DNA of 64,000 bases, taken from contig JAIPJQ010000002.1 in NCBI GenBank assembly GCA_021734065.1, forward strand, positions 2,136-66,135, in the 5' to 3' direction. A program made the translations under genes and the position numbers. The notes beneath the pieces are model-generated. The model did no database searches. It worked only from the letters and a program-made list of their open reading frames with translations, and was not told where the DNA came from. Source of the stretch: Fidelibacterota bacterium. Lineage in GTDB: Bacteria; Fidelibacterota; UBA8477. Below, piece by piece: positions 1-64,000 of this stretch. Within the stretch, counting starts at the first letter, position 1; each line of letters opens with the position of its first letter.

Positions 1-447
1 GGGTTCCAGCCCGGTCAATCCGGTATCCTTCAGCGCTTTTTCAAGATTGGCCAGAAAACGCGGCATCCGCGGACCATTGGCCATGGCGTCAATTCCCCGC
101 TTGTTCTTTATTTTCAAACCCGGTAAGCCGATTCCAATGATGACCTGGCTCTCCTGGTCATCATTGGGCAGGACAGCCTGAATCGCCCGCTGGAACGTGT
201 CAATAATGGCCTTTTCCTGCTTCTTTTCAGTCCCAGTTTGTTCAACTGCACCCTTTTCACGCTGGGATAGCTGTTTTTTCAGTGGAACCGGTTTGAAACC
301 AGACTTGTAATGATTCGAGGTATCGTAATTCACCTCCACGCACGGTTTTACTGTTGAAAACCGAATGGGATCAGTATGGACCATCACCCGGTTTACCAGC
401 ACTTTCGATGCGCCACCGTCAATGCCGAGTAGTATAAAATCTGTCAT
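1..447 (-). CDS. ROK/ASKHA-family sugar kinase-like protein (5' part; runs off the window edge)
   Basis: Not in the ORF track. Manual translation from ATG at 447 gives MTDFILLGIDGGASKVLV...VIIGIGLPGLK...AMANGPRM, open to position 1. GIDGGxSK and GIGLPG are ASKHA/ROK motifs. Starts 2 nt after the GT2 stop. Confidence 0.7.
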   Translation of the reverse strand, partial: MTDFILLGIDGGASKVLVNRVMVHTDPIRFSTVKPCVEVNYDTSNHYKSGFKPVPLKKQLSQREKGAVEQTGTEKKQEKAIIDTFQRAIQAVLPNDDQESQVIIGIGLPGLKIKNKRGIDAMANGPRMPRFLANLEKALKDTGLTGLEP

Positions 448-449
448 TC

Positions 450-1916
450 TCAACCTACTCCGTTCATTTGTTTTCGTCGTTCCAATGCTTCCAATCGCAT
501 CCAGTCTTTGGCATTGTTATTCCGGTCAACTGTCTGCTGATCAATGCTGTGATCCGTTCCACCGGAATGCCGTACCACTTTGTACACCGGATCCCACACC
601 CGGCCAATACGATGATGTTCGCTCATTCGCAATACAAAATGATAGTCTTCACCGTAATTACGGGCATACGGCGAGGTATTCATGTCCAATAATCCCAGAT
701 CCCTGGCAGCATCCACATAGAATGAACGCGGTGCTCCCGCGCCATTGATGCGCAGCAGATTGTTCCGGCCATTCTCATCGGTCCATTCGCCGTGGGTCAC
801 AACCGGAATACTATCCATGCGCACCAATTCACCCGAGGATTTTAACTCCCAGACCTCGTAAGAACCGATTACCATACCGATTTTGGGGTCCTCTTTATAA
901 ACCTTCACAATTTTTTCCACAGCGTCCGGCATTAACTGGTCATCCGAGTCCAACTGTATATAAAATTTGCCCTTTGCCGCTTCCAAACCACTGTTGAGGC
1001 AAAAACCGATATTGTTTATGTCGTGTACGATCAGGGTCACCGGTGGTTTTTCCGGGTCGTATTTCTCGCCACCCGGCAGATATGCCTGCACTGCGGGAAC
1101 AGTGGGATCGTTCTCACCACCATTCACCACGACGATGACTTCGACCTCCTTCACCGTCTGTTTAAACACCGACTCAATGGCCATTCCGATGAATTTGGGA
1201 CGGCTATTGACCGGGATGATCACTGAAGCGGTCAACGCATAGTCTTTGTCATAATAGGGAACTTTTGTATAGTGTTGGCCGGGTTCCAGATAGGCACCGA
1301 TTCGCTGCAAATACCGGCTCAGCACCCGCTCCCGCTCCAACTGCAATTCCTTGTCCGCCAAGAGGTAGGCAAAGACATTCTGGGTGTCGGCCAATTTCGT
1401 AACCGTATAAAGAGCACCGGCATATCGATTGGCGATATGCACCAACCGCCCTGCCTCACTCAGCCGCAACCGCAATTCATACAGCAGGCTCCGCTGGTTA
1501 TCCGCATCCAGAGGCATCACATCTCCCAGCTTTTCACGATTCAGCAGCCACACGAAGCCATAATCGGTGTCATCCCGCAACCGGCCGGCATGATGATCCA
1601 GTAAATGCGTTTCCTGTAATTCACCGTCAGCCACAATTTCATAATCCGAATAGATCATGGCCCAGTCCGGTTCTGTTTGAGACACCAGGCGCAGGAGATC
1701 CGGCGCACTCTTCTTCAGGGAAATGACATATTGAGACGCATCAATTACCAGCACGGTTTCCGACTTTGTTTGTTGAAATGCGTCAGATAGTTCCGCGCCA
1801 TTAATGTCACCCAGTTCCCGGGTGACCACCAGGTGTCCTTCAAGCTGCTTTAATAAGGGTTGTACATCTACCTTTGAAGTGTTTGTTAGTAGAACCACAT
1901 CCAGTTGGTTTGCCAT
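450..1916 (-). CDS. Glycosyltransferase family 2 protein (degenerate N-terminal GT-A-like domain plus C-terminal GT2 domain)
   Basis: ASVIIPV, YIQLDSDD (DxD) and YGEDY motifs. Start moved to ATG 1916, which has an AAGGAA RBS. Confidence 0.85.
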   Translation of the reverse strand: MANQLDVVLLTNTSKVDVQPLLKQLEGHLVVTRELGDINGAELSDAFQQTKSETVLVIDASQYVISLKKSAPDLLRLVSQTEPDWAMIYSDYEIVADGELQETHLLDHHAGRLRDDTDYGFVWLLNREKLGDVMPLDADNQRSLLYELRLRLSEAGRLVHIANRYAGALYTVTKLADTQNVFAYLLADKELQLERERVLSRYLQRIGAYLEPGQHYTKVPYYDKDYALTASVIIPVNSRPKFIGMAIESVFKQTVKEVEVIVVVNGGENDPTVPAVQAYLPGGEKYDPEKPPVTLIVHDINNIGFCLNSGLEAAKGKFYIQLDSDDQLMPDAVEKIVKVYKEDPKIGMVIGSYEVWELKSSGELVRMDSIPVVTHGEWTDENGRNNLLRINGAGAPRSFYVDAARDLGLLDMNTSPYARNYGEDYHFVLRMSEHHRIGRVWDPVYKVVRHSGGTDHSIDQQTVDRNNNAKDWMRLEALERRKQMNGVG

Positions 1917-2078
1917 GAGCAATTGTTCCTTTCGCTATATTATCAGCATCATTTTCATTTTCGAAGAACCACAAATCCTGAACGACAATAGGGTAGTTTT
2001 TCAGGTCGTTCACACAACAAAAATTGTTTGCTAAACATCAATGATTTGTAGGTTTGTAAATCAATTTTTACCAAATAT

Positions 2079-3164
2079 CTATTCATCATCATAAACGCGC
2101 TCTACTCTGGGAGAAATACCGCAACATATTTCATAAGGAATCGTTCCCAGGCGCTGACTTACAACAGCAACAGCGGTATTTTTATTTTTTCCACCCAGGA
2201 CCGTGAAATATTGACCCGGCTTCACATCCGTCTCACCCAGATCGATCATGATATGGTCCATGGTAACGGTTCCCACCACCGGGAATTCATACCCTTCACA
2301 GGTTACCAGTCCACGATTGGACAGGGCTCTGCGATACCCATCCGCGTAGCCGATGCGCAGGGTACCAAGGCGCGATTTTGTGCTGGTCCGCCAAGTCTCG
2401 CCATAACTCACCGGCTCTCCTGCTGACAGGATTGATTGGCGAACCAAGGGCGCGGTTACCGTCATTACCGGTTTTAGGTCAGCTAAAAATTTTTGCTCCG
2501 GTGTGGTATCGTAACCGTAGAGTCCGATACCGAGTCGAATGGCATCATAGGACAGTTCCGGATGGGTGAGAATGCCAGCGGAATTAGACAAATGTTTGAG
2601 ACCCTCAAACCCTTTTTCGTTTAGGCGGTCGCAGAGTTGGTTAAAGGTGTGTTTTTGTTTCAATACTGATACTTCGTTCGGTGTATCCGCTGAAGAGAGA
2701 TGGGAATACACGCCGGTGATATTCAAATATCTGGAGGTGTGCTTTAAAACTGCCAAAACTTCGTCCGGAGCCAAGCCCAGCCGATTCATACCGGTATTCA
2801 CATTCAGATGTACGGAAATGGGACGGGTAGCCGCTCGGTCCAGTTGAACATAGTCTTCCCAACTGGTGATGGTACCGATAGCTCGCGGTGGTAAATCATT
2901 CAGTTCATGAGGAAATATTCGTGAGAAAACCAGAATATCCACATCCGGATACACTCGGGCCACTTCCTGCGATTCCTCCAGGGTCGCCACAGCAACAAGA
3001 GGAATCTCAAAATCCTCCCGCAAAATCTTCATAACGGGAATTGCCCCGTGACCATAAGCATTGGCTTTCACAACCGGTATGATCAAGGCTGAATGACTTC
3101 GGATTTTGAATCGGGAATAGTTATGGATTAAGGCGTCTGCCGAAATGTGACACAGGGCTCTCAC
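2079..3164 (-). CDS. alr: Alanine racemase
   Basis: PLP-lysine motif VVKANAYGHG, plus NTGMNRLG, GYADG, GTVTMD and GTIPYEI. Confidence 0.95.
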   Translation of the reverse strand: MRALCHISADALIHNYSRFKIRSHSALIIPVVKANAYGHGAIPVMKILREDFEIPLVAVATLEESQEVARVYPDVDILVFSRIFPHELNDLPPRAIGTITSWEDYVQLDRAATRPISVHLNVNTGMNRLGLAPDEVLAVLKHTSRYLNITGVYSHLSSADTPNEVSVLKQKHTFNQLCDRLNEKGFEGLKHLSNSAGILTHPELSYDAIRLGIGLYGYDTTPEQKFLADLKPVMTVTAPLVRQSILSAGEPVSYGETWRTSTKSRLGTLRIGYADGYRRALSNRGLVTCEGYEFPVVGTVTMDHIMIDLGETDVKPGQYFTVLGGKNKNTAVAVVSQRLGTIPYEICCGISPRVERVYDDE

Positions 3165-3209
3165 GCGCAGCCCCGCTGAAGGGTATTAAAGAAACCAAGT
3201 CCGTACATT

Positions 3210-3318
3210 AAAAAAACCCGTCCTTTCCTGCTGCTTACCTCTACTCCTGCCTTATTGCAGCGTCGTGCAACGACCGTTTGTCGTTGGAGGTAAATCCGCT
3301 TGTTTAAATTGGGACGGG
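3210..3318. ncRNA. Candidate structured non-coding RNA of about 100 nt, family unknown (6S-like or cis-regulatory)
   Basis: Nested inverted repeats: CCCGTCC(3217)/GGACGGG(3312), TTACCTC/GAGGTAA, CTGC/GCAG and CAACGAC/GTCGTTG. A U7 tract follows it on the minus strand. Confidence 0.5.
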
Positions 3319-3321
3319 CGT

Positions 3322-3357
3322 AAAAAAAAGGGACGCATGTTTGCGCATGCGCCCCTT
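3322..3357 (-). terminator. Rho-independent terminator of hup
   Basis: Minus strand reads GGGGCGCATG-CGCAAA-CATGCGTCCC followed by T8, just after the hup stop. Confidence 0.85.
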
Positions 3358-3369
3358 GTGTAGCTCTGC

Positions 3370-3645
3370 TTACTTGTTGACGGCAGCTTTCAAAGCCTTG
3401 CCGGCTTTGAAACGGGGAACCGTGCTGGCCGGAACATTGATGCTGGCACCCGTACGGGGGTTGCGAGCTGTACGAGCTTTACGATCGGAAGCTTCAAATG
3501 TACCAAAGCCTACCAATGTGAGCTTGTCTTTTTTCTTCAATGTTGTGGTCACAGCGTCGGTGAAAGCGCCCAGGGCACGTTCGGCCTGTGCTTTACTAAT
3601 CCCAGCGTCAGCAGCTATCTGCGCTACTAATTCCTGTTTCTTCAT
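3370..3645 (-). CDS. hup: Histone-like DNA-binding protein HU
   Basis: 91 aa with LVGFGTF...RKARTARNPRTG...PRFKAGKALK. GAGGA RBS. Confidence 0.97.
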   Translation of the reverse strand: MKKQELVAQIAADAGISKAQAERALGAFTDAVTTTLKKKDKLTLVGFGTFEASDRKARTARNPRTGASINVPASTVPRFKAGKALKAAVNK

Positions 3646-3786
3646 AAGTTATCCTCCTCTTTAAAGGTGTTGCCTGTTTCCCTGATTTATGCCAGCCAAA
3701 AAGGAATGAGCCAGTATGAGGTTTCCCTCCCTTTAAGCTGCCCTTTCAATGCAATTCCTAGGCTATGAGAGCATTGATTTTGATGC

Positions 3787-3814
3787 AAGTTAAGGGAATT
3801 ACATATAAAGTCAA
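3787..3814 (-). promoter_or_regulatory. Putative sigma70 promoter for hup
   Basis: TTGACT-N16-TAACTT on the minus strand, about 140 nt upstream of the hup start. Confidence 0.35.
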
Positions 3815-3822
3815 GATATATA

Positions 3823-4311
3823 TTAACCCTTACTCCGCTTGGGTTTGCGGGCATTTTCCAGCTCTCTAAGACGCGTTTTTAACGCGCCAAAACTATCAAA
3901 TATTTCAGTAACACATCCCAGAATCCAGGATGAAATTTTCTCACGGGGAATCTCACTCACCAGATACACCGGAATGTTGTGATAAAAAGCCAGTGTCAGT
4001 TCCCCCTGCGTTCCACCGCCGGCCATTACATATTCATCCCACTTGCAAATCATATAATCCGTGTGAAATAAAATATACTTAAGGTCTTGTTTTATAATAC
4101 GATGCATGACTTCCTGGAAGCGCGGGAAATCGGCATTTTTCCACTGTCGAAATTCCTTCTGCTCCCTTGCGGTTAATACACTGAACTCGTGATGAGTGGG
4201 ATCGTGAACCGTATGGTGCAGCTCATTTTCTAAATACGGACGCAGGCTCTCACGCCATTCCCGACCACCATCCGGGGCTGCTTCCATGGCACCAGCCAGA
4301 TAGACGTTCAT
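3823..4311 (-). CDS. Nucleoside 2-deoxyribosyltransferase-like (flavodoxin-fold N-glycosidase) protein
   Basis: VYLAGAME...WR...DP...D...GGTQGE...AF...IPVY pattern of the NDT/DUF4406-like superfamily. Confidence 0.65.
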   Translation of the reverse strand: MNVYLAGAMEAAPDGGREWRESLRPYLENELHHTVHDPTHHEFSVLTAREQKEFRQWKNADFPRFQEVMHRIIKQDLKYILFHTDYMICKWDEYVMAGGGTQGELTLAFYHNIPVYLVSEIPREKISSWILGCVTEIFDSFGALKTRLRELENARKPKRSKG

Positions 4312-5066
4312 GCCCTGCCTCGGTTGTCGGTAAGCAAATGAACGACACCCACCAACAGCGCAGTCTCAATAAAAGCGATGATTAAAAAAAGATTTTCAAT
4401 GGTACCACGCAGGAACCCGGACTGGGCACCGGCAACCAACGTATGGGTGGGTAGCCAGTACACCAGGGATTCAAAAACCGGCGAATAGCCGGAAATCTCC
4501 CATCCAAGTCCGGAAACCAGAAAAATGGGGAAGATGAAAAAAGTAACCAGACGTCCCAGCAACGGTCCCGGTGGTGTGTACATACCGGCTAAATGCCCCC
4601 AGGCGGCGAATTGAATGGCGGTGAGGAGCATAAAGACCAAAAATGCCTGAATATTGACGTGAATACCGGATGTGCCAGCCAAGAAGATGGTAATGAGCAG
4701 AATGATAATGCCATGCACCAATCCCTTGGTAGCACCCAAGGTGAGTTCTGCCAGCAGTAAACCGGGTTTATTGGGGAAGGCACCCATCAAAATCACCTCG
4801 TCCCACTGCCGATTTCTTCGATTTGTCACATGAAACCAAGCGAGAGAATCAAACGCTGTCAATGCAATGGTGAGAAGAACCAGGCCGGGAATCAGATATG
4901 CCAGATACGGGATGCCATCCATAGTACCCACTATCGCTTGAAACCCTAAACCGAAAAATAGAAAAAAGAGGATGGGTAATAAGAGATTCAGAATCCCTTC
5001 ACTCACCAGATTTCGCCGGTATAATGTGAGCTCCCGCCACCATAACGCCCGAAACGCATTATTCAT
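4308..5066 (-). CDS. ABC-2 type exporter permease
   Basis: About 6 TM segments, YLAYLIPGL and PIFLVSG motifs. Start reassigned to ATG 5066, overlapping the ATPase stop. Confidence 0.85.
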   Translation of the reverse strand: MNNAFRALWWRELTLYRRNLVSEGILNLLLPILFFLFFGLGFQAIVGTMDGIPYLAYLIPGLVLLTIALTAFDSLAWFHVTNRRNRQWDEVILMGAFPNKPGLLLAELTLGATKGLVHGIIILLITIFLAGTSGIHVNIQAFLVFMLLTAIQFAAWGHLAGMYTPPGPLLGRLVTFFIFPIFLVSGLGWEISGYSPVFESLVYWLPTHTLVAGAQSGFLRGTIENLFLIIAFIETALLVGVVHLLTDNRGRA

Positions 5067-5991
5067 TGATGATTTGCTCCTGCGACAAGGTGTGGATGAA
5101 TGCATCGGCTAGCCGGGTCTTTTTGGGCATGAAGGAAATAATATTTTCTGCATCAAAAAGTTGAAGGATTTTACTGGGACTCGTCTGATACCGGGTGACA
5201 ATGGCGTACACATTTTCGTGGCGTGAGAAATCCAGAACCAACTCAGATTTTGTCAATTTCTGATACTCAGCTTCGTTAATTTCGTTTACGCGAGCTTCCA
5301 GGACCTGATTGGGTTGCTGGGCATGCAATACCGCTTCCACAGACCCGTCTACCAGAATATGGCCATGATCCATGATGATTAACCGGTCAGCTACATGTTC
5401 CACCTCGGCCATACTACTGGTGATCATGACAATCGTGAGTCGGGATCGTTGCTCCCGTAGATATTCCCATATGGCCAATGCAGTCTGACGATCCATGGAA
5501 CGGGTCGGCTCATCCAGCAGAAGAATCGACGGGTGCGTCAGCAAGGTACGCATTAGTTGAATCTTACGCTTTATGCCATATGCCAGACCATCTGGAAGCT
5601 GGTGCAATCCGTCCATCAGATTGAATCGCTCTGCGAGCCCTAAAATCCGAGCTTCGGCTTCCTCATCCGAAATACCATGCAATCGGCTATGAAATACGAA
5701 ATTCTCCAACACCGTGAGCTGTTCATCCAAAACAACCTGTTGCCCCATATAACCAATCTGCTGACGGATCTGAATGGGACGGGCGGTAAGATTTTGCCCG
5801 TTCACATATCCGGAACCCTGGGAGGGACGAACCATTGTGGCCATGATTTTGAGGAGAGTGCTTTTCCCGCTACCCGAGGGTCCCACGATGGAAAAAATGG
5901 TCCCATGCTCCACACCGAATGACAGATTATTCACAGCGGTAACCGGACCAAATTTTTTCGTGATATTTCGAAGGGTGATTGAAACTGCCAT
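5059..5991 (-). CDS. ABC-2 exporter ATP-binding protein (DrrA/NodI-like) with degenerate signature and H-loop
   Basis: Walker A GPSGSGKST and Walker B LLLDEPT. Signature reads LAYGIKRK and the H-loop reads ITSSM. Confidence 0.85.
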   Translation of the reverse strand: MAVSITLRNITKKFGPVTAVNNLSFGVEHGTIFSIVGPSGSGKSTLLKIMATMVRPSQGSGYVNGQNLTARPIQIRQQIGYMGQQVVLDEQLTVLENFVFHSRLHGISDEEAEARILGLAERFNLMDGLHQLPDGLAYGIKRKIQLMRTLLTHPSILLLDEPTRSMDRQTALAIWEYLREQRSRLTIVMITSSMAEVEHVADRLIIMDHGHILVDGSVEAVLHAQQPNQVLEARVNEINEAEYQKLTKSELVLDFSRHENVYAIVTRYQTSPSKILQLFDAENIISFMPKKTRLADAFIHTLSQEQIINE

Positions 5992-6026
5992 ACCCGCTTG
6001 CCTACTCCCTCAACTGCCAATGACCA

Positions 6027-7055
6027 CTACGCCGGGTCTGAAGTTGACTCAACTTCCGCATCAATTTTTATGCCTAATTCATCAAATGCCACCCAACAAC
6101 GAGTACTCAAACCATTTTCTTGGTCATACGTCATCAGGGGCGGCTCAGCATGCTTACAACGCTCCTCCGCCACGGGACAGCGGGGATGAAATTTACAGCC
6201 TTCCGGAAACTCGGTCGGTACGGGAACAACGCCCTCGATAACTGCGAGACGACTAACCTTTTTCCTGGGATTGGGTATGGATTTTAACAACCCCTGGGTG
6301 TAGGGATGTTTGGGTGATTTAAAAATCGTCCGGATGTCGCCCTCTTCCACGATTTTCCCGGCGTACATAACAATAACCCGCTTGGTCACTTCTGCTATCA
6401 CACCCAGGTCGTGGGTGATGATAATCATCGACATATTGAATTGCTTCTGCAGGCCGGCTATTAATTTCAAAATCTGCGCCTGCACCGTTACATCCAATGC
6501 CGTGGTGGGCTCATCCGCAATCAGCAGTTTTGGGTTACAGGACAATGCCATGGCGATCATGACCCGCTGACGCATACCGCCGGACAACTGGTGGGGATAC
6601 TCATCAATTCGCTGCTCCGGCGCCGGGATTCCCACCAGTTTTAACATTTCAATGGCTCGTTTTTTCGCTTCGGTTTTATCAACATGTTGATGCAACCGAA
6701 TCGCTTCCATGATTTGATCACCACAGGTAAAAACCGGATTCAGCGAGGTCATGGGCTCCTGGAAAATCATGGAAATTTCATTTCCCCGGATCCGGCGCAT
6801 TCTCTCTTCCGGCAATGCGCGCACATCTATACCATCAAAAGTGATTTCTCCGCTGACGATCTCACCCGGTGGAATGGGGATTAGCCGCATGACCGACAGA
6901 GCGGTGACTGATTTACCGCAACCTGATTCCCCTACGATTCCCAATGTTTCACCCTTATCCACATGGAATGTCACATCATCCACCGCTTTGGCCAGTCCCT
7001 CTTCGGTGGAGAAAAAGGTCCTCAGGTTTTTTACATCCAGTAATCGTTCAGCCAA
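6027..7055 (-). CDS. oppD: Oligopeptide/dipeptide ABC transporter ATP-binding subunit
   Basis: [38 protein letters not shown] and a C-terminal Cys-rich motif (GCKFHPRC...C...C). Confidence 0.93.
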
Positions 7056-7096
7056 AATGACTCCTTTATTCGGTCAGCTTCCCCGCCTCACGACGA

Positions 7097-7921
7097 TTAA
7101 GCCCTTTCTGTCTGCTTGCCCCGTTCCCGGAATGCCTGTACACCCAGGAGAATCACGATAACGGCCAGCAACCAATAGGTCGCGTGATGATATTCAGAGC
7201 CACTGAACTGGATCAGATCGTAAAAGCGTCCAATGAGCAGAGAAATTCGTCCCATCACGGCAAATCCAAAGGCCGCACCAAAGGAGATCATGAGGAACCA
7301 GATTCCCACGCGACTGATTTTCCCGAACATCCCCGTGTGTTCTTTGGAAAAGAAAAAGTAAAACAAACCGGTAAGCGTGCCAATGATGATGAGAATGGAG
7401 TTAATAGCCGTACCCCAGCCGTCGAACAGCGGCAGTGCTGATCCCCGGACCTGGGCCAGAATATTGGAATTCAGGAATCCGTACAACCGGAGCCCGGCGG
7501 CCAGACCCACTACATACGCCATGGACCAGCGCGCCAGCCAACCCAGTTTGCGGGAAAGCCGGAACAGCATGAAAATCCCAAGGATAAATGGAACCATATA
7601 GACCAGATTCATTTCATGACCTTTGTCGATTCCACCCTCCGGGAAAATTCCACTGTGGAACCAACCGAAAAAGTCGTAGATACCATACCAGGCGGCCCTT
7701 AATCCACCCATTTCTCCATCCACTTTCGGCCACAAACGCCCAAACAAATTGGGCTGGATCTGCGTCCAGAAAAATGTACTGGCCCAGTACCCGGCCGAAA
7801 CACCCACAAACAGGTGTTCAGCGGCTTTATAAAATGGATTGTCTTTATAGAGAAAACTGAAAATTGCCAGGGTCAGGAAGACCGCGAACCAGGCACCAAT
7901 AATTTCTGTTGTAAACAACAT
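7097..7921 (-). CDS. Uncharacterised polytopic membrane protein (GlmL-like cassette)
   Basis: About 7 hydrophobic segments, with motifs LTLAIFSFLYKDNPFYKAAEHLFVGVSAGY and MISFGAAFG...MGRISLLIGR. AGGAGG RBS. Confidence 0.85.
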   Translation of the reverse strand: MLFTTEIIGAWFAVFLTLAIFSFLYKDNPFYKAAEHLFVGVSAGYWASTFFWTQIQPNLFGRLWPKVDGEMGGLRAAWYGIYDFFGWFHSGIFPEGGIDKGHEMNLVYMVPFILGIFMLFRLSRKLGWLARWSMAYVVGLAAGLRLYGFLNSNILAQVRGSALPLFDGWGTAINSILIIIGTLTGLFYFFFSKEHTGMFGKISRVGIWFLMISFGAAFGFAVMGRISLLIGRFYDLIQFSGSEYHHATYWLLAVIVILLGVQAFRERGKQTERA

Positions 7922-7936
7922 GCTCGATCCTCCTGA

Positions 7937-8788
7937 TTAATATTTCTTCTGAGAGCGTTTGCGTTCCAGGAAATAGGTAATATTCCCGAAAATAATGAAC
8001 AGCACGATCACCAGATGCGCGATGGACTGGGCATCCATTCCCGAGATTCCCAACCCTGGTTTCCCCACCAACGCTTCATATTCCGCGGCGCCCGGCATGC
8101 CCGCGATAACACCCCGCAACTGGCCTGCATTTTCATAAGGAATAATTTCATTCACCTGAATGGAAGCCGTACCAGTGGTCATGGGCACACCCGTGGGATC
8201 ACTGCCATACTGGACCCATTCCACGGTACCGGGATATCCGGCGGAAAAGCTGAATATCAGGTTAAAATCCTTGAGACTATACACACCTGCCATCATGGGA
8301 ATGGAATCCACCAGTGTATTTTGATAATCCACAGTGTAGAGCTTGCGCAAATTGCTGGCAATGCCCTTCACTACCGCCTCATTCCCGGGACGGAATCCCA
8401 ACAGCACATAATCTTCACCATAAACCGTATCGTACAGCGGCGCAATGGCGTTGAGTGCGTCAATTGCCATGAACTGACCATCGGGCCAGAGACAAACCAC
8501 GTAGACCTTGATACCTTTCAAAAAGGCATGGTGCAACACCGCTTCGGCCATGGGGTGAATTTCCGGTTTTGTACTGGGGCCGTATTCAAATGACATTAAC
8601 AACCGGTCACCCGCCTGCAATGAATCAACCGCATTGAATGAGCGTTGCGTCGTCTCCGTCGCCCGAATGGGTAAGCCCAAGGGTTTGAGAAGCGGAATGA
8701 GCACCACAATAGCGATGAGCAGGAAAATGACCCGGCGATCCACTTTCCCCAGTTTAATCAGAATTGTAATGAATTTATTTTTATCCAT
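7937..8788 (-). CDS. Uncharacterised membrane protein (TM, alpha/beta domain, TM), GlmL-like cassette
   Basis: N-terminal TM after DRRVIF, a soluble domain (EYGPSTKPEIHPM...GAAEYE) and a C-terminal TM after GMDAQS. Start reassigned to ATG 8788, just after the upstream stop at 8793. Confidence 0.85.
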   Translation of the reverse strand: MDKNKFITILIKLGKVDRRVIFLLIAIVVLIPLLKPLGLPIRATETTQRSFNAVDSLQAGDRLLMSFEYGPSTKPEIHPMAEAVLHHAFLKGIKVYVVCLWPDGQFMAIDALNAIAPLYDTVYGEDYVLLGFRPGNEAVVKGIASNLRKLYTVDYQNTLVDSIPMMAGVYSLKDFNLIFSFSAGYPGTVEWVQYGSDPTGVPMTTGTASIQVNEIIPYENAGQLRGVIAGMPGAAEYEALVGKPGLGISGMDAQSIAHLVIVLFIIFGNITYFLERKRSQKKY

Positions 8789-8792
8789 GGTC

Positions 8793-9815
8793 TTATTCCC
8801 CCATGAATGATTTTTCGATTCCAAGAATGATCCGCAAACTGGTGCCGATCATTCCCAACGCAATCCCAATCATGATCGCCCTTGCACCGGCGATATTGGG
8901 CACAGTATAAATCCACTCCTGCAGTACCGGCAGAAAGAGAAATCCCGGCTTGTCCACCGGCCAACCCGTCAGCGCGCCGGCAACAGTGACAATCAGAACA
9001 CCCGCGCCGACTACCGCGAAGGTGGTCATCTTGTTTTGCCACACGATGTTGGCACCAACACCAGCCGCCAGCACGATGAGATAGGCAATGAACCAGGCTG
9101 AGATATTGGAGCCGATAGGTACGCGTCCCAGCATGATAATGATTCCGGACAATAGCAGAAGTGTTGCTTCAAAATTCCGGATACGAAATGCGCGGTATGA
9201 TGCTGAAGCCACAAAAAATGCCAGCAACGCAAACATGGTGGCCGACATGGGTGTAAACAGGTATTTGAATAACCAATTAAATACGGTTCCCTCCGCTAGT
9301 AAGTGCTCACCCCAGGATTTTTCGCGCAGTTCAACCTGAACACCGGCTGCTTTCAACTTGCTGGCATACTCCTCCGCTCCCTTGGCGCTGATGAAAATGT
9401 GGCGCACATCGTAGGTATCACTGATTTCCAGCATGGGTGTGACTTGATCAATGGTCAACTGCTCCATCTCCGCCACCACCGGCGCGACCTGTTGGATATT
9501 GGCGCTTACATCCTGAATATGGACATAATTGGCGCCCTTCCAGAAAAAGCCGGCAGTGATTGCGAAGAAAAATCCCACCACCGCCAGAATGCTGTACTGC
9601 CAATCCTTCTTCTGCCTGATGATTTTGGTCATTTGCAGTTTTAATAAATTCAGTGCACCCAAAATAATGGCAAAGCTGGCGATAATGTCAAACCACTGGG
9701 TGGCGTCATCATTCACAAACCCCTCAAAGGTCGGTGAATCCACAAACCAGCCATACAGGGTGAGTATGCCTGTGATAAAAACAATCGCGATGGGAACTTG
9801 TCGTTTCCAGAACAT
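8793..9815 (-). CDS. Uncharacterised polytopic membrane protein (GlmL-like cassette) with a soluble loop insert
   Basis: About 8 TM segments, with motifs MFALLAFFVASASYRAFRIRN and RAIMIGIALG...LRIILGIE. Start at ATG 9815 with AGGAGG RBS. Confidence 0.85.
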   Translation of the reverse strand: MFWKRQVPIAIVFITGILTLYGWFVDSPTFEGFVNDDATQWFDIIASFAIILGALNLLKLQMTKIIRQKKDWQYSILAVVGFFFAITAGFFWKGANYVHIQDVSANIQQVAPVVAEMEQLTIDQVTPMLEISDTYDVRHIFISAKGAEEYASKLKAAGVQVELREKSWGEHLLAEGTVFNWLFKYLFTPMSATMFALLAFFVASASYRAFRIRNFEATLLLLSGIIIMLGRVPIGSNISAWFIAYLIVLAAGVGANIVWQNKMTTFAVVGAGVLIVTVAGALTGWPVDKPGFLFLPVLQEWIYTVPNIAGARAIMIGIALGMIGTSLRIILGIEKSFMGE

Positions 9816-9823
9816 AACGCCTC

Positions 9824-10690
9824 CTACTCCACCCTTAGCCATTCTTTAAAATCAATGTCAATCCAGCCCAGATCGTGGACACCATTCAGAATAAAAACTA
9901 GCAAAATGGCAATCATGACGATGAATTTGCCCATGTCCTGCCCCTTCACGCTCCCCAACAAAGCCGGCTTTTGCGACAGGTAGGCAGATGCTGTTAAAAA
10001 TTCCTCACCGATCAGCGTGTAATCACAGGCCGTCACGAAAAATGGTATCTGGGAAGGTGATGCAGTCCCCGCAATCTGGATCGCACCAATGCTGTTTCCG
10101 GTCTCCGCCAGGATCAGTGACTCCGCATAAAATTTCCCCTGATAAAAACAGGCCGCCGGCTTCTCTCGCAACATGATGCCGTCCACACCGGCGGCATAGG
10201 CGAACTGCTCATCTGTGAGGTAATGAACCATATCGTCATTAAACAGGTCGGGCCGGCCCACCGACAGGTAGGATTCCTTCACAATTTCACGACCCGCTTC
10301 CATCACGATGGATCTGGACACCGGAACATTGAGATTGGTCTCATAGGTAGCGGTCATTTTGGCCACATGTCCCAGAATAATGACACCGGCGACGGTTTCC
10401 ACCTGATCCATATCCATAATACCCGGGACATACAGTACCGGCTTGCCCATTTCGGTCGCCCGACCGACGGCTTCATCAAAAGCTTTCAATCCCGGAATGA
10501 TTCTCAGATAGATTTTTTCACCACTATTGGCCCGGGCGATGTAATACAGAATGGTAATGGATAACGCCATGACGCACACGAACATGGTCAGCCGGTTACC
10601 ATTAAAATAGGGATGCCCAAACGCGTAATAGATAATGAACAGTACCGCGAAGATTCCGGCACCCATTAAGATTGCTTTTCCTGATTTCAT
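9824..10690 (-). CDS. DUF6754-like membrane protein (GlmL-like cassette)
   Basis: Motifs IPGLKAFDEAVGRATEMGKPVLY, QFAYAAG, AESLILAETG and PFFVTACDYTLIGEE match DUF6754 as recalled; needs HMM confirmation. Start at ATG 10690 with GGAGG RBS. Confidence 0.75.
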   Translation of the reverse strand: MKSGKAILMGAGIFAVLFIIYYAFGHPYFNGNRLTMFVCVMALSITILYYIARANSGEKIYLRIIPGLKAFDEAVGRATEMGKPVLYVPGIMDMDQVETVAGVIILGHVAKMTATYETNLNVPVSRSIVMEAGREIVKESYLSVGRPDLFNDDMVHYLTDEQFAYAAGVDGIMLREKPAACFYQGKFYAESLILAETGNSIGAIQIAGTASPSQIPFFVTACDYTLIGEEFLTASAYLSQKPALLGSVKGQDMGKFIVMIAILLVFILNGVHDLGWIDIDFKEWLRVE

Positions 10691-10765
10691 ACACCCTCCC
10701 ATTGGTCAGATCAGTTGATCCGGCAACAACAACCTCAATACCTGAAGCTGCTGCGGGTTAAATCA

Positions 10766-11122
10766 TTACCGAACTTGCGTTCCGGTGCTGGATGATTGAC
10801 GCTCCGGAGTTTTCGGAGTGCCCGTATCCTGGATCTTTTTTTTTTCTTCTTCAAGGCGCTCAATCTCTGCTACCAGCACTTCCACATTGTGGTAGTCTTC
10901 CAGCAGCTCGGTGAGCTCGTAGTAGGTTTCCGCCCGCACAAAGGCGGTGAGAATGGGGCCGAAAAAAACCATGGTCTGGCTGCCGATAAACGCAAGCGGT
11001 TTCATCATTTCCAATGCCAAAACGGCTGGTACGGTCATCCCCCGCATCACGATTTTCTCGGCGATCCGGGTTAAGATAGCCGGATCCGGCGCTTTTAATG
11101 GTTTTTCGTTAAATCCCAGCAT
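10766..11122 (-). CDS. Small conserved hypothetical protein (GlmL-like cassette)
   Basis: 118 aa, motif KIV..GMTVPAVLALE..KPL.FIGSQ...F..P. Lies 11 nt downstream of the preceding gene. Confidence 0.75.
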   Translation of the reverse strand: MLGFNEKPLKAPDPAILTRIAEKIVMRGMTVPAVLALEMMKPLAFIGSQTMVFFGPILTAFVRAETYYELTELLEDYHNVEVLVAEIERLEEEKKKIQDTGTPKTPERQSSSTGTQVR

Positions 11123-11133
11123 GTTGAAATTTT

Positions 11134-12261
11134 TCAGTCGGTTTCCACCATCTCCAAGTTAGCCCGTGGAACCGTTTTTACATCCCCATTTTCAAATTCA
11201 ATAACCGCCACACGCACCATGGTCTCCGATTCCATTTTCTGCAATTCCGGAGGCAACTCCTTCACATGCCCCAATTTTCCAAAATAGGGCGCCCGAATAA
11301 CGCGCACCAGCGAATCTTCCCCCATTCCGGCGGACATGTCATGCTGCTTTTCCGATTCGGCGGTTTCAGCCGGGAGTGTAATGACAATTTCCGGCCGAAT
11401 CACACCCGCCCGAATTTGCGTAGCGCCATTGAGTGAGGCAAAATGCCCATCATGAGATTTTAGCAGCTCAAAGGTGCGTCGCGCCATATTCACTTTCCCA
11501 AAACCCTCGGTGACCACCATTGTCGTGGCAAGATCTTCCGACCCGGTGATTGCCACACCCAATGTGTAGCCCAGGATTTCCTTCAGCTGATTATAGTCAA
11601 ATCCACCTGTAACGATGCCCGCTATACCAAGACTGACGGCCTTTCGGTAAGCCTCCAGGGAAACATAATTTCCACCCACAAGGATCTTTCCTTTGTACTC
11701 CGGCTTAATGTCATCCGGCTTCAACTCCTCTTTCCGGTCTGAAACCAGCAACTTCAGTTCACCGCGCGTCTCACCACCAATCCCAAAAATCCCCTGGATC
11801 AGGGCTGCTTTGGATTCAATAATAACACCCTCTTCCGGAAGCACTTCACGGACGACACCTGAAATGTACGCGTCCACCTCGACCGGGATGGGAGCCTCAC
11901 GAATTACCACCTGTCCGGTAGTACTGGAAATTTGCTCAATTGTACCATCGGTGGGCGAATCTACTTTGGACTTGAACAAGCCGAATATGCCGGCACTCTC
12001 AGCCAGCATCTCGCCCTGTTTGATCGTATCCCCGGCGGATTTTTTCATCATTTCAGGCACTTCGGACGCTTCAACGTTGAGCAAATTGGCAACATTGACC
12101 ATCTGCACATTTCCAGGCAGATTGGTGGAACACACAATGCTTTCCGGTTTGACCTCCACACCTTTCTCCACCGTAACCTTCCCCTTCAGGGGCAGGATTC
12201 GCGGCTTTCTTATCGTGGTGGCGTGTAAAACTTTTAATCCGGGCGTATACGCGTGTGCCAT
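11134..12261 (-). CDS. Uncharacterised soluble protein with barrel-sandwich-hybrid-like, swivel-like and C-terminal KOW/SH3-like segments
   Basis: GDTIKQGEMLAE...SPTDGTI (BSH-like), ILVGG...AGIVTGG (swivel-like) and VRVIRAPYFGKLGHV...VPRANLE (KOW-like). TAATG overlap with the glmL-like gene. Confidence 0.75.
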   Translation of the reverse strand: MAHAYTPGLKVLHATTIRKPRILPLKGKVTVEKGVEVKPESIVCSTNLPGNVQMVNVANLLNVEASEVPEMMKKSAGDTIKQGEMLAESAGIFGLFKSKVDSPTDGTIEQISSTTGQVVIREAPIPVEVDAYISGVVREVLPEEGVIIESKAALIQGIFGIGGETRGELKLLVSDRKEELKPDDIKPEYKGKILVGGNYVSLEAYRKAVSLGIAGIVTGGFDYNQLKEILGYTLGVAITGSEDLATTMVVTEGFGKVNMARRTFELLKSHDGHFASLNGATQIRAGVIRPEIVITLPAETAESEKQHDMSAGMGEDSLVRVIRAPYFGKLGHVKELPPELQKMESETMVRVAVIEFENGDVKTVPRANLEMVETD

Positions 12262-14105
12262 TATTCGCCCTCACTTTCCGGATATTCGTTCATGGCTGTG
12301 GACCACTGATTCAATTTCTTGATACGCTCATCATGATTTTCAGGTAGTGAAAAAGGTTGACGACCGCGGGTGTCGAAGATCAGCCCCACCACACCGCCGT
12401 ACAAGTCCATTTCAATAGGTGTTCCTTTCCCTTTACCAAGATCAAGGTGTTTGTCCGGGATTAATTCCGCTTTGGTGATCTCATGGGGCGCTTCAATGAC
12501 TTCCAGAGTGCCGGGTAAATACTCTTTCTCCACCGTTGCACCATCCGGCAGAGTGAGTTTGGCCACCAGCGCCGGTTTTCCGGCCTTCATCTTCCCCACC
12601 GGTGCGATGCAGGTTCCCAATCGAATCAAACAATCTTTCTCGAACACTTCCAGCGCTGCCTTTTCGGCACTCTCACGAATGTCTGGTTTGTCCACATTGG
12701 CCAGTACGCCAAGCTGAGGCATCATGAAAATGGAATCCACCGCCAGTTGGGTAATTCCCTCCGGCAAGAACGCGTCAATCATCATTTTGGCGGATTGAGA
12801 CCGTCTGGGTGCGTGGGACAAGACACCGCCGGAACCCACCAACAAGTCCAGCTCCATCATATCCACCAATGTTTCACCCGAGCCGGACTGTTCGAACGCA
12901 TCTGAGATGGTGCGCTCCGTCTGGATACCTTTCAGGCTCACAGCAAAGGATTTATGCTGAATGAAGCTGAGTCGTAATGCCTCCCGGGCCAGCGCCTGCT
13001 CAATTTTCAATTCCTCCAGCGACTGCGGGATGGTGGTGGGCCGAATCATCTTATTGGCGATTCGATTGGCCAATTCCTTCTCGTCAATATCAAAGGACAC
13101 CCAGCGAATCACATTCTCAATTGTTGCTTCAGCCAGAACATTGGTGATGGAATAACTCATCCCCAGATTGGCTGAAACGGTGCGGTTAAATGTCTTTTTA
13201 AATACGGAAAAAACATCCGTGGTAGCGCCGCCGATATCCACGCCCACAACAGAGATATTATCCCGTTTGGCGATCATCTCAATTAACGCACCCACCGCTC
13301 CGGGCGTGGGCATGATTGGAGCATCGGTCCAGGTCATGAGTTTTTTATACCCCGGTGCCTGGGCCATCACATGCTCCATAAACAGGTCGTGGATTTTATC
13401 ACGGGAAGGGGTGAGATTTTCACGCTCCAGAACCGGACGAATATTTTCCACCACCGTGAGATCGGTGATGTCTCCCAGTGTTTCACGGATATTGTCCTGG
13501 GCTTTGTTGTTCCCGGCATAGATCACCGGCAGTTTATAACTGCTTCCCAGACGCGGTTTGGGTTTGGCTGCTTTCAGAATTTCAGCCAATTCCACCACGT
13601 GGCTGATGGTACCACCGTCGATACCACCTGACAGTAAAATCATATCCGGACGCAATTGACGGATGCGCTCAATCTTCTGGTGCGGAAGGCGGCCATCATT
13701 GGACGCCAGCACATCCATCACAATGGACCCGGCCCCCAAAGCAGCCCGCTGAGCACTCTCTCCGGTCATGGATTTCACCACACCGGCGACCATCATTTGC
13801 AATCCACCACCGGCAGACGACGTTGAGACATAGACGTCCACACCTTTGGGTTTACCTGCGCTGTCCTTCTCCGGTCTCAGAATGGTATCACCGTCCAGAA
13901 TCAAGCGCCCGGAAAGCTCTTCCACCTCACGTACGGCATTCAGTACACCCCGGGTTACATCTTCAAAAGGAGCCTCCACGGTAGTCGGAGCCTCACCGCG
14001 AGCAGTGAGACGGTATCCTTCGTCGGTCATTTCGATTAGGATGGCTTTGGTTGTGGTGGAGCCACAATCCGTTGCCAGTATTGATTTTAGTGTTATCTCA
14101 GACAT
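12261..14105 (-). CDS. GlmL/MutL (glutamate mutase L)-like ASKHA-fold ATPase
   Basis: Phosphate-1 TDCGSTTTK, SSAGGGL, phosphate-2 VDIGGATTDVFS, MPTPGAV, RTVSANLGM and adenosine motif GSGGVLSH. Confidence 0.85.
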   Translation of the reverse strand: MSEITLKSILATDCGSTTTKAILIEMTDEGYRLTARGEAPTTVEAPFEDVTRGVLNAVREVEELSGRLILDGDTILRPEKDSAGKPKGVDVYVSTSSAGGGLQMMVAGVVKSMTGESAQRAALGAGSIVMDVLASNDGRLPHQKIERIRQLRPDMILLSGGIDGGTISHVVELAEILKAAKPKPRLGSSYKLPVIYAGNNKAQDNIRETLGDITDLTVVENIRPVLERENLTPSRDKIHDLFMEHVMAQAPGYKKLMTWTDAPIMPTPGAVGALIEMIAKRDNISVVGVDIGGATTDVFSVFKKTFNRTVSANLGMSYSITNVLAEATIENVIRWVSFDIDEKELANRIANKMIRPTTIPQSLEELKIEQALAREALRLSFIQHKSFAVSLKGIQTERTISDAFEQSGSGETLVDMMELDLLVGSGGVLSHAPRRSQSAKMMIDAFLPEGITQLAVDSIFMMPQLGVLANVDKPDIRESAEKAALEVFEKDCLIRLGTCIAPVGKMKAGKPALVAKLTLPDGATVEKEYLPGTLEVIEAPHEITKAELIPDKHLDLGKGKGTPIEMDLYGGVVGLIFDTRGRQPFSLPENHDERIKKLNQWSTAMNEYPESEGE

Positions 14106-14132
14106 AAAACATGAACCACCATTTCAAACACT

Positions 14133-15167
14133 TTATTGCTTCAACCGCGGGTCTAGTGCATCACGCAATCCTTCACCCACCAGATTATAGACCGTTACCG
14201 TAATAAAAATCGCCAAACCCGGAAATGTGGTGAGCCACCATCCGCTGGGCAACATGTCCCGGGCACTGGATAACAACGACCCCCAGGTAGCCTGCTCCGG
14301 TGGCGCTCCAAATCCCAAAAAGCTCAGTCCCGACTCGATTAATATCGCCGCTGCCACACCAAATGTTGCCGTTACCAGCACCGGTGTGAGAGTGTTGGGA
14401 AGGACATGCCGAAAAATCGTCCGGAAATCGCTAAATCCCAAAGCCTTTGCAGCGGTGACATAGTCCTCGTTCTTCACCTTGAGGAATTCACCACGGGTAA
14501 ACCGGGCCACGCCGGTCCAGCCGGTCAGTCCTAAAATAATCATAATATTCACGATGGATTGCGTCTGCACCACCGCCACGATGGTAATGATGAGAAACAT
14601 GCGCGGGAAGGTGATCATCACCTCAATTAAGCGTTGGATGATGACATCCACCCAGCCGCCATAAAAACCGGCCAGCGCCCCCAGTATCATGCCAATTATG
14701 ACATAGATTGTTACGGCCACAAATCCCACCAATAGCGAAACCCGTGAGCCGTGAATCAGCTGTGATAACACATCCCGACCCAGTTCATCTGTGCCACACA
14801 GGTGAGTGGAATTGGGTGGTGACAATTTTCGCTTCAAATCATAGTCGTTGGGTCCGAAGGGAATTACCGGCCAGACTGCCCAGTCCCCTTCTTCAAATTT
14901 ATTCGTCAACAACTTCCACTGCTGTGTTTTGAAATCATCCTGCCACTGCATCCCAAGCCATTCCACACCATACTCACGCAGGACCGGCGCGTAATAGTCA
15001 CCTTTATACTTCATAATCAAAGGTTTGTCGTTGGCCAGGAAGTCAGCGAAGATGAATATAAACAGGAGCACATAGATCACATGCAGACTGTATAGCGCCA
15101 GTTTGTTGCGGCTGAATTGACGCTTGACGATATCCAGGTAGGAACGGGATTTCTTCTGCTGTTTCAT
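14133..15167 (-). CDS. oppC: Peptide ABC transporter permease
   Basis: GTDELGRDV...GSRVSL, EAA loop DYVTAAKALG and ESGLSFLGFG. Confidence 0.93.
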   Translation of the reverse strand: MKQQKKSRSYLDIVKRQFSRNKLALYSLHVIYVLLFIFIFADFLANDKPLIMKYKGDYYAPVLREYGVEWLGMQWQDDFKTQQWKLLTNKFEEGDWAVWPVIPFGPNDYDLKRKLSPPNSTHLCGTDELGRDVLSQLIHGSRVSLLVGFVAVTIYVIIGMILGALAGFYGGWVDVIIQRLIEVMITFPRMFLIITIVAVVQTQSIVNIMIILGLTGWTGVARFTRGEFLKVKNEDYVTAAKALGFSDFRTIFRHVLPNTLTPVLVTATFGVAAAILIESGLSFLGFGAPPEQATWGSLLSSARDMLPSGWWLTTFPGLAIFITVTVYNLVGEGLRDALDPRLKQ

Positions 15168-16552
15168 TACCGGTTCCCCTCGAATGTGATGCGGGGATCC
15201 ACCAACGCATACAGGATATCAGATATTAAAATCCCTGCCAGGGTCAGAATTGCACTGAGAGTGGATACAGCCATAATGATGGGATAATCGCGATACAGGA
15301 CGGCATTGAATGCCAGCTGACCGATACCGGGAATGGAGAAAATGCTTTCAATAATGATGGACCCGGAAATAGCCAATGGCAACAGATTGGCCAGCATGGT
15401 GATGATGGGAATCAATGAATTACGCAGCGCGTGTTTATACACCACAATCTTTTCCGATAAGCCTTTCGCCCGGGCGGTACGAATATAGTCCTGACGGATC
15501 ACCTCCAGCATGGAACCCCGCATATACCGGGATAATGCTGAAAAACTACCGTATGTCCAAATGATCAGGGGCAGGATAATGTGGTGCAACATATCCAGCA
15601 GATATCCTCCGCGCCCCATGTGCTCTGAACCAACACTGTGGAGCCCGGAGACAGGAAACCAATCCAGAAAGTCGCCACCGCCAAAGAAGACGATGGCCAT
15701 GGTGGCTACCCAAAAGTTGGGGAGGGAGTATAAAATAAACAGAATCACAGTGGTGACCTTATCCCCCAGTGTGTACTGGTGTGTGGCGGAGTAAATTCCC
15801 AGCGGAATGGCTACCAGATAAGCAATAATGAACGAGGTGAGTGTGAAAATCAGCGAGACCGGCACAGTCTCTTTGAAATGCTCCCAGACCGGCCGGTTAT
15901 CCTTGATGGAATTTCCGAAATCAAGCCGGATCATGCGCCCCAGCCACCGTGGGTATTGGGCGTCCGTGAGTATCATGGTGATTTTTTTCAGCGTGGAAAA
16001 TTGGTAGTTGGATTCATCGCCCGGCTGGAATACACCACTGGAATCCGTCTCACCATAATACCACTTGTTCACATAACTTCTGGAGGCTGCCAGTGTCATT
16101 TCCGGTGTGATGGAAAGTTTCTGCTTCAGGGTCAACACTTCCAGAATCGCACGCTGTTCCACCTCCGTCAGATCCTGGTTGATGAGTTGGTCAACCAAAA
16201 ACGGTACCGCCACATCATCAGCCTGTTTCAGCGGCTCCAGCGCATCGTCCCATTCTCTGGAATTCTGGTCCGGATTGGTGACGAGAAACTGGCGCACATC
16301 ATCCCAATCCGATTCATACATGAATACCTTGAAATTCAAGAGAACCGGTTTGTCCAGTCCATAGATTTCGCGAGTCTGTTCCACCACCTGCTTGGCCAGA
16401 TTCTGGTCGGATGCCAACCCGGTCTGCTGGCTGCCCATCTTGAATGCCGTAGGATCGCCGGGCGCCATTTTAATGATGATAAAAATGATAATAGAGATGC
16501 CAAAAATGGTGGGGAAAATGAGCAGAATGCGTTTGAGGATGTAATTAATCAA
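15167..16552 (-). CDS. oppB: Peptide ABC transporter permease with a large periplasmic insertion
   Basis: YILKRILL...PGDP, DFGNS, DYIRTARAKGL, HALRNSLIP and RDYPIIM. 461 aa, longer than a typical OppB. TTG start. Confidence 0.92.
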   Translation of the reverse strand: MINYILKRILLIFPTIFGISIIIFIIIKMAPGDPTAFKMGSQQTGLASDQNLAKQVVEQTREIYGLDKPVLLNFKVFMYESDWDDVRQFLVTNPDQNSREWDDALEPLKQADDVAVPFLVDQLINQDLTEVEQRAILEVLTLKQKLSITPEMTLAASRSYVNKWYYGETDSSGVFQPGDESNYQFSTLKKITMILTDAQYPRWLGRMIRLDFGNSIKDNRPVWEHFKETVPVSLIFTLTSFIIAYLVAIPLGIYSATHQYTLGDKVTTVILFILYSLPNFWVATMAIVFFGGGDFLDWFPVSGLHSVGSEHMGRGGYLLDMLHHIILPLIIWTYGSFSALSRYMRGSMLEVIRQDYIRTARAKGLSEKIVVYKHALRNSLIPIITMLANLLPLAISGSIIIESIFSIPGIGQLAFNAVLYRDYPIIMAVSTLSAILTLAGILISDILYALVDPRITFEGNR

Positions 16553-16612
16553 GAGGGCATCCTCTCAAGCTGAAAAATTTTGATGTCATTGGCCGTTCGC
16601 GAAAAATCTTCA

Positions 16613-18466
16613 TCATGGCGCCATCCCCACTTGTGCTTCATTCGAACTCCGCCACCAGCTCACATTATTATACCCGGGACGTATGGGAATCCATTTTACA
16701 TCCTTAAATGCCCTATCATAAGCTCCGGGATCCCGCTGGTAGAACATGAAGGTGTAAGGCTGTTCCTCGTGGAGAATTTCCTGAAAGCGCCGATACATGC
16801 TGTCCCGCTTTGCTGCATTCATCTCATACCGGGCCGCCATGATCAACGAATCGGCTTCCGCATCCCTGAAGCCGATATAATTTGAACCCCGGTTCCCAAT
16901 GTTTTCCGAATGCCAGATCTGATAAGGATCAGACTGGAGCCCGCCAATCCAAAGCAGCATCACACAATCAAACTGCCGGTCACGGAGATTTTCAACATAA
17001 ACCGACCATTCCAACTGGCGGATTCCCACGACAATACCGATTTTCTGTAAATCTTCCTTCATCATGAGCGCCAGTAGCTTGGAGCCGCGGGAGCCGGCTG
17101 ATACGGAAAATATGAATTTGAAGGGAACACCGTCCTTATCACGAATACCGTCTCCGTCATGGTCAGTCCAACCGGCTTCGTCCAGTAATTCAACTGCCCG
17201 CTCAGGATCATAGGGCCAACGGGGAATTGTATCATTGTACTGCGGACTGAAGGGATAGAAGGGACCGATGGTGGGAATACCCAGATCATAGCCGATGTAC
17301 TTGTTGTAGGCATCCCGGTCGATGAGCATGGTCATGGCCTGTCGTACCCGCTTATCCCGGAAATAGGGCCGGTCATTATTCCACCCCACGTAACTGTAGG
17401 CCGGCACCACAAAGGTGACCTTCTGGAATTTCTGTAGAAAATCGGGTGTATTCGTCTGCTCGAAATACTGGATCGCCCGCATCCGTGGCAGAAAATCCAC
17501 ATCTCCTGCTTTCAATGCCGTGAGCATGGCAGTTGCATCACTGATGGACTTCACGATAATGGTATCCAGATATCCTGCTGCTTCGGCAAATCCGGGAATA
17601 TGGGGTTTCTCCGTGTTCCAGTAGTTTTTATTGCGGACCATCATCATGTACTCACCGGTAATCCAACGGTGAAATTTGTAGGCACCGCTTCCGATCAACT
17701 TCTCCGCATCCATTCCCGCCGGCCGATTCAACGGATTGGTATTGAAGGTGTCTGCCCACTCTTTGATGTCTGATTCATTGGTAAATACTTGCGGGTTTTT
17801 CAGGTCTTCGATACCGAACCGGTCCAGCATCCCGTCAGGGTCCCACTGGTGCTTGGGTAGTATCGCAAATCCGCCCATAAACTCAAGGTTCAGGAAGTAG
17901 GTGTCAGATGTGCGGATGATGAAGGTGTACTTATCCGGGGTTCTGGCTTCCACCACATTTCTGTAGTAGGCACGTAACGGCGCGTCATCAACATAAGGAT
18001 TCATAATCGCCTTCAGGGAAAAAAGAACATCTTCAGACGTAAGCGGTTTCCCATCATGCCAGGTGATATTCTCGTGGAGATGGAAGGTGTATGTTTTTTG
18101 GTCTTCGGAAATCTCGAAACTTTTTGCCAAAATGGGCCGATCATATTCCCAGGTGGTGTAATCGTAATTTACCAGCGGTTCATAGATATAATCTAAAAAT
18201 CGCTTGGCTGCTGCTGAAGTGGATGTGTAATAATTCAAATTTTCCGGTTCAGCAGACTCCGCCTTGATCAACGTCCCTCCCCGGCGTGGCGTTTCATCCG
18301 TTGGTGAGGAATTGAAGATTTTCACATCACCGGTGAGATCGACCTTCAAACCACCAGCTTGCCCTAAGATTTCATCATAATTACCGGGAGATTCCGTATG
18401 GATGAGATTGGTGAATAAAATCAGCAGTAACAGAACAGCGAGTTGTATCAGGATTGAGCGCTTCAT
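16613..18466 (-). CDS. oppA: Peptide ABC transporter substrate-binding protein (SBP family 5)
   Basis: GGTL, YEPLV, WHDGKPLTSEDVLFS, GSGAYKF, KRVRQAM and LDEAGW.D.DGDG. N-terminal hydrophobic anchor without a lipobox Cys. Confidence 0.93.
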   Translation of the reverse strand: MKRSILIQLAVLLLLILFTNLIHTESPGNYDEILGQAGGLKVDLTGDVKIFNSSPTDETPRRGGTLIKAESAEPENLNYYTSTSAAAKRFLDYIYEPLVNYDYTTWEYDRPILAKSFEISEDQKTYTFHLHENITWHDGKPLTSEDVLFSLKAIMNPYVDDAPLRAYYRNVVEARTPDKYTFIIRTSDTYFLNLEFMGGFAILPKHQWDPDGMLDRFGIEDLKNPQVFTNESDIKEWADTFNTNPLNRPAGMDAEKLIGSGAYKFHRWITGEYMMMVRNKNYWNTEKPHIPGFAEAAGYLDTIIVKSISDATAMLTALKAGDVDFLPRMRAIQYFEQTNTPDFLQKFQKVTFVVPAYSYVGWNNDRPYFRDKRVRQAMTMLIDRDAYNKYIGYDLGIPTIGPFYPFSPQYNDTIPRWPYDPERAVELLDEAGWTDHDGDGIRDKDGVPFKFIFSVSAGSRGSKLLALMMKEDLQKIGIVVGIRQLEWSVYVENLRDRQFDCVMLLWIGGLQSDPYQIWHSENIGNRGSNYIGFRDAEADSLIMAARYEMNAAKRDSMYRRFQEILHEEQPYTFMFYQRDPGAYDRAFKDVKWIPIRPGYNNVSWWRSSNEAQVGMAP

Positions 18467-18477
18467 TATCCTTCAAT

Positions 18478-19314
18478 TCACGTGAGAAAGAAATATTTGA
18501 TATAAAAATAACTCAGAGGCACAGCGAAAAGCAGCGAATCCAGACGGTCCCAGGCACCCCCGTGCCCCGGAATCAGATTGGAGGAGTCTTTCACGCCCAC
18601 ATCCCGCTTCACCATGGATTCTGCGAAGTCCCCTACCTGCCCGAAAACACCGGCGATGATTCCCAGAATCAGAATGTCGGTGAAAGATAACTGCGGTATA
18701 AAACCCGAGATTACAAGTATGAACACCGTAAGAACCGCACCGACCAGGCCGGCCAGTGAACCTTCCCAGGATTTATTGGGGCTCACGCGGGAAAAAATCT
18801 TGTGCTTCCCGAATGCCGAACCAATGAGATAGGCAAGCATATCGCAAATCCAGACACTGAGAAACACCATCAGCACCAACCGTCCACCAAAACCACCCCA
18901 TTCCGTAAAATCGGGAGATTCCATGTTTCGCAGGAGGACGAATGTGGCCATCACCAGCCCCACAAAAACTGCACTCAAAAAGGTTACTGCCATATTTTCC
19001 AGAACGCGGTGAGCTTTGCGGAAAAGTTCTACAATAAACAGACCCACAACGGACAAATAGAGCAGCGCCGAAAAATCGGCATGGCCACCTCCCAACACGA
19101 CCACAAGCAGTGCCAGGTAAATGGCAAATCCCAAAATGACATTGGGACTTAAATCTTGCTTCTTCATGAGAGCGAAGATTTCATTCAGAACCAGTCCCCC
19201 GGCAATTATAAAGAAGATAGCGAAAGGCCATATGGTGAATAATGTGAGCGCTGCCAGCGCGGGAATGCCTAAAACAGTAACAATGGTGCGTATTTTAAAG
19301 TTCTGGAGCGTCAT
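18478..19314 (-). CDS. cdsA: Phosphatidate cytidylyltransferase
   Basis: SPNKSWEG, GDFAESMVKRDVGVKDS and IPGHGG.WDRLDS. Confidence 0.95.
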   Translation of the reverse strand: MTLQNFKIRTIVTVLGIPALAALTLFTIWPFAIFFIIAGGLVLNEIFALMKKQDLSPNVILGFAIYLALLVVVLGGGHADFSALLYLSVVGLFIVELFRKAHRVLENMAVTFLSAVFVGLVMATFVLLRNMESPDFTEWGGFGGRLVLMVFLSVWICDMLAYLIGSAFGKHKIFSRVSPNKSWEGSLAGLVGAVLTVFILVISGFIPQLSFTDILILGIIAGVFGQVGDFAESMVKRDVGVKDSSNLIPGHGGAWDRLDSLLFAVPLSYFYIKYFFLT

Positions 19315-19449
19315 GGGTACGGCGGCAAACTTATCCTATCCCCCTCCTTGTTACAACAGCTTTTGATGAGCCTAACCCGCTACCAGGCTTGATTTTGGGG
19401 AAAAATTCGCCACTGGTATTTGATCCTAAAGGGCAAGCTAAAAATCACA

Positions 19450-21429
19450 CTATTTTTCTTCTGGTTTATCCGGGTCCCGGTCACGCCTGCCGTCTTGAAC
19501 CTCATCCCTCCCCGTGGGTAATTCTTCCGTTTGCGCATCGGTCTCGGCTTCCACTGCCGTTTCCTGGTCCGTAAGGATATCCAGCCGATCCCGGGCAATG
19601 TCCGCCCACTCTGATTGGGGATATTCCTTGCTGAAAGTCTGGTAATAGGAAACGGCCTGCTCCTGATCCAACAGATAGTGGTCATAAACCCAACCCAGAT
19701 TAAAGAGCGATCGTTCCCGCAAGGGGGAATCTTTGGTTTGAGTGGAATCTGCCACAATTTGTTCGTACAACTGAACGGCAGTTGTTCGATCGTTGTTTAG
19801 AAAGGCTTGTTCAGCTTCCTGAAATCGAGCCTCACTGATCAAATTCTGCCGGGGTTGCTGGTTCATCTCGAAAAATCTTTCGTAGGCAGCAGGGTATTCT
19901 GACTTGATATGGTCTCTCACAGCCGCAGCCCGGTCAGAATCCCCCTGAATCTCCGCAGCCAGATAATACTGCATGTATGCCGCCTGGGCTTTTAATGCCG
20001 TATCAGGCGACGATTCCTCAATGGCGGTGAGGAGCGTACGCGTTGAGTCATAGAACTGAAATCCAAACACAAAGTGTTCCGCCAGTTCGTACCGGTTTTG
20101 CATCATCCGTTCCACGATCTGCAACGAATCTTCCCGGGTGATTGTGGATGAACCGGTGGAATCCGTGCCAGCAATGTCTAGTGTGTCCGGATCGGATTCA
20201 GCGGGTTGGTCCGCATTGTCCGGCTCACCGCGATCGGCATCTGGGCGTCCGTGTGGCCGGCGTTGGGGTGTGGATCGTCCCGGGCTCTTAGGCGTATTAC
20301 GATTGGGTTGGGGTTTTGCCTCCGGCGGTAACCCCGCCAGCTCCCGCTCCAGATTATGATAGGCGAACTGCAAATCCTGATAGCGTTGAATCTGCTGCTT
20401 CCGTTGATCCGATAGAGCCATGTACGCTGATTTGCGGTCATGATAGGAGACGTTCCCAAATGCTTCCACTGCTTCATTGTACTGGTGAAATTGATTCAGG
20501 TAGAGTTCACCCAGCCAGTACGCGGCTTCGGCAGCGTAAGGTTTCAACCGGTAATCCTCCATTACCTGCTCAAAGGTAGCAATGGCGTCATTGCTCCAAC
20601 CTTCCTCATAATAAGCCTTGCCAAGCTCCACCTGTAATTGTCCCTGGATGTCATCAAATTTCTCATCCTCCAACATCTGCTGGATCATCTCAATTGCCAC
20701 ACTGCCCCGCCCCAATTTCTGGAGCATACGGTTCTGATTGATGATTGCTTGGATCTTCAGGCTTTCGTTGGGATTGTAGCGATTCACACGCTGGAATGCC
20801 TGCAACGCCTCTTCATGCTCACCGGACGCCGCCAACAGATTCCCGATCTGAAACTGTGCCCGGGCACGAATTTCCCCGTCGCGTGATTCAGAGATGACCC
20901 GTTCCAGATAATTTTTGGCTACCGTCAGACTGTCTTCAGAAAGAGCGATTTGCCCCAGCAGGAGATAGCTCTCCACCTGTAATCGTGAAGCGGTGGATTT
21001 CTCCATAGTGCGTCGCGCTTCATGCTTGGCCATGGCCAGATCACCCTGCTTCATGAGACACCGGCCAAGCCAGAGGGGTACTTCAGCAGCAAAGGGTGAG
21101 TCGGGAAACTGCTTGGGTAATTCCTCCAAATAGCGCCGCGCCAGACGATAATCCTGCCGGTAATAATACGACTTGGCGATGATAAACTGGGCATCATCCC
21201 GATATTTGCTGTCAGGGAACTTGGTGAGCAATCGTTTGGATTTGTCGATGGCTTTGGCGTAAAGTTGAATTTCCTCCCGGCTGATCTGGTCCGTTTGATT
21301 CATCTCCGTAGATTTCTGTGCCTCGGCATAATAGGATTTGGCGTTGTAAAATGTGTTGTAATAGGCACAACCGTTGAAGAAAACGGCCATGAGCAATGTG
21401 AGTTCACTGAATTTAAGCCAGCGCTGCAT
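19450..21429 (-). CDS. TPR-repeat lipoprotein (BamD/PorW-SprE-like)
   Basis: Start reassigned to ATG 21429 (GAGGAG RBS). Lipobox FFNG-C followed by AYYNTFYNA, many TPR repeats (FPDSKY, FPDSPF, YPQSEW) and a low-complexity linker. Confidence 0.8.
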   Translation of the reverse strand: MQRWLKFSELTLLMAVFFNGCAYYNTFYNAKSYYAEAQKSTEMNQTDQISREEIQLYAKAIDKSKRLLTKFPDSKYRDDAQFIIAKSYYYRQDYRLARRYLEELPKQFPDSPFAAEVPLWLGRCLMKQGDLAMAKHEARRTMEKSTASRLQVESYLLLGQIALSEDSLTVAKNYLERVISESRDGEIRARAQFQIGNLLAASGEHEEALQAFQRVNRYNPNESLKIQAIINQNRMLQKLGRGSVAIEMIQQMLEDEKFDDIQGQLQVELGKAYYEEGWSNDAIATFEQVMEDYRLKPYAAEAAYWLGELYLNQFHQYNEAVEAFGNVSYHDRKSAYMALSDQRKQQIQRYQDLQFAYHNLERELAGLPPEAKPQPNRNTPKSPGRSTPQRRPHGRPDADRGEPDNADQPAESDPDTLDIAGTDSTGSSTITREDSLQIVERMMQNRYELAEHFVFGFQFYDSTRTLLTAIEESSPDTALKAQAAYMQYYLAAEIQGDSDRAAAVRDHIKSEYPAAYERFFEMNQQPRQNLISEARFQEAEQAFLNNDRTTAVQLYEQIVADSTQTKDSPLRERSLFNLGWVYDHYLLDQEQAVSYYQTFSKEYPQSEWADIARDRLDILTDQETAVEAETDAQTEELPTGRDEVQDGRRDRDPDKPEEK

Positions 21430-22162
21430 AAAGCTCCTCAAATAGTTGGGGCAACACCACACCGGAGGGTGCATGCATAGCCAGATCCGCGTGGGAGGTA
21501 AAAGGGGTTTGATCAGGATTAATTTCAATCACCACAGCACCGTTATTCCTGGCATCGAATGGAATTTGAGCGGCGGGATAAACCGCTGTAGACGAACCAA
21601 TCGTAAACAATACATCAACCTGCTGGACCTGCGTCATTGCGTCACTTAATGTCTGCACGGGGAGCGATTCACCAAACCACACCACGCCCGGACGCGCCAG
21701 GCCACCACAATCACACCGGGGAATTCCTTCCTTCGCGGGATCAAAAATCATCGGCACGTCCATTTCCTGCCTGCATTCCAGACAGCGGGTGATGAAAATA
21801 TTTCCGTGCAGTTCATAAATGTTCTGATTTCCGGCCTGTTTATGGAGCCCATCCACATTCTGCGTTATTACACAGGAATCGGGAAAAAGTTTCTGGAATT
21901 TGGTAATGGATGCATGACCCGGATTGGGTTTCACCGACATAATTTTTTCGCGACGGTAGAGGTACCAGTTCCACACCAATTCCGGATCAGCCTCAAATCC
22001 CTGCACACTGGCCAGCCGCATGGGGTCATACTTTGACCAGTAGCCGTCCTTGTCCCGAAATGTGGGGATCCCGCTCTCGGCAGAAATACCCGCACCGGTA
22101 AAAAACGCTATTCGGGTTTCAGGGGTGAATCGGCGGAGCAAATGGTCGGGTAGATTGGGCAT
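21413..22162 (-). CDS. cobB: NAD-dependent protein deacylase (class III sirtuin)
   Basis: GAGISAESGIPTFR, TQNVDGLH, HG, Zn-binding Cys pairs and RPGVVWFGE. A YxxR motif (WYLYRR) suggests desuccinylase activity. Confidence 0.95.
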   Translation of the reverse strand: MPNLPDHLLRRFTPETRIAFFTGAGISAESGIPTFRDKDGYWSKYDPMRLASVQGFEADPELVWNWYLYRREKIMSVKPNPGHASITKFQKLFPDSCVITQNVDGLHKQAGNQNIYELHGNIFITRCLECRQEMDVPMIFDPAKEGIPRCDCGGLARPGVVWFGESLPVQTLSDAMTQVQQVDVLFTIGSSTAVYPAAQIPFDARNNGAVVIEINPDQTPFTSHADLAMHAPSGVVLPQLFEELYAALA

Positions 22163-22215
22163 GGTGAATTAATATAGGCGGTTGCGGCCGCTTCCCAAAG
22201 ATTGGTATCTGTTCA

Positions 22216-22845
22216 TCACTCCTCCGCACGACCGATTTTTCCAAGTACCGGAACGATCTGGGAGGAAGCGTACCCCTGTCGCAGCAGATAATTCCAAATA
22301 CGCTGGCGCTCCTTGTCTGTGATGGTTGATTTGCCTCTCAGCTTCTTTTCCACCAGTGCAGTGATGGTTTCTTGAATCTGCGTCTGATCAAAGGCTGTCT
22401 CCAGCACGCGCTCAATAATCGCCTTTTCCACACCCTTCAAATACAATTCTTTGCGGATACGCTGCGGCCCCCATCGCTTCAGATTGATCTTGTCCCGGGT
22501 GAAGAGTCGGGCGAACCGCTCATCATTCAGGTAATCTTTAGCCTGCAGGTTTTGAATAACCGCATCGGCAAACTCGCCCAATTGTCTGGCATGGAGCTTT
22601 TGTCGAATTTCACCCTCGCTACGTTCCCGCTGTGCCAGCATACGCATGGCAATTCCCCGGGCTTCGGTAAATCGCACCCGATATTTTATCTCGTTACGAA
22701 GCGCATCCGGGAGCGGCATATCCTGATGGAGTTTTAATTCGGTAACAATCTCAATCGGCACGGTCTCCCACAGCATCCCATCGACGAACAATTCCACGTT
22801 ATAGGGCGGTTTGGGGAGTGTATGGAGTTTGGTAATGACAGACAT
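22216..22845 (-). CDS. recX: RecA regulator RecX
   Basis: RERSEGEIRQKL, YLNDERFA, GPQRIRKEL..KGV and YLLRQGY. Directly downstream of recA. Confidence 0.92.
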   Translation of the reverse strand: MSVITKLHTLPKPPYNVELFVDGMLWETVPIEIVTELKLHQDMPLPDALRNEIKYRVRFTEARGIAMRMLAQRERSEGEIRQKLHARQLGEFADAVIQNLQAKDYLNDERFARLFTRDKINLKRWGPQRIRKELYLKGVEKAIIERVLETAFDQTQIQETITALVEKKLRGKSTITDKERQRIWNYLLRQGYASSQIVPVLGKIGRAEE

Positions 22846-22935
22846 GCGATTCTAAATGACAAACACGGCCAAAAAGCAGTCAACTCCTTCCTGACCGTGT
22901 TCCACATGGTTTACCTCCAGGGGCATGACGAGGGC

Positions 22936-24009
22936 TTATTTTTTTCCGGCAGCACTCTCCGGTGCTTTCTCGTCTTCTTCAGCAGCCTCCGGTGCTTCAT
23001 CCAGCATTCCCAGAAAACCCTTCACTTCATGTTCCAGTTTTTCCAGAATTTCCGGATTATCCTTTAAAAACGCCTTCACATTCTCGCGGCCCTGTCCCAG
23101 GCGCTCTTCACCGTAGCTGAACCAGGATCCGCTTTTCTGAACGATATTGGCATTCAAAGCCACATCCAGCAGGTCACCTTCGTAGGAGATGCCCACGCCA
23201 AACATAATGTCAAATTCGGTTTCCCGGAACGGCGGCGCCAGTTTGTTCTTCACCACTTTTACACGCACGCGATTGCCCACATTATCGGTGCCCTCTTTCA
23301 CCTGACCAATGCGGCGAATATCGAGACGGACAGAGGTGTAGAATTTGAGTGCGCGACCACCGGATGTTGTTTCCGGACTGCCAAACATGACGCCCACCTT
23401 CTCCCGCAGCTGGTTGATAAAAATAACGCTGGTATGGGAGCGACTCACCGAACCGGTGAGCTTCCGCAGCGCCTGAGACATTAAGCGCGCCTGCAGTCCC
23501 ACATGGGAATCGCCCATCTCCCCTTCCAATTCAGCCCGGGGTACCAATGCCGCCACCGAGTCGATGATGATAATGTCCAGTGCATTACTGCGCACCAAAG
23601 TGTCGGTTATTTCCAGTGCCTGCTCCCCGGAATCGGGCTGAGATATGAGCAGATTTTTAATGTCCACACCCAAATTGCGGGCGTAGTTGGGATCCAATGC
23701 ATGTTCGGCATCAATGAAGGCTGCGTAACCGCCATTTTTTTGAGCATTGGCGATCAGGTGGAGCGTGAGGGTGGTTTTACCGGACGCTTCAGGGCCGTAA
23801 ATTTCACAAACTCGTCCACGGGGAATGCCACCGATCCCTAAAGCGGCATCCAGCGACAAAGCGCCGGTGGAAATCGTACCGATTTTTACCCGGGAGTCCT
23901 TGTCCCCCATACGCATGATGGCGCCTTTTCCATATTGCCGCTCAATCTGAGAGGTGGCCAGATCCAGGGCTTTCGTTTTTTCATTATTTTGGTTATTCGC
24001 AGCGCTCAT
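22936..24009 (-). CDS. recA: Recombinase RecA
   Basis: [27 protein letters not shown] and GGRALKFY. Confidence 0.99.
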
Positions 24010-24590
24010 GCCGAACCTCCCTTATTCAGGTTATATACTTTCAATGTTGAATACTCCGCACCAGATGGCTGCAATATACTGCGGTACCAGTTCACCGAAT
24101 GAACCTGCCATTCCAATGGCGGTAACACCGTGGATAACAGGCTGTGCAATAGCTCTGATGCTGGTTTAAGAAACTTGACCCGACCCAGAGTAATGTGCGG
24201 AACAAAGTGGCGACGGTCAACATCAAATCCTGCGGTCATCACGATCTCATCAATCTGCTTTTTCAATGCCGTCAGACTCAGACTTTCATCTGCTACGCCC
24301 GCCCACAGCACACGGGGATGATTGGCGTGGGGAAACACGCCGGTTTCATTGAGGGCTAACTGAAAAGGAATGAAATCCTCGCAGATGCGCTGGATTTTCG
24401 GACTTAACGCTTCAAGCACGTCCTGCCGGGTACCACCTAAAAATGTGAGGGTGAGATGGGAAGCTTTCAAATCCGTCCATTTAATGCGTCCGGGCAGGGA
24501 TTTAAGCCGCTCCTGAAGCTCCGTCAGATACGCACTCGCTGCCGCCCCGATCTCCACACCGATAAAGGTTCGCATGAGGTCGTCGTTCAT
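24006..24590 (-). CDS. thpR: RNA 2',3'-cyclic phosphodiesterase (2H family)
   Basis: MRTFIG, two HxT motifs (HLTL, HITL) and PRVLWAG. Sits between cinA and recA. Confidence 0.92.
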
Positions 24591-25834
24591 CGTTTCAAAT
24601 CCGCCAGAAGTTTAATGCGTAATAAATTCAACGCCGCCATGGCCGTCATCTCTTTGTTCAATATGCGGTCCCGGCCAAATTGGAACCGCTTTACAACCAA
24701 ATCATTTTTTCGCCCTGCCCCGATGTACACCAGACCAACCGGCTTTTCAGCCGTACCACCGGTGGGTCCGGCGATTCCCGACACAGCCACTGCGTATTCG
24801 GCTCCCGCTGCCTTGAGTGCGCCATTCAGCATAGCCTTTACCGTGGCTTCGCTCACCGCTCCTTCAGTCTCCAGAACCTCCAGCGGCACGCCAAGCACCG
24901 CATGCTTTACACGATTTGCATAGGTAACATAGCCTGCTTCAAAATAATCACTGCTACCACTCACATCCGTAAGCATGCTGGCAATCAAACCACCGGTACA
25001 GCTTTCGGCAGTAGCCACCCGGGACTCAAGTTCCCGTAATAAATCCCCAACTACTTTCGGAAGTGTATCATCATCAATACCATAAACAGCCTCGGGAAGC
25101 AATTGCCTCACATTGGATATAATCAAATCTAACTGCGACCGGGCTGTTGATACATCCTCCGAAACCAGTGACAGGCGAATGGTCACGCCGGTATGTTTTG
25201 GCAGATAGGCGACTTTCAGATTGGGATGATCCAGAAAAACAGAGTGGATGGATTCATAGAGTCTGGATTCCGGTACGCCGGTGGTGTGTAGGTTTATCCG
25301 TACCATGCGGGTGGAAGTGCGGTCTTTTAAGCGGGGTAGAATTTCTTCCCGCATGATCGCCTGCATTTCGCGGGGGACGCCCGGCATGGAATAAACCACC
25401 TTCTCTCCCACCTGAAATGCCATACCTTGAGCCGATCCGGCAGAATTATTCAGCAATTCTGCGTTTGCCGGATACTCTGCCTGATTCCTGTTGATTTTGG
25501 GGAGCTTATATCCGCGTCGTTCAAATCGTCGCTTGATTTTTTCCAGAATTTCCGGGTATAACTTCAGGTCAACCTGGAAGTAATTGCACAATGCCTTTTT
25601 GGTCATGTCGTCATGGGTGGGTCCCAAGCCGCCGGTGAGTGTGACCACATCGGCCCGGCTCAATGCCCGCTCCAACGCATCTTTAATGTCATCCAGATCG
25701 TCGCCCACAATTGTCTGCCAGCGGGTCACGATGCCCAGCGCTTCTAATTCCTGTGCAATGAATACGCTATTTGTGTTCAGCGTGAGACCTGAAAGCAGTT
25801 CGTCACCAATGCCGATCGTTTCCGCCAATATCAT
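24587..25834 (-). CDS. cinA: Competence/damage-inducible protein CinA (MocF-like domain plus NMN deamidase)
   Basis: GDELLSG, GGLGPTHDDMT, PGVPREM, AESCTGG, GAVSE and SGIAGPTGG. Confidence 0.96.
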   Translation of the reverse strand: MILAETIGIGDELLSGLTLNTNSVFIAQELEALGIVTRWQTIVGDDLDDIKDALERALSRADVVTLTGGLGPTHDDMTKKALCNYFQVDLKLYPEILEKIKRRFERRGYKLPKINRNQAEYPANAELLNNSAGSAQGMAFQVGEKVVYSMPGVPREMQAIMREEILPRLKDRTSTRMVRINLHTTGVPESRLYESIHSVFLDHPNLKVAYLPKHTGVTIRLSLVSEDVSTARSQLDLIISNVRQLLPEAVYGIDDDTLPKVVGDLLRELESRVATAESCTGGLIASMLTDVSGSSDYFEAGYVTYANRVKHAVLGVPLEVLETEGAVSEATVKAMLNGALKAAGAEYAVAVSGIAGPTGGTAEKPVGLVYIGAGRKNDLVVKRFQFGRDRILNKEMTAMAALNLLRIKLLADLKR

Positions 25835-26289
25835 AATATTACAGTGTAAAGTTGAATGAGAATAAATGTGGCAATACCAGCCAGAATATCATCCGCCATG
25901 ACGCCCCACCCGCCTGGCCACGCCTGGATGCTGTCAATCCACAATGGTTTCCAGATATCGAACATTCGAAACAACACAAAGGCCGCCAGCCAGAATCCCC
26001 AATGAGGCGGGACAAGTAACAGTGCAATCCACTGCCCCACAAATTCATCAATCACCACTTCAGAAGGGTCCTCCACACCGGTGGATTTGGCATACGCTTC
26101 AGACGAAAGGGTCCCCAGCCAGGTGAGTAGGAAAATGACCGCCAGTGTCCAGCCTAAAGAAATCTTCAAAATCACATGCCACAGCACCACAAACAGCAGT
26201 CCTACCAGACTGCCGGCCGTCCCCGGAGCGACAGGAAAGCGCCCCACATATCCAACCGTGCTGATGAATTCAGCCAGTGATTTGTTCAT
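25831..26289 (-). CDS. pgpA: Phosphatidylglycerophosphatase A
   Basis: APGTAGS, DPSEVVIDEFVG, FRMFDIWKP and GVMADDILAG. Confidence 0.95.
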   Translation of the reverse strand: MNKSLAEFISTVGYVGRFPVAPGTAGSLVGLLFVVLWHVILKISLGWTLAVIFLLTWLGTLSSEAYAKSTGVEDPSEVVIDEFVGQWIALLLVPPHWGFWLAAFVLFRMFDIWKPLWIDSIQAWPGGWGVMADDILAGIATFILIQLYTVIL

Positions 26290-26876
26290 TGACTGAGAAG
26301 CTCTTTTAATGGTTTACGATTCACCCAAAAATAATGGAACCCTGTATAGGCGGTGATTATGCCAGTGAGGGTAAATATACCAATAACCACTGACCATTCC
26401 TCCAGCCATTGAACCAGACTTTCAAGCTGTTGCCATTGGCCCATCAAAATGATGACCAGACCCACATACATGGAGATGTATTGAAAGGTGGTTTTCCATT
26501 TGGCCACACGACTGGTTTCCATCGAATGTCCCTGATTCAGCATTCCCCAGCGTAAAAGTGTCACCGCGGCATCCCGGAACACCACCACGCCGGTGATCCA
26601 GACCGGAACGATTTCCAGAATGTTCAGCGTGATGAATGTGCCATTCACCAAAATCTTATCCGCCAGCGGGTCCATGAACTGACCAAATTCACTTACCACC
26701 TCCAGACGCCGGGCGATGATGCCATCAAACAGATCAGAGAGGGAGGCCAGCAGGAAGAGGATAAACGCGGTGAGATGGATATAAAAATTCCCGAAACCCA
26801 ATAAAAACCAGATGATAATGGGCGTGGCCACGATTCGAAAAATGGTCAGCATGTTTGGTATAGCCCGGCGAATCAT
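26286..26876 (-). CDS. pgsA: CDP-diacylglycerol--glycerol-3-phosphate 3-phosphatidyltransferase
   Basis: PNMLTIFR, D..DGIIAR...G...DPLADK and KWKTTFQ. Confidence 0.95.
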   Translation of the reverse strand: MIRRAIPNMLTIFRIVATPIIIWFLLGFGNFYIHLTAFILFLLASLSDLFDGIIARRLEVVSEFGQFMDPLADKILVNGTFITLNILEIVPVWITGVVVFRDAAVTLLRWGMLNQGHSMETSRVAKWKTTFQYISMYVGLVIILMGQWQQLESLVQWLEEWSVVIGIFTLTGIITAYTGFHYFWVNRKPLKELLSQ

Positions 26877-27466
26877 AGGGGATTTCTTTCCTCCAGTGCG
26901 CGTCCCAAGGTGGCTTCGTCAATATACTCCAGATCGCCTCCCATGGGCACCCCCCTTGCCAGTCGTGTCATTTTTATCGGTCGCTCACGCAGTAAACGCG
27001 CCAGATACAGGGCTGTTGTTTCACCTTCAACGCTGGGATTCAGTGCAAGAATTACCTCGTCCACTGCATCGAGCCGTTGGATGAAGGATTCAATATTCAA
27101 CTGGTCCGGGCCAACTCCTTCCAGGGGAGAGAGAATCCCACCCAGAATATGATACTTTCCCCGGTACCGTCCGGTGCGCTCAATAGCCACCACATCCATG
27201 GTATCTTCCACCACGCAAATGACACTGCTATCCCGATTCGGATGGGCGCAAATAGGACAGGGATCAGTTTCTGCTATCAATCCACAGATACTGCATGTCC
27301 CGATTTTATCCACACTGGCTTTGATTAACTCGCCCAGACGGCGCACATCATCCGCCGGCCATTTCAGCAGATCGAACGCCATTCGCTGGGCAGTTTTCTT
27401 CCCAATTCCAGGGAACCGCGATAATTGTTCGGTTATAAGTTCCAGTGTTTCAGGAAGCAGCTTCAT
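26873..27466 (-). CDS. recR: Recombination mediator RecR
   Basis: PGIGKKTAQR, C4 zinc finger, YHILGG and Toprim motif EGETTA. Confidence 0.97.
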   Translation of the reverse strand: MKLLPETLELITEQLSRFPGIGKKTAQRMAFDLLKWPADDVRRLGELIKASVDKIGTCSICGLIAETDPCPICAHPNRDSSVICVVEDTMDVVAIERTGRYRGKYHILGGILSPLEGVGPDQLNIESFIQRLDAVDEVILALNPSVEGETTALYLARLLRERPIKMTRLARGVPMGGDLEYIDEATLGRALEERNPL

Positions 27467-27469
27467 GAA

Positions 27470-27799
27470 TTACATACCAGGAATTTTCATGCCGGGAGGT
27501 AACATACCACCGGTAATTTTCCCCATGTGCTCCTGGGCGGCCTCCTGGGCATTGGACAGCGCTTGATTCACCGCAGCCAGCACGAGATCTTCAATCATCT
27601 CTTTTTCATCCTGCAGCACTTCCGGGTCAATGGTCACCGCCAGCACTTCCATCTTCGCATTGGCACGAACGGTCACCATGCCACCACCGGCCGTTCCCTC
27701 CACCTCAATATTCACCAGCTCTTCCTGCGCTTCTGCCATCTTCTGTTGCATTTGCTGGGCTTGCTTCATCAAATTGCCCATTCCACCTTTAGGTAACAT
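27470..27799 (-). CDS. ybaB: Nucleoid-associated protein YbaB/EbfC
   Basis: MKQAQQMQ, GTAGGGMV and EDLVLAAVN. Sits between dnaX and recR. Confidence 0.95.
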   Translation of the reverse strand: MLPKGGMGNLMKQAQQMQQKMAEAQEELVNIEVEGTAGGGMVTVRANAKMEVLAVTIDPEVLQDEKEMIEDLVLAAVNQALSNAQEAAQEHMGKITGGMLPPGMKIPGM

Positions 27800-27840
27800 G
27801 GTATCTCCTCTATGCTCTGTAAATATCGTTCATTGGGTTG

Positions 27841-29553
27841 TTAATCTTTAATAATCTCCCCGTCAAACAGGCTCAATACATGCTGAGCCACCGGATGACT
27901 CCAGACCTCATCTTCTTTCTTGGGTTTGGGCTTGAAATCAGATCTGATTTCAAGACGGAAGGATACCGGTTGCTGGAAAACCGATTCCAATGCTTTTTTC
28001 AGCAAGTCCCGCTCTTTCTGTAGTTTTTCTACCTGAAAATCGTGCTCCGCACTGAAGAATACCTGCAGGGTGTTTTTCTTAAATCCCCCCGGTGCGCCCT
28101 CTTCCAGAAATGTGGCCAGCATGGGCTTCAATTGACGCATCGCAGCAACCACATCGAGCCATTTTTCCTGAATTCCCTCAAGTGTAAGCGGTTCCCTGGG
28201 AGCAGCTTCAGTAACGGTCTCAGCCTGGTTGTCAACGGCAGATTCACCATCGGCAACTTTCTGCTTTGGGGACTTTGGACTATCCGCTTTAACTTGCTGT
28301 GTATCAGCAGGTTTATCTGGATTAGCTTGTGCAGGTTTTTCGTGGTTTTTTTCGAATGAATCAGATTCCCAGGATGGAAATTCTACTTTGGGTTCACGGG
28401 TTCCAACCGGACTTTTTTTTTCCGGTGTGCTCATATTCCCCTGTAGCAATTCATCCAGGTGAATTGCCCGGGTCATCTTGGTCATTTTCACCAATAATAA
28501 TTCGGCTGCCACACGCTGATTGGTGGCTTGCCTGAGTTGCTGGAGCGTATCAATCGTCATATTCTGGATGCGAATCAGGTCGCGCTCATCAAAGAGCTTA
28601 CTCTGTGTCATCATCCGTTCCTTCACCGACTCGGTCAAGTTGAGTAAATCAGTGCTGCTGGTGAGCCGTACAATCAGCAGTGAGCGCACATGTTCAGCCA
28701 GGCCGGTAAGGAATTCCCCCACATCGGCTCCGCCGGACAACAATTCATCCAGAGCATTCAAAATCACATCCGACGACTGGCTGGCGATGGCATCCATGGT
28801 ATTAAAATAGATTTCCACATCCACAATGCCCAGAACCTGCCGCACCGTATTCAAATCAATGTCCTCAGGAGCAAATGCGATAACCTGATCCAGTAGACTC
28901 TGCGCATCCCGCAAACTGCCGTCCGCTTTGTTAGCGATAAGGATCAGGGAATCCATATCTGCCTGAATATGCTCTTCGGTACAGATATCCTGGAGCTGTT
29001 TCACCATGTCCCGACTGCCGATGCGTTTGAAGTCAAAGCGCTGACAGCGAGAAAGAATCGTGGCAGGGACTTTGTGGGGTTCTGTTGTGGCAAAAATAAA
29101 CAACACATGCTCCGGTGGTTCTTCCAGCGTTTTCAATAAAGCGTTGAAGGCTTCCTTGGTGAGCATGTGGATTTCGTCAATGATATAAACCCGGTATTTG
29201 GAATGTGTGGGTGGATATTTTACAACTTCCCGTAATTCGCGGATGGAATCAATTCCCCGGGTGGAGGCGCCATCAATTTCCTGCACATCCATACTGCGCC
29301 CTTCTGTAATCTCCGTGCAATGCACACACTGATTACAGGGCTCGCTATTGGTGGGCGATTCGCAATTCAGCGCTTTAGCCAGAATTCGGGCAGTGGTGGT
29401 TTTTCCGACGCCCCGGGGGCCGGTGAAGATGTATCCCTGCCCCAGGCGGTCCCGATGAATGGCATTCCGTATGGTAACGGTGACATGCTCCTGCCCCACA
29501 ACATCAGCAAACTGCTGGGGACGGTATTTAATGGATAGGACTTTATAGGACAT
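27841..29553 (-). CDS. dnaX: DNA polymerase III subunit tau (and probably gamma)
   Basis: KYRP, GPRGVGKTT, Zn Cys cluster, DEIHML, NALLKTLEEPP and SRC. Confidence 0.97.
   Translation of the reverse strand: MSYKVLSIKYRPQQFADVVGQEHVTVTIRNAIHRDRLGQGYIFTGPRGVGKTTTARILAKALNCESPTNSEPCNQCVHCTEITEGRSMDVQEIDGASTRGIDSIRELREVVKYPPTHSKYRVYIIDEIHMLTKEAFNALLKTLEEPPEHVLFIFATTEPHKVPATILSRCQRFDFKRIGSRDMVKQLQDICTEEHIQADMDSLILIANKADGSLRDAQSLLDQVIAFAPEDIDLNTVRQVLGIVDVEIYFNTMDAIASQSSDVILNALDELLSGGADVGEFLTGLAEHVRSLLIVRLTSSTDLLNLTESVKERMMTQSKLFDERDLIRIQNMTIDTLQQLRQATNQRVAAELLLVKMTKMTRAIHLDELLQGNMSTPEKKSPVGTREPKVEFPSWESDSFEKNHEKPAQANPDKPADTQQVKADSPKSPKQKVADGESAVDNQAETVTEAAPREPLTLEGIQEKWLDVVAAMRQLKPMLATFLEEGAPGGFKKNTLQVFFSAEHDFQVEKLQKERDLLKKALESVFQQPVSFRLEIRSDFKPKPKKEDEVWSHPVAQHVLSLFDGEIIKD
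28413..28421 (-). other. A9 slippery run in dnaX (candidate recoding site producing gamma)
   Basis: GAA AAA AAA AGT at codons 378-381. Both alternative frames stop within about 10 codons. Confidence 0.6.
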
Positions 29554-29589
29554 GCTGTCAAATGCTTTTGGGTTGCCGGGTTATGGTTG

Positions 29590-29800
29590 AACCGATTCGA
29601 GAGTCTCTTCGCATGCGAGCCGTTGCCTGTTCCTGCCCGGGCATCCTCCCGGCACATGGTTTCGCCACTTACCGCTGCTTCCTTCCGGACCTGACGGGGT
29701 TCAGCAGGATTCCATTGCGAGAGACCCGGAGCAGGAACAGGCATCAGCCCGTAAGTCGGACATAATTTCCGTTCTGAATTAACTCCTGAAATCGGCTGAC
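29590..29800 (-). ncRNA. ffs: Signal recognition particle RNA (core about 29617-29750, likely extended)
   Basis: Minus strand carries the helix 8 motif GTCAGGTCCGGAAGGAAGCAGC, enclosed by a long stem TGCCTGTTCCTGC/GCAGGAACAGGCA. Canonical position upstream of dnaX. Outer ends are approximate. Confidence 0.92.
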
Positions 29801-29812
29801 AAAAAGCTTGGA

Positions 29813-29841
29813 AATGTAAACGGCGGCTTCACCTCTTCCAA
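29813..29841 (-). promoter_or_regulatory. Putative sigma70 promoter of ffs-dnaX
   Basis: TTGGAA-N17-TACATT on the minus strand, just 5' of the extended SRP stem. Confidence 0.5.
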
Positions 29842-29873
29842 GTCGGAAGCAGATTCAACCGGAATTTATTGAA

Positions 29874-31847
29874 TTACTGCAGCAGCTCTTTGATTTTTTC
29901 ACTGCTGAATCCGAATTCAGAAAAAATGCGCTCCGCAGGCGCAGAAGCGCCAAATGTGGTCATCGCCAGAATATTCCCCTGAGCGCCCACAAATTCATGC
30001 CATCCCAGCGGCGAACCGGCCTCCACGGCTAATCGTTTGCTGATTCCGGGCAACAAAACATCATCACGATACGCTGCCGGTTGTCTGCGGAATAATTCCC
30101 AACTGGGCATGGAAACGACCCGGGTCGCTTTTCCGGCGGCTGTGAGTTCCCGGGCAGCTTCCAGTGCAATACCCACCTCCGATCCTGTGGCAATGATCAA
30201 CCGCTCCGGATCATCGGCATCCAAAAGTGTGTACCCACCCCGGGCAACCGCATCAGTGGGAATTTTTGGTAACGCTGCCGTCTTCTGGCGGGTAAAAACC
30301 AGGACCGTGGGACCATCTTTCCGCTCCAATGCAATTTGCCAAGCCTGAGCGGTTTCCTGTCCATCGGCCGGTCTTATAACCACAAGGTTCGGAATAGCCC
30401 GTAACATGGCCAGTTGTTCAATCGCCTGGTGTGTGGGACCATCTTCCCCCACACCGATGCTGTCATGGGTAAAAATGAAGATACTGGGCAATTTCATCAA
30501 TGCCGCTAATCGGATTGCCGGTTTCATATAGTCAGCGAACACCAGGAATGTCCCGCCGTAGGCGCGTAAGCCGCTGAGGGTGAGTCCATTCACAATAGCA
30601 CCCATAGCGTGCTCACGCACACCAAAATGGAGATTGGGACCGGCGTAGCTACCGTACGCAAAATCAGCGGCATCATTGATATTGGTCTTATTGGAGGGTG
30701 CCAGATCGGCTGAGCCGCCCAGCAATCCGGGGAAAAATGGCTTCACCGCATTCAACGCTTTACCGTTGGCCGCCCGGGTAGCCATGCCGGTTTCCGGCTC
30801 CATTAATCCATCTAAGGCTTCCCGCCAGCCGATTTTTCCTTCACCGGTTAACAGTTGTGTCAATTCCGCGGCATCATCAGGAAATTGCTCCTGATACGAC
30901 TGCCACATTTTCTGCCAGCGTTCATAAGCCCGCATGCCCCGTTCACCGGCTTTCTCAAAATGACCACGCACAGCATCCGGTATATAAAAGGGCTGAGTGT
31001 GCTGCCAACCCAGTGTCTCTTTCACCAATGCAATTTCGTCCTCCCCCAGTGGCGCACCATGGGCATCGGCGGAATCCACTTTGTTGGGACTGCCAAAACC
31101 GATGTGGGTTTTGCAGATCACCAGCGTGGGTTTGGTGTCATCAGCCATCCCCATTCGAATGGCATTTTCCACGGCGGTAATGTCATTTCCGTCCACGAGC
31201 CCTGTCACATGCCAGCGGTATCCTTCAAAACGCTTCCGCACATCATCGGAGCAGGTCAATGAAGTGGCGCCTTCGATCTGGATATTGTTGTCATCGTAGA
31301 GAAAAATCAGTCGGCCGAGTTTTAAATGTCCCGCCAGGCTGGCGGCTTCTCCCGTAATGCCTTCCTGCATGTCTCCGTCACCCATGAGTCCAAAAATAAA
31401 ATGGTCAAACAACTTGTGTTTGGGGCGATTAAACCGGGCGCCCAGGTGCGCCTGAGCCATGGCCATCCCCACCGCCTGGGCAAATCCCTGTCCCAACGGT
31501 CCGGTGGTGGTTTCCACGCCGGGAGTGAGTCCATATTCAGGATGTCCGGGTGTGATACTGTCCCACTGCCTAAATTGCTTGATATCGTCAAGACTCAATG
31601 CATAACCGCTGAGATGCAATAAACTATACAGGAGCATGGACGCGTGCCCTGCAGACAGGACGAACCGGTCGCGATTCAACCACTCCGGATCCCGGGCATT
31701 GAAACGCATGATCCGATGGAAAAGTGTGAACCCCAAAGGCGCCGCCCCCATGGGAGCGCCGGGATGACCCGAATTGGCTTTCTGTACCGCTTCTGCTGAT
31801 AAAATCCGAATCGTATTTATGCTCAATTCATCAATTTTGGATACCAT
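29874..31847 (-). CDS. tkt: Transketolase
   Basis: [35 protein letters not shown] and GEDGPTHQ. Confidence 0.97.
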
Positions 31848-31958
31848 ATCAACCCTATTCTTCTGATTTATAATGACTTACCAGTCCAAGGTCACACACG
31901 GTGAAAATGGAGGTATTGCGTGGGCAAAACCTTCATTAACATGCCCTCGCCAATGCTG

Positions 31959-33293
31959 CTATACTTTCCATAAATCCTCTTTTTCAAAAAATCGCTGCAA
32001 AACTTTGATCATCATGGCTGAATCAGCCGAGCCGCATGTCTCCCGCACCGAATGCATGCTCAACATGGCCGTTCCCACATCCACCACCGGAATTCCCAAG
32101 TTCGTGGCAGTGATGGGGCCAATGGTTGACCCACAGGGTAAATCCGTGCGATGGATATAATGCTGAACCGGGACAGACACATCTTTGCACAGTGTTTTGA
32201 AAATTGCTGTGGTATCACTATCCGTGGCATATCGCTCGCGGGCGCTGTGCTTGATCACCGGACCACCGTTCATCTGTACCTGATGCTGACTGTCATGATA
32301 TTCGGCATAATTGGGATGCACAGCGTGTGCTCCGTCTGCTGAGATGCAGAAAGTTTTTGCCAACCCGCGCTGAAACGCATGGTCCGGGCGTTTTCCCGAT
32401 TCCAGCACGCGCTGAACCACGTGACGGATAAAGGGCGACGCCCCACCGGCAGCCGTATTGGAACCCACCTCTTCGTTATCAAACATGACCATCATACTGG
32501 TCGCGGCAGGTGTCTTTTTCACCTGTTGTAATGCCACCAATTGCGCATGACACATGGCCAGATTATCGATACGGCCACTGAAAATGAAATCGTCTTTCAA
32601 TCCACCCAATTGCCCCGGCTGCAAGTCAATCAGTTCCAATTCCCAACTCACGATGTTTTCAGGCTGAACCTGCAATTCTTCACTTATGATATCATTGATA
32701 ACCGACTGTCTATCAACCACTTCATCTGCATTTGATAAAGTCACAATTGGTGGGATGTGCTGTTGCTGATTTAACACCAATCCTTCATCGTTCACCTTCC
32801 GGTTCAGATGAATCGCCAGTTGGGCAATGCGCAGAATGGGTCGTTTGATCCATACCGGCATCGCCTGAATCGTACCTGCTTTTTCCACCAATACCCGCCC
32901 GGCTATGGATAAATCCCGGTCTGTCCAGGAAGCGATGAGCGGACCGCCGTAAACTTCGATCCCAAATTGCAGGTACCCAGCTTTGGTATAGGCCGCGTTT
33001 GGCTTAATCCGGAATCCGGGTGAATCCGAATGCGCACCAATGAGCCGAATGCCCGATTCCCATGCCGGTTGTTTCCCCATCTGCCAGGCAATTAGTGCCG
33101 TATCTGAACGGCTGGTGTAGTACTTTCCACCGGCTTCCAGCCGCCATTCGTCCTCTTCATTCAATTCCTTGTATCCGCTGTTATTCAACCGGTTACGGGT
33201 TTCGATTACAGCATGGTAAGCCGTGGGACTGGCATTGATAAACGCCAGTAAATCTTTAGCGGTCTTCATTGCACGATCTGTTTTGCCACTCAT
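31959..33293 (-). CDS. M18 family (aspartyl) aminopeptidase
   Basis: SPTAYHA, GAHSDSP, RIDNL, DNEEVGS, HAVHPNY, GSTIGP and MHSVRE. Start at ATG 33293 with AAGGA RBS. Confidence 0.93.
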   Translation of the reverse strand: MSGKTDRAMKTAKDLLAFINASPTAYHAVIETRNRLNNSGYKELNEEDEWRLEAGGKYYTSRSDTALIAWQMGKQPAWESGIRLIGAHSDSPGFRIKPNAAYTKAGYLQFGIEVYGGPLIASWTDRDLSIAGRVLVEKAGTIQAMPVWIKRPILRIAQLAIHLNRKVNDEGLVLNQQQHIPPIVTLSNADEVVDRQSVINDIISEELQVQPENIVSWELELIDLQPGQLGGLKDDFIFSGRIDNLAMCHAQLVALQQVKKTPAATSMMVMFDNEEVGSNTAAGGASPFIRHVVQRVLESGKRPDHAFQRGLAKTFCISADGAHAVHPNYAEYHDSQHQVQMNGGPVIKHSARERYATDSDTTAIFKTLCKDVSVPVQHYIHRTDLPCGSTIGPITATNLGIPVVDVGTAMLSMHSVRETCGSADSAMMIKVLQRFFEKEDLWKV

Positions 33294-33297
33294 GGTG

Positions 33298-34398
33298 CTA
33301 TCCTTTGCGCACAAATTGTTTTCCCGGAAGCTGTTGAGCCAATCCCTTCAGCTCCAATTGCAGTAACGTACCCAACAGGGCAAATGTGGTGGTATCCAGT
33401 TTCTCCGCTAACTGGTCAATGTGCTGCGGTTCACTGTTCAGCGCCTCAAAAATTCGCGCTTCTTCCCCCTCCAGCCCGATGGGCATTGCCATCTGTCCCT
33501 GGGATACACCCAGGCCAAACCGACCACCAATTTCCTGTAAAACATCCTCAATACCGGTCACCAGCTTCGCGCCCTGTTGAATAAGCCGATTGGTCCCCAT
33601 ACTCTGACTATTGTAAATAGAACCCGGTACGGCAAAAACCTCCCGATTCTGATCCAATGCCATATAGGCTGTGATCAACGCGCCACTTTTCGCCCCGGCT
33701 TCCACCACCACGATTCCCTGGGATAATCCACTGATAATGCGATTCCGGCGGGGAAAATTGGGCGCGTCCGGCTTGGTGCCAACCATGAACTCCGACAATA
33801 GCAGGCCATTGGACACCATTTTTTCAAACAGGTGGCGATTTTCCGCGGGATACACCCGATCCACACCGCATCCCAGCACCGCGATGGTGGATGCTTCGTA
33901 CCGCAACGCTGTTTCATGGGCGGTGGTGTCCACACCACGCGCAAACCCACTTACCACAGTCACGCCGGCCTCCGCCAGCCCCTGAGTCAATTCCCTGGTA
34001 ACCCGCTTTCCGGCAGATGTGGGCGCCCGGGTGCCCACTATTCCCAGCATGGGATTTTGCAGTAATTCAATATTTCCCCGATAGAACAACACCACTGGTG
34101 GATCATAAATGCGTTTCAGTGGCTCGGGAAATTCATCGTCCAGAAAGGAGAGAATGCCCACCTCGAACTTTTCCAGCAGCTTCACCTGACCATCGAGCAA
34201 TTCCGTATCCGGTGGTGCCAAAATACTTTTCACCAATCCCTCATGAATGCCGGGGGTTTTGCATAAAATTTTCGGGGATGTGTTGAAAATGGCTTCCGGA
34301 TTCCCCACATGGTGCAGCAGGTCAATCGCTTTGCGCGGACCCACACCTGGCACCGCCAAGAGGCGCAGTAGGGCAATTTGGTGATCAGTCAGCTGCAA
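33298..34398 (-). CDS. dprA: DNA-processing protein DprA
   Basis: IVGTR, VSGFARGVD, FPRRNRIISGL, SGALIT and a C-terminal LLQLELKG. Confidence 0.96.
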   Translation of the reverse strand: MQLTDHQIALLRLLAVPGVGPRKAIDLLHHVGNPEAIFNTSPKILCKTPGIHEGLVKSILAPPDTELLDGQVKLLEKFEVGILSFLDDEFPEPLKRIYDPPVVLFYRGNIELLQNPMLGIVGTRAPTSAGKRVTRELTQGLAEAGVTVVSGFARGVDTTAHETALRYEASTIAVLGCGVDRVYPAENRHLFEKMVSNGLLLSEFMVGTKPDAPNFPRRNRIISGLSQGIVVVEAGAKSGALITAYMALDQNREVFAVPGSIYNSQSMGTNRLIQQGAKLVTGIEDVLQEIGGRFGLGVSQGQMAMPIGLEGEEARIFEALNSEPQHIDQLAEKLDTTTFALLGTLLQLELKGLAQQLPGKQFVRKG

Positions 34399-35377
34399 TC
34401 GTCTCCGCCAGGTATTTGATCAACGCGTCCAAGCCGGTTCTATTCAGCGAACTGATGGGAAATACTGGGATATTTTCCGGAAATTCAATTTCAGGAACCT
34501 CTGTGACAGAATCAATTTTTGTCACGGCAATGGCGCGCGGCTTTTTCATCATCCGGTCATTATACTGGGACAATTCGTGGACGAGTTTTTCATAGGTAGC
34601 CAGGGGTTCCGGGTCGTTCACATCCACCATGAATAGCAGAACCTTGGTGCGCTCCACATGCCGTAAGAAACGATCGCCCAGACCTTTACCCTTATGGGCA
34701 CCTTCAATCAAGCCGGGGATATCCGCCATTAAAAAACTGGTATATTCACCCGATTTCACAATGCCCAGATTGGGTACCAGCGTGGTAAATGGATAATCGG
34801 CCACTTTAGGCCGGGCTTTTGATACGACCGATAATAAGGTGGATTTTCCGGCATTGGGGAATCCCACCAAGCCCACATCCGCTAACAGTTTTAATTCCAG
34901 ACTGATCGCCCGAAATTCGCCCGGTTTCCCCTCTTCCGCGCGCCGCGGCGTTTGGTGGGTGGAGGATGCAAAATGGGCATTACCACGCCCGCCCTGACCA
35001 CCGTGTGCAACAATAATCTCGTCCTCCGCGAGTTGCAGATCTGCGATAATCTCTTCCGATTTTTCATCTTTTACAATGGTTCCCGGCGGTACCTGGATGA
35101 TCAGATCCTGCCCGCTGCGACCATTTTTCCGGCTTCCCTCGCCATGCCGGCCGGCTGGTGCCTTGTACTGCTTATGGTAGCGGATGTCCTGAAGTGTGTG
35201 AAGTTGCGGATTCACAGAGAGGATAACATTGCCCCCATTTCCGCCATCGCCGCCGGAGGGACCGCCTTTGGGAACGAATTTTTCACGCCGGAAAGCCACC
35301 ACACCATTCCCGCCACGGCCACCTTCCGTCGTGATACGAACAAAATCGATAAATACAAAGCCACCGTCAGTACTCAT
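34385..35377 (-). CDS. obgE: GTPase ObgE
   Basis: Gly-rich Obg domain (FRREKFVPKGGPSGGDGG), GFPNAGKST, YPFTT, DIPG and TKID. Confidence 0.97.
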   Translation of the reverse strand: MSTDGGFVFIDFVRITTEGGRGGNGVVAFRREKFVPKGGPSGGDGGNGGNVILSVNPQLHTLQDIRYHKQYKAPAGRHGEGSRKNGRSGQDLIIQVPPGTIVKDEKSEEIIADLQLAEDEIIVAHGGQGGRGNAHFASSTHQTPRRAEEGKPGEFRAISLELKLLADVGLVGFPNAGKSTLLSVVSKARPKVADYPFTTLVPNLGIVKSGEYTSFLMADIPGLIEGAHKGKGLGDRFLRHVERTKVLLFMVDVNDPEPLATYEKLVHELSQYNDRMMKKPRAIAVTKIDSVTEVPEIEFPENIPVFPISSLNRTGLDALIKYLAETIAAD

Positions 35378-35430
35378 GGTCGTTTACAATATCTTGGTTT
35401 AGGTAAAAAATACAATGATTGTTTGATTAA

Positions 35431-35910
35431 TTACGGAGAGCTCTGCATTTTTTGACGGAGGATCTCGTCATTTTCCAGTGCATTGGCCACCAACTCCCTC
35501 GATGCGTCTTCATGGAGCTTCAAAAGCACCCAATATTTGCCACCGCTTGAATAGGTATCTTCAATCTGTGTTTCCAGTAGCAACATGTCCAACATCGCGG
35601 GTAAAATTTGCTTCAGGTAAAAATACTGTTCCTCGTTGATCATTCCGGCCCGACTCACCACATAATTTTCCATCCACGCCAGGACCATGGGTTGCAGAGC
35701 CTTACTCATCTCGTCCCGTCCCTGTTGAGCAGCCAGTTCAGCGCCATTCTCCCGACCTTCCTGAATACCGATCGCATAAAAATATCCCGGCAAAACCGGA
35801 TCGCGCTGTGTCCAGGCTGGAGGCGTACGCAACAGGTTCCCGGATTGACTGCAAGCAGTTAATCCAACCAGAGCCATCGTTAAAATCGCAATCTGTAAGC
35901 GTCGCGCCAT
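35431..35910 (-). CDS. Predicted lipoprotein (LPP20-like)
   Basis: Lipobox GLTA-C, then P.W...YFYAIG...A...GR.EM, the pattern seen in LPP20-like lipoproteins. GGAGG RBS. Confidence 0.6.
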   Translation of the reverse strand: MARRLQIAILTMALVGLTACSQSGNLLRTPPAWTQRDPVLPGYFYAIGIQEGRENGAELAAQQGRDEMSKALQPMVLAWMENYVVSRAGMINEEQYFYLKQILPAMLDMLLLETQIEDTYSSGGKYWVLLKLHEDASRELVANALENDEILRQKMQSSP

Positions 35911-35990
35911 GCCACCTCCCGGATGAATGAAAAATCTATTTATCGTAAATAATATAGACTGTCAGTTATGCCATCTCCAACCACTGGTCG

Positions 35991-37175
35991 CTACCGAACG
36001 CGCAAAATAAAACCCTTCAGATAGCGTGACTCAGGAAAAGCCAGCCGAATGGGGTGATCCGGTGCCTGACCGAGCTGTTCCAGGATCTGGACATCCCGCC
36101 CGGCGTCCAGCGCTGCGTAATGCAAAATGCGTTGGAAATGCTCCCGACTCAGTGATCCCGAGCAGGAAAATGTTACCAGGATTCCATCCCGATTCACCAA
36201 TTTCATGGCCCACAGGTTAATATCTTTGTAAGCGCGTTCAGCGTGTTTCAGCGTAGCACGCGTCGGCGCAAATTTGGGCGGATCAAGAATGATCACATCG
36301 AAAGAGCGGGCAGCATCCCGGTAGGTGCGTAATGCCTGAAAAACATCCCCTTCATCAATAGCAACCCGCGATTCATCAATATCATTTAATGCCAAATTCT
36401 GCTTCAGCATCTCCAAGGCCGGTTGGGAAGTATCCAGAAAGCGTACAGATGTTGCCTGGGCATTAAGGGCGTGCAATCCAAACCCGCCCGTGTAACAGAA
36501 AGCATCCAACACCGATTTATCCTGACAATACCGGGCAACGGCGTGGCGATTTTGCGCCTGATCCAGGTAAAAACCGGTTTTTTGAGATTCGTCCGGTTGG
36601 AGCATGAAGCGGGTCTCCCCTTCTTGGATCATGATCTGACCGGGATCGGTCCCGTGATGCCACATAACCCGTGGGTCCAGACCTTCCAACTTCCGGACTT
36701 CCAGATCGCTGCGTTCCAGAATCCCGGCCGGTTGATATTGAGCTAAAAGGTGTTGTACAAGTATATCGAGCACCCGCTCCATTCCGGCACTGAGGATTTG
36801 CATCACCAGATAGTTCCCGAATGCATCCAGGATGAAGCCCGGCAGTTGATCCGATTCACTGAAAATGAGTCGTCGCGCTACATGAGGCTGAAGTTTTCCG
36901 TCCGGGAATCGCAGATGAATGGCGCGATCCATCTGATGCTCATACCACTGGCGATCAATACTGTCCGATTCATCCCAGGAGACCAGGCGTAAAGCGATTT
37001 TGGACTGGGGTGAGAAATGGGCGTATGCCAGAAATTGACCCGATTCATCCAGCACCTGAACAGTTTCACCCGACTGGGGCTCTCCGCTCATTTGAGCGAT
37101 ACCCTGACTGAAAACCCAGGGGTGAAAATGTCTGGCCTGGACGGCTGCTTTTGGTTTTAAATGCACTTTTATCAT
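35991..37175 (-). CDS. rlmI: Class I SAM-dependent rRNA methyltransferase (RlmI-like, 23S m5C1962)
   Basis: PUA-like HPWVF, QKTGFYLDQ, VLDAFCYTGGF, LDPPKF, FSCS, DHP and YLK. Confidence 0.85.
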   Translation of the reverse strand: MIKVHLKPKAAVQARHFHPWVFSQGIAQMSGEPQSGETVQVLDESGQFLAYAHFSPQSKIALRLVSWDESDSIDRQWYEHQMDRAIHLRFPDGKLQPHVARRLIFSESDQLPGFILDAFGNYLVMQILSAGMERVLDILVQHLLAQYQPAGILERSDLEVRKLEGLDPRVMWHHGTDPGQIMIQEGETRFMLQPDESQKTGFYLDQAQNRHAVARYCQDKSVLDAFCYTGGFGLHALNAQATSVRFLDTSQPALEMLKQNLALNDIDESRVAIDEGDVFQALRTYRDAARSFDVIILDPPKFAPTRATLKHAERAYKDINLWAMKLVNRDGILVTFSCSGSLSREHFQRILHYAALDAGRDVQILEQLGQAPDHPIRLAFPESRYLKGFILRVR

Positions 37176-37254
37176 TGTAGCGCTATCTTAATGTGTGAAC
37201 CAACATTCCATACACTTTTTATCACGCAGTCCCAGACTGAGAGAGGATTAGAAA

Positions 37255-38193
37255 ATGGGGAAAATCGCGTTCGCTGTCCATGGTGGGGCTGGTGTCATTC
37301 TCAAGGAAAACATGACACCGGAACGTGAAGCGCAGGTGCGAGTCGGGTTAAAAAAAGCGCTGGAAGTCGGACAAAATATTTTGACCACAGGCGGTTCGAG
37401 TCTGGATGCAGTGACAGAAGCCATCGTGATTCTGGAAGATTTACCGGAATTCAATGCCGGTCGGGGATCGGTATTCAATCATTTTGGGAAACATGAAATG
37501 GATGCGGCGCTCATGTCCGGTCGCGAACTAACCACCGGTGCGGTAGCCAGTGTCACCGGCGTCCGAAATCCCGTTCGCCTGGCCCGGGCAGTGCTGGAAA
37601 AGACGCCCCATGTCCTGCTCACCAGCGAGGGCGCTGAAGCGTTGGCGCTGGAGTTGGGTCTCCCCTTCGAGTCGGAGGAGTATTTTTACACTGACCATCG
37701 GTATAAACAGCTCCAGCAGGCGTTGGAACGGAATCAGACGCAGTTGGATCATGCGGACGATGGGGAGGAAGATAAAAAATTTGGGACGGTGGGTGCGGTG
37801 GCGCTGGATCAACACGGGGATCTAGCAACGGGTGTTTCTACCGGTGGAATGACGAATAAAAAATATGGTCGTATTGGTGATTCCCCTATCGTGGGTGCCG
37901 GCCTGTATGCAAATAACAGAACGTGTGCGGTTTCCGCCACGGGTGAGGGCGAGTATTTCATCCGAGGCGTGGTTTGTTATGACATTTCAGCCCGGATGGA
38001 ATATTTGGGTGAAGACCTTACCCGGGCTGCCCAAACGGTAATTATGGACCGACTGAGTGACCTCGGTGGCTCGGGCGGCATCATCAGCGTTGATGCGTCA
38101 GGATGTATCTCCATGCCGTACAATACACCGGGGATGTATCGGGGATTTCTCAACGACAAGGGTGAAGCGGTGGTGCGGATCTGGGAATATTGA
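37255..38193 (+). CDS. iaaA: Isoaspartyl peptidase/L-asparaginase (Ntn hydrolase)
   Basis: HGGAG, FNAGRG, EMDA, autocleavage site G-TVGAV, STGG, GRIGDSP and TGEGE. Confidence 0.95.
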   Translation: MGKIAFAVHGGAGVILKENMTPEREAQVRVGLKKALEVGQNILTTGGSSLDAVTEAIVILEDLPEFNAGRGSVFNHFGKHEMDAALMSGRELTTGAVASVTGVRNPVRLARAVLEKTPHVLLTSEGAEALALELGLPFESEEYFYTDHRYKQLQQALERNQTQLDHADDGEEDKKFGTVGAVALDQHGDLATGVSTGGMTNKKYGRIGDSPIVGAGLYANNRTCAVSATGEGEYFIRGVVCYDISARMEYLGEDLTRAAQTVIMDRLSDLGGSGGIISVDASGCISMPYNTPGMYRGFLNDKGEAVVRIWEY

Positions 38194-38199
38194 TCAACC

Positions 38200-38237
38200 A
38201 AAAAGCCCGAAGCCTGTTGCCAAGTCCGGGCTTTCTT
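38200..38237. terminator. Probable bidirectional terminator between convergent iaaA and the DUF5916-type gene
   Basis: AAAGCCCG...CGGGCTTT inverted repeat flanked by A and T tracts. Confidence 0.65.
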
Positions 38238-38278
38238 CACCTATGATGCTGGAGATGAAGTTTTGTGCCTAAGATTTC

Positions 38279-40945
38279 TTAAAGGTTGAATAAATAGCTG
38301 GCTTTGATGAGGAAAATGTCGTTGGGAGAGCTGCTGAACAACGTATTCAGGTCATCGCTCAGGGCGAATTCTCCCTGATTCATAGAATCAGTACGTCCCT
38401 GAGACCATACCAGATACAGGGTACTTCCGGGGCGGTATTCCCAGCGCAAGACCAGATTGGAATTGTACTGCTTGTAATTGAAATCCCGTTGCGGGAGCGA
38501 GAAGTTCATCACGCCATCCTGCTCCACATCCACTTCATATTGTTCAGCGGTAGCATCCCAGATGATTTCATTGCCCTGTAATTTGTGGTAGCGCCGGGAG
38601 ATTTCACGAGCTTCCGGGTCCACAACCATTAAATGTTGCGTATATCCACCGGCAGTGATAAAAGGTGATGCGTAATACTGCAGTGTGAGTTCAGGTGTCA
38701 AAGTCACATCCACCCGTAAGGTTGTGTTCAGTGAACGCTGATTCAGTTTGGCCACGATATAGTGTTTTTCACCGGTTTGGTCATCCACCGGATTGGCATA
38801 CCAGGCGGTATTATCAATGGTATGATTCAAATCGGCAGACAGATTCAGCACCACATTGTAAAAGGGCCGGTAAGTGGTGTAAAAACTGGTTCCTCGCCAA
38901 TTGCTCCCATCCACATTTTGTCCGGAATGACCATTGTAACCCACTATCCAGTCCTTACGATAATCGGTCTGCATGCCCCACCAACCATTGACTGCCGGAT
39001 CAATGTACAGCCGCGGTCCACCACGTAACAGGTTCACCGAATACCGCCACTGCGAGTAATTGATACCCATATTCATACTCCAGTAATTGGGAAAATGATA
39101 CCACCCATTCGTATTCAGGTTGAATCCCAGTTTCTCACCACTATTGGTATACGACATGGACTGATTGAAGTTAATCCCAATACTATTATAGTAACGGGTC
39201 GCTTCATTCTTGCGGTAGCCCAGCCAGATAAATTCCATCTGATTGTCCACTGCCTGGTGAAACCCCAGATCATTGGCTTCGAAACCCGGTGAATATCCGA
39301 TAAATCCGATAGCACCACGCCAGTCACCGCCACCGGATTTTCCGAAAACAACTTTATGGGCGACACCACTTAAGGACGTTGCGCTGGAATCCAGCTTCAA
39401 ATAGTCCGCACCTTCACCCGGGCGCTGAAAAAAGTGGGACGGACTCGTCTGTGTATTCAGAATCGCGTCAGTGGATCCTAGTACATGGGTGCCTGCCAGG
39501 GCAAGTTGAATATAATAACGATCTTTCCAGAAGTTGTGGGTCAGGTCCATACCGCTGGCGTAGGCGTCGCGCCGTAACCAGCTCAATTGCGGTTCATTGG
39601 AAAGGTTGCGATTGGTAGCGGTCAATATCCCACCAATGGCCGTTCGACCGTCATTAAAATCGCGCTGGATTCGGGAGACAAAATAATTGGTGGGTGGCTC
39701 AACTGTCTCCGTGAAATCTGATGCGATATCAGAACGCAGTGTAGCTGTTTCCCGGGCTGTGATGGCATCCAGAACACCGATGGACCAACCGGATTGGGTA
39801 CGCCCACTGACTTTCACGGCCGTTCGGATATTGGTGCTGTTGGGCATGTCCACATGGTAGCCGGAATCCGGATCAACGGAGGGGTAAGATTGTGGTGAAC
39901 GACCGATGCGGCGGGAATAAAAGAGGGACAGATTTTGCAAATCCCCGTCACCAAACCCCAGCGAATAATGAAAAATGTTGCTCCCTTCTACAAAAAAGGG
40001 GCGCTTCTCAGAAAAGTAGCTCTCGAAAGCCGATAGATTTAATTCAGCGGGATCAGCCTCCACCTGACCAAAATCAGGATTGATGGTCACATCCATGGTA
40101 AGGTCATTGGTAAGTCCGTATTTGATATCCACGCCCATTTTTTTGGAAAAGTTATAATCGTCCCCGTGTGTTTCATTCACCAACTCTGAAGATCGGTTAT
40201 AAGTGCTATTGGCGTAGGGTGCTACATAGAGACGCCTCTGTCGGGGGATATCGTCCAGCCCGGTCAATCCTCCAAAATGGCGAACAAAACCCGATTCATT
40301 CTGCGGCCAGTAAGCCCACCAGTCCTCCTCGCCAAGTCGGCTGATATTGCGATAGATCTGTAATCCAAAGGTATGGCTGTTGGCATCGGAAAATCGCAAT
40401 TCGCGCAAAGGGATTTTGAACTCAGCCGACCAACCGTCTCCCTCCACCGATGTTTTCCCCTCCCAGAGCGCATCCCAATTCTGGTCTTGTCCGTCGTCAT
40501 TAAACCAGCGCATATCCGACTTGACACCAGCCGGATTCAGTCCAAATCCAAACCCGGTCCGATTGTCATTATAGCTGTCAAAACCCACATAAACCCAATC
40601 TGATGGTGAGTCTTCGTCCCGACGGGTGAGGATACTTCTTATCTTATCAACTTCAGAATCATAGGCATAGATGCCCACATACAGATATTTTTCATCATAA
40701 AGAACCGTAAACCGGGTGGTCTCTGAAACTGATATGCCATCATAAGGCTGACGCTGGACAAGGTCTGATCGAAATGTCGCACGCCGCCAGGCCGGGTCAT
40801 CCAACTTCCCATCAATGTGAATTGCCTCAGGAGCAACTCGCATGGCAGTAAATACCTTGTTGGAGGATCGGGACCAGGCGGATTCAGACTGGCTTCTTCC
40901 GAACATTAGAGCAAATAAGAGCAGGGATAGAATCGCTATACGCAT
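38279..40945 (-). CDS. CBM9-like plus DUF5916-type outer membrane beta-barrel protein
   Basis: Signal peptide, IDGKLDDPAW, GWSAEFKIP, TINPDFGQVEAD, EKRPFFVEG, LFYSRRIG, NLVLRWEYRPGSTLYLVW and an OMP-like C-terminus (KASYLFNL). Confidence 0.82.
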   Translation of the reverse strand: MRIAILSLLLFALMFGRSQSESAWSRSSNKVFTAMRVAPEAIHIDGKLDDPAWRRATFRSDLVQRQPYDGISVSETTRFTVLYDEKYLYVGIYAYDSEVDKIRSILTRRDEDSPSDWVYVGFDSYNDNRTGFGFGLNPAGVKSDMRWFNDDGQDQNWDALWEGKTSVEGDGWSAEFKIPLRELRFSDANSHTFGLQIYRNISRLGEEDWWAYWPQNESGFVRHFGGLTGLDDIPRQRRLYVAPYANSTYNRSSELVNETHGDDYNFSKKMGVDIKYGLTNDLTMDVTINPDFGQVEADPAELNLSAFESYFSEKRPFFVEGSNIFHYSLGFGDGDLQNLSLFYSRRIGRSPQSYPSVDPDSGYHVDMPNSTNIRTAVKVSGRTQSGWSIGVLDAITARETATLRSDIASDFTETVEPPTNYFVSRIQRDFNDGRTAIGGILTATNRNLSNEPQLSWLRRDAYASGMDLTHNFWKDRYYIQLALAGTHVLGSTDAILNTQTSPSHFFQRPGEGADYLKLDSSATSLSGVAHKVVFGKSGGGDWRGAIGFIGYSPGFEANDLGFHQAVDNQMEFIWLGYRKNEATRYYNSIGINFNQSMSYTNSGEKLGFNLNTNGWYHFPNYWSMNMGINYSQWRYSVNLLRGGPRLYIDPAVNGWWGMQTDYRKDWIVGYNGHSGQNVDGSNWRGTSFYTTYRPFYNVVLNLSADLNHTIDNTAWYANPVDDQTGEKHYIVAKLNQRSLNTTLRVDVTLTPELTLQYYASPFITAGGYTQHLMVVDPEAREISRRYHKLQGNEIIWDATAEQYEVDVEQDGVMNFSLPQRDFNYKQYNSNLVLRWEYRPGSTLYLVWSQGRTDSMNQGEFALSDDLNTLFSSSPNDIFLIKASYLFNL

Positions 40946-41213
40946 GTCTTTACCTTATTTTAGTTCCATGTTGCGCACCTTAGACCAGCCAAATGAAAAG
41001 GGTTGTCATTTGAAACTTTTAAAATTAACTACCGCCCTGAAATTGACCGGCTGGAAACATAACAACCGGGATCGGAGATTAGAAAATGGTTATCGCCATA
41101 CTCGTTACCAGGGACAATCGAAATTCAGAAACTGAAAATTTGGGATATCCGACCGCTGTCCAGATAATGCAACGACACTCTTTAGTGAGTACTCAAGGGA
41201 ACACCCAATAACC

Positions 41214-44200
41214 ATGCGCGTTTTCATTTCCATGCGATTTTTAACACTTTTCCTCATCAGTACCTGCGTTTTGGCATTACAAATCGAACAAATCTCTCAG
41301 GGCGAATCCGATCTGCTGGTGTCACTGGAGATTAAAGCATCGACCTATGAGACTGTCTTCACAGTGGGTGATCGTCACCTGAACTTACCGGCAGTACCAG
41401 ACGCGGATTGGACCTATTTTCCCGGCCGGAATACGCTACGACCGCTCATAACCATTCCCATTGTACTGCCCCCCGACGGCCGACTGCCCACGCTGCAGGT
41501 GCTGGACCAGACAGTCACCCAATTATCCTTTGAATTTCCCGAATTTTCACCACAGGAAGCAGAACTTTCCGGCGTCTCCCGTGCGGATGGCTCCCTGGAT
41601 CCCAATGCAGCGGCTCAGGTGGTAAGGACCGGGCGTAGTGGACAACGCTGGTTCGGCGCGGTGCTCATTCAGCCACTCACGCTGGAGGGGCAACAAATCA
41701 CCGCCCTGTCCCTGCGTCTGGATTTTGGTCAGACACCGCAACTTCAGGTTGATTCCGGACCGGTGAAGATCCCGGCATTGAATGCCGAAATGGCAAAAGG
41801 CTGGACGATTCCCCGGGGAAAAAAACTGTCCCGGCGTGTTGACAACCCTCCGGAGGGCTCCTGGTACAAAATCCCCATCCGTGAAAATGGAGTTTATGCC
41901 ATCACGCGCACCAGCCTGTCCGGATCGCTGCCCCAGATCGCGCCGGAGAAATGGCGGCTCTTTGCCCCCTACTCGCAAGGGAGAACATTACCACAGAACC
42001 TGGAAGTTGATGGCGTCATACCACCCAATCTGATTGAGATCAGTTATCAGGGTATGGGACTTGGTGATGGTGAACTAAACGAGGGTGATCAATTGCGCTT
42101 TTTCGCCCGGGGACCCAATGGCGACCTGCATGGCGACCATGTGACCAATCCTTTTTTTAATGAAGTGTACTATTGGCTGCTCATTCCCTCCGATCCCAAC
42201 GCGGAGGGCAAATCCATTCCAACTCTCACATCCCTGGATGGCGATACCGACACCATCATCAATACCTACAAAGAGGTGTTCTATCACGAAAAAGAGCAGA
42301 AAAACCCTCTGCGGTCCGGCCTTACCTGGTTCGGTGAACAATTCGTGGGAACCAGCACAACCCTTACACTAAAGTTTGACGCCTGGGACCCTGTTACCAC
42401 GGGTGATTTGACGGTTTCAGCCCGCTTTTACCCCAGCCTGGAAAGCAGCTTAGGTTCTGATAATCATTCGGTTTCCATTCTGGCAAATCAGACAACCCTG
42501 CGCCAGTACAATACCACCGGCACAATGCCGTTTAATGTGTTCGGAACGGCCAATGCCGGGGTGCTGAACCAGGGTGAAAATCAAATTCGATTACATTATC
42601 AGTCCAATCGCAGTCAGAGCGAAATCTACCTGGACTCACTACGCCTGAGTTACGAGCGCCCTTTAGCGCCGAAATCCGGCGAAATCGTCATGGCTCATCT
42701 GCATTTGGACGCAGGTCTGAATCGGGTGGTGTTCACCAATCTGAATAGCAACGATCATTTTTGGGATGTGAGTGATCCGGCTGCTCCGGCTCAATTGACC
42801 ATTCAGGCGAATCAATTTCAGTTGAACGGACCAGGCGCCTTACATCTGCTGGGATTCAGCGATGATGATGTTCGAACCGCCACAACCATAGAAGTGTCAG
42901 ATTTTACGTATCAGTTGCGGCGCCCGGAAATTGATGGTGAATATATCGTCATTGCACCTAAGATTTTCAGTCAGGAAGCCGAACGAATCAAGGATCTCCG
43001 GGAAAACCGGGTGCTTCCAGAGGATCGAATGACGGTGAAGATCGCCTATATAGAGGATATTTATCGGGAATTCGCAGCCGGCGCCCAGGATCCCATCGCC
43101 ATTCGGAATTTTATCAGTTATGCCTATTGGAATTGGCAAACCCAGCCTGGCTATGTTTTCATTTTAGGAGATGCTGATTATGATTACCGAAATTATACCG
43201 GCCAGTCCAAAATTTTAGTTCCCGTCTGGGAAACGGACGGAACCAGCAGCGGCAATCTGAGTGACATTGCAACACGCGCTACAGATGATTTTTACGTCTA
43301 TGTAGTCGGTGGACCCGGTGACCGTGCACCTGACCTGGCCATTGGGCGATTACCGGCGCGAGATTTAACTTCACTCACCATCATGGTGGATAAAATTGAC
43401 GCCTATCAGACCAATCCGGTGCCCGGGGTCTGGCGAAATACGGCGATTCTGGTCGGTGACGATCCCTTACGTCCGTCTGTGGGTGAAACAATGCATATTG
43501 GACAATGCGAGGACCTTTACAATCGTCTGCCGGCTTCTTTCATCACCAAAAAAATCTACCTTACCGAATACCCGGATGTACAGGATCCCACATCTGCTTA
43601 TGTACGCAAACCGGATGCCCGGGAAGATTTGCTACAGAAGATTTATGATGGCGCTGCCATTATTACCTATATGGGTCATGGCAGCCCCACAGTCTGGGCG
43701 CAGGAACGGGTATTCACCCAAAGCGATTTACCCCGCCTGGACACGGGGATGAAATTACCCTTCTGGGTAGCTGGTACCTGTGACTGGGGCTATTTCGATG
43801 ATGTGAACAGTAATTGCGTGCCTGAAACGATTCTCAATATGCGGGACGAAGGCGGTGTTGGCATTCTCACAGCAACCCGTAAAGTGGGTTCTTTTTCCAA
43901 TGCCACACTGATGAAATCGGTCTATGAAGGTTTGTTTCAATATGGTGATCGCAGCACATCCAATACATTGGGCGATGCGGTTCGTCTTGGAAAATCAAGC
44001 AGTTTTAATACAATGAATGATGAGAAGTATGTACTCTTTACAGACCCGGCACTGAAGCTGGTCAGCCCAAGGGACAAGGGCGTCATGGAGCAGGTTACAC
44101 CATCTCAACCCCGCGCTCTGGGGAAACTAGCCTTTTCCGGAGATGTCCAATCGGACGCGCCATTGGATGGCCAGGCTGTGGTGACCGCGTATGACTCCAA

Positions 44201-45125
44201 ACGGAATGTGACGCGTCATTATTCCGGGTATGTCCCCAACAGCTCCCAGGGGTATTATGAAGGCGATATCTCCTACATCCTGCCGGGTCAGCGCATTTTC
44301 CGCGGGCTTATAAGCGTTACTTCTGGTGCATTCAGCGGTGAATTCACCATTCCCAAAGACATTCGCTACGTGGGCCGTTCCGGAATTTTGAATGTTCAAT
44401 ATTGGGATACGCAGGGGCATTCAGGTGTCGCTTTTGTGGATACGCTGAGTTTTACAGGCAGTGATTCCACCAGCACTGACGAAACCGGGCCTGATATCCA
44501 GTTCTACTACTTTGGACAGCCGTTGATGAATGGATATCAGGTGCTGGGAAGTGACAATCTCACGATTGAAATCTACGATGAAAATGGCATCAACCTCACC
44601 GGTGTTGCCGGACACGGCATTTCGCTGGCCATTGATGAAGATTGGGTCAATGCGGTGGATGTAACCGAACTCTATGAATATGATGTGGATCGCACCGACC
44701 TGGGCAGACTCGATGTTCTGCTTGCCAATATGGAGGAGGGGACCCACACGGTGAGTGTGAAAGCCTGGGATAATTTCAACAATCCAAATGTGAGCACCAT
44801 TTCCCTCAACTTTACCAGTTCCACTGAATTCCAGATCGTGGATATTTACAATTATCCCAACCCCATGACCTCGGAGACAATTTTCTGGTTCCGGTTAACC
44901 GATGCAGCCGATGTGAAAATTAAAATATTTTCCCTGGGAGGACGCATGGTACGCACCATTTCACTGGGGAGCGTGGGAAAAGGCTATCATATGGGGCACT
45001 GGGATGGCCGGGATGAGTTTGGTCAGTTACTGGCGAATGGTGTCTATCTGTATGTGGTGGAGGCAAAGTATGACCTGGCTGCTGATCCGCGACAGGCGAT
45101 TCAGAAATTGGTGATTTCTCGATGA
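41214..45125 (+). CDS. porU: Type IX secretion system sortase PorU-like protein (peptidase C25) with C-terminal sorting/FlgD-Ig domain
   Basis: WYKIPI.ENGVY, IYREF..G..DP.AIRNF, LGDADYD, IGRLP, catalytic YMGHG and GTCDWGYFD, KAWDNFNN, and CTD YNYPNP...WDGRD..G..LANGVYLY. Confidence 0.85.
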   Translation: MRVFISMRFLTLFLISTCVLALQIEQISQGESDLLVSLEIKASTYETVFTVGDRHLNLPAVPDADWTYFPGRNTLRPLITIPIVLPPDGRLPTLQVLDQTVTQLSFEFPEFSPQEAELSGVSRADGSLDPNAAAQVVRTGRSGQRWFGAVLIQPLTLEGQQITALSLRLDFGQTPQLQVDSGPVKIPALNAEMAKGWTIPRGKKLSRRVDNPPEGSWYKIPIRENGVYAITRTSLSGSLPQIAPEKWRLFAPYSQGRTLPQNLEVDGVIPPNLIEISYQGMGLGDGELNEGDQLRFFARGPNGDLHGDHVTNPFFNEVYYWLLIPSDPNAEGKSIPTLTSLDGDTDTIINTYKEVFYHEKEQKNPLRSGLTWFGEQFVGTSTTLTLKFDAWDPVTTGDLTVSARFYPSLESSLGSDNHSVSILANQTTLRQYNTTGTMPFNVFGTANAGVLNQGENQIRLHYQSNRSQSEIYLDSLRLSYERPLAPKSGEIVMAHLHLDAGLNRVVFTNLNSNDHFWDVSDPAAPAQLTIQANQFQLNGPGALHLLGFSDDDVRTATTIEVSDFTYQLRRPEIDGEYIVIAPKIFSQEAERIKDLRENRVLPEDRMTVKIAYIEDIYREFAAGAQDPIAIRNFISYAYWNWQTQPGYVFILGDADYDYRNYTGQSKILVPVWETDGTSSGNLSDIATRATDDFYVYVVGGPGDRAPDLAIGRLPARDLTSLTIMVDKIDAYQTNPVPGVWRNTAILVGDDPLRPSVGETMHIGQCEDLYNRLPASFITKKIYLTEYPDVQDPTSAYVRKPDAREDLLQKIYDGAAIITYMGHGSPTVWAQERVFTQSDLPRLDTGMKLPFWVAGTCDWGYFDDVNSNCVPETILNMRDEGGVGILTATRKVGSFSNATLMKSVYEGLFQYGDRSTSNTLGDAVRLGKSSSFNTMNDEKYVLFTDPALKLVSPRDKGVMEQVTPSQPRALGKLAFSGDVQSDAPLDGQAVVTAYDSKRNVTRHYSGYVPNSSQGYYEGDISYILPGQRIFRGLISVTSGAFSGEFTIPKDIRYVGRSGILNVQYWDTQGHSGVAFVDTLSFTGSDSTSTDETGPDIQFYYFGQPLMNGYQVLGSDNLTIEIYDENGINLTGVAGHGISLAIDEDWVNAVDVTELYEYDVDRTDLGRLDVLLANMEEGTHTVSVKAWDNFNNPNVSTISLNFTSSTEFQIVDIYNYPNPMTSETIFWFRLTDAADVKIKIFSLGGRMVRTISLGSVGKGYHMGHWDGRDEFGQLLANGVYLYVVEAKYDLAADPRQAIQKLVISR

Positions 45126-45721
45126 TCCCAACGTTCACCTGCCCCATCACACTGGCCAGCCAATCTCCCAGGCGAATTGAATTGCTGCACAAAATCGGAC
45201 TTGAATTTTCCGTGCATCCTGCCGGAGTTCCAGAACCACCTGCTGTTCCCGGTGAAAATCCCCTGGAGTATGCACAAAAAATGGCTCTCATGAAAGCCCG
45301 CAAGGTTGCGGATGAACTTCCTGACCACCTGGTGATCGGTGCTGATACGGTTGTGGTGGTGGCGGAAAATATTTTAGGCAAACCCGCCACAGACGACGAA
45401 GCCCGCGAGATGCTGAATCTACTGGCAAATCGCTGGCACTTGGTGACCACGGCTTACGCTATGGTCAAGCAGGATCAGCAGTTTGAATTCGCCCATCAGC
45501 AGACTACCCGGGTCCATTTCCGGGCGCTTTCGACGGCAGAGATTGAGCATTACATCAATACCGGGAGTCCCTTCGACAAAGCCGGTGCTTACGGGATTCA
45601 GGATTACTCTGCCATCTTTGTGGATGCCATTGACGGGTGCTTTTATAATGTGGTGGGCTTGCCGCTGAGTCATCTGGTTGACTCGTTAATAATTGTGAGT
45701 GACCAGCTCAGCTCCGCTTGA
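45122..45721 (+). CDS. maf: Maf family nucleoside triphosphate pyrophosphatase (YhdE-like)
   Basis: LASQSPRR, GADTVV, GKP, DKAGAYGIQ and NVVGLP. Confidence 0.95.
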   Translation: MIPTFTCPITLASQSPRRIELLHKIGLEFSVHPAGVPEPPAVPGENPLEYAQKMALMKARKVADELPDHLVIGADTVVVVAENILGKPATDDEAREMLNLLANRWHLVTTAYAMVKQDQQFEFAHQQTTRVHFRALSTAEIEHYINTGSPFDKAGAYGIQDYSAIFVDAIDGCFYNVVGLPLSHLVDSLIIVSDQLSSA

Positions 45722-45779
45722 TTTACCACGCGCGAAGCGTTAAAATTCCTCTAATACTGAATAACTGCTAGGAGTACCC

Positions 45780-46583
45780 GTGGCCTTCCATGAGGATTTG
45801 AAAAGTTACCGTCTGAAACAGAACATTACGCTGGAAGAAATTTCCGACCGCACAAAAATCAACATTAATACACTCAAGGCATTCGAAGAGGGCGATTTCA
45901 GTAGTTTGCCCACGACGTATGTGCGGCTATTTCTGAAAGCGTATGCCAAAGAGATCGGCATGACGGAAGAGGAAGTGCTGCGGAATTACGAAAATGAAGT
46001 TCAATTTGCCGGTCAAAGCGAATCACAGGCACGTAAAGAATCGGCTCGCCGGGCGGAGGAGCCATCATCAAATGCCAAACCTAAATCCGATGCTTCCGGT
46101 CAACGGATACTGCTCAATAGTCCGAATCAACCAGCTACCAAAAAAATAATTGTCAGCGCCATTATTCTTATCCTGATCATTGTATTTGGTAAACTGGCCA
46201 TGCGACCATCCGATGAGCCGGAGAAACAACCACCTGCCGTGATTGCTCCACCCGCTTTAAGTTTGTTTGAAAAATCCGACTCCCTATCCTGGGGATTATC
46301 CGGTTTATTATCTGATTCAAATGCTGTTGAAGTTGGAGCAAGCCTTCCCGTTACCCTCTACATCAAACGGGATTCTTTACCCACAGATACGGTCCTGGTT
46401 GACTCCGGGCAGGTCTACCTAAATTCCTTCGTCAAACGACTGGACATTTTTGCCTATCCGTCGAATGGAGCGGCATTCGTTCTCATGGATCAACCCCTCC
46501 AGCCCTTTAATCCGGCCAATTCCTGGACTCAGCTCAAGGTCCGGGGAGCGGAGAGCATTCTCTACTCCTATTCATTAAAATAA
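45780..46583 (+). CDS. RodZ-like HTH membrane protein
   Basis: N-terminal HTH (LKSYR...ITLEEIS..TKI...L.A.EEGDF..LP..YVR.FLK.YA..IG), one TM segment and a periplasmic beta-rich tail. Confidence 0.8.
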   Translation: MAFHEDLKSYRLKQNITLEEISDRTKININTLKAFEEGDFSSLPTTYVRLFLKAYAKEIGMTEEEVLRNYENEVQFAGQSESQARKESARRAEEPSSNAKPKSDASGQRILLNSPNQPATKKIIVSAIILILIIVFGKLAMRPSDEPEKQPPAVIAPPALSLFEKSDSLSWGLSGLLSDSNAVEVGASLPVTLYIKRDSLPTDTVLVDSGQVYLNSFVKRLDIFAYPSNGAAFVLMDQPLQPFNPANSWTQLKVRGAESILYSYSLK

Positions 46584-46617
46584 CCCACTTCTCCCCACAC
46601 GGGGTGTTGGTACTTTC

Positions 46618-46650
46618 AAACAGGCCGCTAAAATGCGGCCTGTTTTGTAT
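46618..46650 (+). terminator. Rho-independent terminator after the rodZ-like gene
   Basis: AAACAGGCCGC-TAAAAT-GCGGCCTGTTT followed by TGTAT. Confidence 0.8.
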
Positions 46651-46855
46651 TGCATAGAAATAATCCACCGGCATATCTTTTGATATTGTGGGGACTGAAA
46701 CACTTTTCCCCCACTTTTCCATCCGAAAGACAAATATTACACTAAACTATTATAATTACTATACTTTACTGCTATCACGAAATGTTCGTGTCAGCCTGTT
46801 CTTTACTGGGTACAGCACAATTTAATCCTTAGACCAACAATTTTTTCTTGTGTTG

Positions 46856-46890
46856 GTGGGGAATAGTGTGTAAGATTGGGGAAAAGTGGG
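46856..46890 (+). promoter_or_regulatory. MraZ operator (DCW boxes)
   Basis: GTGGG(46856), GTGTG(46866), TTGGG(46876) and GTGGG(46886) at an exact 10-bp period just upstream of mraZ, matching known MraZ TGGGN repeats. Confidence 0.8.
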
Positions 46891-46916
46891 GTATTTTCCC
46901 ACAATCAAAGGGGCTG

Positions 46917-47378
46917 ATGACATATTTATCGTTCACTGGGGAGTATCACTACTCCATTGATGCCAAGGGGCGGGTTAACCTGCCGGCTCCGCTGCGGAAG
47001 GCACTACCTGAATCCAGTGAGGAAACAGTGGTGCTGACCCGTGGACAGACGGAGAACATCGTTGCATTCCCGCTGGACGAGTGGAAGAAAATCCAACTGG
47101 GATTAAACAAACTCTCTACGATTAACCCACTGCACCGGAACTTCATCCGGAGTCTCACACGCTGGGCATCCTATTGCAAATTTGACTCACAGGGGCGAAT
47201 CGCTATCCCCCAGAATCTCTTAGAGTACGCAAATATTAAAAGAGATGTGACAATTATCGGCCTCAACTCTGAAATCGAAATCTGGGATCCGGAACTGCTG
47301 CAACAGCACGAACAGACCGATTTCAAATTGGATCAGGAAGATTTTGAAAATCTGGCGGATGAATTGCGCCGGCCGTGA
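46917..47378 (+). CDS. mraZ: Transcriptional regulator MraZ
   Basis: FTGEY..SIDAKGRV and DSQGRI...EIWD. Start reassigned to ATG 46917. Confidence 0.96.
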   Translation: MTYLSFTGEYHYSIDAKGRVNLPAPLRKALPESSEETVVLTRGQTENIVAFPLDEWKKIQLGLNKLSTINPLHRNFIRSLTRWASYCKFDSQGRIAIPQNLLEYANIKRDVTIIGLNSEIEIWDPELLQQHEQTDFKLDQEDFENLADELRRP

Positions 47379-48313
47379 CCTCCCCATCACCAGCGTCCGG
47401 CAGCCACAAATCCGTTCTCCGGAACGAAGTGGTGACCTCGTTGGTGACATCCAAACAGGGTATTTATGTGGACGGCACATTCGGGAAGGGCGGTCATACC
47501 CGGGCATTAGCCGCAGCACTTAACAAAAGTGCTACTCTGGTCGGGATTGACCAGGATGCTTCCCTGCTGGAGACGTTTGATCAATCAGGTATTGCACAAT
47601 CCCTTCATTTGGTGCATGCCAACTTCGAAAATCTGGATCAGGCTTTGAGGGCAATGGGTATTCAACAGGTAAACGGAATTCTATTTGATTTGGGGTTGAA
47701 TTCAGCCACCCTGGAGGATGCTGCCCGTGGATTTTCTTTCGATCGTAACGGTCCCCTGGATATGCGTTTCGATCAGAGTAAGTCGCTCACGGCTGCCAAA
47801 GTATTAAATGAATATGACGAGAAATCCCTGAGTAAAATCCTTTTCGAATACGGGGAAGAGAAAGCCGCCCGCAAAATGGCCGCAGCCATTACCAAGCGGC
47901 GAAAAACTACGTCCCTGGAAACCACGGCTGATTTACGCACCATCGTTGCCGAATTGACACCCCATAAGTATCTGGTCAAAGCTTTGTCCAGGGTGTTCCA
48001 GGCAATTCGGATTGAAGTAAATCATGAATTCGAAGCCTTGAGAAGTGGTTTGGAAAAAGGGTTGGACTTATTGGTACCAGGCGGCCGGTTGGCAGTCATT
48101 TCCTACCACTCCCTGGAAGACCGGATCGTAAAGCGCTATTTTCAGTCGCAAGCTTTACAATCGGCGCCCCCAGAAATCCAACCCTATCAAACCACCGTTC
48201 CCGGTCGTGTGAAATTGGTTACCCGTAAACCCATTGTGCCTTCAGTTGAGGAGATTAAGGAAAATCCCCGTGCGCGCAGCGCAAAACTCCGTGTGGTGGA
48301 GCGAATTTCATGA
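47375..48313 (+). CDS. rsmH: 16S rRNA m4C1402 methyltransferase
   Basis: HKSVL, DGTFGKGGH, RGFSF..GPLDMR, FQAIRIEVN, SYHSLEDR and NPRARSAKLR. Confidence 0.97.
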   Translation: MTSPSPASGSHKSVLRNEVVTSLVTSKQGIYVDGTFGKGGHTRALAAALNKSATLVGIDQDASLLETFDQSGIAQSLHLVHANFENLDQALRAMGIQQVNGILFDLGLNSATLEDAARGFSFDRNGPLDMRFDQSKSLTAAKVLNEYDEKSLSKILFEYGEEKAARKMAAAITKRRKTTSLETTADLRTIVAELTPHKYLVKALSRVFQAIRIEVNHEFEALRSGLEKGLDLLVPGGRLAVISYHSLEDRIVKRYFQSQALQSAPPEIQPYQTTVPGRVKLVTRKPIVPSVEEIKENPRARSAKLRVVERIS

Positions 48314-48609
48314 AACGGCGTAACGGCACCTTTAGTGAAATTGTGAAAAGCCTGATGTACATCAGCGTCATTCCGTTGGTAGCTGGCGGACTGTTTATGT
48401 ATGTCCATATAGAGGAACAGGTCCGGGAAGCCAGTGCTCAGATTGAAAAGCTGCGGGCACAGGAAGCACAATTACGCAATCGGCAGAGTGTGTTGATTTC
48501 ACAACAGAAGCGCGCCACGCGACCGGACCAGCTCACACTGCGGGCAGTTGAACAGTTAGACATGGTTCAACCGATCCCTGAATCCATAACGATTGTGGTG
48601 CCGCAGTGA
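48310..48609 (+). CDS. ftsL: Cell division protein FtsL-like
   Basis: Single TM segment plus coiled coil, between rsmH and ftsI. Confidence 0.75.
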   Translation: MKRRNGTFSEIVKSLMYISVIPLVAGGLFMYVHIEEQVREASAQIEKLRAQEAQLRNRQSVLISQQKRATRPDQLTLRAVEQLDMVQPIPESITIVVPQ

Positions 48610-50570
48610 GTGTGAATACGTATAAGCGGTTTCGTCTGCGCATGGGCATTCTGCTCATCATGGTTGTATTGGTATGGCTGGTGATCGCGGGACAATTATT
48701 CCGGATTCAGATTTTGGATCATTACAATCTGAAACACAAGATCACCCAGCAGTTCATTAATAAAAAGCCTATCAAGGCGATGCGGGGAAATTTTTACGAC
48801 AGGAATGGTCGCCAGCTCACCCAGAATGTGATGCACTACTCCTTTGCGGTTAATCCTAATCGCGTGGAGCGTCCACAGCAATTGGCAGAACTGCTGTCAA
48901 AAGTCACTGGTGAATCCCAGTTGCATTTCCTGAAAAAAATCAACGATAAGTCCAAAATATTCACCTATCTGAAACGGAATGTCCCCAAGCAGGATTGCGA
49001 ACTGCTGCTGGCATTTCAGGATCCGGGCCTCATCAAAGAACCCTCCTTTCGGCGCTATTATCCATACGGAGAAGTAGCGGCTCCATTAATAGGTCTGGTA
49101 GGTACCGACAACGAAGGCGTCACTGGTGAGGAATACTATCTGGACCATGAGTTATCGGGTGAAGACGGCTGGATGGTTGTGGGCGCCGATGGTTTGGGTA
49201 AAGCCAGAATGCGGGGGGAATTCCCCCGGCAAGCTCCACGGGATGGAAACGATGTTTACCTCAGCATCGATCTGGAAATGCAGATCATCCTGGAGCAGGA
49301 GCTGAAAAATGCCATTAAGCGCCATCGGGCGGATGGGGCTATGGGAATTTTACTGGAACCCAATACCGGTGAGATTTTAGCCATTTCATCACTCCCCTCT
49401 TTCAATCCCAATAAGCTGGATAAACTTCCCGGACAGCCGCTGGTTCTGGCTCCGGTAACTTCCACCTTCGAACCTGGGTCAACCTTCAAAATCATCAGTG
49501 CCATGGCTGCTCTGGAAAAGGGTATCGTCAAGCCTGATGAAACCATCTATTGTGAGAATGGCAGCTATCCCATTTCTGCCGATGTACGGATCACCGACTG
49601 GAAGCCATTTCAGTATTTATCCTTCCGGGAAGTCATTCAGGAATCCTCAAACATCGGCGTGATCAAAGTCAGCGACCGGTTGGATCCCATTGACCTGTTT
49701 GCCATGGCGCGGGCTTTCGGGTTTGGAGAACGCACCGGTGTCAGCTATCAGGGCGAGTCGGATGGGGTATTGAAACCCGTTAAAGACTGGTCTGGTATCA
49801 GCCACGCTGAAGTTTCCATCGGATATGAGGTTTCCGTCACCGGATTACAACTGACGCTGGCCTATGCAGCAATTGCCAATGGTGGCTACCTCATGGAACC
49901 GGTGCTGATTCGCTATATCCGTGACCACAACAACCAATTTCTGAAGGTTGACAATGTGGGTGTGGTTCGTCAGGTAGCTACATCCAAAACAATCAATACT
50001 CTGACAGCAATGTTGGAAGATGTGGTTCGCCAGGGTACCGGGCATGCCGCCAATATTCCCCAGCTCAGGATTGCCGGCAAATCGGGAACTGCTAAAAAAT
50101 TGGTTAATGGAAACTATGTAAATCAATATATGGCTTCCTTCGTGAGCTTTTTCCCTTCTGATAATCCGGCCTACGTCCTGGCTGTAATTGTTGATCGGCC
50201 GCGTCGTGGAGGGTATACCGGTGGGCAGGTGGCTGCACCGGTCTGTCATAATGTTTTCAGTCGTATTTACAATTTGAACCAGGATGAAATCATTCTGGAG
50301 CCTGTGCCGGAAAGCCCCCGCACATCACCAGAACATCATGTGATGGCAGCCAATCTGCTTTCAAGTGTCATTCCTGTATCCAATTCCTCTACCGGTACCC
50401 TCCAAATGCCGGATGTACGGGGACTTAGCAAAATCAAAGCATTACAAGCCCTTTCCGCGGTGGGGATCACACCTCACTGGGTGGGCAGCGGTCGGGTAGT
50501 AAGACAGAGTCCTGCCCCCGGCAATGCCATTAAATCACAAACGAACTGTACGGTGTATTTGTCAGAATGA
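48606..50570 (+). CDS. ftsI: Penicillin-binding protein FtsI with C-terminal PASTA domain
   Basis: RGNFYDRNG, RYYPYG, EPGSTFK (SxxK), SSN, KSGT and PASTA MPDVRGL. Confidence 0.95.
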   Translation: MSVNTYKRFRLRMGILLIMVVLVWLVIAGQLFRIQILDHYNLKHKITQQFINKKPIKAMRGNFYDRNGRQLTQNVMHYSFAVNPNRVERPQQLAELLSKVTGESQLHFLKKINDKSKIFTYLKRNVPKQDCELLLAFQDPGLIKEPSFRRYYPYGEVAAPLIGLVGTDNEGVTGEEYYLDHELSGEDGWMVVGADGLGKARMRGEFPRQAPRDGNDVYLSIDLEMQIILEQELKNAIKRHRADGAMGILLEPNTGEILAISSLPSFNPNKLDKLPGQPLVLAPVTSTFEPGSTFKIISAMAALEKGIVKPDETIYCENGSYPISADVRITDWKPFQYLSFREVIQESSNIGVIKVSDRLDPIDLFAMARAFGFGERTGVSYQGESDGVLKPVKDWSGISHAEVSIGYEVSVTGLQLTLAYAAIANGGYLMEPVLIRYIRDHNNQFLKVDNVGVVRQVATSKTINTLTAMLEDVVRQGTGHAANIPQLRIAGKSGTAKKLVNGNYVNQYMASFVSFFPSDNPAYVLAVIVDRPRRGGYTGGQVAAPVCHNVFSRIYNLNQDEIILEPVPESPRTSPEHHVMAANLLSSVIPVSNSSTGTLQMPDVRGLSKIKALQALSAVGITPHWVGSGRVVRQSPAPGNAIKSQTNCTVYLSE

Positions 50571-52027
50571 GAGAATTAGCCGATTTACTTGAAGGTCTGG
50601 AAGCCAGTATAACCGGTCGGAAAAACCGGATCATCACTGGTTTGGTCTACGATTCCCGAGCCGCCCGGACAGGCAATGTCTTCATCGCTATCAAAGGCGA
50701 GGTTACGGATGGTCACAAGTTCATTGATCGGGCTATTGAAAATGGCGCCATGGTCATCGTCCACGATCATGATTTGGAGCGTTATCGGGATGAAATTACC
50801 TATGTACGGGTTAAAAACTCCCGGGAAGCGATGCCCCATCTGGCCGCCCGCTTTTACTATTTCCCAGCCAACGAAATGCTCACGATTGGCGTTACCGGCA
50901 CGAATGGTAAAACCACCACGACCTACTATTTCCAACACCTTTTAGCCGCTGCACACCAGCAGGCCGCCATTATCGGCACAACCGGTGTGCGCTATGCCGG
51001 TCAGTTTGAAGAACTCCCACACACCACACCGGAATCGGTTGACCTGCAGGCAATTTTAGCAGACTTGGTGATTCACAAATGTCGTGCGTCAATCCTGGAA
51101 GTCTCTTCCCATGCCCTCATCCAGCATCGCGCGGATGAAATCAATTTCAATGCCGCCATTTTCACCAATTTGACGCAGGATCATCTGGATTACCATGCAA
51201 CTCTGGATGCCTACGCCCAAGCCAAGCAAATTCTATTTAATCAGCTCTCAACGGATTCAATCGCGCTGATTAATGGGGATGACGAATATGCAGACGTCAT
51301 GGTGGCAAAGACACCTGCAAAGGTCATTCGTTACGGTCAGGGTGAATCCTGCGATTATCGCCTGACCCGTTTCGAGCCGGGCTCAGAGACTACGCAGTGT
51401 ACGCTACAAACACCCAAGGGTGAGTTGAGCTTCGAAGCCAATATCGTGGGCTTATACAACGGGTATAACCTGCTGGCGGCAATGGCGACTGTCATGGAAC
51501 TGGGATATGACTTTGCCAAATTCCAACAAGCATTGACCAAAATGCCCGCGGTACCCGGCCGGCTGCAACAAATCTGCACATCGCAAAAAAAAGTCTTTAT
51601 TGATTACGCCCACACGCCCAGCGCCATGGAAACGGTCCTGAAAGCATTACGCCAATTCTACCCTGATTCACGGCTCATAACCGTTTTCGGTTGTGGTGGT
51701 GATCGGGATAAGGGCAAAAGACCCATCATGGGAAAAATTGCCACGGAACTGAGCGATTATACGGTGATCACGGATGACAATCCCCGCTCTGAATCCACCG
51801 AGGCCATCATCCGGAACATTCTCACCGGCTGTGTCCCCAATAGTGATTTTGAAATCATCCCCCATCGCTATGGCGCCATTCAGCGAGCTATGCAAATGGC
51901 TGAGGAAACGGATGTCATCGCCGTTCTGGGCAAGGGACATGAGAATTATCAGGAGAAGCAGGGTATTCGCTATCATTTTGACGACACGGAAGTGATCCGG
52001 CGCTGTTTGGAGGTTAATGGCTGTTAA
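50567..52027 (+). CDS. murE: UDP-MurNAc-tripeptide synthetase (meso-DAP type)
   Basis: GVTGTNGKTT, TTPE, EVSSH, NLTQDHLDYH, DYAHTP, DNPR (DAP specificity) and GKGHE. Confidence 0.97.
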   Translation: MRELADLLEGLEASITGRKNRIITGLVYDSRAARTGNVFIAIKGEVTDGHKFIDRAIENGAMVIVHDHDLERYRDEITYVRVKNSREAMPHLAARFYYFPANEMLTIGVTGTNGKTTTTYYFQHLLAAAHQQAAIIGTTGVRYAGQFEELPHTTPESVDLQAILADLVIHKCRASILEVSSHALIQHRADEINFNAAIFTNLTQDHLDYHATLDAYAQAKQILFNQLSTDSIALINGDDEYADVMVAKTPAKVIRYGQGESCDYRLTRFEPGSETTQCTLQTPKGELSFEANIVGLYNGYNLLAAMATVMELGYDFAKFQQALTKMPAVPGRLQQICTSQKKVFIDYAHTPSAMETVLKALRQFYPDSRLITVFGCGGDRDKGKRPIMGKIATELSDYTVITDDNPRSESTEAIIRNILTGCVPNSDFEIIPHRYGAIQRAMQMAEETDVIAVLGKGHENYQEKQGIRYHFDDTEVIRRCLEVNGC

Positions 52028-53396
52028 TTCACAAAACTGTCGCGCACTCACCGGCGTAAAAATCTTTGGTGAATTCCAGCGACCAATACGTGGTGCTGTT
52101 ATTGATTCGCGCAAGGTTCGGCCGGGTAATTTGTTTGTCGCATTACCGGGCGAACACACGGATGGTCATGCGTTTATTCCGCAGGCAGTGGAAAATGGTG
52201 CTGGCGCAATCCTGGCGAGTCTGGAATGGGCCACCGGCAATGTCTGGAACGCTTCAATTCCCCTCATAGCCGTTCCTGATGTGGAAAAAGCGCTGGGTGA
52301 ATTGGCGCATTTTCATCGCCAACGATTTGATATTCCCGTTTTGGCCATTACGGGTACCAACGGCAAGACCACCACAAAAAATATGGTTGCCGCAGTTCTG
52401 GAAACCCGCTATTCGCTCTTGAAAACTCAGGGCAATCTGAACAACCAACTGGGACTGCCCCTTACCCTGCTGGATATGGATGAAAATCATACCGCTGCCG
52501 TGTTGGAAATGGGAGCCAGCCGTGTCGGCGACATTGCCTATCTCTGCGATATTGCAGAACCTACAGAAGGATTGATCACCAATATTGGTCGGGCGCACCT
52601 GGCATTTTTCCATTCCCTGGAGCGCGTTCAACAGGTGAAGGGGGAACTTATCCAATTCCTGCAGAACCGGGGACGCGTATTCGCCAATACTGACGATGAA
52701 CGGGTGATGGAATTGGCGCGGGATGTGGAGCAGGTCATTCACTTTGGTCGCAATCAGGTTGCCGAATTGCAGATGCAGGACCTGGGTCCGGACGATTGGG
52801 GCTGCCATTCCATCCAGGTGAACGGGAAAGTTACCATGAAGCTACACGTGAGTGGCGCAGCAATGGTTTCCAATGCCGCAGCGGCCATCGCGGTGGGGTT
52901 GGCGCATGATGTTTCGCTGGAAAATATTTCCGCTGCCCTGGCCGGTTATTCCGGTGAGCCAGGACGGATGGAGCATCTGGATATGGCAGGCTTTGCCGTT
53001 ATTCATGACGCCTATAATGCCAATCCGGAAAGCACGCGAATCAGTCTGGAGACATTGGCTCAACTTCCGGTGGATGGTCGGCGGATTGTGGTCTTCGCGG
53101 ATATGCTGGAATTGGGCGAAAGCAGCAAAACCGAACACATCCGGGTTGCGGATGAAATGACGCGCACCTGCGTGGATGTTGCATTTCTGCTTGGACCGGA
53201 AAGTTTGGCAATCCAGGCTGTCCTGGCACCAACCGATCGGGTCAAAACACACCATTTTGACGATTTGAAAGCGCTGGGGACAGCGTTGATGGAATTTATC
53301 CAACCCGGGGACATCGTTCTGCTGAAAGGCAGTCGCGGGATGGGGCTTGAGAAATTGTTACCCATGCTAAAAGGAGTGACGCTCAATGCTCTATAA
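52017..53396 (+). CDS. murF: UDP-MurNAc-tripeptide--D-Ala-D-Ala ligase
   Basis: ITGTNGKTTTK, GNLNNQLGLP, DAYNANP, DMLELG and KGSRGM. Confidence 0.97.
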   Translation: MAVNSQNCRALTGVKIFGEFQRPIRGAVIDSRKVRPGNLFVALPGEHTDGHAFIPQAVENGAGAILASLEWATGNVWNASIPLIAVPDVEKALGELAHFHRQRFDIPVLAITGTNGKTTTKNMVAAVLETRYSLLKTQGNLNNQLGLPLTLLDMDENHTAAVLEMGASRVGDIAYLCDIAEPTEGLITNIGRAHLAFFHSLERVQQVKGELIQFLQNRGRVFANTDDERVMELARDVEQVIHFGRNQVAELQMQDLGPDDWGCHSIQVNGKVTMKLHVSGAAMVSNAAAAIAVGLAHDVSLENISAALAGYSGEPGRMEHLDMAGFAVIHDAYNANPESTRISLETLAQLPVDGRRIVVFADMLELGESSKTEHIRVADEMTRTCVDVAFLLGPESLAIQAVLAPTDRVKTHHFDDLKALGTALMEFIQPGDIVLLKGSRGMGLEKLLPMLKGVTLNAL

Positions 53397-54495
53397 GCTG
53401 CTTTACAGCCTCACCGAATATGTATCCGGATTTAATCTGATGCGGTATATCACGTTCCGCTCTGCCATTGCCGCCATTACTGCGCTGCTGTTCTCTTTCA
53501 TTTTAGGACCCCGCATTATCAAAAAACTCTCTGCCATGCAATTGACCGAGACCATCCGTGCCAGCGGTCCCACAACCCACCAGGTGAAGGCGGGCACACC
53601 GTCCATGGGCGGACTGATCATTTTGGGAGCCACGCTGCTCCCCATGCTGCTGTTTGGTGATTTATCCAATATCTATGTCCAGCTCATTCTCATCGCCATG
53701 GTCTGGATGGGACTGGTTGGATTTCTGGATGATTATCTGAAGACGGTGAAGCGGAAAAAAGAGGGGCTCATCGCCCGCTACAAACTGGCCGGGCAGATTG
53801 CTCTGGGCATTTTTATCGGAGTGGTATTCTATCTGCATCCGGACTTTGCAGATCTGGGCACGAAAACCACCATCCCCTTCTTTAAAAATTATGTTCTGGA
53901 TTTTCAGTGGTGGTGGCTCTACATCGCGTTCATTGTATTCGTCATTACGGCCACCAGCAATTCGGTGAACCTGGCAGACGGATTGGATGGACTGGCGTCC
54001 GGATTAATGGCCATTGCCATTCTGGTATTCGCGGCCATTGCCTACATTTCCGGCCGGGCTGATTTCTCCCAATATTTAAATATTTTCTATCTCCCTGGTG
54101 CAGGGGAGCTCACCGTCTATTGTGCGGCTCTTATTGGCGCGATTCTGGGATTCCTGTGGTACAATGCCCGACCTGCAGAGGTTTTTATGGGCGATACCGG
54201 ATCTCTTGCCATGGGAGCCGCCTTAGGCGCACTGGCAGTTATGTTGCGGAAGGAGTTTCTCCTTCCCTTCGCTGCCGCCGTATTCATTATCGAATCCATT
54301 TCCGTCATTCTTCAGGTGCGGTACTTCCAGTACACGAAAAAGAAATACGGTGAGGGACGCCGCCTTTTCAAAATGGCGCCGTTACACCATCATTTCGAGC
54401 TCAAAGGCTGGAATGAGAACAAAATCGTCATCCGGTTTTGGATTCTGGGAATTCTATTCGCCATGCTAACCCTAACCACCTTCAAGATCCGCTGA
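53386..54495 (+). CDS. mraY: Phospho-N-acetylmuramoyl-pentapeptide transferase
   Basis: GTPSMGG, GFLDDY, NLADGLDGL, FMGDTGS and MAPLHHHFE. Confidence 0.98.
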   Translation: MLYKLLYSLTEYVSGFNLMRYITFRSAIAAITALLFSFILGPRIIKKLSAMQLTETIRASGPTTHQVKAGTPSMGGLIILGATLLPMLLFGDLSNIYVQLILIAMVWMGLVGFLDDYLKTVKRKKEGLIARYKLAGQIALGIFIGVVFYLHPDFADLGTKTTIPFFKNYVLDFQWWWLYIAFIVFVITATSNSVNLADGLDGLASGLMAIAILVFAAIAYISGRADFSQYLNIFYLPGAGELTVYCAALIGAILGFLWYNARPAEVFMGDTGSLAMGAALGALAVMLRKEFLLPFAAAVFIIESISVILQVRYFQYTKKKYGEGRRLFKMAPLHHHFELKGWNENKIVIRFWILGILFAMLTLTTFKIR

Positions 54496-55874
54496 TGAAG
54501 CCGACTGAGATAAAGAATAAGCGTGTGACAATCCTGGGAGCAGAGCGTTCCGGGTTGGGTGCGGCCAAATTATTGGCTCATCATGGCGCCAGACTGCTGG
54601 TCAGCGAAAAGGATGCCCTCAAGTTCACCGCAGAGAAACGGGAATTTTTTGCATCAATCAATGCCAAGTTTGAATTTGGGTACCACTCGGATGATGTCTT
54701 CGATGCTGATTTCATCGTGGTTTCACCCGGCATACCTGAAAACGCCGAGATAATGGCGAAAATTAAGGCGAAACAAATTCCGGTCTATTCTGAAGTCGAG
54801 GTGGCCAGTTGGTTCATTGATGAGCCCATCATAGCCGTGACGGGTTCAAATGGCAAAACCACCACGGTTAATCTGATTCATCATGTCTTGACAGCCTGTG
54901 GCATCAACACCTTTCTGGGGGGCAATGTTGGTCAGGCAATTTCTGAGGTCATTTTAGCCCGACAGGCCAGTGATGCTGAAAATGCTGTATTTGTACTGGA
55001 GGTGAGCAGTTTTCAACTGGACCATGTGGAGCGTTTTCACCCCAAAGTCGCAATGATCCTGAATCTCTCTCCGGACCACCTGGACCGGTATGACTCGGTG
55101 GAGGATTACTACAGCAGCAAATTGGGGATCTGGCGGAATCTGGGCGGGCAGGACCTGATCGGTTTTAATGTGGATGATGAGCGGTTGGTGCGTGCTGAGA
55201 AACCCAATGCGAAGCTCCTGGGATTTGGAACGACTGACTCGCCACAGCTTTTTGCCACTGTTCGTGACGGCGAATTGGGAATTATCCAAAACGGTGGCTT
55301 TCAAGCCATTATCCCTGCATCCGAATTGCCTATTCCCGGTCCGCACAATGTGAGTAATGCCTTGGCTTGCATCACGGCAACCAGTGCGTTCGTCCCTGAT
55401 TTGGGAGATATTGGCGCGGCATTACGCACCTTCACACCCGTCCCCCACCGCATTGAGTATGTGGAAACCATCAAGGGCATTCGCTTTTACAACGACTCCA
55501 AGGCTACCAATGTGGCCTCCACAGCTGTGGCAATCCAAAGTTTTAATGAGCCTGAATGGGTCATTCTGGGGGGTAAAGATAAGGGCGGTGAATTTTACAC
55601 ACTGGCAGTGGATTTAGCCCGCCACGCCCGGAAAGTGCTGTTGGTGGGGAAGGCAGCACCGATCATCGCCGAGCAGTTGGCGGGTGCCGTGGAAATGGAA
55701 ACGGTGGGCACCATTGGTAATGCCATTGACTACGCTCTCCGGTACGGTCAGGCAGGCGATGTGGTACTCTTGAGTCCCGGATGTGCCAGTTTCGACCAGT
55801 TTGATAATTACGAGCAGCGTGGTGAATTTTTCATCTCCATCGTAAAGCAGCGGAAGGAGCGGTTGGCGCAATGA
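54495..55874 (+). CDS. murD: UDP-MurNAc-L-Ala--D-Glu ligase
   Basis: VTGSNGKTT, EVSSFQL, DHLDRY, NDSKATN and SPGCASFD. Start reassigned to ATG 54495 (TGATG overlap). Confidence 0.97.
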   Translation: MKPTEIKNKRVTILGAERSGLGAAKLLAHHGARLLVSEKDALKFTAEKREFFASINAKFEFGYHSDDVFDADFIVVSPGIPENAEIMAKIKAKQIPVYSEVEVASWFIDEPIIAVTGSNGKTTTVNLIHHVLTACGINTFLGGNVGQAISEVILARQASDAENAVFVLEVSSFQLDHVERFHPKVAMILNLSPDHLDRYDSVEDYYSSKLGIWRNLGGQDLIGFNVDDERLVRAEKPNAKLLGFGTTDSPQLFATVRDGELGIIQNGGFQAIIPASELPIPGPHNVSNALACITATSAFVPDLGDIGAALRTFTPVPHRIEYVETIKGIRFYNDSKATNVASTAVAIQSFNEPEWVILGGKDKGGEFYTLAVDLARHARKVLLVGKAAPIIAEQLAGAVEMETVGTIGNAIDYALRYGQAGDVVLLSPGCASFDQFDNYEQRGEFFISIVKQRKERLAQ

Positions 55875-57016
55875 TTCAACGGGTACCATTGGATCGAATT
55901 CTGTTGATATTGGTGCTGGGCTTATTCCTGTTCGGCTCGGTTTCCATGTATTCCGCCTCCACCACCGTAGCGGAACAGGAGTATCAGGATGCCAGTTATT
56001 ATCTGAAAAAGCATTTACGCAATTCCATGGTGGCCATCCTGGTTTTCGTCATTTTTTCCCAATTCAATCATCAGTATTTCCGGAAAATGACAAAGCCCAT
56101 TCTCTTTATCGCTTTGAGCTTACTGGTGGTGGTGATTGCTCAGCATCGCATGTCCAATATTACCCGGCCGGCACGCTGGCTGTATCTGGGGGCATTCAGT
56201 ATTCAGGTTTCGGACCTTGCCCGGTTGGCATTCATCATCTTTATGGCCGATTACATCCATCGAATACAACCCCGGTTGACCGAATTTAAGACCACAATCA
56301 TGCCCATGTTTCTGATAACAGGTCTTACCTGCACACTGGTGGTCTTTGAACCGGATCTTTCCTCGGCAATGATGATTTTGGCCATTGCCATAGCCATGTT
56401 TTTCATGGGTAATGTGCGTATCAGTCACATTTCCGGATTTTTAGCCGCTTCCATTTCCGGCGCCATGATCATGGCGTGGGTGACGCCTTATATGCGCCAA
56501 CGCATTCTAACTTTTTTTGACTCCAGCCGTGATGTCACTCATGCTGGCTATCAAATCCATCAGTCCCTGGTGACGTTAGCGCATGGCGGATTGAGCGGCG
56601 TGGGCCTCGGGGATAGCTTTGGTAAAGCGCTGTATCTTCCCGAGCCCCATACAGATTTTGTATTTGCCATTATTGGTGAGGAATGGGGCTTTATCGGGAC
56701 ATTCCTCCTCCTGTCCCTGTTCCTGCTCATTTTTCTGCGCGGTATGCGTATCGCCCGGAATTCTTCCGATATCTACAGCATGTTATTGGCGGAGGGACTG
56801 AGCTTATCCTTATTCCTGTATGCACTGGCCAATATCGCTGTCGTTGTGGATTTGGTTCCTACTACCGGATTACCGCTTCCGTTGGTGAGTTATGGCGGAT
56901 CCCACCTGATGATCACCGCTGCTATGCTGGGCATTCTTTTCAATATCGCCGGGTCCAATGGCACGGGCGTACTAAAACAATCCGTAGGGAGTATCAGTCG
57001 GCTGTATGACGCCTAG
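55871..57016 (+). CDS. ftsW: SEDS peptidoglycan polymerase FtsW
   Basis: YSAS, ARW, EPDL, YLPEPHTDFVFAIIGEEWG and PTTGLPLPLVSYGGS. Confidence 0.95.
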   Translation: MIQRVPLDRILLILVLGLFLFGSVSMYSASTTVAEQEYQDASYYLKKHLRNSMVAILVFVIFSQFNHQYFRKMTKPILFIALSLLVVVIAQHRMSNITRPARWLYLGAFSIQVSDLARLAFIIFMADYIHRIQPRLTEFKTTIMPMFLITGLTCTLVVFEPDLSSAMMILAIAIAMFFMGNVRISHISGFLAASISGAMIMAWVTPYMRQRILTFFDSSRDVTHAGYQIHQSLVTLAHGGLSGVGLGDSFGKALYLPEPHTDFVFAIIGEEWGFIGTFLLLSLFLLIFLRGMRIARNSSDIYSMLLAEGLSLSLFLYALANIAVVVDLVPTTGLPLPLVSYGGSHLMITAAMLGILFNIAGSNGTGVLKQSVGSISRLYDA

Positions 57017-58166
57017 AAAACAGCTACGCGTAGCCATCGCAGGTGGCGGAACGGGTGGCCATATCTTCCCCGGATTGGCCATCGCGGAGGGCATTCGTTC
57101 CTTCATTACCACCAGTGCGCGATTCAGCTCGGTTGAATTTGTTTTCTTCGGAGGCAAATACGGTATGGAGAACAAGCTGGTTCCAAATGCCGGTTATCGC
57201 CTCATCCCCCTGTGGATCAAGGGATTTCATCGCACACTCAGTCTGCGCAACATTTTACAGAACCTGATTTTTCCCTTCCGGGTTTTGGTTGCGAATCGCC
57301 AGGCCAGAAATTGGCTGAAATTATTCCAACCCCATGTGGTGATTGGTACCGGGGGATATGCCAGCGCGTTGCCGATTCGTCAGGCAGTGAATCTGGGCAT
57401 TCCGGTTATCCTGCAAGAGCAGAATAGTTACCCCGGCGTTGTGACCCGCCGCTACGCTGCCAAGGCCAAACGGGTCTTCCTCACCTATCCGGAAGCGCTG
57501 GAGTATTTATCGAAATCAGCACCTGGTGAAGTGGTGGGAAATCCCATTCGTCCCAAAATGCGCAGTCAGGACCGACAGGTCGCCGCCGAGTTTTTCGGCC
57601 TCTCACCCCATTACACCACCATTTTCATTTTTGGCGGCTCCCAGGGCGCTCACGCCATCAACGAGCATTTCAAAAACAATCTTCACTATTACCTGGAACA
57701 CTTTCCGGTGCAATTCCTGTGGCAAACGGGTGGCCAGGACTTTTTCCGATGCCAGCAGGTGGTGGCAGGACTGGAACGGGTCCATGCGGCGGCATTCATC
57801 GATGAAATGTCCATGGCCTACTCCCTGGCGGATGTGGCGATCTGCCGCGCGGGCGCCATGACGCTGGCTGAATTGACATTTTTCGGAATTCCGGCTGTCC
57901 TCATTCCCCTGCCGGGCGCAGCCGCGAACCATCAGGAATATAACGCCCGTTCACTGGAAAAACGCGGTGCGGCAAAGGTTCAGCTACAGCAAGAATTAAC
58001 CCGAGAAAATATGGTAAATGCGCTGAAGGATCTCATTATGGACCGCGACGTGCGTGAAGCCATGGGGCGCAAGTCATTGGCGCTGAGTCAACCACAAGCA
58101 ACATCCATTATTGTTCAAACCATTTTTGATACAGCCTGGGATTATGTACAGACCAAACGAAAATAA
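57006..58166 (+). CDS. murG: Undecaprenyl-PP-MurNAc-pentapeptide GlcNAc transferase
   Basis: GGGTGGHIFP, GTGGYAS, EQNS, GGSQGA, RAGA and HQEYNA. Confidence 0.97.
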   Translation: MTPRKQLRVAIAGGGTGGHIFPGLAIAEGIRSFITTSARFSSVEFVFFGGKYGMENKLVPNAGYRLIPLWIKGFHRTLSLRNILQNLIFPFRVLVANRQARNWLKLFQPHVVIGTGGYASALPIRQAVNLGIPVILQEQNSYPGVVTRRYAAKAKRVFLTYPEALEYLSKSAPGEVVGNPIRPKMRSQDRQVAAEFFGLSPHYTTIFIFGGSQGAHAINEHFKNNLHYYLEHFPVQFLWQTGGQDFFRCQQVVAGLERVHAAAFIDEMSMAYSLADVAICRAGAMTLAELTFFGIPAVLIPLPGAAANHQEYNARSLEKRGAAKVQLQQELTRENMVNALKDLIMDRDVREAMGRKSLALSQPQATSIIVQTIFDTAWDYVQTKRK

Positions 58167-59541
58167 ATTGCACCTACACTTTACCGGTATTGGTGGCGCC
58201 GGCATGAGCAGTATGGCCTGGGTGCTGCATCAGATGGGCTATACCGTTTCCGGTTCGGATTTACGGGAAACCGACACTACCCGCTGGCTGGCTGCTCAGG
58301 GACTTGAAATTTTCGTGGGACAGACCGAAGAAAATATCACCCATGCTGACCTGGTGATCTATTCCAGCGCAGTTTCCCAATCCAATCCTGAACGCCAGGC
58401 AGCGCAGGCAGCCGGAATTCCGCAAATCCGTCGCGCTGAAATTCTGGGCGATATGCAGCGACTCTTCAAAACCAGTATCGGTGTAGCCGGAACCCATGGA
58501 AAAACCACAACCACCACCATGATCGCCCGGGCACTGCAGGCCGCCGGCGTGGATCCCTCCTGGGTTATTGGCGGGATCATGAGTGCGCAGGAAACAACCG
58601 GACACCTGGGAAATTCCGAATATTTCGTGGCGGAAGCGGATGAATATGACCGCTCCTTCCACACACTGAATCCCACCATTGCCGTAATCAATAACATTGA
58701 AGCGGATCATCTGGACATTTACCAGAGCTACGAAAAGCTGGTGGAAGGCTTTCTCACTTACTGTGATAAGGTCGCCTTTTACGGTTTTATCGCTGTGGGG
58801 ATTGATGATCCGGAGCTGAATCAACTCCTTCCCAAAATCAACCGTCGTGTGGTCACTTTCGGACTGGCGGAAGCGGCTGAATACCGGGCGGTAAATATCA
58901 AATCCGGCGGTATACGGACCAGTTTTGATCTGCTGCAGCGCGGAAGCCACCTCACAACCGTCACGCTGCAGGTTCCCGGGGAGCATAACATCAAAAATGC
59001 CCTGGCTGCTCTGACCGTGGTGGTTGAATTGGGATTACCCCTTACTGAAGCAGTGAAGGGTCTGGAAGCATATCGGGGTATTCGTCGGCGCTTTGAGCTC
59101 AAGGGTGAAATCAAGAATATCATCTTTATTGATGATTATGCCCACCATCCCGGTGAGATACGGGCGACTCTGGAAGCAGCCCGGGCGGCCTGGCCGGAAC
59201 GCAGACTGGTGGCCTTTTTTCAGCCCCATTTGTTTTCAAGAACCGAAACCCTGGCCATTGAATTCGGCAAAGCATTGACACTGGCGGATGTGGCGGTCAT
59301 CTGTGAAATCTATCCGGCACGTGAGGACCCCATACCCGGGGTTACCAGTCAGTTGGTGGCCGATGCGTGTCACATGGCCGGCGTGCCGGTGGTGCATTAC
59401 TTCACCGACACGAGAACCATCCCAAAATTTATCCACAGTCAACTGCGTCCCGGTGATGTGGTAGTGACCATGGGGGCCGGGGACATTGATCAGGTGAATG
59501 ACGCCATGCGCGCAGCCTGGGAGCAGCCGGAGCATGATTAA
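58144..59541 (+). CDS. murC: UDP-MurNAc--L-alanine ligase
   Basis: GIGGAGMS, GTHGKTTT, EADE.D, DHLD, DDYAHHP, FQPH and MGAG. Start reassigned to ATG 58144. Confidence 0.97.
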   Translation: MYRPNENKLHLHFTGIGGAGMSSMAWVLHQMGYTVSGSDLRETDTTRWLAAQGLEIFVGQTEENITHADLVIYSSAVSQSNPERQAAQAAGIPQIRRAEILGDMQRLFKTSIGVAGTHGKTTTTTMIARALQAAGVDPSWVIGGIMSAQETTGHLGNSEYFVAEADEYDRSFHTLNPTIAVINNIEADHLDIYQSYEKLVEGFLTYCDKVAFYGFIAVGIDDPELNQLLPKINRRVVTFGLAEAAEYRAVNIKSGGIRTSFDLLQRGSHLTTVTLQVPGEHNIKNALAALTVVVELGLPLTEAVKGLEAYRGIRRRFELKGEIKNIIFIDDYAHHPGEIRATLEAARAAWPERRLVAFFQPHLFSRTETLAIEFGKALTLADVAVICEIYPAREDPIPGVTSQLVADACHMAGVPVVHYFTDTRTIPKFIHSQLRPGDVVVTMGAGDIDQVNDAMRAAWEQPEHD

Positions 59542-60301
59542 TAAGAATTTCAACACAGAGAATTTTCGCGGAATTCTATGGTCTTTCATCGCTGTTGCCG
59601 GTTTTGGTTTGCTGGGATTACTCAGCAGTCTGTATGGTGAACATGTGAATGCGGATGTGGTGCGACGGGTCACCATTTACGGGAACCGGATACTCAGTAC
59701 CGAGCGACTGGAGTCCATGCTGCAACCCTATATGTGGCAGCGACTGGAGGCCATTGACGCCGATTCGGTACAGCATCAATTTCTACAGCATCCCCTGGTG
59801 AAAGCTGTGAAAGTAAACCGCATTTTCCCGGATGAGCTTCAGGTGCATATTCGTGAAGTTCATCCCATCGCCTACCTCCAGAGTTCACGGTATTTAAGCA
59901 TTGATATGGACAACAAGGTTCTGCCGTTACCCGATTACGGGATGATCTATACCATGCCCATTATCACCAATATCGGGAATGTTGCAGAGATTGAATCCGA
60001 TGCGATTCTCCAGGATAATTACATCAACCAACTGGTGGACTTCCTGAAACAGCTTCGCAAAGCGTACCCACACATTTATTACGACATTTCAGAAATCAGC
60101 TACTCAGATAAGGAAGGATTAAAAGTTATCACCAGTACAAACAGTACCCCGGTCTACCTGGGAACATACGACCAACTCCCCCTCCGCGTCGCAACGCTGG
60201 ACGCGTTTATCAGACAATTGGATCAGGGGCTGGTTCTCCCGGCGTATCGTTATATGGACCTACGATTTGCAAACCAAGTGGTGGTAAAGGAACGCAATTA
60301 A
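59534..60301 (+). CDS. ftsQ: Cell division protein FtsQ/DivIB
   Basis: TM segment, POTRA domain (I.GN...HPLVK.V.V.R.FPD.L...I.E..P) and C-terminal YMDLRF. Start reassigned to ATG 59534. Confidence 0.88.
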   Translation: MINKNFNTENFRGILWSFIAVAGFGLLGLLSSLYGEHVNADVVRRVTIYGNRILSTERLESMLQPYMWQRLEAIDADSVQHQFLQHPLVKAVKVNRIFPDELQVHIREVHPIAYLQSSRYLSIDMDNKVLPLPDYGMIYTMPIITNIGNVAEIESDAILQDNYINQLVDFLKQLRKAYPHIYYDISEISYSDKEGLKVITSTNSTPVYLGTYDQLPLRVATLDAFIRQLDQGLVLPAYRYMDLRFANQVVVKERN

Positions 60302-61554
60302 TGGCACAGTATCAATCAATCGTCATGGGGGTAGATGTAGGAAGCAGCGAAATCTGCACGTTGGTAGCCGGTTCACATCCGGAAACCGAACAAATTGTGT
60401 TGTTGGGAATGGGCGTGACACCCAGCACCGGCTTACGGCGTGGCATGGTGGTGGACATTGACAGTATGAGTCGCGCCATTGGTGACTCCATTGAACTGGC
60501 AGTGAAGGAAGCCGGTGTGCATCCTGACCAGGCGTATGTGAGTATCGCAGGTGAGCACATCGTGAGCCTGAATTCCACTGGTGTCATCGGTATTTCCAAA
60601 CGTGGCAACGCACCGGCAACGATTGCAGAAATCACGGAAGATCATGTAGCGCAGGTACTGGAAGCTGCCAAAGCCATGAAGCTCCCGGAAGGTCGGGAAA
60701 TTATACACACCATCCCCCAGCAGTTTGCTGTAGACGAAGAGCACGGAATTCTGAACCCGGTGGGAATGACCGGCCGCCGTTTGGAGTCCCAGACGCACCT
60801 CATTACCGGTTCACAATCCGCCACGCGGAATCTGGTGCACGCTTTTACCTGGTCGGGTACGAAAGTCCGCCAATTCGTCTTCAGTGCGCTGGCGGCTTCC
60901 CGGTCAACCCTGAGTAAGGACGAGCAAAATATCGGTGTGGGACTGCTGGATATTGGGCGGGACGCCACCACCTGTGTTGTCTTTAATGAATTTGATGTTC
61001 AGTACTCCGATGTACTGTCCATCGCCTCCGGCGCAATCAGCAGTGACATTTCCCAGCTATTACGCATTACAGCCAGTCAGGCTGATGAATTGAAAATTAA
61101 GTACGGCTCCTGCTGGGTGGAGGATACCGCCCGGGACAAGCTGTTTGAAGTAAAGGGTGTGGGTGGCCGGCCCGATGAGAATGTGAGTGAAACTGAATTG
61201 GCTGAATATATCGAAGCCCGTATGGATGAGATCCTGCACCTGGAACGGGATCGCATGTTCCGGGCGGGCGTGTTGAAATATTTACACTCAGGTATCGTCA
61301 TTACCGGTGGCGGTGCGCGACTGCGTGGTCTTATTCCTTTGGCTGAGAAGATCTTCCAGGTTCCGGTTCGTATTGGTACGCCCAGGGACATTTCAGACCC
61401 CAATAATCCCGCGCGTTTACAGGACAGTGCCTACTGCACCGCCGCCGGTCTGGTTTTATACGCCATGGAAGACGCAGGCGGTGGCCGGTGGAACCGCAAG
61501 CAGGTGGGCAAATTCCTGGGACGGATAAAAGATTTTTTGAAGGACAACTTTTGA
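60301..61554 (+). CDS. ftsA: Cell division protein FtsA
   Basis: GVDVGSS, GLRRG.VVDI, NPVGM.G.RL, A.ELK..YG, ITGGGA, VRIG.P and a C-terminal amphipathic helix. Confidence 0.95.
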   Translation: MAQYQSIVMGVDVGSSEICTLVAGSHPETEQIVLLGMGVTPSTGLRRGMVVDIDSMSRAIGDSIELAVKEAGVHPDQAYVSIAGEHIVSLNSTGVIGISKRGNAPATIAEITEDHVAQVLEAAKAMKLPEGREIIHTIPQQFAVDEEHGILNPVGMTGRRLESQTHLITGSQSATRNLVHAFTWSGTKVRQFVFSALAASRSTLSKDEQNIGVGLLDIGRDATTCVVFNEFDVQYSDVLSIASGAISSDISQLLRITASQADELKIKYGSCWVEDTARDKLFEVKGVGGRPDENVSETELAEYIEARMDEILHLERDRMFRAGVLKYLHSGIVITGGGARLRGLIPLAEKIFQVPVRIGTPRDISDPNNPARLQDSAYCTAAGLVLYAMEDAGGGRWNRKQVGKFLGRIKDFLKDNF

Positions 61555-61581
61555 AAAAAGTAAGAATACAAGGAGGTTCAC

Positions 61582-62820
61582 ATGTTGTTCGAATTTGATG
61601 ATCTCGCCAGACAAAAAGCGAAGATGCGTGTTGTTGGTATCGGTGGAGCCGGTGGCAATGCGATTAACCGAATGATCAACGCCCAATTATCCGGCGTGGA
61701 ATTCATCGCCGTGAATACCGATGCTCAGGCATTGGATAATAATCTGGCAGATGTCAAACTCCAGATCGGTAAACAGCTCACCAAAGGATTGGGAGCCGGT
61801 GCGAATCTGGAAATCGGCCGCGATGCAGCTGAAGAGGATCAACAGGCCGTTTCAGCAGTACTGGACGGTGCTGATATGATTTTCATCACCGCCGGAATGG
61901 GTGGCGGAACCGGCACCGGTGCTGCCCCGGTCATTGCGAAAATTGCCAAGGAGCAGGGTGCACTGACGGTTGGTATCGTCACCACGCCGTTCCGATTTGA
62001 AGGTCCGCTGCGCACCAAGCGTGCGTTGGAGGGGATTCAGTATCTGAAAGACCATGTGGACACACTCATCGTGATCCCCAATCAGCGTCTTTTGGAAGTG
62101 GTGGAACGCGGTACCAGCATTACGGAAGCCTTTCTCGTGGCTGACAGCGTCCTGCATCAGGCGACCAAGGGCATTTCTGACCTGATCAACATCCATGGTC
62201 TCATCAATCTGGATTTTGCAGATGTAAAGACCATCATGTCCGGTATGGGTGATGCCATCATGGGTACCGGTCAGGCGACCGGCGAAGAGCGTGCGGTTCT
62301 GGCTGCGCAATCAGCCATTTCTTCCCCATTGCTGAATAACACCGATATCAATGGTGCCCGGGGCTTGTTGGTGAATGTCACTGGCGGTCCGGATCTTTCG
62401 CTGATGGAAGTGGACGAGGCCATGAATATCATCTACGATGAAGTTGGTGAAGAAGCCAATATCATCTTCGGTGCGGTGATTGATGAGGAGATGGAAGGGC
62501 AGATCAGCGTTACGATTATCGCCACAGGTTTTAACCAGGAATCGGTGCGTAAGGTGGAAGAAAAGCGGGACGAGCCCAAGATTGAGCGGCGCCCGGATTT
62601 CTCCTACAACGATCAGCCGGCTATCGCGACCGAAACACCGGTAAATGGCGATGCAGCCCAGGCTTCCATGGATAAACAGAAGGAAAATTACCTGGATGTA
62701 CCGGCCTATAAACGCCGGATTGAGCGACAGGAATCGGGCAGTGAGAGCAAATCGGTGACGCATCACTTCGGTGATGACTTTGTGATTCCCGAATTCTCGA
62801 AACGGCCTTCATTCCGGTAA
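61582..62820 (+). CDS. ftsZ: Cell division protein FtsZ
   Basis: [23 protein letters not shown] and IATGF. AAGGAGG RBS. Confidence 0.99.
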
Positions 62821-62903
62821 AACCGGGTCACACTTTCGTGGTCCGTGAGGCACAACATGGAACCTCACCGTGTTGCAGTGAAATCACACGGTTTGTATAT
62901 CCA

Positions 62904-62945
62904 CCTCCGGGGGTCGATCTGACCCCTGGGGGCTTACTTCTCTTC
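62904..62945 (+). terminator. GC-rich hairpin, probable terminator of the dcw operon
   Basis: CCTCCGGGGGTC-GATCT-GACCCCTGGGGG (12 bp including two G-U pairs on the plus strand) followed by a pyrimidine-rich tail. Confidence 0.6.
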
Positions 62946-63186
62946 ATCTACTGATTTCTGTTTTTGTGGAATGGGATTGGTTTCAATATAAGTATATTTT
63001 CGATGGAATATAATTAATTAAAGCACTCCGTGCCTACCGGGCTTCTTTACTACCATATATTATATTTTTTATAGATTCTTTTATATTTATTTCAACCTTA
63101 TAATTACGTATGAAAACTATATGCTATTTGCGTGAGCCCCTGATATATTATACCACTTGGAGATAATAGAACTTGGGGAATTTATT

Positions 63187-64000
63187 GTGAATGACCAGCC
63201 AATCTTGATTAAATCGATTGACCAGATTAAGAAGAATTCAGGTCTCTACCAATATGCCGAAGATAAAGTTAAGCAGACAATAATTCTACAGATACTTCAA
63301 AACTGTGGTTGGGATATTTTTTCAGCTAATGAGGTACAGCCAGAATATCCAGTAAATGCTGGAAAAGATGGCCGGGTTGATTACTGCTTGATGATAAATA
63401 ATTACCCAAAATATTTCATTGAAGCTAAAAGGGCTTCTGAGGATCTCTCAAATCACGAAGAACAGCTAATCAAGTACTGTATAGCTTATGGGGTAAGTCT
63501 AGCCATCTTAACAAACGGCCATACATGGTGGTTTTATCTTCCTCTAACGGAAGGCAAGTGGGAGGAAAAGAAATTTTATTCTATTGACCTTGGAGAACAG
63601 ACTAGCATAGATATTGCCGATCGGTTTGTTCAATTTTTACAAAAAGATAACGTCTCAAATGAGGAAGCTCTTACTGCTGCGAAAGAGCTATATAACAGCA
63701 GAAAAAAGAATAAAATTATTCGACAAACACTACCAGATGCTTTGAACCGTATTATATCTGAACCGGATGAGTTTTTCGTTGAATTATTAAGTGAAACGGT
63801 TGAAAAAATTTGTGGATATAAACCAAATGACAGGGTGATACTTGATTTCATCAAAGAGTCAAATTTTCTGCAACCTAAAAATGAAATTCAAAGGGTAAGA
63901 GAGCGTCATAGCCCCGATCGCATTAATCCTATAAAAACCAGGGAGATCCATCCTCAGCAACAAAAAAAATCTCTAATATGGCAGATTGAAAATGTCCAAC
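63187..64000 (+). CDS. HsdR N-terminal-like PD-(D/E)xK restriction endonuclease domain protein (partial; runs off the window)
   Basis: Not in the ORF track. Manual translation from GTG 63187 (GGGGA RBS) gives ...GWDIF...EVQPEY...GRVDY...FIEAK...EQLIKY...ILTNG.TWWFY, open to the end. Markedly AT-rich. Confidence 0.8.
   Translation, partial: MNDQPILIKSIDQIKKNSGLYQYAEDKVKQTIILQILQNCGWDIFSANEVQPEYPVNAGKDGRVDYCLMINNYPKYFIEAKRASEDLSNHEEQLIKYCIAYGVSLAILTNGHTWWFYLPLTEGKWEEKKFYSIDLGEQTSIDIADRFVQFLQKDNVSNEEALTAAKELYNSRKKNKIIRQTLPDALNRIISEPDEFFVELLSETVEKICGYKPNDRVILDFIKESNFLQPKNEIQRVRERHSPDRINPIKTREIHPQQQKKSLIWQIENVQ

Follow-up and report, generated by a model that had tools for sequence, protein, structure and literature searches.

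A seven-gene cassette pairing a GlmL-like predicted ATPase with a four-subunit membrane module: a candidate solute importer of Fidelibacterota and other bacteria

We identified a seven-gene cassette, g1 to g7, lying among peptide ABC transporter genes in a stretch of 64,000 nucleotides (the window) of Fidelibacterota contig JAIPJQ010000002.1. It comprises two modules, an ATPase module (g1-g2-g3) and a membrane quartet (g4 to g7), is undescribed in the literature searched, and falls outside every tested family beyond the broad PF13941/ASKHA assignment. No account of the cassette, of DUF6754, of glutamate mutase in Marinimicrobia or of an ASKHA-driven transporter, and no mention of PF13941, was found in that literature, of which coverage was partial. 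Linkage, co-occurrence, gene fusions and copy expansion, together with the predicted topology and the predicted fold of g6, lead us to propose, tentatively, that the two modules may form one undescribed ATP-driven importer of peptide- or amino-acid-type solutes. The initial annotation had suggested an independent ATP-driven membrane complex tied to peptide uptake; such a complex is still the best reading, but its tie to this particular peptide ABC system is weakened.

Eleven ORFs occupy positions 6027-18466, all on the minus strand. They encode, in order, an oppA-type solute-binding protein (16613..18466; PF00496, E 2.4e-84), an oppB-type permease (15167..16552; PF00528, 9.4e-38), an oppC-type permease (14133..15167; PF00528 and PF12911), the products of g1 to g7, and an oppD-type ABC ATPase (6027..7055; PF00005 and PF08352), the four opp genes being optional neighbours of the cassette. 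This gene order, first proposed from the sequence by the initial annotation, is borne out by the ORF coordinates. OppB and oppC overlap by 1 nt and 27 nt separate oppC from g1; the g1-g2 junction is a 1-nt TAATG overlap, the later gaps within the cassette are 11, 75, 8, 4 and 15 nt, and g7 and oppD are 41 nt apart. The overlap and a 75-nt gap had been noted before, the latter as the only one above about 40 nt, but the gap between oppA and oppB is also longer (60 nt). The starts of g4, g5 and g6 were reset to ATG codons that follow purine-rich sites (10690, 9815 and 8788).

GC content is 0.50-0.52 in the cassette and opp genes alike. None of the terminator-like sites listed (26, compared with 19.5 in shuffles) falls in an intergenic gap from oppA to oppD, and in five stretches at the junctions folding is like that of shuffles (z -1.1 to +0.9), in agreement with the earlier remark that no internal terminator was seen. 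The cassette does lie within an opp gene run, but the run does not end at the opp genes: a cdsA gene precedes oppA at a distance of 11 nt, and 35 nt separate oppD from an ABC-2 pair downstream, so the cassette is part of a larger gene run. OppF is absent beside oppD, and an orphan OppF-like gene is found on contig C12.

The g1 product (614 aa; 12261..14105) matches PF13941 over residues 9-473 (E 5.9e-125) and extends about 140 aa C-terminally past the MutL domain. Its family keeps the nucleotide-binding motifs DCGSTTTK, DIGGATTD and GSGG, which we take to be phosphate-1, phosphate-2 and adenosine, and g1 is a predicted ATPase. The Pfam family and these motifs are common to g1 and to GlmL/Or-4 (PF13941, NF040745, NF040744, TIGR01319), and database names read "glutamate mutase L", as they would if g1 were a genuine GlmL or Or-4 that reactivates a B12 mutase. 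That identity is hardly credible on the remaining evidence. The protein is about 150 aa longer than GlmL, shares 29-30% identity with three annotated GlmL proteins whose genes stand between glmS and glmE, and scores below the NCBIfam cut-offs for GlmL (NF040745; 228.6 against 475), Or-4 (210 against 600) and TIGR01319 (167 against 204). In our FastTree of 84 rows (no bootstrap, midpoint root, mis-trimmed row L118 disregarded), 47 long g1-type rows formed one clade with support 100, outside true GlmL. True glmL records have the order glmS-glmL-glmE, whereas the cassette has no adjoining glmS/glmE, its g1 being paired or fused with g2 and linked to the membrane quartet.

Glutamate mutase was the mutase sought across genomes; of 50 cassette genomes, which were taken from 50 of 80 loci and are mostly incomplete, one gave a match to its E subunit over cut-off. 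The window's own genome (82% complete) had no glutamate mutase E match, and its two B12-binding matches sit on other contigs; the absence of a mutase or B12 gene nearby, noted earlier for the window alone, is thus upheld. Judged by its sequence, g1 is an ASKHA/PF13941 protein of its own long GlmL-like clade, distinct from GlmL.

A second suggestion of the initial annotation was that VDIGGATTD points to hydantoinases or oxoprolinases. The A subunits of these enzymes (PF01968) do resemble g1 in their ASKHA fold and phosphate-2 motif, but annotated GlmL proteins also carry VDIGGATTD, which therefore does not single out hydantoinases, and the suggestion is weakened further by a Pfam Hydantoinase_A match on g1 that is below cut-off (E 1.3e-4; 21.8 against 22.9 bits) and spans 46 residues (269-314). 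This weak match is one argument for a membrane-bound enzyme, in which g1-g2 would work like hydantoinase/oxoprolinase, using ATP as a hydrolase, kinase or ligase of amides or lactams, and the quartet would present, flip or modify a lipid or surface substrate. The conserved residues of g6 and some of the neighbouring genes, described below, are others. We consider such an enzyme unlikely, if worth keeping in mind: Pfam gave no match to the hydantoinase B-subunit family in g2-g7, membrane proteins taking the place of that partner, and the high copy number of the quartet in some genomes would suit uptake better than a single modification step.

The second gene, g2 (11134..12261), encodes a 375-aa soluble partner of g1, with which it is fused as one ORF in three loci (L103, L118 and L119). 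Profiles of 65 family members matched RnfC_N in 50, Biotin_lipoyl in 42 and KOW in 28 at E<=1, which suggests a barrel-sandwich hybrid domain, a central domain without a recognised fold and a KOW-like end. The top PDB profile match was a weak one to RraA (E 0.067), the fold of which is presumably of the swiveling type. The 118-aa g3 product (10766..11122) has no family over cut-off in Pfam or NCBIfam; its gene accompanies g1-g2 and is found beside them in Bacillota-type loci as well.

The RraA match and the Tol-Pal-type genes that follow g2 in many loci could reflect a chaperone-like remodeller, in which g1-g2 would act like a reactivase, swapping or assembling subunits of a quartet with another job such as ion translocation, export or envelope assembly. 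Precedents are available: MutL/GlmL is termed a chaperone that reactivates glutamate mutase in a figure legend of PMC4682846, which cites a diol dehydratase paper, and the passages of PMC7674605 on diol/glycerol dehydratase reactivase (DdrAB/GdrAB) describe an ATPase that resembles Hsp70 and works on a protein complex, with ATPase and swiveling domains and subunit swap as the hypothesis for its action. The cassette differs in having no dehydratase partner, and the profile probability of g1 against DdrA is 8%. No PEP-utiliser or DDR swiveling profile matched g2, though the positive control was unmatched too, and the conservation lines show no evident redox-cofactor motif. We give the remodeller a low probability, lower than that of the enzyme.

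Each protein of the quartet is a predicted membrane protein. The DUF6754 protein g4 (9824..10690; PF20539, E 2.5e-116) has a 200-aa soluble domain predicted to be cytoplasmic (K+R bias 5.5 compared with 1.3/0.4), and its relatives bear N-terminal Fn3 or beta-propeller domains. Six helices are predicted in the family core of g5 (8793..9815) and eight in this copy, and none of the PDB sequences matches it at E<=10. In g6 (7937..8788) two membrane helices flank a Rossmann-like domain (AF2 model, pLDDT 95.4), predicted to be a single lobe that faces outward; fold searches found no specific solved relative. Among 66 sequences the polar residues E76, D154, Q223, E238, H258 and N269 of g6 are invariant, as an enzyme might require. 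About five helices are predicted for g7 (7097..7921). No family was over cut-off for g5, g6 or g7 in Pfam or NCBIfam. Of 31 long g7 relatives, 4 join g6 and g7 in a single protein, and in three of these an added linker helix agrees with the predicted topology.

The quartet genes diverge in concert (Spearman 0.68-0.78 over 99 quartets). Median identity over these quartets is lowest for g6 (34%) and highest for g4 (46%), and the quartet paralogues of a single genome (G323) are 30-71% identical in g6 compared with 41-89% in g4. Another reading is a transmembrane receptor or gated channel, with outer domains that sense a ligand and a g1-g2 unit that resets or reads out the complex. This is improbable, a shade less so than the remodeller: none of the subunits matched an output domain of the DNA-binding, kinase or cyclase kind, and four subunits with some 16 helices would exceed what a simple receptor needs.

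At least 583 relatives of g1 occur among GTDB contigs, and the record titles of the best 80 loci, which we examined, include Marinimicrobia, Zixibacteria, Ignavibacteria, Eisenbacteria, WOR-3, Calditrichota, Sumerlaeota, Planctomycetota, Bacillota and others. When 82 loci (these best 80 of at least 583 and two unrelated ones, many on contigs that end early) were scanned, g2 was present in 70, g4 in 54, g5 in 53, g3 in 49, g6 in 48 and g7 in 47. Within the window's own phylum g2 and DUF6754 each occur in 98 of 151 genomes, 97 of them common to both. Both modules are absent from whole families (0/27 in f8), and both are retained in genomes of 0.8-1.1 Mb and where they lie far apart (G066). In a second phylum, here called Bacillota-type after the title of its locus L072 in genome G043, some MutL-family gene is present in 83 of 201 genomes, g2 in 16 and DUF6754 in 16, with 15 shared; the genomes with both modules include kin, and the two counts do not amount to 112 separate events. 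This co-occurrence, with the near absence of glmE noted above, supports the earlier proposal of a conserved seven-gene unit that does not depend on glutamate mutase.

Outside Marinimicrobia one g1-g2 pair often adjoins two or three tandem quartets, and in the Bacillota-type phylum most quartets form four-gene operons of their own. DUF6754 reaches 11 copies per genome (G323). Quartets outnumber g1-g2 in many genomes and the reverse holds in others; one genome (G381) has seven long g1-type genes and two quartets. The multiplication of g1-g2 as well counts against a single shared motor.

The initial annotation had asked whether the cassette recurs next to opp genes. It does so in part of its own phylum, where oppABC adjoins 15 of 35 complete cassettes (among 40 neighbourhoods picked to cover families; the contig of L107 is too short to judge), but of 42 near-complete cassettes in a cross-phylum set, which partly overlaps the first, only 7 have oppABC adjacent, and opp genes stand beside none of 54 Bacillota-type loci. 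The nesting of the cassette between oppABC and oppD recurs in six own-phylum families (f1, f6, f7, f11, f13 and f16); another (f2) retains oppABC without oppD, and five loci (L102, L116, L119, L127 and L129) have oppD alone behind g7. The nesting and the five retained oppD genes could be taken to mean that the cassette is an accessory module of the adjoining Opp transporter. We find this very unlikely, and the 20 of 35 own-phylum and 35 of 42 cross-phylum cassettes without adjacent oppABC largely refute it, as they weaken the proposed tie to peptide ABC uptake; the five genomes with oppD alone also have other oppC-type genes elsewhere. The nesting is old and has been repeatedly lost; it hints at metabolism without being required. 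In the window's phylum the opp genes are neighbours of long standing and not parts of the machine.

The own-phylum cassette sits in a housekeeping gene run, the common frame of which is TPR, pyrD, rlpA, cdsA, [oppABC], cassette, [oppD], aldehyde dehydrogenase, class III aminotransferase and rsmI-type gene, the names beyond the Pfam labels being our assumption. The commonest neighbour is cdsA (33 of 40 loci), a point in favour of the membrane-bound enzyme. A lysine-catabolic-type aminotransferase and aldehyde dehydrogenase occur in 16 of the 40 and opp genes in 15. Genes for glycine cleavage lie next to 6 of the 80 cross-phylum loci. Divergent g1-g2 paralogues stand beside amino-acid catabolic genes with no quartet nearby, which again would agree with an enzyme.

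Peptidase and amidohydrolase genes (C26, M20, M14 and TldD/E peptidases, amidohydrolases, amidase and a nitrilase-type gene) made up 26 of 174 neighbour ORFs near 36 quartet loci, 84 of the ORFs having been scanned after choice by eye, compared with 9 of 137 in 20 control windows hand-picked from the same genomes. The enrichment has p 0.015 per gene and p 0.28 per locus (15/36 against 6/20), several loci being orthologous. Support from the neighbours for a peptide- or amide-type cargo is modest.

If the two modules do form an importer, the quartet would bind a peptide- or amino-acid-type solute outside the cell, and the cytoplasmic g1-g2(-g3) unit would hydrolyse ATP and power it. The predicted parts are a single Rossmann-like lobe outside (g6), a conserved soluble domain inside (g4) and a membrane core (g5 and g7). 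Cargo would bind g6, the most variable subunit, and g1-g2(-g3) would dock on the domain of g4, the most conserved. The ASKHA nucleotide cycle would then move the membrane core, or phosphorylate or hydrolyse the arriving cargo.

No ABC ATPase, EcfT/S or ABC permease family was over cut-off in Pfam or NCBIfam among g1-g7. In group II ECF transporters the genes for the energising module lie apart from those for several divergent membrane modules, a logic that the cassette may share. Its parts are unrelated to theirs, with no match to an ABC ATPase, EcfT or S component; the membrane module has four subunits with soluble domains on both sides, and the ATPase module also multiplies. Opp/Dpp importers are neighbours in part of one phylum and likely have a similar class of cargo, but they have no sequence relation to g1-g7, and the cassette mostly occurs without them. 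To our knowledge, no solute importer is energised by an ASKHA-fold ATPase. The cassette might thus represent a new class of primary active importer, a suggestion we make with slightly more reserve than that of import itself: an actin/Hsp70-fold ATPase, not an ABC or P-type one, would serve exchangeable four-subunit modules for peptides and amino-acid amides in abundant marine and anaerobic protein degraders of many phyla.

Under the rival readings, too, the cassette encodes an undescribed seven-protein membrane machine. The common database label "glutamate mutase L" in genomes with the cassette is no sign of B12-dependent glutamate fermentation. In the own phylum 98 of 151 genomes, streamlined ones of 0.8-1.1 Mb among them, carry the cassette as a single, highly conserved copy, and in anaerobic Bacillota-type genomes it is expanded. 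This suggests a possible role as a main route of organic-nitrogen uptake in uncultured bacteria.

A gene for an uncharacterised membrane protein of 155 amino acids (positions 73-540 in locus L072) lies upstream of the small-protein gene g3 and the GlmL-like gene g1 in 18 loci and in several loci from the phylum of genome G043, a Bacillota-type sample. It may represent an eighth cassette component that has been lost in the window. In 15 loci (for example, L031, L044, L052, L074, L076, and L077), an uncharacterised 258-aa gene sits between g1 and its partner g2, and Tol-Pal-type genes come next. The g5 membrane proteins of the window's own phylum carry an insertion of about 80 amino acids (window 9306-9542), located in a loop with a predicted outward orientation; it had no match in Pfam. 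A degenerate version of the membrane quartet g4-g7 occurs at L217 (6511-9269) in genome G295, in which no g2 match was found.

In six loci (L102, L116, L119, L127, L129, and L059), oppABC are gone, yet oppD is kept directly 3' of g7; these oppD genes are mostly diverged, down to 40-46%. An orphan gene for an OppF-like ABC ATPase is located on contig C12 of the window's own genome, G000 (76415-77434), with a nucleoside-kinase-like gene and mreBCD-type genes directly downstream, and its product may be the partner that the window's OppD protein lacks. Elsewhere in the window, positions 41214-45125 encode a 1303-aa secreted protein, which we take to resemble C25-family (PorU-like) peptidases.

The g1-g2 pair has divergent paralogues at L162-L174, where no quartet lies close by and a third, uncharacterised gene of 275-330 aa is often present. 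Beside these paralogues are histidine-utilisation-like genes and genes that encode D-amino-acid enzymes, ABC exporters, and a radical SAM protein.

The own genome also contains a corrinoid-binding protein gene (L081 151-1869, contig C9), whose neighbour is presumably uroporphyrinogen-decarboxylase-like; the pair suggests a methyltransferase system. A fused glutamate mutase S+E-like gene occurs in genome G047 (L085 1468-3405), beside what we assume to be aspartate/glutamate racemase-like and asparagine-synthase-like genes. B12-binding, mutase-like, and MutL regions occur together, either fused or as split genes, at L160 (7985-11692), L161 (1739-5383), and L186 (1907-6028). Their neighbours encode an Opp system as well as an opine dehydrogenase and a C26 peptidase, and this arrangement possibly represents an undescribed B12 mutase pathway.
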